This document shows, piece by piece, positions 1 through 40,360 of a DNA stretch of 40,360 bases. The notes under the pieces are model-generated. The model was not told where the DNA came from. It was given only the letters and a program-made list of their open reading frames with translations, and ran no database searches. The position numbers and the translations under genes are program-made. Positions within the stretch are counted from its first letter, which is position 1. The number at the start of each line of letters is the position of its first letter. This DNA comes from a virus (taxonomy: Duplodnaviria > Caudoviricetes), in the IMG/VR virus record IMGVR_UViG_3300032954_000041, positions 1 to 40,360 of that record. One strand, written 5' to 3'.

Positions 1-100
1 TGGCACCGGGATGGGTCCCGGCATCTGCGGCACCTGCACCGGGACGTTCGCGAGGTCAGGCGTCCACGGACCGAATTGGATGGTGAACGGCTGCGCCACG
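1..100. repeat. Terminal direct repeat, left copy (circular-assembly overlap)
   Basis: 2-100 is identical to 40262-40360. Position 1 (T) vs 40261 (C) is a synonymous Pro codon change in the nozzle gene. Gene order is continuous across the junction. Confidence 0.95.
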
Positions 101-102
101 CG

Positions 103-975
103 CTACCCCAATTCGATCTGCATCGTGGACGAGGCCCAGCGCTCGGCCTTGTCGCGATCGACGAGCGTCTTGACGCTGTCCTGGTACGGAGTATTCCAGC
201 GCGCGATCATCACGTCGTCCAGCAGGAACTTCCCGGCCTCGACCATGCACGCCTGCAGGAGCGTGTTCGGCGCCGACAGCACCATCCAGTTCGTCGTGCT
301 GCTACCGGAGAGAAGCGCGGCCTGTGCGTAGAACGTGCCCGAGACGCTGTAGGAACTGTCGGCATACGGGCCGAACACGAATACGTTGCCGCCGCCCGTC
401 ATCGGCTCGCTCGAGACGCTTTGCGAGTTGTTGATCGTGTAGGTTCCGTTTCCGCCACTGCCGGAACCGAAGGCGGTGATGACGGTGTTAAACGCGACAT
501 TCCCGCCCGCATCGTCGATGACGGTCCCGACGACGAGATTCGGCGTCGTGATGGCGCTCACCGTCAGCGTCGTGCCGGACATGACTCCGGTGAACGTGGT
601 CGCCGGCTGCACGTCGCGGGCGATGTAGGCCGGCAATCCCTGCGGCTGTCGCAACGGGTAGTTGTCGTAGAGCCACGCCGCAGCCTTGAATATCAGCGTG
701 AACTGCTGCGAACTCCCGTCCGCCACCGTCATCAGTTTTGGCGCGAGCCAGCCGCTCGGAACCTGCAGCACGCCAGCTGAGATCGGATACGGCCCGTAAG
801 CCTGCTCCATCAGCTGGATGCCGTTGCCAAAGTTCGCCTCGAATATGTCCTTAGTCAGACGTTCCTGCCCAGCCTGGATGAAGTAGTCGATGTAGTTGCC
901 GGTCGCGAGGTCGCCGCGGTGAGTGAAGTCACTGACCGCTTGCTTGAGCGAGGCGTAGTCAATGATCGTCGCCAC
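103..975 (-). CDS. Head-tail adaptor (tail tubular protein A-like) with an inserted beta domain
   Basis: N-term '[20 protein letters not shown]...FIQAGQERL' and C-term 'FGPYAD..Y.V...FY...TNWMVL.AP..LL.ACMVEA..FL.DD..IARW' fit podovirus adaptor proteins. Lies between the capsid and nozzle genes. Confidence 0.75.
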
Positions 976-978
976 GGC

Positions 979-1320
979 TCAGATCCGTTTGTCCACCGTC
1001 GTCTTGAACGTGGGGTAGTCGCGTTTCACGATCTTCAGGATCTTCTTAGCATCCTCCGGGTTGAAGAAGTTGAGGTGATGCTTGTTACTCACCTCCATCA
1101 AGATGTTGAACGGGATCGCCATCGTGCGGCGCATCTCGCCGCGCTTGCCGAAACGCCCGCGCTCCTCGGCATCCGCACGCCGGCACTTCGCCGCATACTC
1201 CATGTGCGGCTCGACGTCCTGGTAGGTGTGCACGGCAACGGAACCGTCACTGCGTTCTTTCGCAGTGACGCGATGCGCCCGATCGAGGATCTGGGCGGCC
1301 CTTTCGGTCTGGCCGCCCAT
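979..1320 (-). CDS. Conserved phage hypothetical protein downstream of the capsid genes
   Basis: Tightly packed ORF. 'QDVEP...AIP' type sequence resembles proteins at this position in podoviruses. Confidence 0.7.
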   Translation of the reverse strand: MGGQTERAAQILDRAHRVTAKERSDGSVAVHTYQDVEPHMEYAAKCRRADAEERGRFGKRGEMRRTMAIPFNILMEVSNKHHLNFFNPEDAKKILKIVKRDYPTFKTTVDKRI

Positions 1321-1659
1321 CTAGTTGCTGAGCTCAGTCAGGTAGCAGGTGCAGGCCGCAAGGCCGTACGCACTCACCTTGTCGCCCGGCGCGACCGCCA
1401 CGATGAGCGGCGGATCGGTCGTCTTGATAAGGATGTCCGACGTCGCCGTCGCCGCAGTGCCCGCCTGGCTGATCTTGATGAGCGCGCCAGTCGCCGTCGC
1501 CGTAGGTGCGAGCGACAACGCGATCGCGTGCATCGCGGTCGACCCCGTGATTGCGCCGACCGCGTTCGTGAACGTCGACGACGACCCGCTGCCGACCGCC
1601 AAGGACTGGCCGCTCCCTGGAATCGGCTTCCAGGGAGCGACGGTGTAGCCCTTGCTCAT
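1321..1659 (-). CDS. Small virion protein, possibly head decoration/cement
   Basis: Follows the MCP with an AAGGAG RBS. Ala/Thr/Ser-rich, beta-type composition. Confidence 0.6.
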   Translation of the reverse strand: MSKGYTVAPWKPIPGSGQSLAVGSGSSSTFTNAVGAITGSTAMHAIALSLAPTATATGALIKISQAGTAATATSDILIKTTDPPLIVAVAPGDKVSAYGLAACTCYLTELSN

Positions 1660-1690
1660 AGGAATGTCTCCTTATGAATCAAGGACTCCA

Positions 1691-2656
1691 TCAACCAGTC
1701 GTGTCGTACATGCTGCCGTGGGCCTTTTCGTTGCCCACTTCCAGCGTGTACTCGACGAGCAGCATCTTCTGGTCGCTGTCGCCCGTCTTCGCGAGCGGAA
1801 TGGTCTGGAATGGCCGCAGGTACGCCACGCGAACGTAGTTCGGGTTGACGAACATCACGTTCTTGGACGTCGAGAGGAAGATGTCCGGGATCAGCTTCAC
1901 CTCGCCGAAGTCCGACTCGTAGACATCGACCTTCGTCAGCAGCGTCGAGTCCTCGACCTCGATGAAGCGCGTGCCGGGTCCCGTGAACGCCGAGAACAAC
2001 TGCTTGTTCGTCGGGCTCATCAGCGCGTACTCAGGCGACTCTCCAGAGTTCGTGTAGACCTTCTGCAGCACGGTCTTGACGCGCGCCTCAGAAACCGCCG
2101 TCTGTGAGCTCGAGTACGTCCGCGGCTGCGTGCCGTTGAACGGAGCGCCTTCCGAGGGGTCGGCTCCGGTCGTCGAGTCGTAGACCTCGTTGGTCGCGCA
2201 CCATGCCGGCCAGCCCGCGAGGATGCGCGCCGTGCTCGAGGAGCCGGCGTTCTTCGCGGCGTTGTTCGTCAGGATGCCCTCGATGTCGCGCTTGAGCTCC
2301 TTGCTCTTCTTGAGGAGCTGGTAGCCCATCTTGTTCGAGCCACCGGCCGCGATGACGGCCTGCGACGTGCCAGAGATCTGGATGGTCTTGTTCGAGATCT
2401 GGCAGTAGTTGCCGAGGCGCGTCGTGGCCGTGATCGCGATGTTGCTCGGGTTGTCGCCATCCACCGCGGCGTTGTTGAGGTTCTGCGCCGCCAGCGAGTC
2501 GGTATCCCACTCGTGGTAGGTCTGGCGCGCTTCCGCCTTCTTGCACATGTTGAAGAAGGGTGTCTTGAACGGATCTACGTTGTAGATCGCGTCGATCAGG
2601 TCTTCGCGGATGTTGGTCTGCGTGTAGACCTGCAGGGTTCCGGTCGGGACAGCCAT
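1691..2656 (-). CDS. Major capsid protein (DUF5309/SU10-type HK97 fold)
   Basis: Motifs 'REDLIDAIYNVDPFKTPF', 'HEWDTDSL', 'RLGNYCQISNK', 'YQLLKKSKELKRDIE', 'VDVYESDFG', 'LAKTGDSDQKMLLVEYTL'. GGAG RBS; follows the scaffold gene. Confidence 0.92.
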   Translation of the reverse strand: MAVPTGTLQVYTQTNIREDLIDAIYNVDPFKTPFFNMCKKAEARQTYHEWDTDSLAAQNLNNAAVDGDNPSNIAITATTRLGNYCQISNKTIQISGTSQAVIAAGGSNKMGYQLLKKSKELKRDIEGILTNNAAKNAGSSSTARILAGWPAWCATNEVYDSTTGADPSEGAPFNGTQPRTYSSSQTAVSEARVKTVLQKVYTNSGESPEYALMSPTNKQLFSAFTGPGTRFIEVEDSTLLTKVDVYESDFGEVKLIPDIFLSTSKNVMFVNPNYVRVAYLRPFQTIPLAKTGDSDQKMLLVEYTLEVGNEKAHGSMYDTTG

Positions 2657-2669
2657 GGGTTCTCCGAAT

Positions 2670-3725
2670 TCAGGCGAGAGTCCCGAAGTACCTCGCTGCG
2701 GTATCTTGGTCGCGCGGGTTCTTTCGGAACTGGTCTCTTAGTTGGGTACGCGCGACCGCCTCAGGGTCGCGGGATATGCGTGCGCCTGGATTCGCCACTT
2801 GTGGCGCGGCTCGCACACGCTTGACCGCCTGGGGAGCCTGCGCTTGGAGAGCCGCAAATCGACTTGCATCATGCAGAGCCAGCATGATGCGGTGGTCGAA
2901 GATGTTGCCTATCTCTGCGTCCGAGAACCCCATCTTGTGCGCGTATGAAGTCATCTCTGCGCGCGCTGCCGTGAACTTCATCTCGTCGCGCCACTCCGGG
3001 CGCGCCTCGAGCATCTTGTCGCGCTCGACTGGGAGCTGCTTAAGCACCTGCTGCTGCTGCTCGAGCGAGAGCTCCTGCTGTCGCTGTGCGACAGCCGCGA
3101 GATGCTGCTGGATGGCAGCTGCCCGCTGGTTGAATTCGGTGTTGAGTACCGCCCACTGCGCCGGGTCGGTGGCCCGGAGCGCGTTCCAGTCAATGCGCTG
3201 GTATTCGCCGAGCAACTGCTGGTGAGCGAGATCGCCGAGCGCCTTGGCCTGCCCGAGCTGCGTTTCCATCGCCTGGCGCGCCTGCGCCTGCTGGGTGTCC
3301 CACTCGCGCTGGCGATTGGCGAGTTCCTGGGACTTGCGCGTGTAGTCGCCTTCCTGCTGGTAGGAGCGCAGCGCATCGCGGAGCGGAACGAGCTTCGACT
3401 CGCCGCCGATCTTGACCGTGACGGGCAGGTCGTAGAACGAATCGCGCTCGACGCCTGACTTCTGCAGGTAGTCGTCGAGGTTCGCGTAATCCGGGCCTTC
3501 CGTTTCCTGAGTCGCCCGCTGCTGAGCTTGTGCCTGCTCAGGTTCGCCGGAGAGAGTTGTTGCCTGCTGTGGAGAAGCCGCAGCAGCGGGCGAATCCTCA
3601 GCCTGTCCCTGCGCGGGATCTGGCTTGCCGTCGGCGTTGAACGCGCCTTTGTCCCACAGGTTCTGGAAGGTGTCTTCTGACGAGTTCGGATTGGCGCTCG
3701 CCACGCCCGTGGTTTCTAGGCTCAT
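2670..3725 (-). CDS. Capsid scaffolding protein
   Basis: Acidic disordered N-term, 'VTVKIGGESKLVPL..ALRSYQQEGDYTRKSQELA', coiled coil, 'IDWNALRATDP'. Directly upstream of the MCP. Confidence 0.85.
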   Translation of the reverse strand: MSLETTGVASANPNSSEDTFQNLWDKGAFNADGKPDPAQGQAEDSPAAAASPQQATTLSGEPEQAQAQQRATQETEGPDYANLDDYLQKSGVERDSFYDLPVTVKIGGESKLVPLRDALRSYQQEGDYTRKSQELANRQREWDTQQAQARQAMETQLGQAKALGDLAHQQLLGEYQRIDWNALRATDPAQWAVLNTEFNQRAAAIQQHLAAVAQRQQELSLEQQQQVLKQLPVERDKMLEARPEWRDEMKFTAARAEMTSYAHKMGFSDAEIGNIFDHRIMLALHDASRFAALQAQAPQAVKRVRAAPQVANPGARISRDPEAVARTQLRDQFRKNPRDQDTAARYFGTLA

Positions 3726-3767
3726 AGCGTGAAATCTAGCGGTATGGAAAGGGGCGAGTGTTGCGAA

Positions 3768-4097
3768 CTAGACGGCGTTGCGGCCTCCGGTCCTGAACAT
3801 CGCGATCCCGCGCTCGATGAGATTCTGCTGCCGACGCTTCTCTTCGAGCTGCAGGTCCGCCATGCGCCCGGTCTCTGCCAGCTGCTCGAAGTGCCCGAGC
3901 AGGTTGCGCCACAGTTGTTCCATGAGAATCAACCGCGTGTGCATCTCGGTATCCCTAATTGGTACAACGCGACGCAATTCGCGCAATTGGTCCTCGATGT
4001 CTCTCTTGGCTTCCTGGAAGAGCGGCGCATCGAGGATCTGGCGTGCGTCCCCTGCTCGGCGGAGTTCTCTTTCGCGAAGTTCCTGATCGTTCAGCAT
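3768..4097 (-). CDS. Conserved small helical protein normally found between portal and scaffold
   Basis: 'RRAGDARQILDAPLFQEA...ETGRMA' type sequence. Strong AGGAG RBS. Confidence 0.7.
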   Translation of the reverse strand: MLNDQELRERELRRAGDARQILDAPLFQEAKRDIEDQLRELRRVVPIRDTEMHTRLILMEQLWRNLLGHFEQLAETGRMADLQLEEKRRQQNLIERGIAMFRTGGRNAV

Positions 4098-4105
4098 GTT
4101 TTCTC

Positions 4106-5302
4106 CTAGAGATGCAGCAGGATGACGGCGATTTCCTCTTCCTCGCGTGCCATCGCCTCGCGCTTGCGATGCTCGTCCTCGGCCTTGCGCTTCCAGTCGT
4201 AGTAGGCGTTGATGAGCGACGTGTATGAGTGCTTGCGCGCCATCTCGAGATACTCGGAGATGGCGTGCTGGCTTTCGGCGGCCTGCCGGACGAGCGCGAC
4301 AGGGACGATATCAACCGGCTGCGCAAGGATCTTGGCCGCCTTGATGCGTTTGAGAGCTCTGGCCGCGTTCGGGCTCGAACTGTTCTTGGCCTCGATCGCC
4401 TTACGGGCGGCATCCGCGTCCGCCTTGTTCATGAACACGAGCAACCGGTCGCCGTCGCGCACGCCGTAGCGCTTGGTGTGGCGACCTGCTGCCGAGGCTG
4501 GCGTGAACGTCGAGCCAGCTTCGGCCTGCCCCGTCGTGCTGGACAGTCCAGCGCCGAACACCGAGCCCGCCGTCAGCGACTCAAGGTCTGCTGATCCCGT
4601 GGTGGCGGAGAGTCCCGCAGCCGCGACTGCGGCATCTGCCTCCGCGAGAGAGGTCGAAGCTGACAACCCGCTGGCTGCAATCGACGCCGCAAGCTGCGCA
4701 GGGCCGACCGTGACGCTGACTCCGGCGCCCGCGGCTCCAGAGATCTGCGCTTGCCCAAGTGTCTCGGATAGCCCGGACGCTCCGATACCTGCGGCAGCCT
4801 GCGATCCTGCAATCGTGCCGGAGAGCCCGCTGGCGCCAAGTGCCGCATCGGCTTCTGCTGTTGCCGTGGTCGCCGAGAGCCCGGCCGCAGTCGTCGCTCC
4901 GGCACTCGAGACGGTCAGCGATGCCGGCCCGATGGTGGACGAGAGGCCTAGCGATGCAATGCTGGCGTTCGCCTGCGCCGCGCCGACCGTGACCGTGAGG
5001 CCGGCGGCAGTCAACGCTGCAGAGGCCTGCCCTGCGCCTGTGGTTGACGAGAGCGCATCGGCCCCGACGCCGCCGGACATCCCGGCAGGTCCGACGGTGG
5101 CGGAAAGCCCTGCGACAGCGATGGACGCGCGCGCCTGCGCGACGCCGACGGTGCAGGAGATCCCGGCCCCTGCGATCGACGCCATTACGACCGCAGCGCC
5201 GATGGTGGCCGAGAGTCCTGCGGCAGTCTGCGTGGGCGGTCCGGTTGCGGACGGGTCCAGGTCCCGGTCGAACCATTTTTCGATGATGAAATCGCGCGAC
5301 AT
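4106..5302 (-). CDS. Ala/Gly/Ser-rich repeat protein (about 18-aa repeats) with a charged C-terminal domain; putative fibre shaft/anchor
   Basis: Repeats of the form A(A/S)GLS.T.G.A.A.A.I. C-term 'REEEEIAVILLHL'. Coupled to its neighbours. Confidence 0.65.
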   Translation of the reverse strand: MSRDFIIEKWFDRDLDPSATGPPTQTAAGLSATIGAAVVMASIAGAGISCTVGVAQARASIAVAGLSATVGPAGMSGGVGADALSSTTGAGQASAALTAAGLTVTVGAAQANASIASLGLSSTIGPASLTVSSAGATTAAGLSATTATAEADAALGASGLSGTIAGSQAAAGIGASGLSETLGQAQISGAAGAGVSVTVGPAQLAASIAASGLSASTSLAEADAAVAAAGLSATTGSADLESLTAGSVFGAGLSSTTGQAEAGSTFTPASAAGRHTKRYGVRDGDRLLVFMNKADADAARKAIEAKNSSSPNAARALKRIKAAKILAQPVDIVPVALVRQAAESQHAISEYLEMARKHSYTSLINAYYDWKRKAEDEHRKREAMAREEEEIAVILLHL

Positions 5303-5305
5303 GGT

Positions 5306-6589
5306 CTAGAACCACTCGCGGATGTCTAGGCCCCAATCACGACCGCCGTCATGCGGATAGCGAATGCGCGGGTCCTCGATAGTGTCGTAAGGGACGACGA
5401 TCATCGCCACGGGCAGCGTCGTCCGGCTGCCGTTAGAGTCCGTCAGTACGCACTGGTACTGTCGTCCAGATGCCGAAACAAGTTCCGGCGGAGTCGTGTA
5501 CGTCGCACTCGTCGCCCCGGTGCCGTCCGCGCAATTCGCGAAGCTGCCGGTGCGGTTGTCCTGCCACTGGTAGGTGAGCGATCCGGCGCTCGCCGTCGCG
5601 GTTACGCTGAAGGTGGCGAGCTGGCCTTCCATGATCCGCACGCCGAACGGGGCGACCGTGATGATCGGCTGCAGCGTGTAGGTAATGACGATGAGCCCGT
5701 CGCCACCGTGGCCGAACGTCGAGCTGCTCGAGTTGCAGCCGCCGCCGCCGCCGCCGTAGTTTCCGCCGCTCGGAGTGTTCGAGGCGTTGCTGCCCGCGCC
5801 CTGTCCGCCTCCGCCACCGCCAGCCCCGATGTTCTGCACCGACGACGACCCGTTGACGTAATCGGTCGTCCAGTCGTTTGTGCCTGGGCCGCCTACGCCA
5901 CCAGCACCTTGGCTGGCAGAGCCACCACCGCCACCGCCGCCGCCGGCCGTACCTGCAGTTCCGGCCCCGGATGGAGACGACCCGCCCGTGCCATGCCCGG
6001 AACCCGCGAAGTTGTCGCCGCCGTTACCGCCGGCTGCCGTCGCCGCGCCATCAGCGCCGGGCGTGCCACCGGTAGATGCGCCGCCACCGCCCCCCGATCC
6101 GCTCGATACCGAGCACTGGCCGCCGTGCGCGCCATCGCCATGGATACCGCCAGCACCGCCGCCACCACCGCCTCCCGAGGTGCTGGCAACTCCGCCCGCG
6201 CCGCCGTTATAGGCGACCGAGTTGAAGATGCAGCCCGAGACCGCACCGCCAGCCGCCCCTGTTCCGGGGCTGACAGACCCAGAACCGCCCTTGGCCCCGC
6301 AGATGCTGGAGGCGAACTGGACGTGGCCGATCCAGGTGTCGCCACCCGCTGCCGAACTGGTCGTAGCGCCCGCGCCTACGGTGTATGGCGTGCCGTTCGG
6401 TAGCTGGACGTTGACGGACTTGGCATAGGCCCCGCCACCGCCGGAGCCGCCTGATGTGCTGTTCTGGGGGTTGATCGAGGAGCCACCGCCACCGATGCAC
6501 TCGACGCTCGTGGCGACTCCGGGATAATCGGCAGGCCCGGAGAGCGTTCCCGACCCGGTCGTCGTGATGGCCCAGACTTTCGTCGTCAT
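5306..6589 (-). CDS. Glycine-rich (polyglycine) virion protein with a C-terminal Ig-like domain
   Basis: 'VECIGGGG...GGGGAYAK' and 'GGDGLIVITY' glycine-rich-domain caps. C-term 'ATFSVTA...LTYQWQ...GATSATYT...GRQYQCVLTDSNG' is an Ig fold signature. Confidence 0.75.
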   Translation of the reverse strand: MTTKVWAITTTGSGTLSGPADYPGVATSVECIGGGGSSINPQNSTSGGSGGGGAYAKSVNVQLPNGTPYTVGAGATTSSAAGGDTWIGHVQFASSICGAKGGSGSVSPGTGAAGGAVSGCIFNSVAYNGGAGGVASTSGGGGGGGAGGIHGDGAHGGQCSVSSGSGGGGGASTGGTPGADGAATAAGGNGGDNFAGSGHGTGGSSPSGAGTAGTAGGGGGGGGSASQGAGGVGGPGTNDWTTDYVNGSSSVQNIGAGGGGGGQGAGSNASNTPSGGNYGGGGGGCNSSSSTFGHGGDGLIVITYTLQPIITVAPFGVRIMEGQLATFSVTATASAGSLTYQWQDNRTGSFANCADGTGATSATYTTPPELVSASGRQYQCVLTDSNGSRTTLPVAMIVVPYDTIEDPRIRYPHDGGRDWGLDIREWF

Positions 6590-6592
6590 GGG

Positions 6593-7960
6593 CTAGAAGC
6601 TGATGATGACGGCGTAGCCTGAGCCTCCGGCCCCTCCTGCGCCGCCAAGCCCTGGGTTCATGCCGACGCCACCACCACCCCCGCCTCCACCGGCCTTGCC
6701 GCCATTGCCGCCCGCGGCTCCGTTGGTCGAGGCCGTGACCGTCGTCCCGCCGCCACCGCCTCCCCCACCGCCAACCGTAGAGTTGCCGTCGGCGCCGTTC
6801 GAGCCTGCCGTCGGGCTCGCCCCGTCCGTGCCCTTTCCGGCACCGGTGCCGGCCGTATAGACGCCAGACAGGCCGCCAGCGGCACCGCCGACGATGGCCG
6901 GGGTCGCATTGTGATGCCCACCAGTTCCACCGCCGCCGCCTGCGAAGATCGACCCGCCACCGACAGAGCTGGTCGGTGTTGAGGTTGAGCCACCTCCGCC
7001 TGCGCCGCCAAACTCGGCATTGTGCGTCGTGACGACGGTGACCGTGCCATCCGAGCCGGTGCCGCCCCAGACGCCCGTGACGCCCTTTGCGCCCGAAGGG
7101 CCTGGCAATCCGCCTTGGCCGACCGAGGCGCTGCCAGACGTGCCGGCGCTGCCCGTTCCGCCGCCGCCACCACCGCCGGACGCGGCCGCAGAGATCGCGC
7201 CACCCGCGCCACCACCACCACCGTAGGCGATCGTGTAGGTGCCGAAAGAGGTATTGCCACCGATGCCGCCAGCGCCGCCGGCAGCGCCCGCCGCGCCAGG
7301 ACTGCCGGCCGTACCCGCCGTGCCGACCGTCACGGATACCGTAGCGGTCACATCGGCGGCGAGCAGGATCTCCCGGACGTACGCCCCACCACCACCGCCA
7401 GCGCCGCCCTTGGCAACTACCGCAGTCGCGAGCGAGGCTCCAGCGCCGCCACCGCCCCCCGCGCCCCACAGCTTCACGAGCACGCACTTCGGCGTGAACG
7501 ACGTGGGCTTGGTCCAAGTCCCGTTGCTCGCGAACGTCTGCACGTCCACCGGGCCGACGAAGTTGCTGAGCTTCGGGATGCCGCCGGAGGTGAACGCGGT
7601 CCAGTCCCCGCCCTCGTCCATGATGACCGACTCGGACGGCAACAGGGTTCCAGACCACAGGATCGAGGTGTTGGTGCTATCAACGACTTGTACCGTGATG
7701 ACGTTCGTCACGCTCGCCGAGGCGTTGTAGAGCGTCAGGTGCTTGACGTTGTAGACCTTGCCGCTCGCGATACCGGTCGCGTCCACGACCGTCGTGGTCG
7801 CAGCCGTCGTGATCGAGGTGAGCGCCTGGAAGTCAGGCAATGGCTGGACCACCGGAGGGGTCGAGGCGTCGGCATACATCACGTCGACGTCCGGCCGGAT
7901 GTCGCCGGCTGAGCCGGTGATAACCTGCAGCTTGTCGGTATTGCCGCGTAGGATCAGCAC
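6593..7960 (-). CDS. Glycine-rich virion/fibre protein
   Basis: 'VDVQTFASNGTWTKP...VLVKLWGAGGGG...GGSGYAVIISF' glycine-rich-domain architecture after an N-terminal beta domain. GTG start 3 nt after the upstream stop. Confidence 0.75.
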   Translation of the reverse strand: MLILRGNTDKLQVITGSAGDIRPDVDVMYADASTPPVVQPLPDFQALTSITTAATTTVVDATGIASGKVYNVKHLTLYNASASVTNVITVQVVDSTNTSILWSGTLLPSESVIMDEGGDWTAFTSGGIPKLSNFVGPVDVQTFASNGTWTKPTSFTPKCVLVKLWGAGGGGGAGASLATAVVAKGGAGGGGGAYVREILLAADVTATVSVTVGTAGTAGSPGAAGAAGGAGGIGGNTSFGTYTIAYGGGGGAGGAISAAASGGGGGGGTGSAGTSGSASVGQGGLPGPSGAKGVTGVWGGTGSDGTVTVVTTHNAEFGGAGGGGSTSTPTSSVGGGSIFAGGGGGTGGHHNATPAIVGGAAGGLSGVYTAGTGAGKGTDGASPTAGSNGADGNSTVGGGGGGGGGTTVTASTNGAAGGNGGKAGGGGGGGGVGMNPGLGGAGGAGGSGYAVIISF

Positions 7961-7963
7961 GGA

Positions 7964-8686
7964 TCAGGCCTTCTGGATAGCGATCGCGCCGATGGCAAAG
8001 GTCGGGGCTACACCGCTGGAGACGACGAGCGGACCCGCCTTGTAGATGAAACCGGAGCCGGTGCTCGACGTGTTTACCGGGTTGCCGTTCGCGGTCGTGG
8101 TCGAGAGCGTCAACGTCTGGCCACCCGGCGCCGTACCGACGTAGTAGATCGTGCCTTCCGTAAGCCCGGTCGGTAGCCCTTCCTGCCCCGGAGCCTGGCA
8201 GACCATCACGCGATCGTTGACGACCGGCGTATACCCGTAGCACGTCAGGATGCCGGGCGATGCGCTCGTGCAGGTGAACGGGACATCAGGACCCGCCGAC
8301 GGGCCGAGCGGACCGAAGGCCAGCAGTGTGCCCGCGCCTGACAACGACAGCCCGATGCCCCAGTGCGTCAGCGTGTCGCCAGTGACGCCGCAACTCGGGA
8401 AGTTAATGGCCGCGGCATTGGCAACGCTCGAGAACGTCGTGCCTGAACCGGTCGTCACCGTCCAGCCACCCGTGGTACGCGCAACCGCCTGCCGCGCGTA
8501 GTTCGTGTACGCCGTCTCGTTGGTGGTCTGCGAGCCGGTAGGCCCCGGCGTGCCGTTGTGCAGGCTGACGTACAGGTTCGTCGCGGGGGAGCCGGCGTTC
8601 TGGGCCACCGTGCTCCATGTTCCGGTGAACACCGCGCAGAAAAGCGCGTTGAACTCGGCAGCCGAACCGGCGTAGGTGAGGATCAT
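7964..8686 (-). CDS. Phage fibre/minor structural protein
   Basis: 'LYVSLH..TPG..G.Q..NE..YTNYARQAV', 'NAAAINFP', 'THWGIG' match a common phage fibre family. An extra 'LPTGLTEGTIYYV' domain is inserted. AAGGA RBS. Confidence 0.7.
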   Translation of the reverse strand: MILTYAGSAAEFNALFCAVFTGTWSTVAQNAGSPATNLYVSLHNGTPGPTGSQTTNETAYTNYARQAVARTTGGWTVTTGSGTTFSSVANAAAINFPSCGVTGDTLTHWGIGLSLSGAGTLLAFGPLGPSAGPDVPFTCTSASPGILTCYGYTPVVNDRVMVCQAPGQEGLPTGLTEGTIYYVGTAPGGQTLTLSTTTANGNPVNTSSTGSGFIYKAGPLVVSSGVAPTFAIGAIAIQKA

Positions 8687-8701
8687 GTCAGTTCCTTCGT
8701 G

Positions 8702-10288
8702 TCAATTCTCGTATGCGCCGATGCTCGGGGGCACCGGACGCGGTTTGCTGTCCAGATCAGTCGGCACGGCCTGGTGCAGCCCCACAGCCCCGGCGCCGAT
8801 CGCGGGGCTGCCGGCTTGCAGGTGGTAGTCGGTCGTGGAGGCGAACTTCGGGTCTCCATAGACGCCTGTGGCATCCCCTGAGTACTTCGCTTTCTGTTTC
8901 CCGGAAGAGTCAAAGTAGAGATTGTTCGCGAACGCGACCGCGCTGATCGTGCCGCCGTTGTAGACCCAGCCCGACTTTGGGTTCGCCAGGATGTTGTTCT
9001 TGATCTCGACGTACCCGCTCGCGATGCTGGAGCCGTCCGAGTTGCCGTACGGATACGCGCAGCCGACGATCGTGTTGTGCACGAAGCTGACCGCGGGCGT
9101 CCCCATCAGGTTGTTGGTGCGCAGCGCATAGCTCGACATGTTCACGACGACATTGTCCCATGCCGCGCAGCTCTGCGAGGCATCGGCGAAGTTGATGCCG
9201 TACTTAGCGGCCGTGTCGAGGTAGTTGTGGTGCACCGTCATGCCGGTAAAGGGCGTGGCGGGACCTGAGCCGTTGTAGCACTGGTAGGCCGAGCCGCCCT
9301 TCATGTTGACGATCCAGTTCCACGCCGCCTCGCAGTTGGTCGCGGTGTGGTTGGACGAGTCGAAGTAGATCCCGTGGGTTTCCTGAGCCGTTCCGGTGAT
9401 GTCGTGGATGTAGTTGCCGTAGACCTTGATGCCGGTCCCGTTGCCGGCGATCCCGCCTGACTCCGCCGAGTTCGTCGCGAGCCACGGCCCCAGTTCGCAG
9501 TTGACGACGCGCCAATAGTTCGAGTCCGACTGGAAGTCCACCGGCCCGTCGGTTGCCGTGGGGTCGCCCGAGATGTGCAGGTTCGAGATCGCGACGTAGG
9601 GGCAGACGTGGTCATTGCTGCCGTGAATGCCGCCCTTCGATCCCGCGGGCGCCGCGAGCTGCACGGTCTCGCCCGGATAGGACGTGATCGTGAAATAGCC
9701 ATTGCCCGCGACACCATTCGGGGCCGTGCCGCCGAACGTGTAGAACTGCACCAGCCGGCTGTTGAGGCCGAGAGTGCTGTACGTGCCCGCGCGGCACACG
9801 ACGTACGTGCCCGGCACTTTCCCTTTGAGCGCACCGCCGCCGGTCGAGGTCTGGATGTGCTGGTATGGCCTGCCGATCGTGCCGTCGTTCGAGTCGTTGC
9901 CGTTCACCGGGTCGACGAAGTAGATCGGCCCCGGCTGTGCTGTGAACGTGATACCCGAGTCAACGCCGCCCACCGCGATCGTTCCCGTGGGCACCGGACC
10001 CACCTGCACCACGAGCTGCTGCAGCGGCGGGTTGAACTTGGGAGCAACGATCGCCGGACCAAGCGAGCGATAGTTCGCGACCGGCACGCCACCGATCGTT
10101 ACCTGCTCGACCAAGTTGATGCCAAAGATACTGAGATAGCAGCCGAGCCCGTTCTCGCCGCCCGTAGTCGGGCCGGCGATGATGTCGGTGTAGAACACCT
10201 GCGGCGAGCCGCTCGCGGCCAGCACCACGAGCGTCAGGGCCGCAGACGCGGCCTTGCCAGACGCGTCGGTGACGCCGACCGAGAACAC
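8702..10288 (-). CDS. Right-handed beta-helix (pectin-lyase-like) protein with an IPT/TIG-like domain; putative receptor-binding protein or depolymerase
   Basis: 'YLSIFGINL..VTIGG', 'IYFVDPVNGNDSNDGT..PYQHIQ', beta-helix coils, C-term 'DYHLQAGSPAIGAG...DLD..PRP..PSIGAYE'. I place the start at GTG 10288, not 10372. Confidence 0.75.
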   Translation of the reverse strand: MFSVGVTDASGKAASAALTLVVLAASGSPQVFYTDIIAGPTTGGENGLGCYLSIFGINLVEQVTIGGVPVANYRSLGPAIVAPKFNPPLQQLVVQVGPVPTGTIAVGGVDSGITFTAQPGPIYFVDPVNGNDSNDGTIGRPYQHIQTSTGGGALKGKVPGTYVVCRAGTYSTLGLNSRLVQFYTFGGTAPNGVAGNGYFTITSYPGETVQLAAPAGSKGGIHGSNDHVCPYVAISNLHISGDPTATDGPVDFQSDSNYWRVVNCELGPWLATNSAESGGIAGNGTGIKVYGNYIHDITGTAQETHGIYFDSSNHTATNCEAAWNWIVNMKGGSAYQCYNGSGPATPFTGMTVHHNYLDTAAKYGINFADASQSCAAWDNVVVNMSSYALRTNNLMGTPAVSFVHNTIVGCAYPYGNSDGSSIASGYVEIKNNILANPKSGWVYNGGTISAVAFANNLYFDSSGKQKAKYSGDATGVYGDPKFASTTDYHLQAGSPAIGAGAVGLHQAVPTDLDSKPRPVPPSIGAYEN

Positions 10289-10289
10289 G

Positions 10290-10553
10290 CTAGGTCGGGG
10301 TGCCGCTGATGAGGCCGCTGGCCGAAAGACTGAGGCCAGCCGGGAGCGAACCCGATGCCAAAGACCAGGCATAAGGGGGCGTGCCTCCGGTTGCGGTAAG
10401 CGTGAACGAGTACGGGACCCCGACCTGAGCTGCCGGCAGCGTCGCCGGCGAGGTGATCGCGAGCGGCGCGGGATTGACCGTCAGCGTAACGACCTGCGTC
10501 GATGTCGCGCCCGTCGCGTCGGTGACCTGTACATCCCATGAAAGCGTGGTCAT
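10290..10553 (-). CDS. 87-aa putative Ig (He_PIG-like) domain protein, circularly permuted
   Basis: 'LPAAQVGVPYSFTLTATGGTPPYAWSLASGSLPAGLSLSASGLISGTPT' is a He_PIG-type signature. Strong GAGGAG RBS. Confidence 0.8.
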   Translation of the reverse strand: MTTLSWDVQVTDATGATSTQVVTLTVNPAPLAITSPATLPAAQVGVPYSFTLTATGGTPPYAWSLASGSLPAGLSLSASGLISGTPT

Positions 10554-10570
10554 TTAGTGCTCCTCGTGAA

Positions 10571-13024
10571 CTACTGAATAGTGATCGTGCGGCCATCCGA
10601 AAGTGTTGCGGTTCGCGGCCGGCTCATGTGCTGGGTGAGCGCCTCGAGGACGCTCGCGAGGCGATCATTGTTATCGGGCGGCTTCTCGCCGCCGCCCTCA
10701 ATGCCTTGGTCTGCCTCGTTGACGTCCTTGGCCATCGCTTGCCCGGCGTCTGCGCTGGGGTCGCCTTTCAACTGCGAAGCGAGGATCGACGAGAACGCCT
10801 TGACCAGGGTCTGCACCATGTCGGAGTGCGTCGCATCGAGTTGCACCTCGCGGTCCTTGTGTCCCTGCACAGCCTCGTGGTTCAGCTGCGTCATCGCCTT
10901 CAAACGCTCTTCCGCAGCCTGGTCCTTCGCCTGGTTCAGCTGACCCAGCAGCTCAAGGATCTTGCGCTGGTCCTCAGATGCCTGTTTAGACTGTTCCATG
11001 CCGGCGCGGATCTGCGCGGCCTGCACCTGCGGCGCCTGTGGCTGGTGCGCAGCCTGCGCCTGCATCTGCTTCATGTGCTGCGCAAACTCCTGTCCGTTCG
11101 GGTCCATCGCGAACTGCTCGGGATTCGAGAACCCGAGCGCCTCGACGCCGACCTTGAACGTGTTGAACGCCTGCTTGGGGCCGACCATGCCCATCTGCGC
11201 GAGCGGGGCCTGCATCTGGCTCAGCACGATGACGTTCGAGCGCAGTTCCTCGCGATTGCCGGAACCAAGACCGACGTTCGGCGAGACCTTCGTGCGGCGG
11301 CGCCATGAGGTCGGATCGATCTGCACCCACTTGCCGCTGATCTCAAGCTCCAGCGGCTTGTCCTGGTTGCGGATGAGCTCAGAGTGGATCTTGCGGAAGA
11401 TGTCCTTGACGCCTTCCGCAAGAAGCCTCGCGACAAGCTCTATCTTGAGCGTCGCCGCGCTCATCGCAGCCATCTGGCCGCCCTTCGTCATGTTCTGCAG
11501 GTCGTCCGGGTCGAGTCCGGTCGTATGCTCACCGACCCCGGTGCGCGCCGTGCGCAACTCGTCGATGTAGCCGAGTACCGGGAGCACCTGCTCGACGATG
11601 TTCGACGGTGATTGGATCGGAGCCATCCAGGTGGACGGCGGCCCACTGCCGCGGACGACGCCGCCTGGGCGCGAGGTCAGCAGGTCGTCCATGTTGACGT
11701 TGCGCCAGTCCACGGCAATGCGCTGGTTGTTGGCGATGGTCAGGTTGTCGAGGCTCTCCCGGAACAGCGTCGTCTTGATGATCTGCAGGTCCATGATCTC
11801 GTCGTACAGACTGATGCCGGTATGACGGTGCGGCATCCGCTTCGGCGTGCACGACGCGAACGGCGTCTCCTCGATGACCTCGTTCTCGCCGATCTTGTCG
11901 CCGCCCACGACGATCCTGCGCAGTTCCGCGACGCCATCCCCGTCGTAATCGACGCGCATGATGACCTTGCGCAGCTCGATCTCCTGCATCGCGAAGTCCG
12001 AGGGGTTCTCGATCGAGAGCTGATCGACCACCTGGTTGCGGGCGAGCGCGTCGATCTCGAGCCAGTTGGGGCGCCCGGAAGCGAGCGAGTTCACCCAGTC
12101 GCGCTCGTACCCATCGGTGATGAGGTCGGAACGCGCGACGTTCGTGATGTGCATCGCGAACGAGACGTCTTCCATGTTGTTGCGCGCCCGCGCCGAGATC
12201 CGCATCTCCTCCGGCGGCAGGCAGGCAACGCACACGCGCTTCTGTTTCGCCTTGCGCCGGATGCGGATGTCGAACGCCGGCGTCTGCACGACGAGATGCT
12301 GCGCGACCTGCGCGGCTTGCGGATTCTGCGGCTGGCCCGCGATCGCCATCGGCAGCTGTGGGATCGGCACCATCACGTCGCGCAGGTACTCACGCTGGCC
12401 GATGACCTCGATCTCCTCGTCCGCGGCATCGTTCAGGATTTCCGCGACCTCGATCTCGGTGAGGCCGGTATAGCTCTCCTCGGATACCTTGGTCTCTTCC
12501 TTCGTGTAGACCTCGACGTACCCGTTGCGCATCAAGAGCGCATCCTTGAAGAAGTCGTGCAGCACCATCACGCCGTCGTTCTGCTGCATGAAGACGTGAT
12601 TGACCGCCATCGTCTCGAGTTCGGCCTGTTTCTCGTCGAGTTCGTTCTCCGGGTCGAAGCGACAGACCGTCTTGGCGCCGACGAACATCCGCATCAGCTG
12701 CGGCATGATCCATTCGATCGTGTCGCGCAGTTCCGGCAGCACGATCTGGCTGCGGTTCTCGATCTCGTTGCCGAGCGGACGCGCGAAGTAGGCATTGATC
12801 GCGTTGTAGCGGTCGATCTCGAGCGTCGTCATCGCCTGGTTGGACGGGAAGATCGTCGTCGAGATCGTCGCGCCGGCCGCGATCTGCGAACCCAGCGAGG
12901 CGCGCTCATAGGAGGCGATGAGCGCGAGAAGCTCGCCCTCGCTCATGCGCTTCTTGGGCTGGGAGCGCGCGGTATCCGAGTCGATCGCGCGCTCGCCGTC
13001 TACCTGTTTCGTTTCGTCAGCCAC
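10571..13024 (-). CDS. Portal protein (P22-like) with a long C-terminal extension
   Basis: 'GNEIENRSQIV', 'IEWIMPQLMRMF', 'FFKDALLMRNGYV', 'PMPHR'-like 'KRMPHRHTG', 'DDLLTSRPGGVVR', 'VGLGSG'. Lies downstream of terL. Confidence 0.9.
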   Translation of the reverse strand: MADETKQVDGERAIDSDTARSQPKKRMSEGELLALIASYERASLGSQIAAGATISTTIFPSNQAMTTLEIDRYNAINAYFARPLGNEIENRSQIVLPELRDTIEWIMPQLMRMFVGAKTVCRFDPENELDEKQAELETMAVNHVFMQQNDGVMVLHDFFKDALLMRNGYVEVYTKEETKVSEESYTGLTEIEVAEILNDAADEEIEVIGQREYLRDVMVPIPQLPMAIAGQPQNPQAAQVAQHLVVQTPAFDIRIRRKAKQKRVCVACLPPEEMRISARARNNMEDVSFAMHITNVARSDLITDGYERDWVNSLASGRPNWLEIDALARNQVVDQLSIENPSDFAMQEIELRKVIMRVDYDGDGVAELRRIVVGGDKIGENEVIEETPFASCTPKRMPHRHTGISLYDEIMDLQIIKTTLFRESLDNLTIANNQRIAVDWRNVNMDDLLTSRPGGVVRGSGPPSTWMAPIQSPSNIVEQVLPVLGYIDELRTARTGVGEHTTGLDPDDLQNMTKGGQMAAMSAATLKIELVARLLAEGVKDIFRKIHSELIRNQDKPLELEISGKWVQIDPTSWRRRTKVSPNVGLGSGNREELRSNVIVLSQMQAPLAQMGMVGPKQAFNTFKVGVEALGFSNPEQFAMDPNGQEFAQHMKQMQAQAAHQPQAPQVQAAQIRAGMEQSKQASEDQRKILELLGQLNQAKDQAAEERLKAMTQLNHEAVQGHKDREVQLDATHSDMVQTLVKAFSSILASQLKGDPSADAGQAMAKDVNEADQGIEGGGEKPPDNNDRLASVLEALTQHMSRPRTATLSDGRTITIQ

Positions 13025-13179
13025 AGCCCTTCCATGAGTTCGAGTACGCGATTCCAGCGCCGGTCGAGTTCATCGCGGGTATCGACGCGATTGCCAAAGC
13101 GATGCTCACCATCGACCGCCATGCGCAGCGCGTCGATGAGTTCCTTACGCTTCGCTGCCTGCTCATCCGCGCGTGCCAC
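13000..13179 (-). CDS. Small hypothetical protein (59 aa, not in the ORF track)
   Basis: GTG start with a GGAG RBS. Fills the terL-portal gap and overlaps the portal start. Confidence 0.4.
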   Translation of the reverse strand: MARADEQAAKRKELIDALRMAVDGEHRFGNRVDTRDELDRRWNRVLELMEGLWLTKRNR

Positions 13180-13315
13180 TGCGCTTCTCCTGCGGCTTGT
13201 CGCCCAGACGCTCCCGCAGCGCCTGCAATTCGAGGCGCAAGTCGTTGATCTGTCGCTGCAGCGTCAGGATCTGCTCGGCCTGCTGCCTCACCATGCTGTC
13301 GATCACGATGCTCAT
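13163..13315 (-). CDS. Small coiled-coil protein (50 aa, not in the ORF track)
   Basis: ATGA overlap with the terL stop. Reads MSIVIDSMVRQQAEQILTLQRQINDLRLELQALRERL... Confidence 0.55.
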   Translation of the reverse strand: MSIVIDSMVRQQAEQILTLQRQINDLRLELQALRERLGDKPQEKRSGTRG

Positions 13316-14607
13316 CTGCGTGCGCTCCCGGTGTTGAAACTCCAGTTGTACTTGAGCGGCGGCAACTTGAGGCCGCCCGACTCCGACGTCGTCCCCATCT
13401 GCGGTGCAGCGAGACAGAGATAGCGGAAGGCATCCGCACCGTGACTGAACTCATCGTGCAACGGGTTGCCGGGCTCGCCCGTGGAATTCGGCGTCGTGCG
13501 CCGATAGCGCTTCAGGCACTCGATCAGCCGCTCGCACTTCGGCTTGTTGACGTAGAGCGACTTGAACGCCATGCGCGCGGCACGGATGCCGTCGTCGATC
13601 GGCGACTTCGGCAGCGGCGTGGCGGTCCAGCCAAGATCCTGCAGGATGCGCTGCGCGCTCTGACCCGTGCGGTAGTCAGCGTGTGCGCCGTCGTGCGGCA
13701 AAAACAACTCGCTGATTGAGTAGGGGCGTGTCTTCAGTTCCCGGCTGTACCAGTCGAGCGTCTTGTGGTCGTCCTCGATGTAGTCGATCACGCGCAGCTG
13801 GCTGATGTGCCGCTGCGCGATGATGATCGCCATCTTGTCGTTCCAGCCGAGGTCGAAGATCGCGTGCACCGGCTGGAACGAGTCATAGGGGAAGTCGCCG
13901 GCCCGGTTTTCGGCGAACATCTGCGCGACTTCGTCGGCGTAGATCGCGCCCGTGACCGCAGGACGACATTTGCCTTCCCAGATATGGTTATAGTCAACCT
14001 GCGATAGCAGCGTCTGGTCGCGCCGCCGCTCGTTCTCCATGATCGACGAGAACCACGGGTTGTCTCGGTAGTTGAGCGGGATCACGATCGAGCCGGGGAA
14101 CGGGTTCTCGACGAACCGCACCCAGGTCGGATCGGTGTCGAGTTCCGGGTTGAACGTCACCCAGATCTCGGAGCCTTCCTTGCGGATGGTCTTCGTCAGG
14201 ATGTTCCACGAGCGTTCGGTGACGACCTGCGCTTCCTCGACCCAGCAGATATCGACGCCTTCGTAGGACTTGATACTGTCCGCAGTCTGGTCGGAAAGGC
14301 CCGTGAACACGAACTCGGAGCCGTTGCGCGCCTTGATCGTCACCTGCTGGATGTCGAAGTGATTGCCGACGCCCAGCATCTCGATCTGGTCAGACAGCAA
14401 TTTGTGCACAGAGTCGCGGATGGAGCGCTGCATCTCGCGTGCGCAGAGGATGCGCGTCGGCTTCTGCAACGCCTGGATGATGAGCGCGCGTGCACATCCC
14501 CACGACTTGCCGGCGCCGCGGCCGGAGTGCAGCACCTTGTAGCGAGCCGGCCTGAAAAGCGGCTCTAGCTTCTTCGGGAACTCCGCGTTGACCTGCTGCG
14601 CCTGCAC
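13312..14607 (-). CDS. terL: Terminase large subunit (PBSX/Sf6-like, probably headful packaging)
   Basis: Walker A 'SGRGAGKS', 'ILCAREMQRSIRDSV', Walker B 'ICWVEEAQ', 'TFNP', nuclease motifs 'FDLG' and 'SHGADAFRY'. Confidence 0.95.
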   Translation of the reverse strand: MQAQQVNAEFPKKLEPLFRPARYKVLHSGRGAGKSWGCARALIIQALQKPTRILCAREMQRSIRDSVHKLLSDQIEMLGVGNHFDIQQVTIKARNGSEFVFTGLSDQTADSIKSYEGVDICWVEEAQVVTERSWNILTKTIRKEGSEIWVTFNPELDTDPTWVRFVENPFPGSIVIPLNYRDNPWFSSIMENERRRDQTLLSQVDYNHIWEGKCRPAVTGAIYADEVAQMFAENRAGDFPYDSFQPVHAIFDLGWNDKMAIIIAQRHISQLRVIDYIEDDHKTLDWYSRELKTRPYSISELFLPHDGAHADYRTGQSAQRILQDLGWTATPLPKSPIDDGIRAARMAFKSLYVNKPKCERLIECLKRYRRTTPNSTGEPGNPLHDEFSHGADAFRYLCLAAPQMGTTSESGGLKLPPLKYNWSFNTGSARR

Positions 14608-14611
14608 ATTG

Positions 14612-15505
14612 TCAACCAGGCGTCAGGACGCACGATACCCCGTCGAGAATCGCGTTGTCGGTCGCAGTGCCGTGCTGCAACGTCACCGACATCGTGAGAT
14701 TCGTCGTCGTATCCTGCGTCAGATAGGTCTGGCCGGTCGCGCCGGCACCGAAGGTCCCGGTCTGGTTCACGACCTGAGCTCCGGTCTGCCCTTGGTTCTG
14801 CACAACAGGCAGGCCCAACGCAGCGACGTTGGTCGTGTTCGCCTGCGTGTAGATCGTGCCGGAACCGAGCTTGACGGTGAACGTCTTCGTGCCGGCGGTG
14901 TTGTTGTTCGCAAACATCGCCGTAACTTCGAGAACGCCATTGGCACCCATAATGTTCGCCGGCAGAGTCCACGATGGCCCGGTCTGCGCCGTCGTCACGC
15001 CAGTAAACGCACCTGGTCCCGTCGTAGCAAACGCGGTTGGGCTTGGCGGGATGTACGGCTGGCCGCCAATCAGCGCCGACTTATACTGGTTGTTGTAGAT
15101 CGTGCCGGCTGTGCCGGACGACATCACGACGTAGTACCAGCCTGCTGCGGAACCCGCGGCAATGGCTGCAGCCGCGAACCACATGTAGCAGCCCTGCGAG
15201 TACGTCGTGGGGAGCGCAGTGAGTCCGGTGAGCGCACCGTTGTTGCCGATCGAACCCGACGACGGAACGATGAACGGGATCGCCGTCTGGAAGATCTTGA
15301 TGGGGCTGGGCGGGTCCTGCGGACCGTAGGCCCCATCCTGCGGGACATCGCCGATGCCTGGCCATGTCGCGAGCGGGGACTGTGTCCAGTTGTTGAGGAA
15401 CGCGAGAGCGATGTCGGCCGGCTCAACTTCCTGAGCTCCGCCGGTCGTCGTGTAGCTCACCCCATTGCGGCCCGTGAAAGCGAGCCCTGGAATCATGACA
15501 GCCAT
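14612..15505 (-). CDS. Putative virion structural protein (Thr/Gly/Ala-rich, beta)
   Basis: 297 aa, coupled on both sides. The C-terminal part resembles the C-terminus of the tailspike gene. Confidence 0.6.
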   Translation of the reverse strand: MAVMIPGLAFTGRNGVSYTTTGGAQEVEPADIALAFLNNWTQSPLATWPGIGDVPQDGAYGPQDPPSPIKIFQTAIPFIVPSSGSIGNNGALTGLTALPTTYSQGCYMWFAAAAIAAGSAAGWYYVVMSSGTAGTIYNNQYKSALIGGQPYIPPSPTAFATTGPGAFTGVTTAQTGPSWTLPANIMGANGVLEVTAMFANNNTAGTKTFTVKLGSGTIYTQANTTNVAALGLPVVQNQGQTGAQVVNQTGTFGAGATGQTYLTQDTTTNLTMSVTLQHGTATDNAILDGVSCVLTPG

Positions 15506-15709
15506 TTAGTAGCCCTCGTGTCCTAAGCCTTCAAATTCCTTGCCGCTCAGGGGATGTGTCTGCCCTAGGCGGATCTGTGTCCTGCGATCGATGCGCTGGC
15601 CCTTGAGTCGCGACAGTCGCGCCGGCTGCGTACCCTTCGGCATCGCCAGCGGCTTGCCGGTGAGTGCGGAGCCAACCTCTGGCATCGGAGGTGCGGACAG
15701 CGTTCTCAT
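15506..15709 (-). CDS. Small basic protein with a C-terminal FExLGxE motif
   Basis: TGATG coupling upstream and TAAATG downstream. Ends HPLSGKEFEGLGHEGY. Confidence 0.65.
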   Translation of the reverse strand: MRTLSAPPMPEVGSALTGKPLAMPKGTQPARLSRLKGQRIDRRTQIRLGQTHPLSGKEFEGLGHEGY

Positions 15710-15879
15710 CAGGCGAACCGATGCCTGCGCTTGACGACGCCGTTGGCTTCCTTGATGGCAGTCGCCTCGTCCTCACCACGCGCGAGGGCTGAATCGCTGA
15801 CGTGCGCCCACTGGCGCTTTGCCTTGGCTGATTTCGCCTTCTTCGTGAAGCGCATCGCGTCCTTTGGGCTCCAGGGCAT
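15709..15879 (-). CDS. Small basic protein (MPW... family, ChaB/DUF2188-like from memory), ends RHRFA
   Basis: TGATG coupling. Reads MPWSPKDAMRFTKKAKSAKAKRQWAHVSDSALARGEDEATAIKEANGVV. Confidence 0.7.
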   Translation of the reverse strand: MPWSPKDAMRFTKKAKSAKAKRQWAHVSDSALARGEDEATAIKEANGVVKRRHRFA

Positions 15880-16451
15880 CACTCGGCTCCGAGCTTCTCG
15901 AACCACTCGGACCCGAGATCCTCGCTCATCGTGGCTGAGTGGCCTTTCCAGCCGTCGGACTTGCCGATCTTCCCCGGACCACCCTGCCCCACGCGGTGAC
16001 TTTCAGGCGTACCGCGCACGCCAATGCCCTTGCCAACGCCCGGAGGTGCCGATCCCTTGCCATTGCCGACCGCTCCCTTGCGCGCACTCGTGTCGCCTCG
16101 AGAGGGCTTGCCGCTGTGACGTCCGTCGCGACGTTCTGACGCCTCGCGCCCGGTCACCTCGCGCAGCATCCGCTTCGTGTCGGCCGTGTCCTCGCGAAAG
16201 AGCAGCGACGAGCCGTGACCGACCGGATGGTAGTGGCCAGCCTCGCGATCTATGCGCGGCGCCTTGCCGCTATGCGTGCTGCCGAACTTCGCCTGCGCCG
16301 AGCCCTTGTAGCCCTTGCGGTCGTCGTAGCCGGAGTTCGTGCGCTGGGCTACGTGTGTGCCGCCGCCGGGATTGCCCTTGCGCTTGACGCGGCCGAACTC
16401 GCCCATGCCGTGATGCGGTGCGTTGGATGCGCGACGCAACTTCACGGTCAA
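15879..16451 (-). CDS. Gly/Arg/Lys/His-rich disordered basic protein with a C-terminal FExLGxE motif
   Basis: Coupled ORF, start TTG 16451 or GTG 16445. The last 31 aa align to the neighbouring gene. Confidence 0.65.
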   Translation of the reverse strand: MTVKLRRASNAPHHGMGEFGRVKRKGNPGGGTHVAQRTNSGYDDRKGYKGSAQAKFGSTHSGKAPRIDREAGHYHPVGHGSSLLFREDTADTKRMLREVTGREASERRDGRHSGKPSRGDTSARKGAVGNGKGSAPPGVGKGIGVRGTPESHRVGQGGPGKIGKSDGWKGHSATMSEDLGSEWFEKLGAE

Positions 16452-16780
16452 TCCCTGCCGCCAACCATGCCGTCGTCCTCGACTCCGAGCGCCTCGAAGT
16501 CGGAGTGGCTCATCGGATGCTCGATGTCCTCGCTATGGCCCTTGAAGCCATCGGCCTTGCCGATGATGCCGGAGCCGCCGCGGCCGGACGTCGCCTCGTG
16601 TGCGGAAATCGAGTGGCCTTCCGGCTTCGCCGAATGCTTGCGCCGGTTGTACGGCGTCGAGCCGCGGCCGTGCTCGCCATCGGCGAAGCCGCCTTCCTCG
16701 CGCGCCTCGCGGCCGCCACGGGCCGGACGCCTGCCCTCTCCGTGCTCTTCTGGCGATTCAAGATCTCTGCGCGGCTTCAT
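16448..16780 (-). CDS. Gly/Arg/Glu/His-rich disordered protein with an FExLGxE motif
   Basis: GGAG RBS. Contains GIIGKADGFKGHSEDIEHPMSHSDFEALGVE. Confidence 0.7.
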   Translation of the reverse strand: MKPRRDLESPEEHGEGRRPARGGREAREEGGFADGEHGRGSTPYNRRKHSAKPEGHSISAHEATSGRGGSGIIGKADGFKGHSEDIEHPMSHSDFEALGVEDDGMVGGRD

Positions 16781-16794
16781 GTTGACTCCGTGGG

Positions 16795-17004
16795 TTAGGC
16801 AAACCGATGACGGCTCTTCCTGCCGATCTCGGGATACTTGGCGTGGACCTTGGCGCGTACTCGCGCCTTGAGCTCCGGGCTCTTGTTCGCAACGCGAGCG
16901 AGCGCGTTCCTTGCGTGACTTGGGTCCTCGATGGGATACGAGCGGTCAGGACCCGCGAATGACTTAGCCGGCAGCGCATTGCGCCTCGCGCTCGTGAGCT
17001 TCAC
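16795..17004 (-). CDS. Small basic protein (DUF6582-like from memory), ends RHRFA
   Basis: GTGA overlap start with a GAGG RBS. Contains 'LTSARRNALPAKSFAGPDRSYPIEDPSHARNALARV'. Confidence 0.75.
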   Translation of the reverse strand: MKLTSARRNALPAKSFAGPDRSYPIEDPSHARNALARVANKSPELKARVRAKVHAKYPEIGRKSRHRFA

Positions 17005-17183
17005 TTCGCGCCTCTCAGCGCCTGCAGGGCATCGTCGGTAGGTGCCATTTCGCTCTGTAGATCCGCCCAGCACTTGCGCACGTAATAGCCGGTGACGCCG
17101 AAGGCTCGAGCGACGCGCTCGGGGTGTGTGTCCTGGTGAAGCTGATGGAGACGGGCCATTTGCCGGAGCTTTTCTCGCTTCAT
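17001..17183 (-). CDS. Small hypothetical protein, possible HTH
   Basis: 'PERVARAFGVTGYYVRKCW' is HTH-like. Coupled to the downstream gene. Confidence 0.5.
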   Translation of the reverse strand: MKREKLRQMARLHQLHQDTHPERVARAFGVTGYYVRKCWADLQSEMAPTDDALQALRGAK

Positions 17184-17221
17184 CGGACTATGGCCCGGAC
17201 GACACATCGGAGTGTTGCGAG

Positions 17222-17668
17222 TTACGAGGATGAGTTGACGAAGGCGACCGTGACGGCGACGGGCCTGCCATCGGGATCGCTGACCTTGAGGTTCGTAGAC
17301 TCACCGTACTTCTTGGGCTTGAGCTTCGACGCGATCCACTTGCGCGCATCGACTCTCAGCTTCGAGCGCTGGATGTGATCGCCGTTGGCAACCCACCCCG
17401 CATCGTCGTCTCCGTGACGCTCCATCCAGTCGTTGCGCGCGTCGTCTGAAATCTCAATGATTTCATCGGCTAACGTGTCAGCCTGGTCCTCTTTCGCGCG
17501 CGCGTATTGTTCGCGGAAAATTTCGTGCGCAAACAGCCACCTGTACACGGTGCTGATGTGTGGCATCCCGTCATCGCGACAAATCGAGCGCAGTGACTCG
17601 CCCTCGATCAACCGGGTGCATATGGTGGCAGCGGTCTCTTCCGTGTAATCGCTTGGTCTGCCAGTCAT
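17222..17668 (-). CDS. terS: Terminase small subunit (Sf6/P22-group-like)
   Basis: 'GRPSDYTEE...ICTRLIEGESLRSIC...MP..STVYRWL...FREQYARA', 'RSKLRVDARKWIASKLKPKKYG'. Confidence 0.92.
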   Translation of the reverse strand: MTGRPSDYTEETAATICTRLIEGESLRSICRDDGMPHISTVYRWLFAHEIFREQYARAKEDQADTLADEIIEISDDARNDWMERHGDDDAGWVANGDHIQRSKLRVDARKWIASKLKPKKYGESTNLKVSDPDGRPVAVTVAFVNSSS

Positions 17669-17679
17669 TTGTGCGCAAT

Positions 17680-17913
17680 CTAGTCCGCGCGGGTCTCGAT
17701 TGATGTGCTGCGTGTAACTTTTGAATTCAGGTTGCGCACTAGCCCTAAGCGTTCGCGGGCACGCCTGAGGATGGTCATGCGTGAGCAGCGGAAGTGGACG
17801 GAGAGGCGTTTGAGCGACAGGCCGTCTAGGACGCCGATCAGCCGTTCGCGTTCGGCGAGCAGCTTGTCGAGTTGGCGGATTTCGGTCGGGCTCAGGCTTT
17901 TGTGGCGTGCCAT
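17680..17913 (-). CDS. HTH-like protein, candidate late-gene regulator
   Basis: 'GLSLKRLSVHFRCSRMTILR' is an HTH pattern. Directly upstream of terS. Confidence 0.5.
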   Translation of the reverse strand: MARHKSLSPTEIRQLDKLLAERERLIGVLDGLSLKRLSVHFRCSRMTILRRARERLGLVRNLNSKVTRSTSIETRAD

Positions 17914-17923
17914 ATCTTTTCAG

Positions 17924-18103
17924 TCACTCATGAACGTGCGGGATGGGGTATTTGAGCACCACCGTCTGCCGGTCGTGATGGCGCGCGAGGATGCAGCCGC
18001 CGACGATGACGCCCGCGGCGGCTACCGCGCAGGCGGTCGGGTTCTCGCGGCAGGTCGCACAACCGGCGAGGCTCAAGGACAGGATCAGAATCAAGGTTTT
18101 CAC
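17924..18103 (-). CDS. Small lipoprotein
   Basis: GTG start with an AGGA RBS. MKTLILILSLSLAG/C lipobox, followed by a second hydrophobic segment. Confidence 0.6.
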   Translation of the reverse strand: MKTLILILSLSLAGCATCRENPTACAVAAAGVIVGGCILARHHDRQTVVLKYPIPHVHE

Positions 18104-18188
18104 GGTTTTGTCCTGAATATCACCCACAGGAAAGCTGCTGCCCACGCCAGCACGAGCGCGTCCATGGCGTACATCAACCACGTCGGGA

Positions 18189-18401
18189 TCATCGACGTAC
18201 TCTCAATTCGCGCTTGCGGGCGTTGTTTCCGACGTTGTAAGTCGTGCCTGGACGCTTAGCGACAGTCTTAACGCTGAGAAGCGTCGTGCCATCCTTCGCG
18301 AACTGAGGAACCTGGACAAGTTCGGCCGACAGATGCACGAGCCGCTCACGCGAGCTCTTGAACTGCCGCAGGCTGTTTCGGTTGATGCGCTGGTACTTCA
18401 T
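18189..18401 (-). CDS. Basic hypothetical protein
   Basis: ATGA-coupled start, MKYQRINRN. Confidence 0.55.
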   Translation of the reverse strand: MKYQRINRNSLRQFKSSRERLVHLSAELVQVPQFAKDGTTLLSVKTVAKRPGTTYNVGNNARKRELRVRR

Positions 18402-18574
18402 CGTATCGCCCCTATGGCCCTGAGAGCGTCGCCGCAGCGCACGCAGACGCGCGGCAGCTTGCGGTGACGGCGCATGTAGTCGTTGTGGCACGTCTTGCAG
18501 TACGCGGCTGGCCGAGTGTGCGCACCGTCCTGAAACCGCGAATGGCTCGCGCCGCACTTGGTGCAAGGTCTCAT
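18398..18574 (-). CDS. Small zinc-finger protein
   Basis: Three CxxC pairs (CTKC, CKTC, CVRC). ATGA coupling. Confidence 0.6.
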   Translation of the reverse strand: MRPCTKCGASHSRFQDGAHTRPAAYCKTCHNDYMRRHRKLPRVCVRCGDALRAIGAIR

Positions 18575-18801
18575 TTCCGCCTCGCCTTCATCTCGGCCAG
18601 CAAGTCCAGCATCCATGGCTCCCTATAAAGGGGATTCGCGCGCATCCACTCCCCCCACGCCTTCAAATACGCCGCCTGACGCGAGGGCGGAACGACACGC
18701 GGATCCTTGATGTGGCCGTCGTCCAAAGGCATCGTGCGGCGCGCCTCCAGCACCGCCTCCGGTAACGGCCGGATCTGACTGCGGAACATCTCGGCTTTCA
18801 C
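18571..18801 (-). CDS. Hypothetical protein
   Basis: GTGA-coupled start, and coupled at its end. Confidence 0.55.
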   Translation of the reverse strand: MKAEMFRSQIRPLPEAVLEARRTMPLDDGHIKDPRVVPPSRQAAYLKAWGEWMRANPLYREPWMLDLLAEMKARRK

Positions 18802-19037
18802 CGTTTGGCGTCCACGGCCTGAGTGTGACCAACCGTGACTTCCCACTCGCGCGACTTCCGAATGTCCACGCCGAAGATATGCTCCATGATTCGCGCGGCA
18901 GCTTCATTCGACTGCCGGTGGGGCACGCCTTGATCGAAGATAGGCATCGCGATGTTGCAGTGCCAACTCCACGCATAGGACAGGTCGGCTTGCATCGCCG
19001 CCTTGAGCGTATCGAAGGCTTCGGTAACGATGGTCAT
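18798..19037 (-). CDS. Conserved phage hypothetical protein
   Basis: 'AMQADLSYAWSWHCNIAM..D.G....NEAAARIM..IFGVD' type sequence. GGAGG RBS. Confidence 0.7.
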   Translation of the reverse strand: MTIVTEAFDTLKAAMQADLSYAWSWHCNIAMPIFDQGVPHRQSNEAAARIMEHIFGVDIRKSREWEVTVGHTQAVDAKR

Positions 19038-19204
19038 TTCCCCTCCAATGCATCGACGACACGCCTAACTTCGGGTGCCGGCTCTGGCGCGTCTGTCTGT
19101 CGCCGATGTGCCTCGCAGGCCCAGATGCCGGGAACGCCCTTGGCGTTAATGCGATAGATCGTGACGCCTTGCGCCGGGCCTTTGTGACATATGCAGCAGT
19201 TCAC
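19034..19204 (-). CDS. Small Cys/His protein (56 aa, not in the ORF track)
   Basis: GTG start with a GGAG RBS. Reads MNCCICHKGPAQGVTIYRINAKGVPGIWACEAH. ATGA coupling at its end. Confidence 0.6.
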   Translation of the reverse strand: MNCCICHKGPAQGVTIYRINAKGVPGIWACEAHRRQTDAPEPAPEVRRVVDALEGK

Positions 19205-19284
19205 TTAGGCGGACTCCAAGTTACGTTCCCAGAAAGCACTTCTGGCTTTGCCAGACCGGATCTGCCGTCAGACATGGCTAGTGA

Positions 19285-19797
19285 TCATCGTTGAATCGTT
19301 CCCTCGCTCGTGCTTCGCCAGTCAGTCTCATCCAGATGCAACTTGCCGAGATTGCATGCTTCGCAAAGCACCTGCAGATTGGACAACTCTAGCGCCAACT
19401 CCGGGTATTTGGCCCGAGGCTTGATGTGATCGACGTGGATAACAACGCCGTCCTTTCGGCTAGCGCCACAGCATTGACAAGCGGCCCCGTGGATCTTTAG
19501 CGCCTGGTAACGCAGCTCCATCCACGCCTGAGAGGTATAGAACGCCTCTTTGGCTGCCTTTCTCTGGGATCGCTTTGTCGGCGGCTTCGCAGGCAGTACG
19601 TCACAAGCGGCCTTATTCTCGATCCAGAAGTCGTACATCATCTGCTTGCGGCCTTTCTTGCCGGTCACCTTCTTGCCGGTTCGATTGGCTATCCATTCGC
19701 AGACTTCTCGGTCTTTCGGAAACGTGTCGTCAGCGCGTTTCAGGTTGAACTTCCGACAGATCCAGAACTTAGCATTTGGAACCCAAGCAGCCTTCAT
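19285..19797 (-). CDS. HNH endonuclease (zinc-binding type)
   Basis: 'FYTSQAWMELRY', 'CQCCG', 'HVDHIKP...PELAL..NLQVLCEACNLGK'. Confidence 0.9.
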   Translation of the reverse strand: MKAAWVPNAKFWICRKFNLKRADDTFPKDREVCEWIANRTGKKVTGKKGRKQMMYDFWIENKAACDVLPAKPPTKRSQRKAAKEAFYTSQAWMELRYQALKIHGAACQCCGASRKDGVVIHVDHIKPRAKYPELALELSNLQVLCEACNLGKLHLDETDWRSTSEGTIQR

Positions 19798-19800
19798 CTT

Positions 19801-20118
19801 CTAGCCTCTTAGCATCTCGGGTGGTGAGGAAAGGACCCCCCTAACCCCCAGCGCTAAGCCGGAGCTTTGGGAGGCCCCATCTCGGTATGGAGCCGGTTTT
19901 ATTACTGCCGGGTTCTGTGAGGCTGCCCCGACACCTGCCCAGACGGGTTTGCACCGCCCACAGCCCGCCAGATATTTCCGTCCGTAGCGAGGGACTCGCA
20001 CGGGGGTTGCTTGGCTAGGGGATTTAGGCGAATATCCGCTCTGAGGCGTCGCCTTGAATCCCGGTGTCATTCCCACCGTGATTTCAACGCCCCGGGAATA
20101 ACCCCCCGGGGCGTTTTC
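19801..20118 (-). ncRNA. Putative structured non-coding RNA / replication origin region
   Basis: Several hairpins (20086-20115, 20026-20054, 19982-20003, about 19873-19894), a G5-TTA-G6 tract on the minus strand (19836-19849) and an upstream sigma70-like promoter. No credible protein. Confidence 0.5.
20007..20035 (+). promoter_or_regulatory. Candidate promoter for a short antisense RNA
   Basis: TTGCTT-N17-GAATAT, about 75 nt upstream of a plus-strand terminator. Confidence 0.3.
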
Positions 20119-20122
20119 ATTT
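20086..20122 (+). terminator. Rho-independent terminator on the plus strand
   Basis: Perfect 11-bp stem AACGCCCCGGG/CCCGGGGCGTT running into TTTTCATTT. Confidence 0.65.
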
Positions 20123-20148
20123 GTACCGCAGCGAAAGGCCGACTGCAA
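20120..20148 (-). promoter_or_regulatory. Candidate sigma70 promoter for the structured RNA
   Basis: TTGCAG-N17-TACAAA. Predicted start near 20113. Confidence 0.45.
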
Positions 20149-20179
20149 CATTCGGTCAGCCCCTATTGCCGTGCATAAA

Positions 20180-20208
20180 TTGCACCTTTATGCGCATAAC
20201 TGTATGCT
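20180..20208 (+). promoter_or_regulatory. Sigma70-like promoter antisense to the left arm
   Basis: TTGCAC-N17-TATGCT in an AT-rich patch. Overlapped by the inverted repeat GCATAAA-N7-TTTATGC. Confidence 0.55.
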
Positions 20209-20288
20209 GCACCGCACACGCAGGGAGCCGCCGTGCCGCAAACCCTGCCCGGAGGGCGCCTCAGTTACCGGCCTGAAGGCGCCCTCAG

Positions 20289-20576
20289 TCATTTCGCCAC
20301 CCGGTACGTCCACGCATAGCGCCCCGAGCGCGTGCGCTCCCTGTCGCACTGCACAATCAGGCCCTTCTGCCGCAGTGCGGTAAAACGTGGCGAAATCGTC
20401 TGGTGGCTGAGCTCCAGCGCAGCCTCGACCGCGTCGCAGGTACGGGGGCCGAAGATCGCGAGATGCTCGAGCACGAGGCGCTCCAGACGCTCGACGTGCG
20501 GCGCGATGCTGAGCGCGGCCTGGTGCGAGGTGTCGCCCTTCAGGAGCGCACCACCATAGTTATACGGATCATGCAT
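20289..20576 (-). CDS. Winged-helix DNA-binding protein
   Basis: 'DTSHQAA...VLEHL...GPRTCDAVEAALELSHQTISPRFTALRQKGLI...RTRSGR.A..Y'. AAGGA RBS. Confidence 0.8.
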   Translation of the reverse strand: MHDPYNYGGALLKGDTSHQAALSIAPHVERLERLVLEHLAIFGPRTCDAVEAALELSHQTISPRFTALRQKGLIVQCDRERTRSGRYAWTYRVAK

Positions 20577-21159
20577 ATCGGGTTCCTTCGCGACTAACGT
20601 GCATCCATGCTTTGCCACTACGAATGTTATTGACGGTGCTATGTGACAGACCAAGCGCTCTCGCTGTCGCACGATTCCCAAGGTCAGCCTCTAGAACCCA
20701 GCGAACGAGTTGATCGTTTAATTTGCGACAGCCACTATCCATACCGCGGACACGATCTCGCCCCTTACGGCGCATATCGTCAAAATTCTCAAGGCCGGAA
20801 CCGATGAAAATGTGCGCTGGATTCACGCAGCGCCGCACATCGCATTTATGGCAGGCGAACAAACCGTCAGGAATCTTGCCGCGGAATCTCTCATAGGAGA
20901 ATCGGTGGGCAAGAATTATTCGATGCTTCTTACCAAAAGCGCCATATCCGGCCTTATTAATATGCCCAGTCCATAGCCAACATCCTGATGCGTCTTCGAT
21001 ATAGTGATTATCAAACCACTGTTCAGGCAGCGTGTCATAGGACATTTTATCTTTGCCGCCAGTAGGCGCGCCGTAGCGATATTGCCGCAGATAATGCCTA
21101 TTGCAATATCCGAGCTTGAACGGTCCCGCGCCAGAACAGCCATCAATCTTACAGATCAT
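20569..21159 (-). CDS. HNH homing endonuclease (HNH_3-like)
   Basis: 'GCWLWTG...GYG...AHRFSYE...CHKCDVRRCVNPAH' with a C-terminal HTH. ATGA-coupled to the regulator. Visibly more AT-rich than its flanks. Confidence 0.9.
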   Translation of the reverse strand: MICKIDGCSGAGPFKLGYCNRHYLRQYRYGAPTGGKDKMSYDTLPEQWFDNHYIEDASGCWLWTGHINKAGYGAFGKKHRIILAHRFSYERFRGKIPDGLFACHKCDVRRCVNPAHIFIGSGLENFDDMRRKGRDRVRGMDSGCRKLNDQLVRWVLEADLGNRATARALGLSHSTVNNIRSGKAWMHVSREGTRYA

Positions 21160-21338
21160 TTGGCTAGCTGATCCAGTGTGAGCCCCGTTACCTTGCGAAT
21201 GCGCGCCAATGTCGCAACCGTGGGCGTCTTGACGCCATTGACCCAACGGCTGACCTGATGGCGGTCGCTTCCCATGCGCCGGGCCAGCTCGCCCTGCGAC
21301 ATCCCCTGAGACTTCAGCCATGCGCGTAGTTCTTTCAT
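21156..21338 (-). CDS. XRE/Cro-like HTH transcriptional regulator (60 aa), probably leaderless
   Basis: 'LRAWLKSQGMSQGELARRMGSDRHQVSRWVNGVKTP'. First gene of the leftward arm. Confidence 0.88.
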   Translation of the reverse strand: MKELRAWLKSQGMSQGELARRMGSDRHQVSRWVNGVKTPTVATLARIRKVTGLTLDQLAK

Positions 21339-21344
21339 ACGGAA

Positions 21345-21373
21345 TCTATAGCACAACGGGACCGTTCGCGCAA
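21345..21373 (-). promoter_or_regulatory. Leftward promoter
   Basis: TTGCGC-N17-TATAGA with a TGn extension. The -10 element ends 6 nt before the ATG at 21338, and there is no SD. Confidence 0.6.
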
Positions 21374-21384
21374 CGCTTGCGTTC
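21354..21384. promoter_or_regulatory. Two palindromic operator candidates, CAACG-N4-CGTTC
   Basis: CAACGGGACCGTTC (21354-21367) and CAACGCTTGCGTTC (21371-21384) lie in the divergent intergenic region. Confidence 0.6.
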
Positions 21385-21431
21385 CGGGGCAACATGTGGT
21401 TAGCTATGCCCACGTTCAAGGAGGCCCGCAA

Positions 21432-21719
21432 ATGGCAAAGACGACGAAAGAGCGCGCAGTCATGGTCACGACCGTACATCGCGGCGTGTTCTTCGGCTAC
21501 GCCAAGGACACCGACGGCGACACGATCAAGCTGCGCCGCGCGCGCTGCTGCATCTACTGGACCGCAGAGAACAAGGGCTTTCTCGGCCTTGCCTCGCATG
21601 GCCCCACGAAGGGCGCGCGCGTGGGGCCTGCCGTTGATCTCGAACTGCGCGACATCACGAGCGTATCCGAATGCACGCCGGATGCGATCAGGGCCTGGGA
21701 GGCATCGCCGTGGGGCTGA
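21432..21719 (+). CDS. Conserved phage protein (DUF6948-like from memory)
   Basis: 'VMVTTVHRGVFFG...IKLRRAR...YW....LGLASHG'. AAGGAGG RBS. This type usually precedes a G-Y/G-D repeat protein. Confidence 0.75.
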   Translation: MAKTTKERAVMVTTVHRGVFFGYAKDTDGDTIKLRRARCCIYWTAENKGFLGLASHGPTKGARVGPAVDLELRDITSVSECTPDAIRAWEASPWG

Positions 21720-22264
21720 AGCGGCTGACTGAAGCGGAGCTTGTGAAAACGTTCGGCTCCGGCTCCGGCTCCGGCTCCGGCTACGGCTACGGCTACGGCG
21801 ACGGCTACGGCTACGGCGACGGCAACGGCTACGGCTACGGCTACGGCAACGGCGACGGCTACGGCTACGGCTACGGCTACGGCTACGGCAACGGCGACGG
21901 CTACGGCTACGGCTACGGCAACGGCGACGGCTACGGCTACGGCAACGGCTATTGGAAAACCATTCTTGATTCTTTCAAGAAGAAGTTGTCAGCCGTCACG
22001 GCACCCATCGCCTTCTGGTGGTCCGACGACAAAGGACTGCCATGCAACGGTGGCAAGAAGATCATGCCCGCAGCCGTAGGTATCGTGCACAAGGTCCACG
22101 GCCCGTTGTCGCTCTGCAATGCCGGCACGCTGCATGCCACGCGCGATCCTGGAAAGTGGAAAGGCGAGCGGCTGTGGATCGTCGCGCTGCACGGCGAGGT
22201 GATCGGCAATGACGAGAAACTCGGCTGCCTCAAGCGGGAGATCCTCGCGGAGGTCACGTCATGA
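21710..22264 (+). CDS. Gly-Tyr/Gly-Asp/Gly-Asn dipeptide repeat protein with a globular C-terminal domain
   Basis: GTG start with a GGGAGG RBS. (GX)n tract followed by 'LCNAGTLHA...KLGCLKREILAEV'. Confidence 0.75.
   Translation: MGLKRLTEAELVKTFGSGSGSGSGYGYGYGDGYGYGDGNGYGYGYGNGDGYGYGYGYGYGNGDGYGYGYGNGDGYGYGNGYWKTILDSFKKKLSAVTAPIAFWWSDDKGLPCNGGKKIMPAAVGIVHKVHGPLSLCNAGTLHATRDPGKWKGERLWIVALHGEVIGNDEKLGCLKREILAEVTS
21755..21952 (+). repeat. Coding hexanucleotide tandem repeat (GGCTAC/GGCTCC/GGCGAC/GGCAAC)
   Basis: Directly visible array of about 33 units. Confidence 0.95.
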
Positions 22265-22455
22265 CGCCATGGAAGCTCCCCCGCTCCGAGCACCGCTCGG
22301 TGGCCTTTGATCCCTGCGTCCCGCTGGGCTTCCCCCAGCGCGCATCTGACGCCGACATCGAGGCGCTGTGGCGGCAAAGAGTGCGAAAAAATGAACTCCG
22401 CCGTTTTGACGCTCAATGCGACCGGATAGTTTGGTTGCGCAAACAAGCGGACTGA
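22261..22455 (+). CDS. Hypothetical protein
   Basis: ATGA coupling and a GGAGG RBS. Confidence 0.55.
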   Translation: MTPWKLPRSEHRSVAFDPCVPLGFPQRASDADIEALWRQRVRKNELRRFDAQCDRIVWLRKQAD

Positions 22456-22457
22456 TC

Positions 22458-22646
22458 ATGCGCGAATATCCGCACTGGACCTCCGACTCCGCGCGCATGG
22501 CCTACGCCGAGGAGGCGCTCGCGAAGCTGCGCGACGCGTGCGGGCGATACAAGGAAGCGCTCGCGAAGGGCGACAAGGCCGCGCAGACGCGCGAGATCGC
22601 GCAGATTGACTGGTACTTCGAGTGCCTTCGGAGCTGGGCAAAATGA
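22458..22646 (+). CDS. Hypothetical protein
   Basis: Packed ORF, MREYPHW... Confidence 0.55.
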   Translation: MREYPHWTSDSARMAYAEEALAKLRDACGRYKEALAKGDKAAQTREIAQIDWYFECLRSWAK

Positions 22647-22816
22647 TGCGCCTGCTGCTTCTGGCTGTTTTCGTGCTGGCCGCCTGCAGTCATCCTACTG
22701 ACGAGCAGGTCGTAGAGATGGAGAAGCGCTGCACTGACGCGGGCCTGATCGCACACTATGACCAGCTCGACGGAACAGTCGGGTGCTCCGTACCAAAGCC
22801 AAAGGTCCAGCCATGA
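22643..22816 (+). CDS. Small lipoprotein
   Basis: MMRLLLLAVFVLAA/C lipobox. ATGA coupling. Confidence 0.65.
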   Translation: MMRLLLLAVFVLAACSHPTDEQVVEMEKRCTDAGLIAHYDQLDGTVGCSVPKPKVQP

Positions 22817-23154
22817 CCTCCCACCTCGAATCCGCTACGCGCCAGTACCTCGTGCAGGAGATCGAGAGGCTGAGGGCGCGGGTGAGGGAACTAGAGTCCC
22901 GCCGAGGGCTGGATGTGCGCGATTTCGGTGCCGTACCAGAGGAGGCGACGTTCTACCCTGAACCGATATGGCCGCTGTATCTAACCAAAGAGCAGATCGC
23001 CAACGGCGTTTGGGTGCGAATCGAATCCGGCCACATCAAGGACTACAGGATTAGCCCGTTCAGCCACGAATGGGAGAATCGGTACACAGCAGATGCCGTA
23101 CAAACCCTCAAGGCCGCTTGCTTGCCGCCGATCTATGCAAAGGGGATGCCATGA
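22813..23154 (+). CDS. Hypothetical protein (N-term MTSHLESATRQYLVQE)
   Basis: ATGA coupling. Shares its 5' end with the next gene. Confidence 0.65.
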   Translation: MTSHLESATRQYLVQEIERLRARVRELESRRGLDVRDFGAVPEEATFYPEPIWPLYLTKEQIANGVWVRIESGHIKDYRISPFSHEWENRYTADAVQTLKAACLPPIYAKGMP

Positions 23155-23198
23155 CCGACCACCTCGAATCCGCTACGCGCCAGTACCTCGTGCAGGAG
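22821..23198 (+). repeat. 40-bp perfect direct repeat (22821-22860 and 23159-23198)
   Basis: CCACCTCGAATCCGCTACGCGCCAGTACCTCGTGCAGGAG occurs twice. Confidence 0.95.
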
Positions 23199-23330
23199 CT
23201 GCTGCGCTGCCGCAAGGCGCTCGACATCATCAGCGAGTGCACGTTCGCCGGGACAAGTGAGGCTGCGTTCATCGCGCTCAGGAACATCGGCGGCATCGCT
23301 GAGCGCGCCCTGCGCGGGGAAGCGCCGTGA
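23151..23330 (+). CDS. Hypothetical protein (N-term MTDHLESATRQYLVQE)
   Basis: ATGA coupling. Confidence 0.65.
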   Translation: MTDHLESATRQYLVQELLRCRKALDIISECTFAGTSEAAFIALRNIGGIAERALRGEAP

Positions 23331-23785
23331 CATATCGCAAGGTGCCCGCCAATACCAGATTTGATGGGAGTTATTCGATAGATGAATCTGGCTGTTGGAC
23401 CTGGAAGCGGAGCAGAAACAATAAGAGAGGCGGATACGGGTCATTTTGGGATGGATACAGAAACTGCCGCGCGCACCGATTTGCTTATGAGAGATTCATA
23501 GGTCCAATACCGAAAGGGCTTTTTGTCCTTCACAGATGCGACGTTCCATCATGCGTCAATCCGGCGCATCTTTTCTTGGGGACCAACCAAGACAATGTTT
23601 CCGACATGGTGGCAAAGAAACGGCATCAGATCGGAGTAAATCATTGGGCGTCCAAATTAACCGCAGAGCAAATCCAAGACATCAGAATTTCGAAACTTAG
23701 CTGTCGTGCATTGGCTAGAAGACACGGAGTTTGTTATCAGCAGATACGTCGCGTGATTCTTCGGCAAAACCATAAGGACAGCTGA
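23327..23785 (+). CDS. HNH homing endonuclease (HNH_3-like)
   Basis: 'GCWTW...GYG...RAHRFAYE...VLHRCDVPSCVNPAHLFLGTNQDN..DM..K.R'. AT-rich. Confidence 0.9.
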   Translation: MTYRKVPANTRFDGSYSIDESGCWTWKRSRNNKRGGYGSFWDGYRNCRAHRFAYERFIGPIPKGLFVLHRCDVPSCVNPAHLFLGTNQDNVSDMVAKKRHQIGVNHWASKLTAEQIQDIRISKLSCRALARRHGVCYQQIRRVILRQNHKDS

Positions 23786-23786
23786 G

Positions 23787-24086
23787 ATGGATCAGATAGC
23801 TCTTGAGCGAGCGATTAGCGAGCGCGACAGGCTGGAGCGCCACAGGGCGCAGGAGGCTGAGATGTCGATGATGCGCTGCAGCGAATGCGACCGCGTGTGC
23901 GATACCGACGACGGCACTGGCGAGTGGCTCGGCGACGACTACATCTGCGAAGGCTGCGTCGAGGATCTGAGCGTCGAATGCGCGACGTGCGGCGACTACT
24001 TCCTGCCGCGCGATGGCGAAACTACCTGCGAGGGGTGCCGGAATGAGCAAGATGGCGGAGAGGTGGGCGGACCTGCCGCCGGATGA
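23787..24086 (+). CDS. Multi-CxxC zinc-finger protein
   Basis: CSEC, CEGC, CATC and CEGC. An alternative start at 23862 has an AGGAGG RBS. Confidence 0.65.
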   Translation: MDQIALERAISERDRLERHRAQEAEMSMMRCSECDRVCDTDDGTGEWLGDDYICEGCVEDLSVECATCGDYFLPRDGETTCEGCRNEQDGGEVGGPAAG

Positions 24087-24136
24087 CAGCTGGTACAGCG
24101 AATTCTGCGAGTGGGCTGACGCCCAGAGGAAAGAAC

Positions 24137-24895
24137 ATGCACGATCCAATGACGACATCTCCTATAACGCCGTACCAAGCGGAGGCGCAGAAACTAATTC
24201 GGACTCCGCACGTCTACGTGGCGATCAACGCCGTCCTCGCTGACCTCGGCCGAGAGGGCATCAGCAAGGACCGCAAGAACGCTCAGCAGGGCTATCAGTT
24301 TCGGGGCATTGACGATGTGTACGCTGCCCTGAACCCCGCGCTGGCGCGTCACGAGCTCTGCATCCTGCCTCGTGTCATGGGAAGAACCGTGACCGAGCAG
24401 CAGTCCAAGAGCGGCGGCACGCTGTTCTACGTGGTGCTGGACGTGGAGTTTGACCTCGTATCTGCCGCCGATGGGTCGAAGCACACCGTCCGGGCGGCCG
24501 GTGAGGCGATGGACTCGGGCGACAAGGCCACGAACAAGGCGATGTCGGCCGCCTACAAGTACATGGCGATGCAGACGTTCTGCATCCCGACCGAGGGCGA
24601 CAACGATGCCGACGCGACCACCCATCAGGTGGTCCGCTCCATGGCCGACCGTTCCGGCCGCCCCGACACAGCCGCCGTCGCTCAGGACACCGTGCGCAAG
24701 TGGACCAAAGCCTTCAGGGACGCGCTGGCTGACCGCAACGATGAGCGGGTGTGCAAGGGGCTGGATGACCTGAACGCCGATCAGGAGACCTATACGGCGG
24801 TCTGGGACGCACTGGAGCCGAAGGAGCGCGGCAACATCCTCGACGCGGCCAACCGGGCGCGGACTGCCCGTGCTGCGGTGCGCAAGGCGTTCTGA
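24137..24895 (+). CDS. erf: Erf-family single-strand annealing protein (recombinase)
   Basis: 'ISKDRKNAQQGYQFRGIDDVY', 'GEAMDSGDKATNKAMSAAYKY...FCIPTEGDNDAD'. Start is uncertain (24137 has a GAGGA RBS). Confidence 0.88.
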   Translation: MHDPMTTSPITPYQAEAQKLIRTPHVYVAINAVLADLGREGISKDRKNAQQGYQFRGIDDVYAALNPALARHELCILPRVMGRTVTEQQSKSGGTLFYVVLDVEFDLVSAADGSKHTVRAAGEAMDSGDKATNKAMSAAYKYMAMQTFCIPTEGDNDADATTHQVVRSMADRSGRPDTAAVAQDTVRKWTKAFRDALADRNDERVCKGLDDLNADQETYTAVWDALEPKERGNILDAANRARTARAAVRKAF

Positions 24896-25221
24896 TGGCC
24901 TCTGACCCCATCACTACGGAACGGATGGAGGCCGCGATGGAGTTCCTGGCGGACTCCGACGACGTGTACGCGCAGGAGAAGATGGAACTGGAGCGCGCCG
25001 AGATCTGCAGAAAGCGGGTCCGTGCGCGTATCTTTCAGATTTCCGAGGGGACTGTCGCAGAGCGGCAGGCGAGCGCAGAGACCTCGCCCGACACCATCGC
25101 CGAGGATGAGCGCTACATCGCCTGCGTCAAGGCGTTCGAGACCGTCCGCGCCAAGCGCCAGCGCGCGGAGCTGCTGATCGAGGTCTGGCGCTCGATCAAT
25201 GCTAGCCAGAGGCGAGCATGA
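24895..25221 (+). CDS. Conserved helical protein next to the recombinase (possible UvsY-like mediator)
   Basis: 'GTVAERQASA...Y...IEVWRSINASQR' type sequence. TGATG coupling. Confidence 0.6.
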   Translation: MASDPITTERMEAAMEFLADSDDVYAQEKMELERAEICRKRVRARIFQISEGTVAERQASAETSPDTIAEDERYIACVKAFETVRAKRQRAELLIEVWRSINASQRRA

Positions 25222-25415
25222 ACGTCGACGAAGCCTTGGCCCGCTCGCGCCTGCTCACGCTCACGGACGGCGAGGTCATCGCCGCCATCGACGCCAAACA
25301 ACTCAAGGGCAGCGTGCGTAAGGCGCTGCCCGGATTGCAGACCGTCGCCTACGTTTCACAAGGCGACTACGACGATTGGAAACACCAACACCAAAAGGGG
25401 ACGACCGATGCTTAA
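25218..25415 (+). CDS. Hypothetical protein
   Basis: ATGA coupling. Confidence 0.5.
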   Translation: MNVDEALARSRLLTLTDGEVIAAIDAKQLKGSVRKALPGLQTVAYVSQGDYDDWKHQHQKGTTDA

Positions 25416-25758
25416 GTTCTTCGCGCTGATGCTGATTACCGCAACCGCCCTCGCCGACGCACCGCTCGCGGTGCCAACGGTGTTCGCGACCGCGCCGTAC
25501 CTCGCGACCATCTGCATGAACAACGCTCCGGATTCAGCCGTTGCAGGCACCTCGACCGACGTCGTTGCCGGCACGATCAGCGGCACGGCATCGTTCAGCC
25601 AGTTCGACTGCCGGCTGCGCGTGCACTCCGGGCGTGGACCCGGCTATCGCATCGCGTCCGGCTGCGCCGAGGTCGTGTGGAACGCGAGCGACGGCAGCAT
25701 CGTGAGCATCACGCCGACGCAACTGGTTTTCGGCACTTACCAGCAGATCAGTTGCTGA
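25408..25758 (+). CDS. Putative secreted/periplasmic protein
   Basis: Signal peptide MLKFFALMLITATALA. Four Cys residues. Confidence 0.6.
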   Translation: MLKFFALMLITATALADAPLAVPTVFATAPYLATICMNNAPDSAVAGTSTDVVAGTISGTASFSQFDCRLRVHSGRGPGYRIASGCAEVVWNASDGSIVSITPTQLVFGTYQQISC

Positions 25759-25796
25759 GCTGTCTACGGAACAGCACAACATTCTGAGGAGACAAC

Positions 25797-26429
25797 GTGA
25801 AATTTGAGATCAAGTCGCGATTCTCGGGCGCTGTGCTGTTCTCGCTTGAGACGGATAGCCTGAAACTCTGTGTCGAGGCAGCGGTAAAGTCCGGCGCGAA
25901 CCTGTCCGGCGCGGACCTGCGCGGCGCGCACCTGTACGGCGCGGACCTGCGCGGCGCGCACCTGTACGGCGCGGACCTGCGCGGCGCGCACCTGTACGGC
26001 GCGGACCTGCGCGGCGCGGACCTGTCCGGCGCGGACCTGTTCGGCGCGGACCTGTCCGGCGCGGACCTGTCCGGCGCGGACCTGTTCGGCGCGGACCTGT
26101 TCGGCGCGAACCTGTTCGGCGCGAACCTGTCCGGCGCGTGCCTGCACGGCGCGTACCGAAAGACAAAGATTACGCTTGTCGGTGATCGTCCGTTCTTCAC
26201 GACCGGCCCAATAGGCTCTCGCAACGCGATGCTGCAAGCGTTTCTGACGGACGCGGGCGTCTACGTGCGCGCCGGGTGCTTCTGGGACACGCTGGACGAG
26301 TTCAGGAAGGCTGTAGCCAATACTCATCCAAGCGGGGTACACGCTGAGGAATACAAGGCAGCGATTGCCGCGATTGCGTGGCACGCGCACCTTTGGATGC
26401 CGAAGGCGGATGCGGTCAAGGTTGCATAG
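25797..26429 (+). CDS. Pentapeptide repeat protein
   Basis: Tandem A(D/N/H)LxG repeats encoded by a 15-nt array at about 25893-26153. C-term '[12 protein letters not shown]...THP'. GAGGAG RBS. Confidence 0.92.
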
Positions 26430-26456
26430 AGCAGCTTCTCTACGGGACGCGTAACG

Positions 26457-26645
26457 ATGAGCGAACTTCTTGAAACTGCCGAGCACTTCTACGCCTGCGC
26501 CCGTCATGTGCGGCACCACATCGCACAACTCGAGCATCACGCGGAATTCATGGAGCGCACGGCCGACATGCTCTCTGAGCAGAACATGAAGCTACAGCCA
26601 ATGCCTAGCGCAACGTCTTCGTCGACAGAGGGGCCAGCGAAGTGA
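26457..26645 (+). CDS. Hypothetical protein ending TEGPAK
   Basis: Coupled to the next gene. Confidence 0.5.
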   Translation: MSELLETAEHFYACARHVRHHIAQLEHHAEFMERTADMLSEQNMKLQPMPSATSSSTEGPAK

Positions 26646-26827
26646 AGCCAATAATCGAGCAGTACTACGACCCGGCGACGGAGTGCCAGTTCGTGCGTCT
26701 CTGTCTGCCGATGCAGTACCTGGTAGCAGTCAAGCGCCCGCGCATTCACTTGTTCTGGCAACTCGTCAAGATCTGCTGGGCCGGCTGCTTTATGCGAGCA
26801 ACTCCAGTGCGAGGTGCGGGGCGATGA
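26642..26827 (+). CDS. Hypothetical protein
   Basis: GTGA coupling. Confidence 0.5.
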   Translation: MKPIIEQYYDPATECQFVRLCLPMQYLVAVKRPRIHLFWQLVKICWAGCFMRATPVRGAGR

Positions 26828-27030
26828 GTGACGTGAAGCGCGAATGCATCCAAATTGGATCGTCGTCGGCGATGTACGTCCTCGCCTCCGACTACGACGT
26901 CCTCGCCGCCGAGCTGGCCGAGGCGAAGCGCGAACTCGAAAAGGCTGATGGCAGTATTGACCGTCAGGCAGAGCAGATCGACGCGCTGCGGGCTAAATTG
27001 ATAGCACTCGGAGTCGACCCAGATGCATAA
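26824..27030 (+). CDS. Small coiled-coil protein
   Basis: ATGA coupling. Contains 'YVLASDYDVLAAEL'. Confidence 0.55.
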   Translation: MSDVKRECIQIGSSSAMYVLASDYDVLAAELAEAKRELEKADGSIDRQAEQIDALRAKLIALGVDPDA

Positions 27031-27319
27031 GTCTGAGTACGTCAGATCCTACCGCGAGCGTAACGCCGAGAAGGAACGTCAACGGCATCGTCTTAAGCGT
27101 GAGCGTCTAGGGTGTGCAAAGGTCCGCGACCCTGCGAAAGAGAAGGCGCGGCATGCCGTCAGGAATGCGGTGCAGGCCGGAAAGATCATCAAGCCGACCG
27201 AGTGCCCGTCCTGTGGAGTTGCAGCTGTTCTTCACGCCCACCATAAGGACTACAGCAAACCGATGGTGTTCACTTGGATCTGTGCCACTTGCCACGGCAA
27301 GGAGCATCGCAATGACTAA
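27023..27319 (+). CDS. Small HNH-like zinc-binding protein
   Basis: 'KARHAVRNAVQAGKIIKP..CPSCG...HAHHKDYSKP..FTWICATCH..EH'. Confidence 0.75.
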   Translation: MHKSEYVRSYRERNAEKERQRHRLKRERLGCAKVRDPAKEKARHAVRNAVQAGKIIKPTECPSCGVAAVLHAHHKDYSKPMVFTWICATCHGKEHRND

Positions 27320-27479
27320 CGAAGAACGCTATCGGGCGGCGCTGGAGCGAATAGCGAATATGCCACTGCTACATAATCAGGCCAGTGATCATACGATGCG
27401 GGCCATCGCCCGCGAAGCCCTGCGCGGCACAGAGCGCACAGCTGACCAGCCGAAGCCTGCTCTGCCTGTGGAGGGCTGA
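27312..27479 (+). CDS. Hypothetical protein
   Basis: AAGGAG RBS. Contains 'YRAALERIA...MRAIAREAL'. Confidence 0.6.
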   Translation: MTNEERYRAALERIANMPLLHNQASDHTMRAIAREALRGTERTADQPKPALPVEG

Positions 27480-28054
27480 TGCCGCGTTGGAAGCCAATGA
27501 CGGATGCTGACTACCTTTCGAAGCTGCGCGGTCGGTCTGTTATCACCACATCAGGGTGTTGGGAGCATCAAAGCTTTCGACGCCCATCGAAGCGCATGAA
27601 CAATCAGGCCCAAGGCTACGCGGATGTTTCCTACCGCGGGAAGACGTGGCGCGCGCATCGGCTCGCCTACGTCCTGGCGAAAGGCCCGGTTCCTGCCGGT
27701 ATGGTCGTATCACACGTTTGCGATAACCCGCCGTGCTGTAACCCAGACCATTTGGTGGCCCGTACCGAGAAGGGGAATATGCGCGATGCGGTTGCAAAAG
27801 GTCGTCTCGCGCAGCAGCGTAAGACACACTGCAAGCATGGGCATGAATACACGCCAGAGAATACATTCCGGCCTCCCAGTGCGCCTCAAAAGCGGAACTG
27901 CAAAACTTGCCAGCGGATCAGGCATCGCCTGAATTCTGGTTGGCCACCAGAGAAGGCAGTGACGCTCCCGAGGACGCCACACGGGTATCGCCCAGTCGCC
28001 GGATTCTCAAAACGTCACACTTCTCAAACGTCCGAGCATCAGGAGAAGCCTTAA
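27479..28054 (+). CDS. HNH homing endonuclease
   Basis: 'GCWE...AHRLAY...VSHVCDNPPCCNPDHL...N.RD..KGR', followed by 'KTHCKHGHEYTPENT...CKTC'. Confidence 0.88.
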   Translation: MPRWKPMTDADYLSKLRGRSVITTSGCWEHQSFRRPSKRMNNQAQGYADVSYRGKTWRAHRLAYVLAKGPVPAGMVVSHVCDNPPCCNPDHLVARTEKGNMRDAVAKGRLAQQRKTHCKHGHEYTPENTFRPPSAPQKRNCKTCQRIRHRLNSGWPPEKAVTLPRTPHGYRPVAGFSKRHTSQTSEHQEKP

Positions 28055-28151
28055 TGCGCGTGCTGTGGGATTTCCTGAAACTTCCGATGGCCATCCTGCT
28101 CGTTTCGGCCCTGATCGTCTATGCGTCCCTTTTATTGTCAGGCGCTCTCAC

Positions 28152-28439
28152 ATGAAGAAAGCTGCGCCGCCTATTCGCTGGCGACCGATTGAAACGGCCC
28201 CGAAGGACGGTCAGCACGTTCTCGTCGCAGACTTTTCAATCGGCGCGATCGGCTTCGGCTACTGGCACGGTAAGCGCGAGCCAGTGGCGATGATGACCGT
28301 CGCGCACTATTGGAGCCACCCAGGCGAGGAAGGATGGTATGCGAGCGTCGATTCTGCTGGCGAGCATCCGCTGCTGGTGACGCACTGGCAGCCGTTGCCA
28401 GATCCCCTCAGTACCGGGTTCGGCGGTTCTGGCGTCTGA
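28152..28439 (+). CDS. DUF551-like phage protein
   Basis: 'WRPIETAPKDG..VLV...THWQPLPDP'. Confidence 0.8.
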   Translation: MKKAAPPIRWRPIETAPKDGQHVLVADFSIGAIGFGYWHGKREPVAMMTVAHYWSHPGEEGWYASVDSAGEHPLLVTHWQPLPDPLSTGFGGSGV

Positions 28440-28526
28440 TAGAGCACACAGCAGTTATTAAAACAGGCGCGCTATGAATGAGCCGGAACAGCGACCGACT
28501 GAGGCCGTGAACGAGGGGCAACCAAA

Positions 28527-28796
28527 ATGAGCGCGCAACGGAATTACAGAGCCGACCTGTGGCAAGCCTTGGCGGACTGGAAGGACGCTGGCGGCTCAAT
28601 TGCCGATGTCGTTGCGGCTATCGATGCCTTCGTGCAATCGAAGATCGATCGCGCGGCTGACCAGCCGAAGGTTGCGCTACCTAAATACCACCCCGGCACC
28701 TGCCCGGATTGCGGCGTGTCTAGGGTGGCAGGCTGCCTTTCGGCAGATTGCCCGATGAGACTTTCTGTTCCAGCGACAGAGGGGCCGGCAAAGTGA
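28527..28796 (+). CDS. Mosaic hypothetical protein with CxxC, ending TEGPAK
   Basis: GAGG RBS. Contains the ADQPK linker also seen at 27441. Confidence 0.55.
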   Translation: MSAQRNYRADLWQALADWKDAGGSIADVVAAIDAFVQSKIDRAADQPKVALPKYHPGTCPDCGVSRVAGCLSADCPMRLSVPATEGPAK

Positions 28797-28975
28797 TACG
28801 CAAATGCTGCGATTGCGACACGCCTCTCACCGAGGAAGAGGTCCACTACTACCAGGGACGCTGCGAGCAGTGCGAAAAGGACTTGCTCGCCGATCAGATG
28901 GCCGAGTGCAAGTGCGGATTTCCAGATCATCATGCTGTGCAACAGACTTCGCAACGAACGGAGGGGAAGCCGTGA
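28793..28975 (+). CDS. Small zinc-finger protein
   Basis: GTGA coupling. CCDC, CEQC and CKC motifs. Confidence 0.55.
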   Translation: MIRKCCDCDTPLTEEEVHYYQGRCEQCEKDLLADQMAECKCGFPDHHAVQQTSQRTEGKP

Positions 28976-29196
28976 TCCGTATGTACTGCGATGGCTGTGG
29001 TAAAGAGATAAGCCGCAACTATGTTTCTGAGCGGTTCAGACCGTCTCGGTACTTCGTAACTCCGGGCCGCTATAGCGGCGAAAACATCGCCGCCGAGATA
29101 CTCCTTAAGGTCGGGACTACTTGGAATGCCGGACACGTTTGCCGCGAATGCATGACGCTCTTAATTACCGACTCACAATGTGAGCTACGGTCATGA
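28972..29196 (+). CDS. Small zinc-finger protein
   Basis: GTGA coupling and a GGAGG RBS. CDGC...CREC. Confidence 0.6.
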   Translation: MIRMYCDGCGKEISRNYVSERFRPSRYFVTPGRYSGENIAAEILLKVGTTWNAGHVCRECMTLLITDSQCELRS

Positions 29197-29382
29197 AAGG
29201 AAACGAGCGCCAAGTTGAGAGCGCTGCGGCCATCAAGGCTTGGGGGATCATTCTGACTTCTTGCCCGGCCCGCACTGGCTACCGTAATGCTGCAAGGCAT
29301 CACTGGGAGAGATTGTCCAGAGATCCGCCTTATTCATGGCGCTGCAGATTGTGCGGCTCTCTGATATGAAACCTCCTGCTCT

Positions 29383-29577
29383 ATGAGTTGCCCGATCCAC
29401 GGCGAATGCCCAATTTGCCGCGCGCAACGGTTGCTCGGCGATCCGCGCGAAGGCGTCCATATTCCGTTGGCCGATTGGCTTCTGTGCCCGAAGTGCGGAG
29501 CACACTACCCGTCGTGGGGATACTGCACTGCCTGCAACCCAAACGGACTACCTGTTAACTATACGGAAGGTCAGTGA
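29383..29577 (+). CDS. Small zinc-finger protein
   Basis: CPIH/CPIC, CPKC and CTAC motifs. Confidence 0.5.
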   Translation: MSCPIHGECPICRAQRLLGDPREGVHIPLADWLLCPKCGAHYPSWGYCTACNPNGLPVNYTEGQ

Positions 29578-29777
29578 GCGCATTCGACAGCCCAACGCCC
29601 AAAGGTCAAGCGCCGCTATGGCTGCGGCTTACGGATGCGGACTACGAGCGGCTGGCGCTGCGGTTGTGGTGGGATGCCTACATGCACGAGCCGCTGGCTC
29701 ACTTGCCGTCCTTGCCTGACGACAGCGCGCCTGCGACTGACGGCGCGATCTTCTCCAAGGACCGGCCGGCGACGTAG
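29574..29777 (+). CDS. Hypothetical protein, last gene of the early arm
   Basis: GTGA coupling. Overlaps the convergent holin gene. Confidence 0.4.
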   Translation: MSAFDSPTPKGQAPLWLRLTDADYERLALRLWWDAYMHEPLAHLPSLPDDSAPATDGAIFSKDRPAT

Positions 29778-30115
29778 CCGCCGAGTCCGATCTGCAGCAG
29801 CGTCCACGCCTGCGACGCTAGCCTGAACGGCAGCCAGCCGAAGCTGTCGCAGACGACGAGGACCAGGAACGTCAGCATCGTGATCGGCCGCCATGAGCGC
29901 TGCAGCCACGAGTTGCCCTGCGCCTCGGCGGTGATGATCTGGGCCTGCGCCGCGAGCAGCTGCTTCTCGTAGTCCATCAGCGAGGCTGCGGCCTGCATCT
30001 GGCCTTCGAGGATCTTCTGCTGCAGCTGGATCTTCGCATCGCCTGATGGCAGGATGTGGTCGATCACGTCCGAGATCGGCTTGAAGATCGCCCCAATGAC
30101 ATCGAGCACGCCCAT
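29699..30115 (-). CDS. Holin-like protein (3TM/GTA-holin family)
   Basis: 'EAQGNSWLQRSWRP', 'LLQIGLGGYVAGRSLEK'. GAGG RBS. Confidence 0.8.
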   Translation of the reverse strand: MGVLDVIGAIFKPISDVIDHILPSGDAKIQLQQKILEGQMQAAASLMDYEKQLLAAQAQIITAEAQGNSWLQRSWRPITMLTFLVLVVCDSFGWLPFRLASQAWTLLQIGLGGYVAGRSLEKIAPSVAGALSSGKDGK

Positions 30116-30117
30116 AG

Positions 30118-30396
30118 TTACCTCGGCTTGTCCTCGCTCGTGCGCTGACGCTGAAACCAGAACCCCACGATCGTCCCGAGCTGCGCGGTCAGGAACACGA
30201 GCAGCATCTTGAAGGCGTCCTCGAGCTGGTCCGTGACCTGTATACGGCCGTGGCTGAATTCCCAGAGGAGCATGAAGTAGCCGGCCGAGAACATGATGCT
30301 GAGGACGATTTGCGCATAGGCGGTGGCGCGATGCGTCAGGCGCGCGATGGCGAACTTGTGCTTCGTTACGGGTTTTGTGCTGACGCGATGGCGCAT
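30118..30396 (-). CDS. Two-TM membrane protein in the lysis module
   Basis: Two hydrophobic segments and 'LGTIVGFWF'. Start is uncertain. Confidence 0.6.
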   Translation of the reverse strand: MRHRVSTKPVTKHKFAIARLTHRATAYAQIVLSIMFSAGYFMLLWEFSHGRIQVTDQLEDAFKMLLVFLTAQLGTIVGFWFQRQRTSEDKPR

Positions 30397-30791
30397 CGCA
30401 GCACCCGGTTCGTCCAGCCATGACCGTACGTCGGCCACGCGCTGAAACTTGAGTAAACGACCAGCCGCTCGCTGAGTAGATGCACGACGAACTCTGACCC
30501 TACACTGGCGGCCTTTATGAACGTCTGCGCGCGTCCGATCCCGCAGTTTACGGCGGTATCGAGGATCGCCAGCGCCTCGCCCTGCGGCCGGCTGTCGAGG
30601 TTTAGCGCATCCCAGTAGTCGCGCTTGTAGATCGCCTTAGCGTCGTCCACGGTTAGGTTCGCGATGTCGAGCGTCGGGTAGGCGCGCTTGCTGATGCCGA
30701 ACTTCGTCTCACCGCCCGGATCGCGCGAATCGTTACTGTAGCCGCCCTCCTGAGCGAGCACGAAGGCAATGGCGGCGTCGAAGTCGCTCAT
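30366..30791 (-). CDS. Endolysin, glycosyl hydrolase family 108
   Basis: 'FDAAIAFVLAQEGGYSNDSRDPGGETKFGIS...AKAIYKRDYW', 'DTAVNCG', 'YGHGWTNR'. Confidence 0.92.
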   Translation of the reverse strand: MSDFDAAIAFVLAQEGGYSNDSRDPGGETKFGISKRAYPTLDIANLTVDDAKAIYKRDYWDALNLDSRPQGEALAILDTAVNCGIGRAQTFIKAASVGSEFVVHLLSERLVVYSSFSAWPTYGHGWTNRVLRCAIASAQNP

Positions 30792-31003
30792 TCCTTCTCC
30801 GCCTCCGCCCTGCCCTCCAGCCGCGCCAGCCGCTCGCTGTGGTTGTCGAGCTTCGCGTCTATGCGGTCGAGCGTGTCGCTCAGGCGGCCTAGGCCGGCCT
30901 TCATGATCCATCCGTAGCCGCCAGCGACAAGCGCGGCGAACCAGCCGCCGTGTGTCGCCAAGGCGTCACCGACGTCCATGGCTATCTTTTCCTCATCGCT
31001 CAT
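30788..31003 (-). CDS. Single-TM coiled-coil protein (lysis module)
   Basis: Hydrophobic segment followed by 'LDRIDAKLD..SERLARLEG'. ATGA coupling. Confidence 0.65.
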   Translation of the reverse strand: MSDEEKIAMDVGDALATHGGWFAALVAGGYGWIMKAGLGRLSDTLDRIDAKLDNHSERLARLEGRAEAEKE

Positions 31004-31140
31004 TTCTTCGCATCAGCGACGGTCTTCTGCACGTCGAGCACGACGGCGTCAGCCTTCGCGCCGAGCTTCTTGTGGCCGAGCCACCCGCCGCCGAGGCCGA
31101 CGACGAGCGCGATAGCGTGAGTGAGGATGGTCGTAAGCAT
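31000..31140 (-). CDS. Small single-TM protein (46 aa, not in the ORF track)
   Basis: AAGGAG RBS. Reads MLTTILTHAIALVVGLGGGWLGHKKL... Confidence 0.65.
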   Translation of the reverse strand: MLTTILTHAIALVVGLGGGWLGHKKLGAKADAVVLDVQKTVADAKK

Positions 31141-31149
31141 GGGGACTCC

Positions 31150-32970
31150 TTAGTAACCGCACTCGTTCCAGATGGTCACGGTGCGCAGGCTGATCTGATC
31201 GCCGCTACCGTTGATCGTCTCGTTGATGGTTAGCGTGCCGTTCGTCGGGGTTATCGAGCGCGAACCCTGCGCCACGAGCATCGCCTGCCCGTTCTGCACC
31301 ATCGTCGCCTCGTAGCTCTGCGCGTTCGTGCCGGTGGCGTAACATTCGCAGTCGAACACGAAATCGCCGACCGCCGCCGCGATGGTCGTGAAGCCGGCCA
31401 CGGCTGAGCCATCAAGGTTCAGGGTGATATTCTTCGTGCCGTTCGTGCCGGTCATCGTTCCGACGATGCGCACGCGGAAGTTCTTGGCGGACGTATTGAA
31501 ACCGAGCGCCCCTATGGCGCCCGTATAGGTCTTGATGACTGTCGAGCCGAGTACACCGGTCTGCGTATTGAACGTCGCGTCCACGGGCTGGCGGCGCGGG
31601 ATGGTCCACGAACCCTGCCGCTGGAACTCGCCGCAGCCGCCATACTGCAGGACATCGGTGCCGTTCCCAGAGCCGAACAACGCGCTGGTGCCGTTGTCGT
31701 TCCAGTTTGAGCCGTCACGCACCCTGATCGCGCAGGTCGCGTTGTTGGTGATTGCACTGAAATTGCAGTTGGCGCGCGAGGAACAGACGATGTCGATGCC
31801 AACCGCGCAGTTGTTGATGCCGGCATAGTCGACGTGCCCGGTGGCGTTCTCCTGCAGCAGGATGCCGGCCTGCGAGCAGCCATTGATATATGGCCCGACG
31901 TTCGCCTGCCCGGCGTTGCCGCTCGTGGCCGTGGTCGAGCAGTTGTAGCCGATCGAGTGCGTCTCGCCTGAGATGCAGGTGATGCCGACCACGCCGCCGC
32001 TGATCTTGCAGGCCTGGCCCATGTAGATGCGGCCCTGCTGTTCCTTGATGGCGTTGTCGACGTTGCTGAGCTGTACGTTGCTGACGAGGAACAGCTCGCT
32101 GAACTCCTGCGCGACGATGCCGTAGCACGTGCCGGCATTGGCGAAGTTCTGGATCAGTACGTCCTGCAGCGATACGGTGTTGTTGCCATTGCAATTGACT
32201 GCGAAGGCATTCGTCCCGGCGCCGGTGCCATCGAGGATGGTCGTCGGCGTGAACGGCAGCGTGCCGGCAGCGCCCTTGATCTGCACGTAGTTGAGCGACT
32301 GCAGGCCGGCCGGAAAGCTCGCCCCGGACGGCATCGTATACGTGCCCGCGGCGACGTTGATCTTCCACGTCCCGCCGAGCAGCGGCCCCCAATTGGTGAG
32401 TGCCGTAATGGCTGCCTGCAGCGTCAGGAACGCCTGCGACGTGCCAAGGCCGTCATTCGAATCATTGCCGCCGGTGCCGACGTAGACGTTGTTCGTCTGC
32501 GAGGCTGTCGGCCTCAGATAGAAGGACGTACCGCTCCGCGTGATGATGCCGGTGCAGTTCGCCTTGGGCGCCGTGTGGAAGTTGGCAACGGTCGCCGAAG
32601 TCAGGTACGTCGAGGCACCATAGACCGGCGCACCGCCGGCCTGGACTGCCTGCAGGCAGGCTGCGGCAACCGCCGCCGTCATGTCCGTCGTGCCCGGTAC
32701 GGTGTTGGTGCCGTAGCGGTCGATTACCCCAGCGGCATACGCATAGTTCGCCGGCGTCACGCCGGCCGCCGACTCGGCGGCGGTGATCTTCCAGTAGCCG
32801 ATATTCCCAGCATTCGTGTAGTCGATCGCCGGGGACAAAGCCTGCAGCATTTGCTGCCAGCTGTTGAACTGGTTTAGGATCTGCTGCCAATCCCCCTGGG
32901 ACTGCGGCAAATTCTGGTTGAGCAGTGCCGGCTGCGGATTCGTGGTCGGCGTGGTGGAAGCGAGGGTCAT
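31150..32970 (-). CDS. Tailspike/tail fibre with a beta-helix
   Basis: 'ITAAESAAGVTPANYAY..G.IDRYG....TDMTAA', 'VYVGTGGNDSNDGL....AFLTLQAAI', 'INVAAGTY' and Asn/Cys ladders. Follows the ejection genes. Confidence 0.8.
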   Translation of the reverse strand: MTLASTTPTTNPQPALLNQNLPQSQGDWQQILNQFNSWQQMLQALSPAIDYTNAGNIGYWKITAAESAAGVTPANYAYAAGVIDRYGTNTVPGTTDMTAAVAAACLQAVQAGGAPVYGASTYLTSATVANFHTAPKANCTGIITRSGTSFYLRPTASQTNNVYVGTGGNDSNDGLGTSQAFLTLQAAITALTNWGPLLGGTWKINVAAGTYTMPSGASFPAGLQSLNYVQIKGAAGTLPFTPTTILDGTGAGTNAFAVNCNGNNTVSLQDVLIQNFANAGTCYGIVAQEFSELFLVSNVQLSNVDNAIKEQQGRIYMGQACKISGGVVGITCISGETHSIGYNCSTTATSGNAGQANVGPYINGCSQAGILLQENATGHVDYAGINNCAVGIDIVCSSRANCNFSAITNNATCAIRVRDGSNWNDNGTSALFGSGNGTDVLQYGGCGEFQRQGSWTIPRRQPVDATFNTQTGVLGSTVIKTYTGAIGALGFNTSAKNFRVRIVGTMTGTNGTKNITLNLDGSAVAGFTTIAAAVGDFVFDCECYATGTNAQSYEATMVQNGQAMLVAQGSRSITPTNGTLTINETINGSGDQISLRTVTIWNECGY

Positions 32971-33114
32971 ATGAAATTCGCGCTGGCGATGCTCGTCCGC
33001 CCGCTACTGCTTCTGATCCTCGCCGCCGTCGTGCTCATACCCGCACGACTCGCCGTCCAGCGACACATGAAGGACGGCCGGCTGAAGCGTCTGTTACTGC
33101 GGCGCATATCCTAG
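32971..33114 (+). CDS. Small membrane protein antisense to the late operon (47 aa, not in the ORF track)
   Basis: Reads MKFALAMLVRPLLLLILAAVVLIPARLAVQRHMKDGRLKRLLLRRIS. GAGG RBS. Fills the gap exactly. Confidence 0.6.
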   Translation: MKFALAMLVRPLLLLILAAVVLIPARLAVQRHMKDGRLKRLLLRRIS

Positions 33115-34962
33115 AAGTCCCGGAATCGCCTGCCCTGCCTGCGCGCCGAGTGGTGTGAGTAATCCGTGCCGTTGCCAGAGTAGTTGCGCAGCCCTGCTGC
33201 CTTGCGGGGTGCGCAAGAGTGCCGCGGCCTTGGCCGGATCAAGCGCAGCCTGGGTGAGCTGCGTCATGATGTCCGGCTCAGCGAGTTTTCCGGCCCACTG
33301 AACCGGCCGCATCAAGGTCTGCCCGAGCGTTGACTGTGCAGCGCGTTCGCCCATGCCTTGCGGAAGGCCGAGCGGTCCAAGCATCTGCCGCAGCACATTC
33401 TGGCTGACGAGGTTCTGGCCGGTGTTCGATCCGACAGCGCGCCCGCGATCTGCAGCATTGGCGGCTCGCGCCAGCTGCTCGGCAATCTGCCTGGTGGTCG
33501 TCTGCTGCTGCGGCGACAGTACATCGGTCAGTTTCGCGGCGGGATTCCCCGTAACGTCTGCCGCGATGGCATCGCCGTTGCGCAACGCGGAGGCGAAGTT
33601 GTTGGCGTTGAGCCGCGTGTCCTGCCCGAAGTCTCCGAGGGCAGGAATCAGCTTGTTGCGAAGGGCCGTCCCGATGTCCATCTCATTGAGCGGACCCGAT
33701 GCCCACCGATACATATAGTCGGCACGACGCAGCGCCGGCACGTTCTTGCCAATCCAGCTGTTGAGATCAGAAAGCGTTGACTTGAGCGCACCGAGCTCAT
33801 GCGAGCCGATACCCTGCTGGGGACCGGCAGAAATCATGTCGTTCAGGCCCATCTTCAGGTACTGCAGCGTCTTGCCGGTCAATTGCAGGTCCTGAGGCCC
33901 GTTTGGCTGCGCGACATTGGGGCTCGACGTCAACATCGGCTCGCCACGCTCTTCGGCTAGTTGCTGCGCCCTCGTCCATGCTGATTTCAGTGAGGGCCTA
34001 TTGAGCAACGCAGTCAGTTGAGTGTCTGGTTCAATCTTTGCCGCAGCAGCCTGCTCATAAAGTGGGCGGCTGAAGTCGGCACGCAGCCCTGCCGTGTCGG
34101 CATATTTCCCCGGCGTGCCAGCGATGTCCTCAAGCGCCGATGTCATCGCGCCGCGGTTGGCACTTGCACGCGCGCCGAGCGCCGCGAGCGCTTCCGGCTG
34201 GTTCGCTACGGTACGTCCGAGTTGCGCGAGTCCGGCGTTGCCCGTCAGTTCCATCGTCGTCGGCTGCACGCCTGGCAATACGTTGCGGCCGGCGCTTTCC
34301 AGTTCCTGTGCAGCGGCCTGCGACGCTTCCGGTCCGCCAGCGAACGCCTGCAGGGTGCGCGCTGCGATGCGTTGCTGACCGCCCTTGAAGAGCGGCTCGA
34401 GTGCCGCCTTACCACCCTGATAGAGAGCGCCGACACCGCGGCCCGCAAGGATGCTGGCTGGCGCCAGCAAGCCGCCAAGACCGGTATTCAGGGCCGTTTC
34501 CAGCGTCCCCGTCGAGGGCTGCAATAGCCCAAGCCCAGTCCCGATCGCTGCGGAACCGGCAATCGTGTTGGCTCCGGGGATGAACGCCGCCGGCAGGAGA
34601 TCGGCTCCCGTGCCGATGATGTTGCCCCACTTGCCGGCTCCGGTCTGCATGAGTGCGGCATCGCGCGCTCTGGCATCGGCAACGTCCTGACGCGATACGG
34701 CTCCGACCAATTGCCCTGCGCCGCGCCCGAGATCCACGGCCGCTTTGCCGTAGCCCGCCGCGAACTTCTGCGGGCCGGTCATGCCGGAAGTCGCACCATA
34801 CTTCGCCTGGTAGGCAGGCGATGTTGGGTCGTATTCGGATGGATCTAGCGGACGCTGTCCGCCCTGCGACCGGATGTAGTTGGCAAGCTGCGTCGCCGCA
34901 GCCGTGTCTCCGGCCGCATCGGCTTTCTGTAGCGCGGCATAGACTGGCGCGAGGTCTGCCAT
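33094..34962 (-). CDS. DNA ejection/transfer (internal virion) protein
   Basis: N-term 'ALQKADAAGDTAAATQLA', Gly/Ala-rich hydrophobic segments, position before the tailspike. Confidence 0.7.
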   Translation of the reverse strand: MADLAPVYAALQKADAAGDTAAATQLANYIRSQGGQRPLDPSEYDPTSPAYQAKYGATSGMTGPQKFAAGYGKAAVDLGRGAGQLVGAVSRQDVADARARDAALMQTGAGKWGNIIGTGADLLPAAFIPGANTIAGSAAIGTGLGLLQPSTGTLETALNTGLGGLLAPASILAGRGVGALYQGGKAALEPLFKGGQQRIAARTLQAFAGGPEASQAAAQELESAGRNVLPGVQPTTMELTGNAGLAQLGRTVANQPEALAALGARASANRGAMTSALEDIAGTPGKYADTAGLRADFSRPLYEQAAAAKIEPDTQLTALLNRPSLKSAWTRAQQLAEERGEPMLTSSPNVAQPNGPQDLQLTGKTLQYLKMGLNDMISAGPQQGIGSHELGALKSTLSDLNSWIGKNVPALRRADYMYRWASGPLNEMDIGTALRNKLIPALGDFGQDTRLNANNFASALRNGDAIAADVTGNPAAKLTDVLSPQQQTTTRQIAEQLARAANAADRGRAVGSNTGQNLVSQNVLRQMLGPLGLPQGMGERAAQSTLGQTLMRPVQWAGKLAEPDIMTQLTQAALDPAKAAALLRTPQGSRAAQLLWQRHGLLTPLGAQAGQAIPGLLGYAPQ

Positions 34963-36555
34963 TTACTTGTACTTGTCGAGCAGCGCGGAGATTTCCGGCG
35001 GGTGTTGACCGCCTGCGCCACCACCCAGCTGCTGCTGCGCCGCCGGAGAGAGCAATGTGTCGAAGTCATCGCGCAAGGTCGCCGCCTTGTACTGCCGCCG
35101 CAATCCCTCGAGCTGGCCGCCCATCAACTGCTTGTAGGTCGCGATCGCTCCCCTCAACTGTGCGGGAGAGTTCGCGCGATCGATGACGGCCGCGGCTTTC
35201 TCGCGATCGGCCTGCGAGCCGCCATAGCCGATGACGGCCTTCGTGACCTCGTCGGCGACGATGTTCTTGACGGTGTCGAAGTTGGTCGGCGCAGGAGATC
35301 CCGTCTCCTGCTGCCAGCGATTACCGATCGTGTTGAAGAGGCGCACGTTCTTGTTGTCGAGCGCATTGACCATCTCGTCGAGCGTGCCGAGATGGGATGT
35401 TGCGACGCTGAGTGAGCGCACCGTATCGCCCTGCTTGCCGCTCGTGAACTGCGAGAGTCCGCGCTGGGAGGCCGCGAACTGCTGCGCCTGGTATTGTGGA
35501 TTGATCTGCATCACGCGACTCAGCACCGCCTGTCCGAACGGCGTCTTGATCGCAAAGCCGGTGAGCGGCGCCAACTGGTAGTTAGCAATGGCTGCAGCGG
35601 TCTGCTCGACGCTGTTGGGGTCATAGGCAAGCGATGCGTTGAACGCCTGCGCGCCGGAGGCTTTCGACGCCGGCACGTAGATCGGCGTCTTGCCATCTGG
35701 GCCGATGACCTGGTGCAGCGGCTCCTCTGCCTTCACCTGCGTCACCTTCCGCGTGACTGGCGAGCGCTGGTACAGCGAGCCGAGAGGTCCGGGGATATCC
35801 TCCTCTGGAACGACCGGCGCCTCGCTCGGAAGTCCCAACGGCGAGCTGATCTCATTGCGTCGGAACGTGAACGCGGTGCGGATGCTCTGGTCGTTCAGGT
35901 CCTTGACAGGGTCCATGCCGAGACGCTGTGCAAGGACCGGCCACGCCGCCTTGAAGTCAGGATCGGAATTCAGGTACTGCGTCGGCTTGTCAGACTTGAT
36001 GAGCGTATCGATCTTGGCGATGGCCGGCGCGTACTGATCCTTGAGGCGCTCGATCGTTGCCTTGCGCTTTTCCTCATCGGCAGTGATGAGATTGGGGCCG
36101 CCCAGAGCGTAGAGACGTTGCGCGGCATTTAGGTTCAGGCTCGACTGCGGGACCTGCGGTGTGTTGAGTAGCGGTGACGGCGGAACATTTGCCAGCGTAG
36201 GTCCGCCAACGGCAGGCGGAACATTTGCCAGCGTCGGCCCACCGATTGCGCCCGGCATCCACGGCGGTACTCCCTGCGCCGGAGCGGCCTGTCCGGGCGC
36301 CGGCATGGGAGGAGCAGCTTGTGGAGCGGTGCCTGAACTGCCGTAGGCGTTATTCGCGGCATTCAGCATTGCCTGCTGGCGCTGCAACAGAAAGGCGTTG
36401 TTCTTGTTGACGTAGTAGTTCTGCAGCCCGGCCATCAGGCCATCGCCGAGGTTGCCGCCGTACTTGCCGGACGACATGATCCCGAGCCCGAGGCTCGTGA
36501 TGAGCGCCGGGTCCAGACCCATGAGTCCGCTCGGCTGCTGCGAAGGATCAGCCAT
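34963..36555 (-). CDS. Putative ejection (internal virion) protein
   Basis: Pro/Gln-rich linker with a GGPTLANVPP duplication and a helical C-term. Position fits. Confidence 0.65.
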   Translation of the reverse strand: MADPSQQPSGLMGLDPALITSLGLGIMSSGKYGGNLGDGLMAGLQNYYVNKNNAFLLQRQQAMLNAANNAYGSSGTAPQAAPPMPAPGQAAPAQGVPPWMPGAIGGPTLANVPPAVGGPTLANVPPSPLLNTPQVPQSSLNLNAAQRLYALGGPNLITADEEKRKATIERLKDQYAPAIAKIDTLIKSDKPTQYLNSDPDFKAAWPVLAQRLGMDPVKDLNDQSIRTAFTFRRNEISSPLGLPSEAPVVPEEDIPGPLGSLYQRSPVTRKVTQVKAEEPLHQVIGPDGKTPIYVPASKASGAQAFNASLAYDPNSVEQTAAAIANYQLAPLTGFAIKTPFGQAVLSRVMQINPQYQAQQFAASQRGLSQFTSGKQGDTVRSLSVATSHLGTLDEMVNALDNKNVRLFNTIGNRWQQETGSPAPTNFDTVKNIVADEVTKAVIGYGGSQADREKAAAVIDRANSPAQLRGAIATYKQLMGGQLEGLRRQYKAATLRDDFDTLLSPAAQQQLGGGAGGQHPPEISALLDKYK

Positions 36556-36559
36556 GCGG

Positions 36560-36892
36560 CTACCCCATCAGGCCAGCGCGCTGCGCAAGCAACTGGCTCA
36601 GCATCGCAGGCGTCAACTGCTGGCCGCCCGGCATCTGCCCCGGCACGACCGGACCCGGCATCTGCGGCGTCTGCACCTGCCCCTGCGGGGCCATGCGCCG
36701 CTGCATCTGCTGGATGTTCGCGCGCTGCTGCATCAGCGGGTCCTGCGCAGAGCCGATGCCGCCGAGCATCGCGCGACCTGCGAGCAATGCAGGGTTCATC
36801 GGCTGCTGCTGTTGCTGCTGGCCCTGTCCCTGCTGGAACACGGACTGCGCCGCTGCTGCCGTCGGGTTCTGTGGTGCTCCGCCGCCGCTCAT
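36560..36892 (-). CDS. Gln/Pro/Met-rich low-complexity protein
   Basis: GGAGG RBS. Packed in the ejection module. Confidence 0.6.
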   Translation of the reverse strand: MSGGGAPQNPTAAAAQSVFQQGQGQQQQQQPMNPALLAGRAMLGGIGSAQDPLMQQRANIQQMQRRMAPQGQVQTPQMPGPVVPGQMPGGQQLTPAMLSQLLAQRAGLMG

Positions 36893-36893
36893 G

Positions 36894-37700
36894 TCAACCT
36901 CCGGCCGCTGCGGCGCTCGAGAACAATCCGCTCAAGCCGCCCGCGTTGTAGATGCTGTTCGCCGCGTTCGCGGCAAGAAGGCCGCCACCGATCGCCGTGG
37001 ACCATGGATTGTTGTTCATCTGGCCGCTGCTCGAGCCGCTAGAGAACGGCGATGCGTTCTGGCCGAGCAGTCCCGAGTACCAGGACAGCGAGTTGTAGGG
37101 GAGCTGCTGGTTGTAGTTCCACTGCTGCTGGTTCGCGTTGATGAGGTTCTGCGTCTGGTTCTGAAGCCCTGAACCGGTTGACAAGAGCTCCTGACCAGGC
37201 AGGTAAGTCCCCGCATCGATCGACGGCGCGAGCGCGCTCGCCTGCGTCATGGCGTTCAGGCCCTGACCGTAGGCGCCGCCATACAACTGCGTCGCGAGGT
37301 TGTTCATTTCGTCGGATTGCACAGGCAGCGAGTTGATGACGTTGGAGCCTGAGCCGGCGAACTCCGTCGCAAGCTGGTTCTGCACGGCGTTCGCGGCTTG
37401 GCTGAACGTCCGCTGCAGGTAGGGGTTCATCGCGGGGTTCAGGAGCGCCCCGCTCGTCTCGAACATGTTTGCGGCCTGCGCACCCTGTGATGCGTTGGGA
37501 CCGCTCGCTGCGCCGACGTTGGACGCGATCCCCTGTTCCTGCACAGGGTTCAGCGGCGCAACCGTCTGGCCGGGGTAATACTGGGGACCACCCGAGCCGA
37601 GCAGTTTGCTCGCATCATTGAGCCCGGTCGTGTAGTAAGGCTGCAGCCACGAGGGAATCGTGGTCTGGACGGTGTTGGTACTGGTGCCGCCGCCGCTCAT
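36894..37700 (-). CDS. Putative ejection/pilot protein
   Basis: 'MSGGG.ST..QT.IPSWLQPY', 'YYPGQTVAP', 'NPYL', Gln/Asn-rich. Confidence 0.7.
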   Translation of the reverse strand: MSGGGTSTNTVQTTIPSWLQPYYTTGLNDASKLLGSGGPQYYPGQTVAPLNPVQEQGIASNVGAASGPNASQGAQAANMFETSGALLNPAMNPYLQRTFSQAANAVQNQLATEFAGSGSNVINSLPVQSDEMNNLATQLYGGAYGQGLNAMTQASALAPSIDAGTYLPGQELLSTGSGLQNQTQNLINANQQQWNYNQQLPYNSLSWYSGLLGQNASPFSSGSSSGQMNNNPWSTAIGGGLLAANAANSIYNAGGLSGLFSSAAAAGG

Positions 37701-37703
37701 GCG

Positions 37704-38252
37704 TCACCCCACCTTCCGCGGCGGGATCGTCGGGTACGGATTCGTGCTCGACGGGCTTCCGGTCAGGTACGAATACGGATTCGTGTTTGCCATGAAGCCC
37801 GGCCCCGCGAGCATCTGCGTCATCTGGTTGTAGTAGCCGCCGGTCAGAGGTTGCGGACGCGGCGTCGCATAGGGCTGCTGACCCACATACGACTGGTTCA
37901 TGCCTCCCCAGCCGGGCGTCGGTGGTTGCTGCCCGCTACCGCCCGGAATCTGCTGCTGTGGGAAGCCAGCGCCCATCGGGCGCATCTGCGGGCCTCCAGT
38001 GACTGTCGTCTGCAGGTTCTGTTGCCCGTAGGTCGGGCCGTTGAACGTGCCGATCGGATTCGTGATCTGCGAAGCACTCGGTCCGAACACGGACTGCGCT
38101 CCGGCATTGACGAGCGATGGGCCGCCAGTCATCGGGTTCAGATAGTTCGGCAATCCGCTGAACGGATCGAGGTACTTCTGGGTGTTGCCGCCAACCTGCG
38201 CAAGCGGGTCCTGCGGGTTCTTGAGCATTGCCTGTGCCGTACCGCCGCCCAT
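37704..38252 (-). CDS. Gly/Pro/Gln/Asn-rich low-complexity protein
   Basis: TGATG coupling. Lies in the ejection module. Confidence 0.6.
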   Translation of the reverse strand: MGGGTAQAMLKNPQDPLAQVGGNTQKYLDPFSGLPNYLNPMTGGPSLVNAGAQSVFGPSASQITNPIGTFNGPTYGQQNLQTTVTGGPQMRPMGAGFPQQQIPGGSGQQPPTPGWGGMNQSYVGQQPYATPRPQPLTGGYYNQMTQMLAGPGFMANTNPYSYLTGSPSSTNPYPTIPPRKVG

Positions 38253-38635
38253 CAGACGCCTGCCTGCAGGATGACGCCCTGCTGTTCCAACCCGATCACT
38301 CGCGCCCAGCCCTTGCGCCCGTAGGTCCGCACGACATCAATGCCGTGCTCCCTGGCCCACTGACGTCCGTACTCAAACGCCGCCTTCATCGCCTCTAGGT
38401 CGCTGCCGCCGCAGTAGAGGACGGTCGCGACGGTCTGCCGAGGGAACTTCACGATCTGCACGACGGCGGCCCACTTCCCATCTTCGTGCCAGAGGAGGTA
38501 GTGCCCGCGCGCGATCGCGAGCAGGACATCGAGCAGGTTTTCATCGCCCTGGTTGCGATCGACCGCCGCAGCAAGCCAGCGCTCGACCTTCGGCCATGTG
38601 TCTGCGAGAGCCTCGGGGGCCACGATGAGGTTCAT
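38252..38635 (-). CDS. Tail-module protein with a GNAT-like fold
   Basis: 'WPKVERWL', 'YGRKGWARV'. Follows the nozzle gene, as in many podoviruses. Confidence 0.7.
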   Translation of the reverse strand: MNLIVAPEALADTWPKVERWLAAAVDRNQGDENLLDVLLAIARGHYLLWHEDGKWAAVVQIVKFPRQTVATVLYCGGSDLEAMKAAFEYGRQWAREHGIDVVRTYGRKGWARVIGLEQQGVILQAGV

Positions 38636-40359
38636 ACCGGGCCGCCCGGCTGCACCATGAGTGTCGCGCCGTGCATCGCACTGGCATTCGTGGACGTCAC
38701 CCGTGCGCGCGTATACAAGCCTTGCCCTATCACTGGCGCAAAACCGCCGCCAAAAGCGTCAGGCGCTACCGCTGAAGAGTACGAGACCGACGCCGTCAGA
38801 GTGTTGCGGTTCCCGAGGGTGACGGTCGGAGACGTCAAGCTCCCGTTCGGACGCGCGGAGATGGTTGTGCGCGTATTGCCATCAGAGAACATGATGTCAC
38901 AGGACTCGAGATAGCCCGACGACGGCGACCCCGTCAGGAGGCTGTAATTGTGGGACTGGTCGAAAACGCCGAGCCGCTGCCTGGAACCGTCGTTGTCGCT
39001 CCATACGAGCTCCGTACTGGCCGCGGCACGGGTCCATCGGCCCGACAGCATGTTGTAGATCAGCAGCGTGTCTGGGAGCGTATTACCGCCCGTGGGGATG
39101 GCCCAGAAGACGCAGCGCTTCTGCGCGTCATAGCCGGAGCGGATGGCGGACAACGCCGATGTGTTGACGTTTGACCAAAACCAGTTGTCGATGCCGGCTG
39201 AATTGTCACTCGCTGTACCGATTGGAATGACGTTGGCACCGTCAGTCACGAAGAAGCCGGCGTCCGACAAGAAATACACCTGCGATTCGACCTGGACGGC
39301 ACCGCCGCGGGTCAGCAGCCCGCGCTTGCGCTCATAGGTGCCCCAACTGAACACGACGTTGCCGCCCTGGTACGTCGCCCGAGTAATGGCTTCGCGCTGG
39401 AAGATCAGTGCGTAGAGCGGATAGCCTGCGATGAACATGATCGGGCCGAATTCGTACTCAAGGTCGTTCTGCCCGCTCTGCGCAGCGATTGCCGCCTGCG
39501 TGAGCGGCGTCGGCCAGCTCGTGGCATCTCCGATCGCAGACCAACGCAGGCGTGACCTGAACCCTTGCGCGCTCAGGCAACTGACCTGATGACCGTTGGC
39601 CGGGGGCGACGAGAACGTGACCGAGACGATGCCCGAGGCATAGCCGACCGTACCGCTGGCGATCCCGGTGCCGGAAATGACACCCGCCCCGTTGTCTACG
39701 CCAACCGCCGAGCCGCCCTGATCGGCTACCTGGATGGACGTCGGCATCAGCGGCGTGTTCGTCAATGTGCCGCTAAAGGTCACGGTCACGCCGTCGCCGG
39801 TACCGAGCACGACGGGAGTCATGTTCTGGATGTAGACGTCACCGACCATCACGAACTGCCCGACGACGCCGAGGGCTGTCCCCCAGGGTGCCGCCGTGAT
39901 CGGGGTCTGCGGGGCAATAGCTCCGGGTACCAGCGCATAGAGGTTCGCGAGTACACCGTTGAAGTTCACAATCTGCTGCGGGACGTACTGCGAATAGAGA
40001 TTCGCCCCGAACTGGCAGAAGTTGATATTCGTCGAGTTGCCGCCAGCGACGACGAACAACGTGGCCCACGCCGAGTTCATCCAGGCATAGAGACCAGTGC
40101 CGATAGACCCAGCAATGGGAATCGGCGTACCGCTCGAGTCGAGGAACGTGAAGGCTCCGACGCACTGCCCGGCAAGCGCCGGCGACCCGGATACGGCTAC
40201 CTGCGTCGGCAGGCTCTTGTAGACGCCGTTGTTGTGGTAGACATTGAGACAGTCCGCGCACGGCACCGGGATGGGTCCCGGCATCTGCGGCACCTGCACC
40301 GGGACGTTCGCGAGGTCAGGCGTCCACGGACCGAATTGGATGGTGAACGGCTGCGCCAC
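38632..40359 (-). CDS. Tail nozzle/DNA stabilisation protein (tubular protein B or P22 gp10-like)
   Basis: 'IQFGPWTPD', 'RLRWSAIGDATSWP', 'LIFQREAITR', 'VYFLSDAGFFVTDG', 'LLIYN...RWT'. Follows the adaptor across the circular junction. Confidence 0.8.
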   Translation of the reverse strand: MAQPFTIQFGPWTPDLANVPVQVPQMPGPIPVPCADCLNVYHNNGVYKSLPTQVAVSGSPALAGQCVGAFTFLDSSGTPIPIAGSIGTGLYAWMNSAWATLFVVAGGNSTNINFCQFGANLYSQYVPQQIVNFNGVLANLYALVPGAIAPQTPITAAPWGTALGVVGQFVMVGDVYIQNMTPVVLGTGDGVTVTFSGTLTNTPLMPTSIQVADQGGSAVGVDNGAGVISGTGIASGTVGYASGIVSVTFSSPPANGHQVSCLSAQGFRSRLRWSAIGDATSWPTPLTQAAIAAQSGQNDLEYEFGPIMFIAGYPLYALIFQREAITRATYQGGNVVFSWGTYERKRGLLTRGGAVQVESQVYFLSDAGFFVTDGANVIPIGTASDNSAGIDNWFWSNVNTSALSAIRSGYDAQKRCVFWAIPTGGNTLPDTLLIYNMLSGRWTRAAASTELVWSDNDGSRQRLGVFDQSHNYSLLTGSPSSGYLESCDIMFSDGNTRTTISARPNGSLTSPTVTLGNRNTLTASVSYSSAVAPDAFGGGFAPVIGQGLYTRARVTSTNASAMHGATLMVQPGGPV

Positions 40360-40360
40360 G
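40261..40360. repeat. Terminal direct repeat, right copy
   Basis: Matches 1-100 at 99 of 100 positions. Confidence 0.95.

Follow-up and report, generated by a model that had tools for sequence, protein, structure and literature searches.

We describe a two-gene phage cassette in which an immunoglobulin-like (Ig) domain is divided between proteins. An 87-aa subunit, here called the extender, begins with the strands that should close its own domain and stops where those strands are due, and the 528-aa protein encoded next, here called the tip, begins with the same strands. Sequence comparisons support a real split, conserved with the same boundaries in unrelated loci, and complementation in trans between extender and tip appears highly probable. 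Together with structure models, they suggest that this is a real, conserved, and recurring cassette, a phage variant of donor-strand complementation that is predicted to polymerize.

The window, that is, the whole stretch of DNA analyzed, comprises an entire virus record of 40,360 bp with a podophage-like genome (Table 1). It has a direct terminal repeat of ~99 bp (1-100 and 40262-40360), and the genome was assembled as a circle and opened at the start of a 575-aa tail gene. Parts of it are present as contigs in four wetland metagenome runs, and a Burkholderiales bin carries a near-identical piece of 6.3 kb (L095), a weak hint about the host. The extender and tip genes head a block of accessory structural genes that lies between the portal and scaffold genes and includes gp80-like and Gly-rich, fiber-like genes. 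The 23 flanking or late proteins scanned were phage structural proteins or had no assigned role, and none matched a chaperone or an usher. The segment at 4106-8686 (minus strand) encodes the gp80-like protein and a 398-aa Ala/Gly protein with repeats of ~16 residues, with Gly-rich proteins of 455 and 427 aa between them; the gp80-like and 398-aa proteins may form a rope-and-dimer fiber of the GP4/A1002 type. Two other repeat proteins were observed on the plus strand, a 197-aa ORF containing an extended tract of Gly-Tyr/Gly-Asp/Asn repeats (21671-22264) and a pentapeptide-repeat-like protein (25797-26429).

TABLE 1 Coordinates of the cassette, neighboring genes, and related loci
Feature	Position	Strand	Basis or remark
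Extender, 87-aa circularly permuted single He_PIG Ig subunit	10290..10553	-	ORF, Pfam, models
Extender donor beta-hairpin, residues 2-26 (strands E2-11 and E17-26)	10476..10550	-	Profile, models; residues 2-29 insert in neighbor (model)
Extender open Ig body, residues 30-87, without F-G strands (acceptor)	10293..10466	-	Pfam, profiles, models
GAGGAG ribosome-binding site of extender	10560..10565	-	6 nt before ATG
TAG-C-GTG stop-start junction	10286..10292	-	GTG at 10288
Tip/cap, 528 aa: donor hairpin, TIG-like domain, right-handed beta-helix; putative glycan binding/degrading	8702..10288	-	Pfam, relatives, model
Tip donor hairpin, residues 1-22	10223..10288	-	Profile rank; pLDDT <50 in own chain
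GP4 fiber-I gp80-like gene	7964-8686	-	Directly after tip gene; same placement in L063
SU10-type portal	10571-13024	-	Directly upstream of extender gene
Terminase	13312-14607		Gene
SU10-type capsid	1691-2656		Gene; scaffold gene also present
Class B cassettes	L119:4992-6515; L121:4944-6472; L144:2220-4022; L136:5007-5664; L177		
Open-ended family of ~280-300 aa	L022/L028, L033, L042, L043, L044, L050, L060, L070, L073		

The extender ORF begins with MTTLSWDVQVTD and ends in GLISGTPT followed by TAG. Residues 32 to 87 match the Pfam family He_PIG (PF05345) with 45.4 bits against a gathering cut-off of 24. Since this match covers profile positions 3 to 66 of 96, and nothing after residue 87 corresponds to positions 67 to 96, the end of the protein lacks the C-terminal strands. 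The chain does not hold a complete domain in canonical order, its F-G strands preceding the body. Both halves of this permutation, the opening hairpin and the halt at GTPT, had been proposed in a first-pass annotation of the sequence, and the Pfam boundary bears out the second. For the first, we used a profile built from 148 F-G hairpins of continuous domains, by which the N-termini of extender and tip are the best two of 53,941 six-frame genome positions (31.7 and 30.4 bits; the next scores 17.7). Both N-termini also fall within the top 0.06% of 24,595 ORF starts. Scored as donors, the two hairpins are practically equal (27.0 bits for the extender versus 27.5 for the tip), and all six proteins of class A (defined below) have the full complementing pattern.

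The junction itself and the second donor found with the profile confirm that a GTG one base after the TAG opens the 528-aa gene with the same hairpin; gene callers settled on this GTG as well in near-identical records (P0039, 528 aa). The contrast already drawn between a strong ribosome-binding site in the small gene and only stop-start coupling in the large gene was reproduced as anti-Shine-Dalgarno (SD) duplex energies of -8.1 and -1.7 kcal/mol, respectively, and the predicted SD of the extender is among the strongest of 20 late genes in the window. Stop-start coupling with gaps of 0 to 4 nt is common in the extender/tip operon. GTG starts a few bases after a stop were found again at 975, 7960, and 40359 (the last by way of the terminal repeat) which, together with a TGA-C-ATG junction at 36892, indicates that such coupling is the normal style of this phage.

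Contigs (not reads) from two of the four runs span the junction without gaps, namely record 6 of run X1 (10163-10580) and record 21 of X3, and the junction is identical in a locus with 98.7% identity (L003) and in L095, which may share one habitat. One joint in an X1 contig (10206-10547), with 34 letters on its short side and 85% likeness, was assigned to another organism. Codon changes in the tip amounted to 9 synonymous versus 2 nonsynonymous over 155 codons, and the extender had none over 88. These observations speak against an assembly or sequencing error and against a degenerating piece of a multi-Ig gene captured from bacteria, which we regard as the most improbable of all the explanations weighed. 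Error-like stops do occur in scans of this kind (L032 and L054), and the close relatives of the tip are bacterial secreted proteins, several of them with N-terminal He_PIG repeats, as a captured gene would have it. However, the same boundaries recur in homologues with 57 to 67% identity to the 87-mer, which refutes the error reading; the indel that had been left as an alternative is disfavored.

Hardly more credible is a programmed +1 frameshift, or a readthrough, producing one continuous Ig-TIG-beta-helix protein. Bacterial relatives of the tip are indeed continuous proteins of this type, with their Ig-repeat stalks in cis, and the second frame has no interruption at the stop (556-aa ORF). 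Ig domains appended by frameshifting are also known in phages, where they are said to have been described by Fraser in 2006. Nevertheless, fusion would leave only 10 to 11 residues between GTP and VTD, fewer than in any of the 1,266 natural repeats measured in 150 long proteins, where the distance is 14 in 1,106 cases and 12 at minimum; the earlier estimate had been a linker ~3 aa too short. Stop-start offsets vary among homologues (+1, +1, +5, and -4 in class A; 0, -1, 0, +1, and +1 in class B) and, like the short linker, do not fit the conserved shift into an intact domain of frameshift-appended phage Ig domains. In-frame readthrough of the TAG gives no Ig sequence, and a fused protein would leave the spare N-terminal hairpin of the extender unaccounted for. 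Even taken jointly, frameshift and error retain a very small probability.

Searching for homologues with the same start and stop, as the first-pass annotation had suggested, revealed the same two-gene cassette at three more loci (L058, L063, and L074), which, like the window, belong to class A. Their extenders have 86 to 88 aa and the same ends, and the next gene starts with the hairpin (offsets of +1, +5, and -4). L063 and L074 have a different tip of ~410 aa without Pfam matches. In L063 the same gp80-like and Gly-rich genes then follow as in the window, while in L074 the cassette lies after lysis genes and not head genes. Two additional proteins, P0004 and P0210, show class A ends in records without gene context. 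A second, one-strand-permuted type (class B) was found in five viral loci. Here the extender is a single domain of 88 to 95 aa with the G strand in first place and the F-G turn at its end, and the next gene always opens with the missing G strand (within the top 0.07 to 1.4% of the 24,595 starts in the four scored). The tips of L119, L121, and L144 combine FN3-like and ice-binding-like (PF11999) domains, and these cassettes are near capsid, portal, or terminase genes. Class B ends were also present in five database proteins (P0017, P0018, P0033, P0036, and P0038). Both classes match a single Atlas cluster with 80 members of 85 aa; few of these have a record, and 53% of those few are viral. There was no tblastn match among INPHARED phages, and a PDB sequence search retrieved weak I-set tail proteins only.

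Split Ig domains also occur as direct joints with no extender. In a low-GC viral contig (L030:1-3539, minus strand), a 789-aa protein has an open He_PIG body at its end (GTPE), and the next gene, overlapping at TAATG, opens with the hairpin and continues with a He_PIG-like domain and TIG repeats. L062 has a direct joint with the same hairpin cut as class A. In L026 (4228-6671, minus strand), a P22 gp10-like tail protein likewise has an open body at its end (GTPT), which is probably completed by a hairpin-like insert, spotted by eye only, inside the overlapping LamG-like gene. A further family consists of Cys-rich proteins of ~280 to 300 aa with one full He_PIG domain and one open one at the end (Table 1; eight in the metagenome scan). 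The genes next to them gave poor scores with the hairpin profile in the seven tested, suggesting that open bodies can be completed in ways that this profile misses. In L111 (~5200-6000) and L123 (4611-5936), open He_PIG proteins and their neighbors have signal-peptide-like N-termini, after which come a G-strand-like segment and an FN3-like domain; they are possibly secreted versions of the cassette. L018/L029, on an 84-kb viral contig, has an in-frame TAG inside a He_PIG domain with an Ig-like continuation, which may represent recoding; it was left out of the cassettes.

The pattern scan of metagenomes gave 46 loci, among which there were 27 with TGG, 4 chance frames, 2 probable errors (the error-like stops above) and the window itself (L048), all three left out, 3 full cassettes, 1 direct joint, and the 8 open-ended proteins. 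With a single fixed-gap pattern, GTDB yielded 21 loci (16 with TGG and no stop, 4 chance frames, and the same phage in the Burkholderiales bin). In the viral profile scan, 66 of 77 loci had He_PIG cores, 122 altogether. Of these, 108 continue, 6 run off, and 1 belongs to the same phage, whereas 7 of the 122 stop 13 to 20 residues after GTP, four of which are cassettes (L119, L121, L136, and L144).

The AF2 model of the tip (pTM 0.92) is confident except for residues 1 to 22, which are unfolded (pLDDT <50). Its main body is a right-handed parallel beta-helix by both AF2 and Foldseek, matching GH136 (E 4.9e-10) and Pel9A (E 4.7e-7) and resembling GH136, PL9, and tailspike beta-helices at 12 to 15% identity. 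H305, Y308, and K362, among other residues, are conserved in the tip alignment. A glycan-binding or glycan-degrading function, as an adhesin or an enzyme, is putative. Of the two domains announced in the first-pass annotation, the beta-helix held up, while the TIG was not detected by Pfam and is better called TIG-like, from the strand pattern of the AF2 model and one relative named IPT/TIG.

For the extender, AF2 produced a monomer with a pLDDT of 93 and a pTM of 0.63 (three of five models above 88), with the hairpin at residues 2 to 26 and the body at 28 to 87. This monomer aligns across two successive SraP domains (92 columns, E 0.08). An Atlas model aligns over residues 1 to 87 onto tandem-repeat proteins (TM up to 0.83). 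This full-length alignment onto tandem-domain proteins indicates that the hairpin is directed away from the body, in keeping with the short NPAP linker between them, so that the monomer is predicted to be open. The self-closed permuted monomer, another alternative raised earlier, was thus seen in neither of two independent models. Foldseek gave no match of the 87-mer in the PDB at an E value of ≤0.001, and SraP, cadherin, and He_PIG-type domains are among its listed structural matches (best Z, 5.7).

Modeled with ESMFold2 as four copies of the extender only, the complex scored 0.62 versus 0.00 for the best of three controls, with at least 97% contact agreement between runs and a partner pLDDT of at least 89. 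The scored copy contacts one neighbor only, residues 2 to 29 inserting into 31 to 86, and the predicted assembly is an open head-to-tail chain, not a ring or a reciprocal dimer. In calibration, 20 of 30 solved pairs came up to the mark, as did 1 of 23 single chains; these figures are from two-copy jobs and apply here roughly. The result may reflect likeness to tandem He_PIG repeats, as all of the 150 top profile matches of the extender are long repeat proteins; none of these 150 ends at its cut point. The four-copy model supports the earlier proposal that 87-mers chain by donating their hairpin; a polymer in vivo and its attachment to the particle are inferred.

Searched in all six frames with a body HMM and the hairpin profile, the genome contains two donors and one acceptor, and hence the only homologous acceptor for the extender hairpin is another extender. 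This, the equal hairpin scores, and the stronger predicted SD of the extender in all eight cassettes favor a tip-capped polymer of the extender, carried as a fiber on the virion, as the best reading, to which we give somewhat better than even chances. What the sequence contributes to it is the permuted strand order, the hairpin shared with the next gene, the repeated occurrence in unrelated phages that carry exchanged tips, and the SD difference. The extender would be an Ig domain with its last two strands shifted to the N-terminus, whose hairpin plugs into the open body of the next copy to make a thin head-to-tail chain of many copies. The 528-aa tip would cap this chain through the identical hairpin and display the putative glycan-binding beta-helix, and the extender-to-cap ratio would set the chain length. 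The free basal hairpin would bind a nonhomologous partner and so attach the fiber to the particle, probably to the head. The neighboring genes suggest head decoration more than a tail fiber, as the cassette lies among portal, capsid, gp80-like, or decoration genes at L063, L121, L144, and in the window. Counting against the capped polymer, polymerization in the cytoplasm would be controlled by neither a chaperone nor a signal peptide, and the direct joints of L026, L030, and L062 use the same split one to one.

Those joints also speak for an adaptor, in which one 87-mer binds one tip and docks its own hairpin on a nonhomologous virion protein, or forms a short oligomer, the cassette being a plug for swappable tips rather than a fiber. 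A base anchor is needed in any case. None had been identified in the first-pass annotation, and our six-frame searches with the body HMM and the hairpin profile likewise found no homologous one in the window, nor was one found in two near-complete class B genomes (G001 and G002), with one He_PIG match each. A hairpin-like C-terminal end of the portal was outside the top matches of the hairpin profile. We nonetheless consider the adaptor unlikely, since the extender hairpin is fully complementing in all class A proteins and nothing evident stops self-association, the predicted expression of the extender exceeds that of the tip in every cassette, and the four-copy model forms a chain.

No homologous acceptor was found in the window to explain attachment to the virion, and an extender polymer might instead exist off the particle, as free fibers, as closed rings or swapped dimers released at lysis, or as an assembly sink. 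The location of the L074 cassette counts against a virion fiber, and the signal-peptide-like N-termini of the class B relatives L111 and L123 would suit a free one. Head or decoration neighbors at four loci and an open chain in the model, neither ring nor reciprocal dimer, make this possibility quite improbable. Returning to the capped polymer, its boldest form would be that environmental phages bear true pili on their particles, made by a mobile two-gene cassette of a self-polymerizing permuted Ig subunit and an interchangeable strand-donating cap. The cassette would have arisen at least twice, with different cut points, and would work without chaperone, usher, or tape measure, its length set by the translation ratio and its base anchored to the head by an unrecognized acceptor. 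We place this just short of an even chance. The caps seen across cassettes are a beta-helix, a ~410-aa domain without family, and an ice-binding protein.

To our knowledge, phage fibers are trimeric, consist of single multidomain chains, or are made of rope-threaded dimers. If true, a homopolymer joined by strand complementation and closed by a plug-in cap would be another way for phages to build reach; exchanging receptor-binding or enzymatic tips would need only an N-terminal tag of ~20 residues, and small stand-alone He_PIG genes of phages, such as those in the Atlas cluster, would be explained. The cassette may also serve as a chaperone-free, cappable protein nanofiber and is a candidate source of unassigned thin fibrils in environmental cryo-EM. 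No strand-complemented Ig fiber on a phage was found in the literature searched, with most subscription journals outside its reach; in the accessible part of one source, "strand exchange" in a phage context refers to capsid arms (PMC7385642).

Among phage structures, the closest comparison is with the fibers of the podophages GP4, VP1, and A1002, a type built of gp80-like dimers threaded on a rope protein whose tape-like rope fixes the copy number, according to the accessible text of PMC13730344. Both would be noncovalent chains of small beta subunits joined by beta-sheet augmentation (predicted for the extender), and a gp80-like gene follows the tip gene in the window and in L063. Unlike those fibers, the extender is predicted to form chains by itself, without a rope, and the 87-mer matches He_PIG, the Gp80 match being the separate gene in Table 1. 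Chaperone-free donor-strand polymers are also formed by the archaeal cannulae/TasA superfamily (10.1101/2024.12.30.630787), and the TLP-1a/b pond fibrils have a signal peptide, an n+4 donor, and an 8-nm tube (PMC11494351), as far as the available portions of these sources go. They share with the predicted extender chain self-polymerizing Ig-like or beta-sandwich subunits, an N-terminal donor strand, and the lack of an usher, and differ from it, in the same portions, in being secreted cellular proteins with other folds. Neither group was among the matches listed for the 87-mer by Foldseek or VIA. Tandem He_PIG (PF05345) adhesins and the cadherin-like repeats of SraP (4m00/4m03) belong to the same domain family and have the same predicted interdomain geometry, but here, in place of their stalk in cis, there is a gene of a single repeat with the cut lying within the domain.

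Chaperone-usher pili (Fim, Pap, Caf1, and CupE) polymerize by donor-strand complementation. This mechanism is summarized in the accessible part of PMC11494351. The analogy with them, made in the first-pass annotation, stands in part. As in these pili, an incomplete Ig fold is predicted, from sequence and model, to be completed by the N-terminal extension of the next subunit, head to tail and with a specialized end protein. Unlike in them, class A donates two strands as a hairpin, the extender, judged by its listed structural matches, probably has a He_PIG/cadherin-like fold rather than a pilin fold and is phage encoded, and the cassette has no signal peptide, chaperone, or usher, the extender starting directly with a strand. 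The polarity is also reversed, as the functional domain (adhesin or enzyme) sits on the donor, terminator-like end and not on an acceptor adhesin. Thus, the cassette is not a member of the chaperone-usher family, although it is predicted to work like donor-strand pili.
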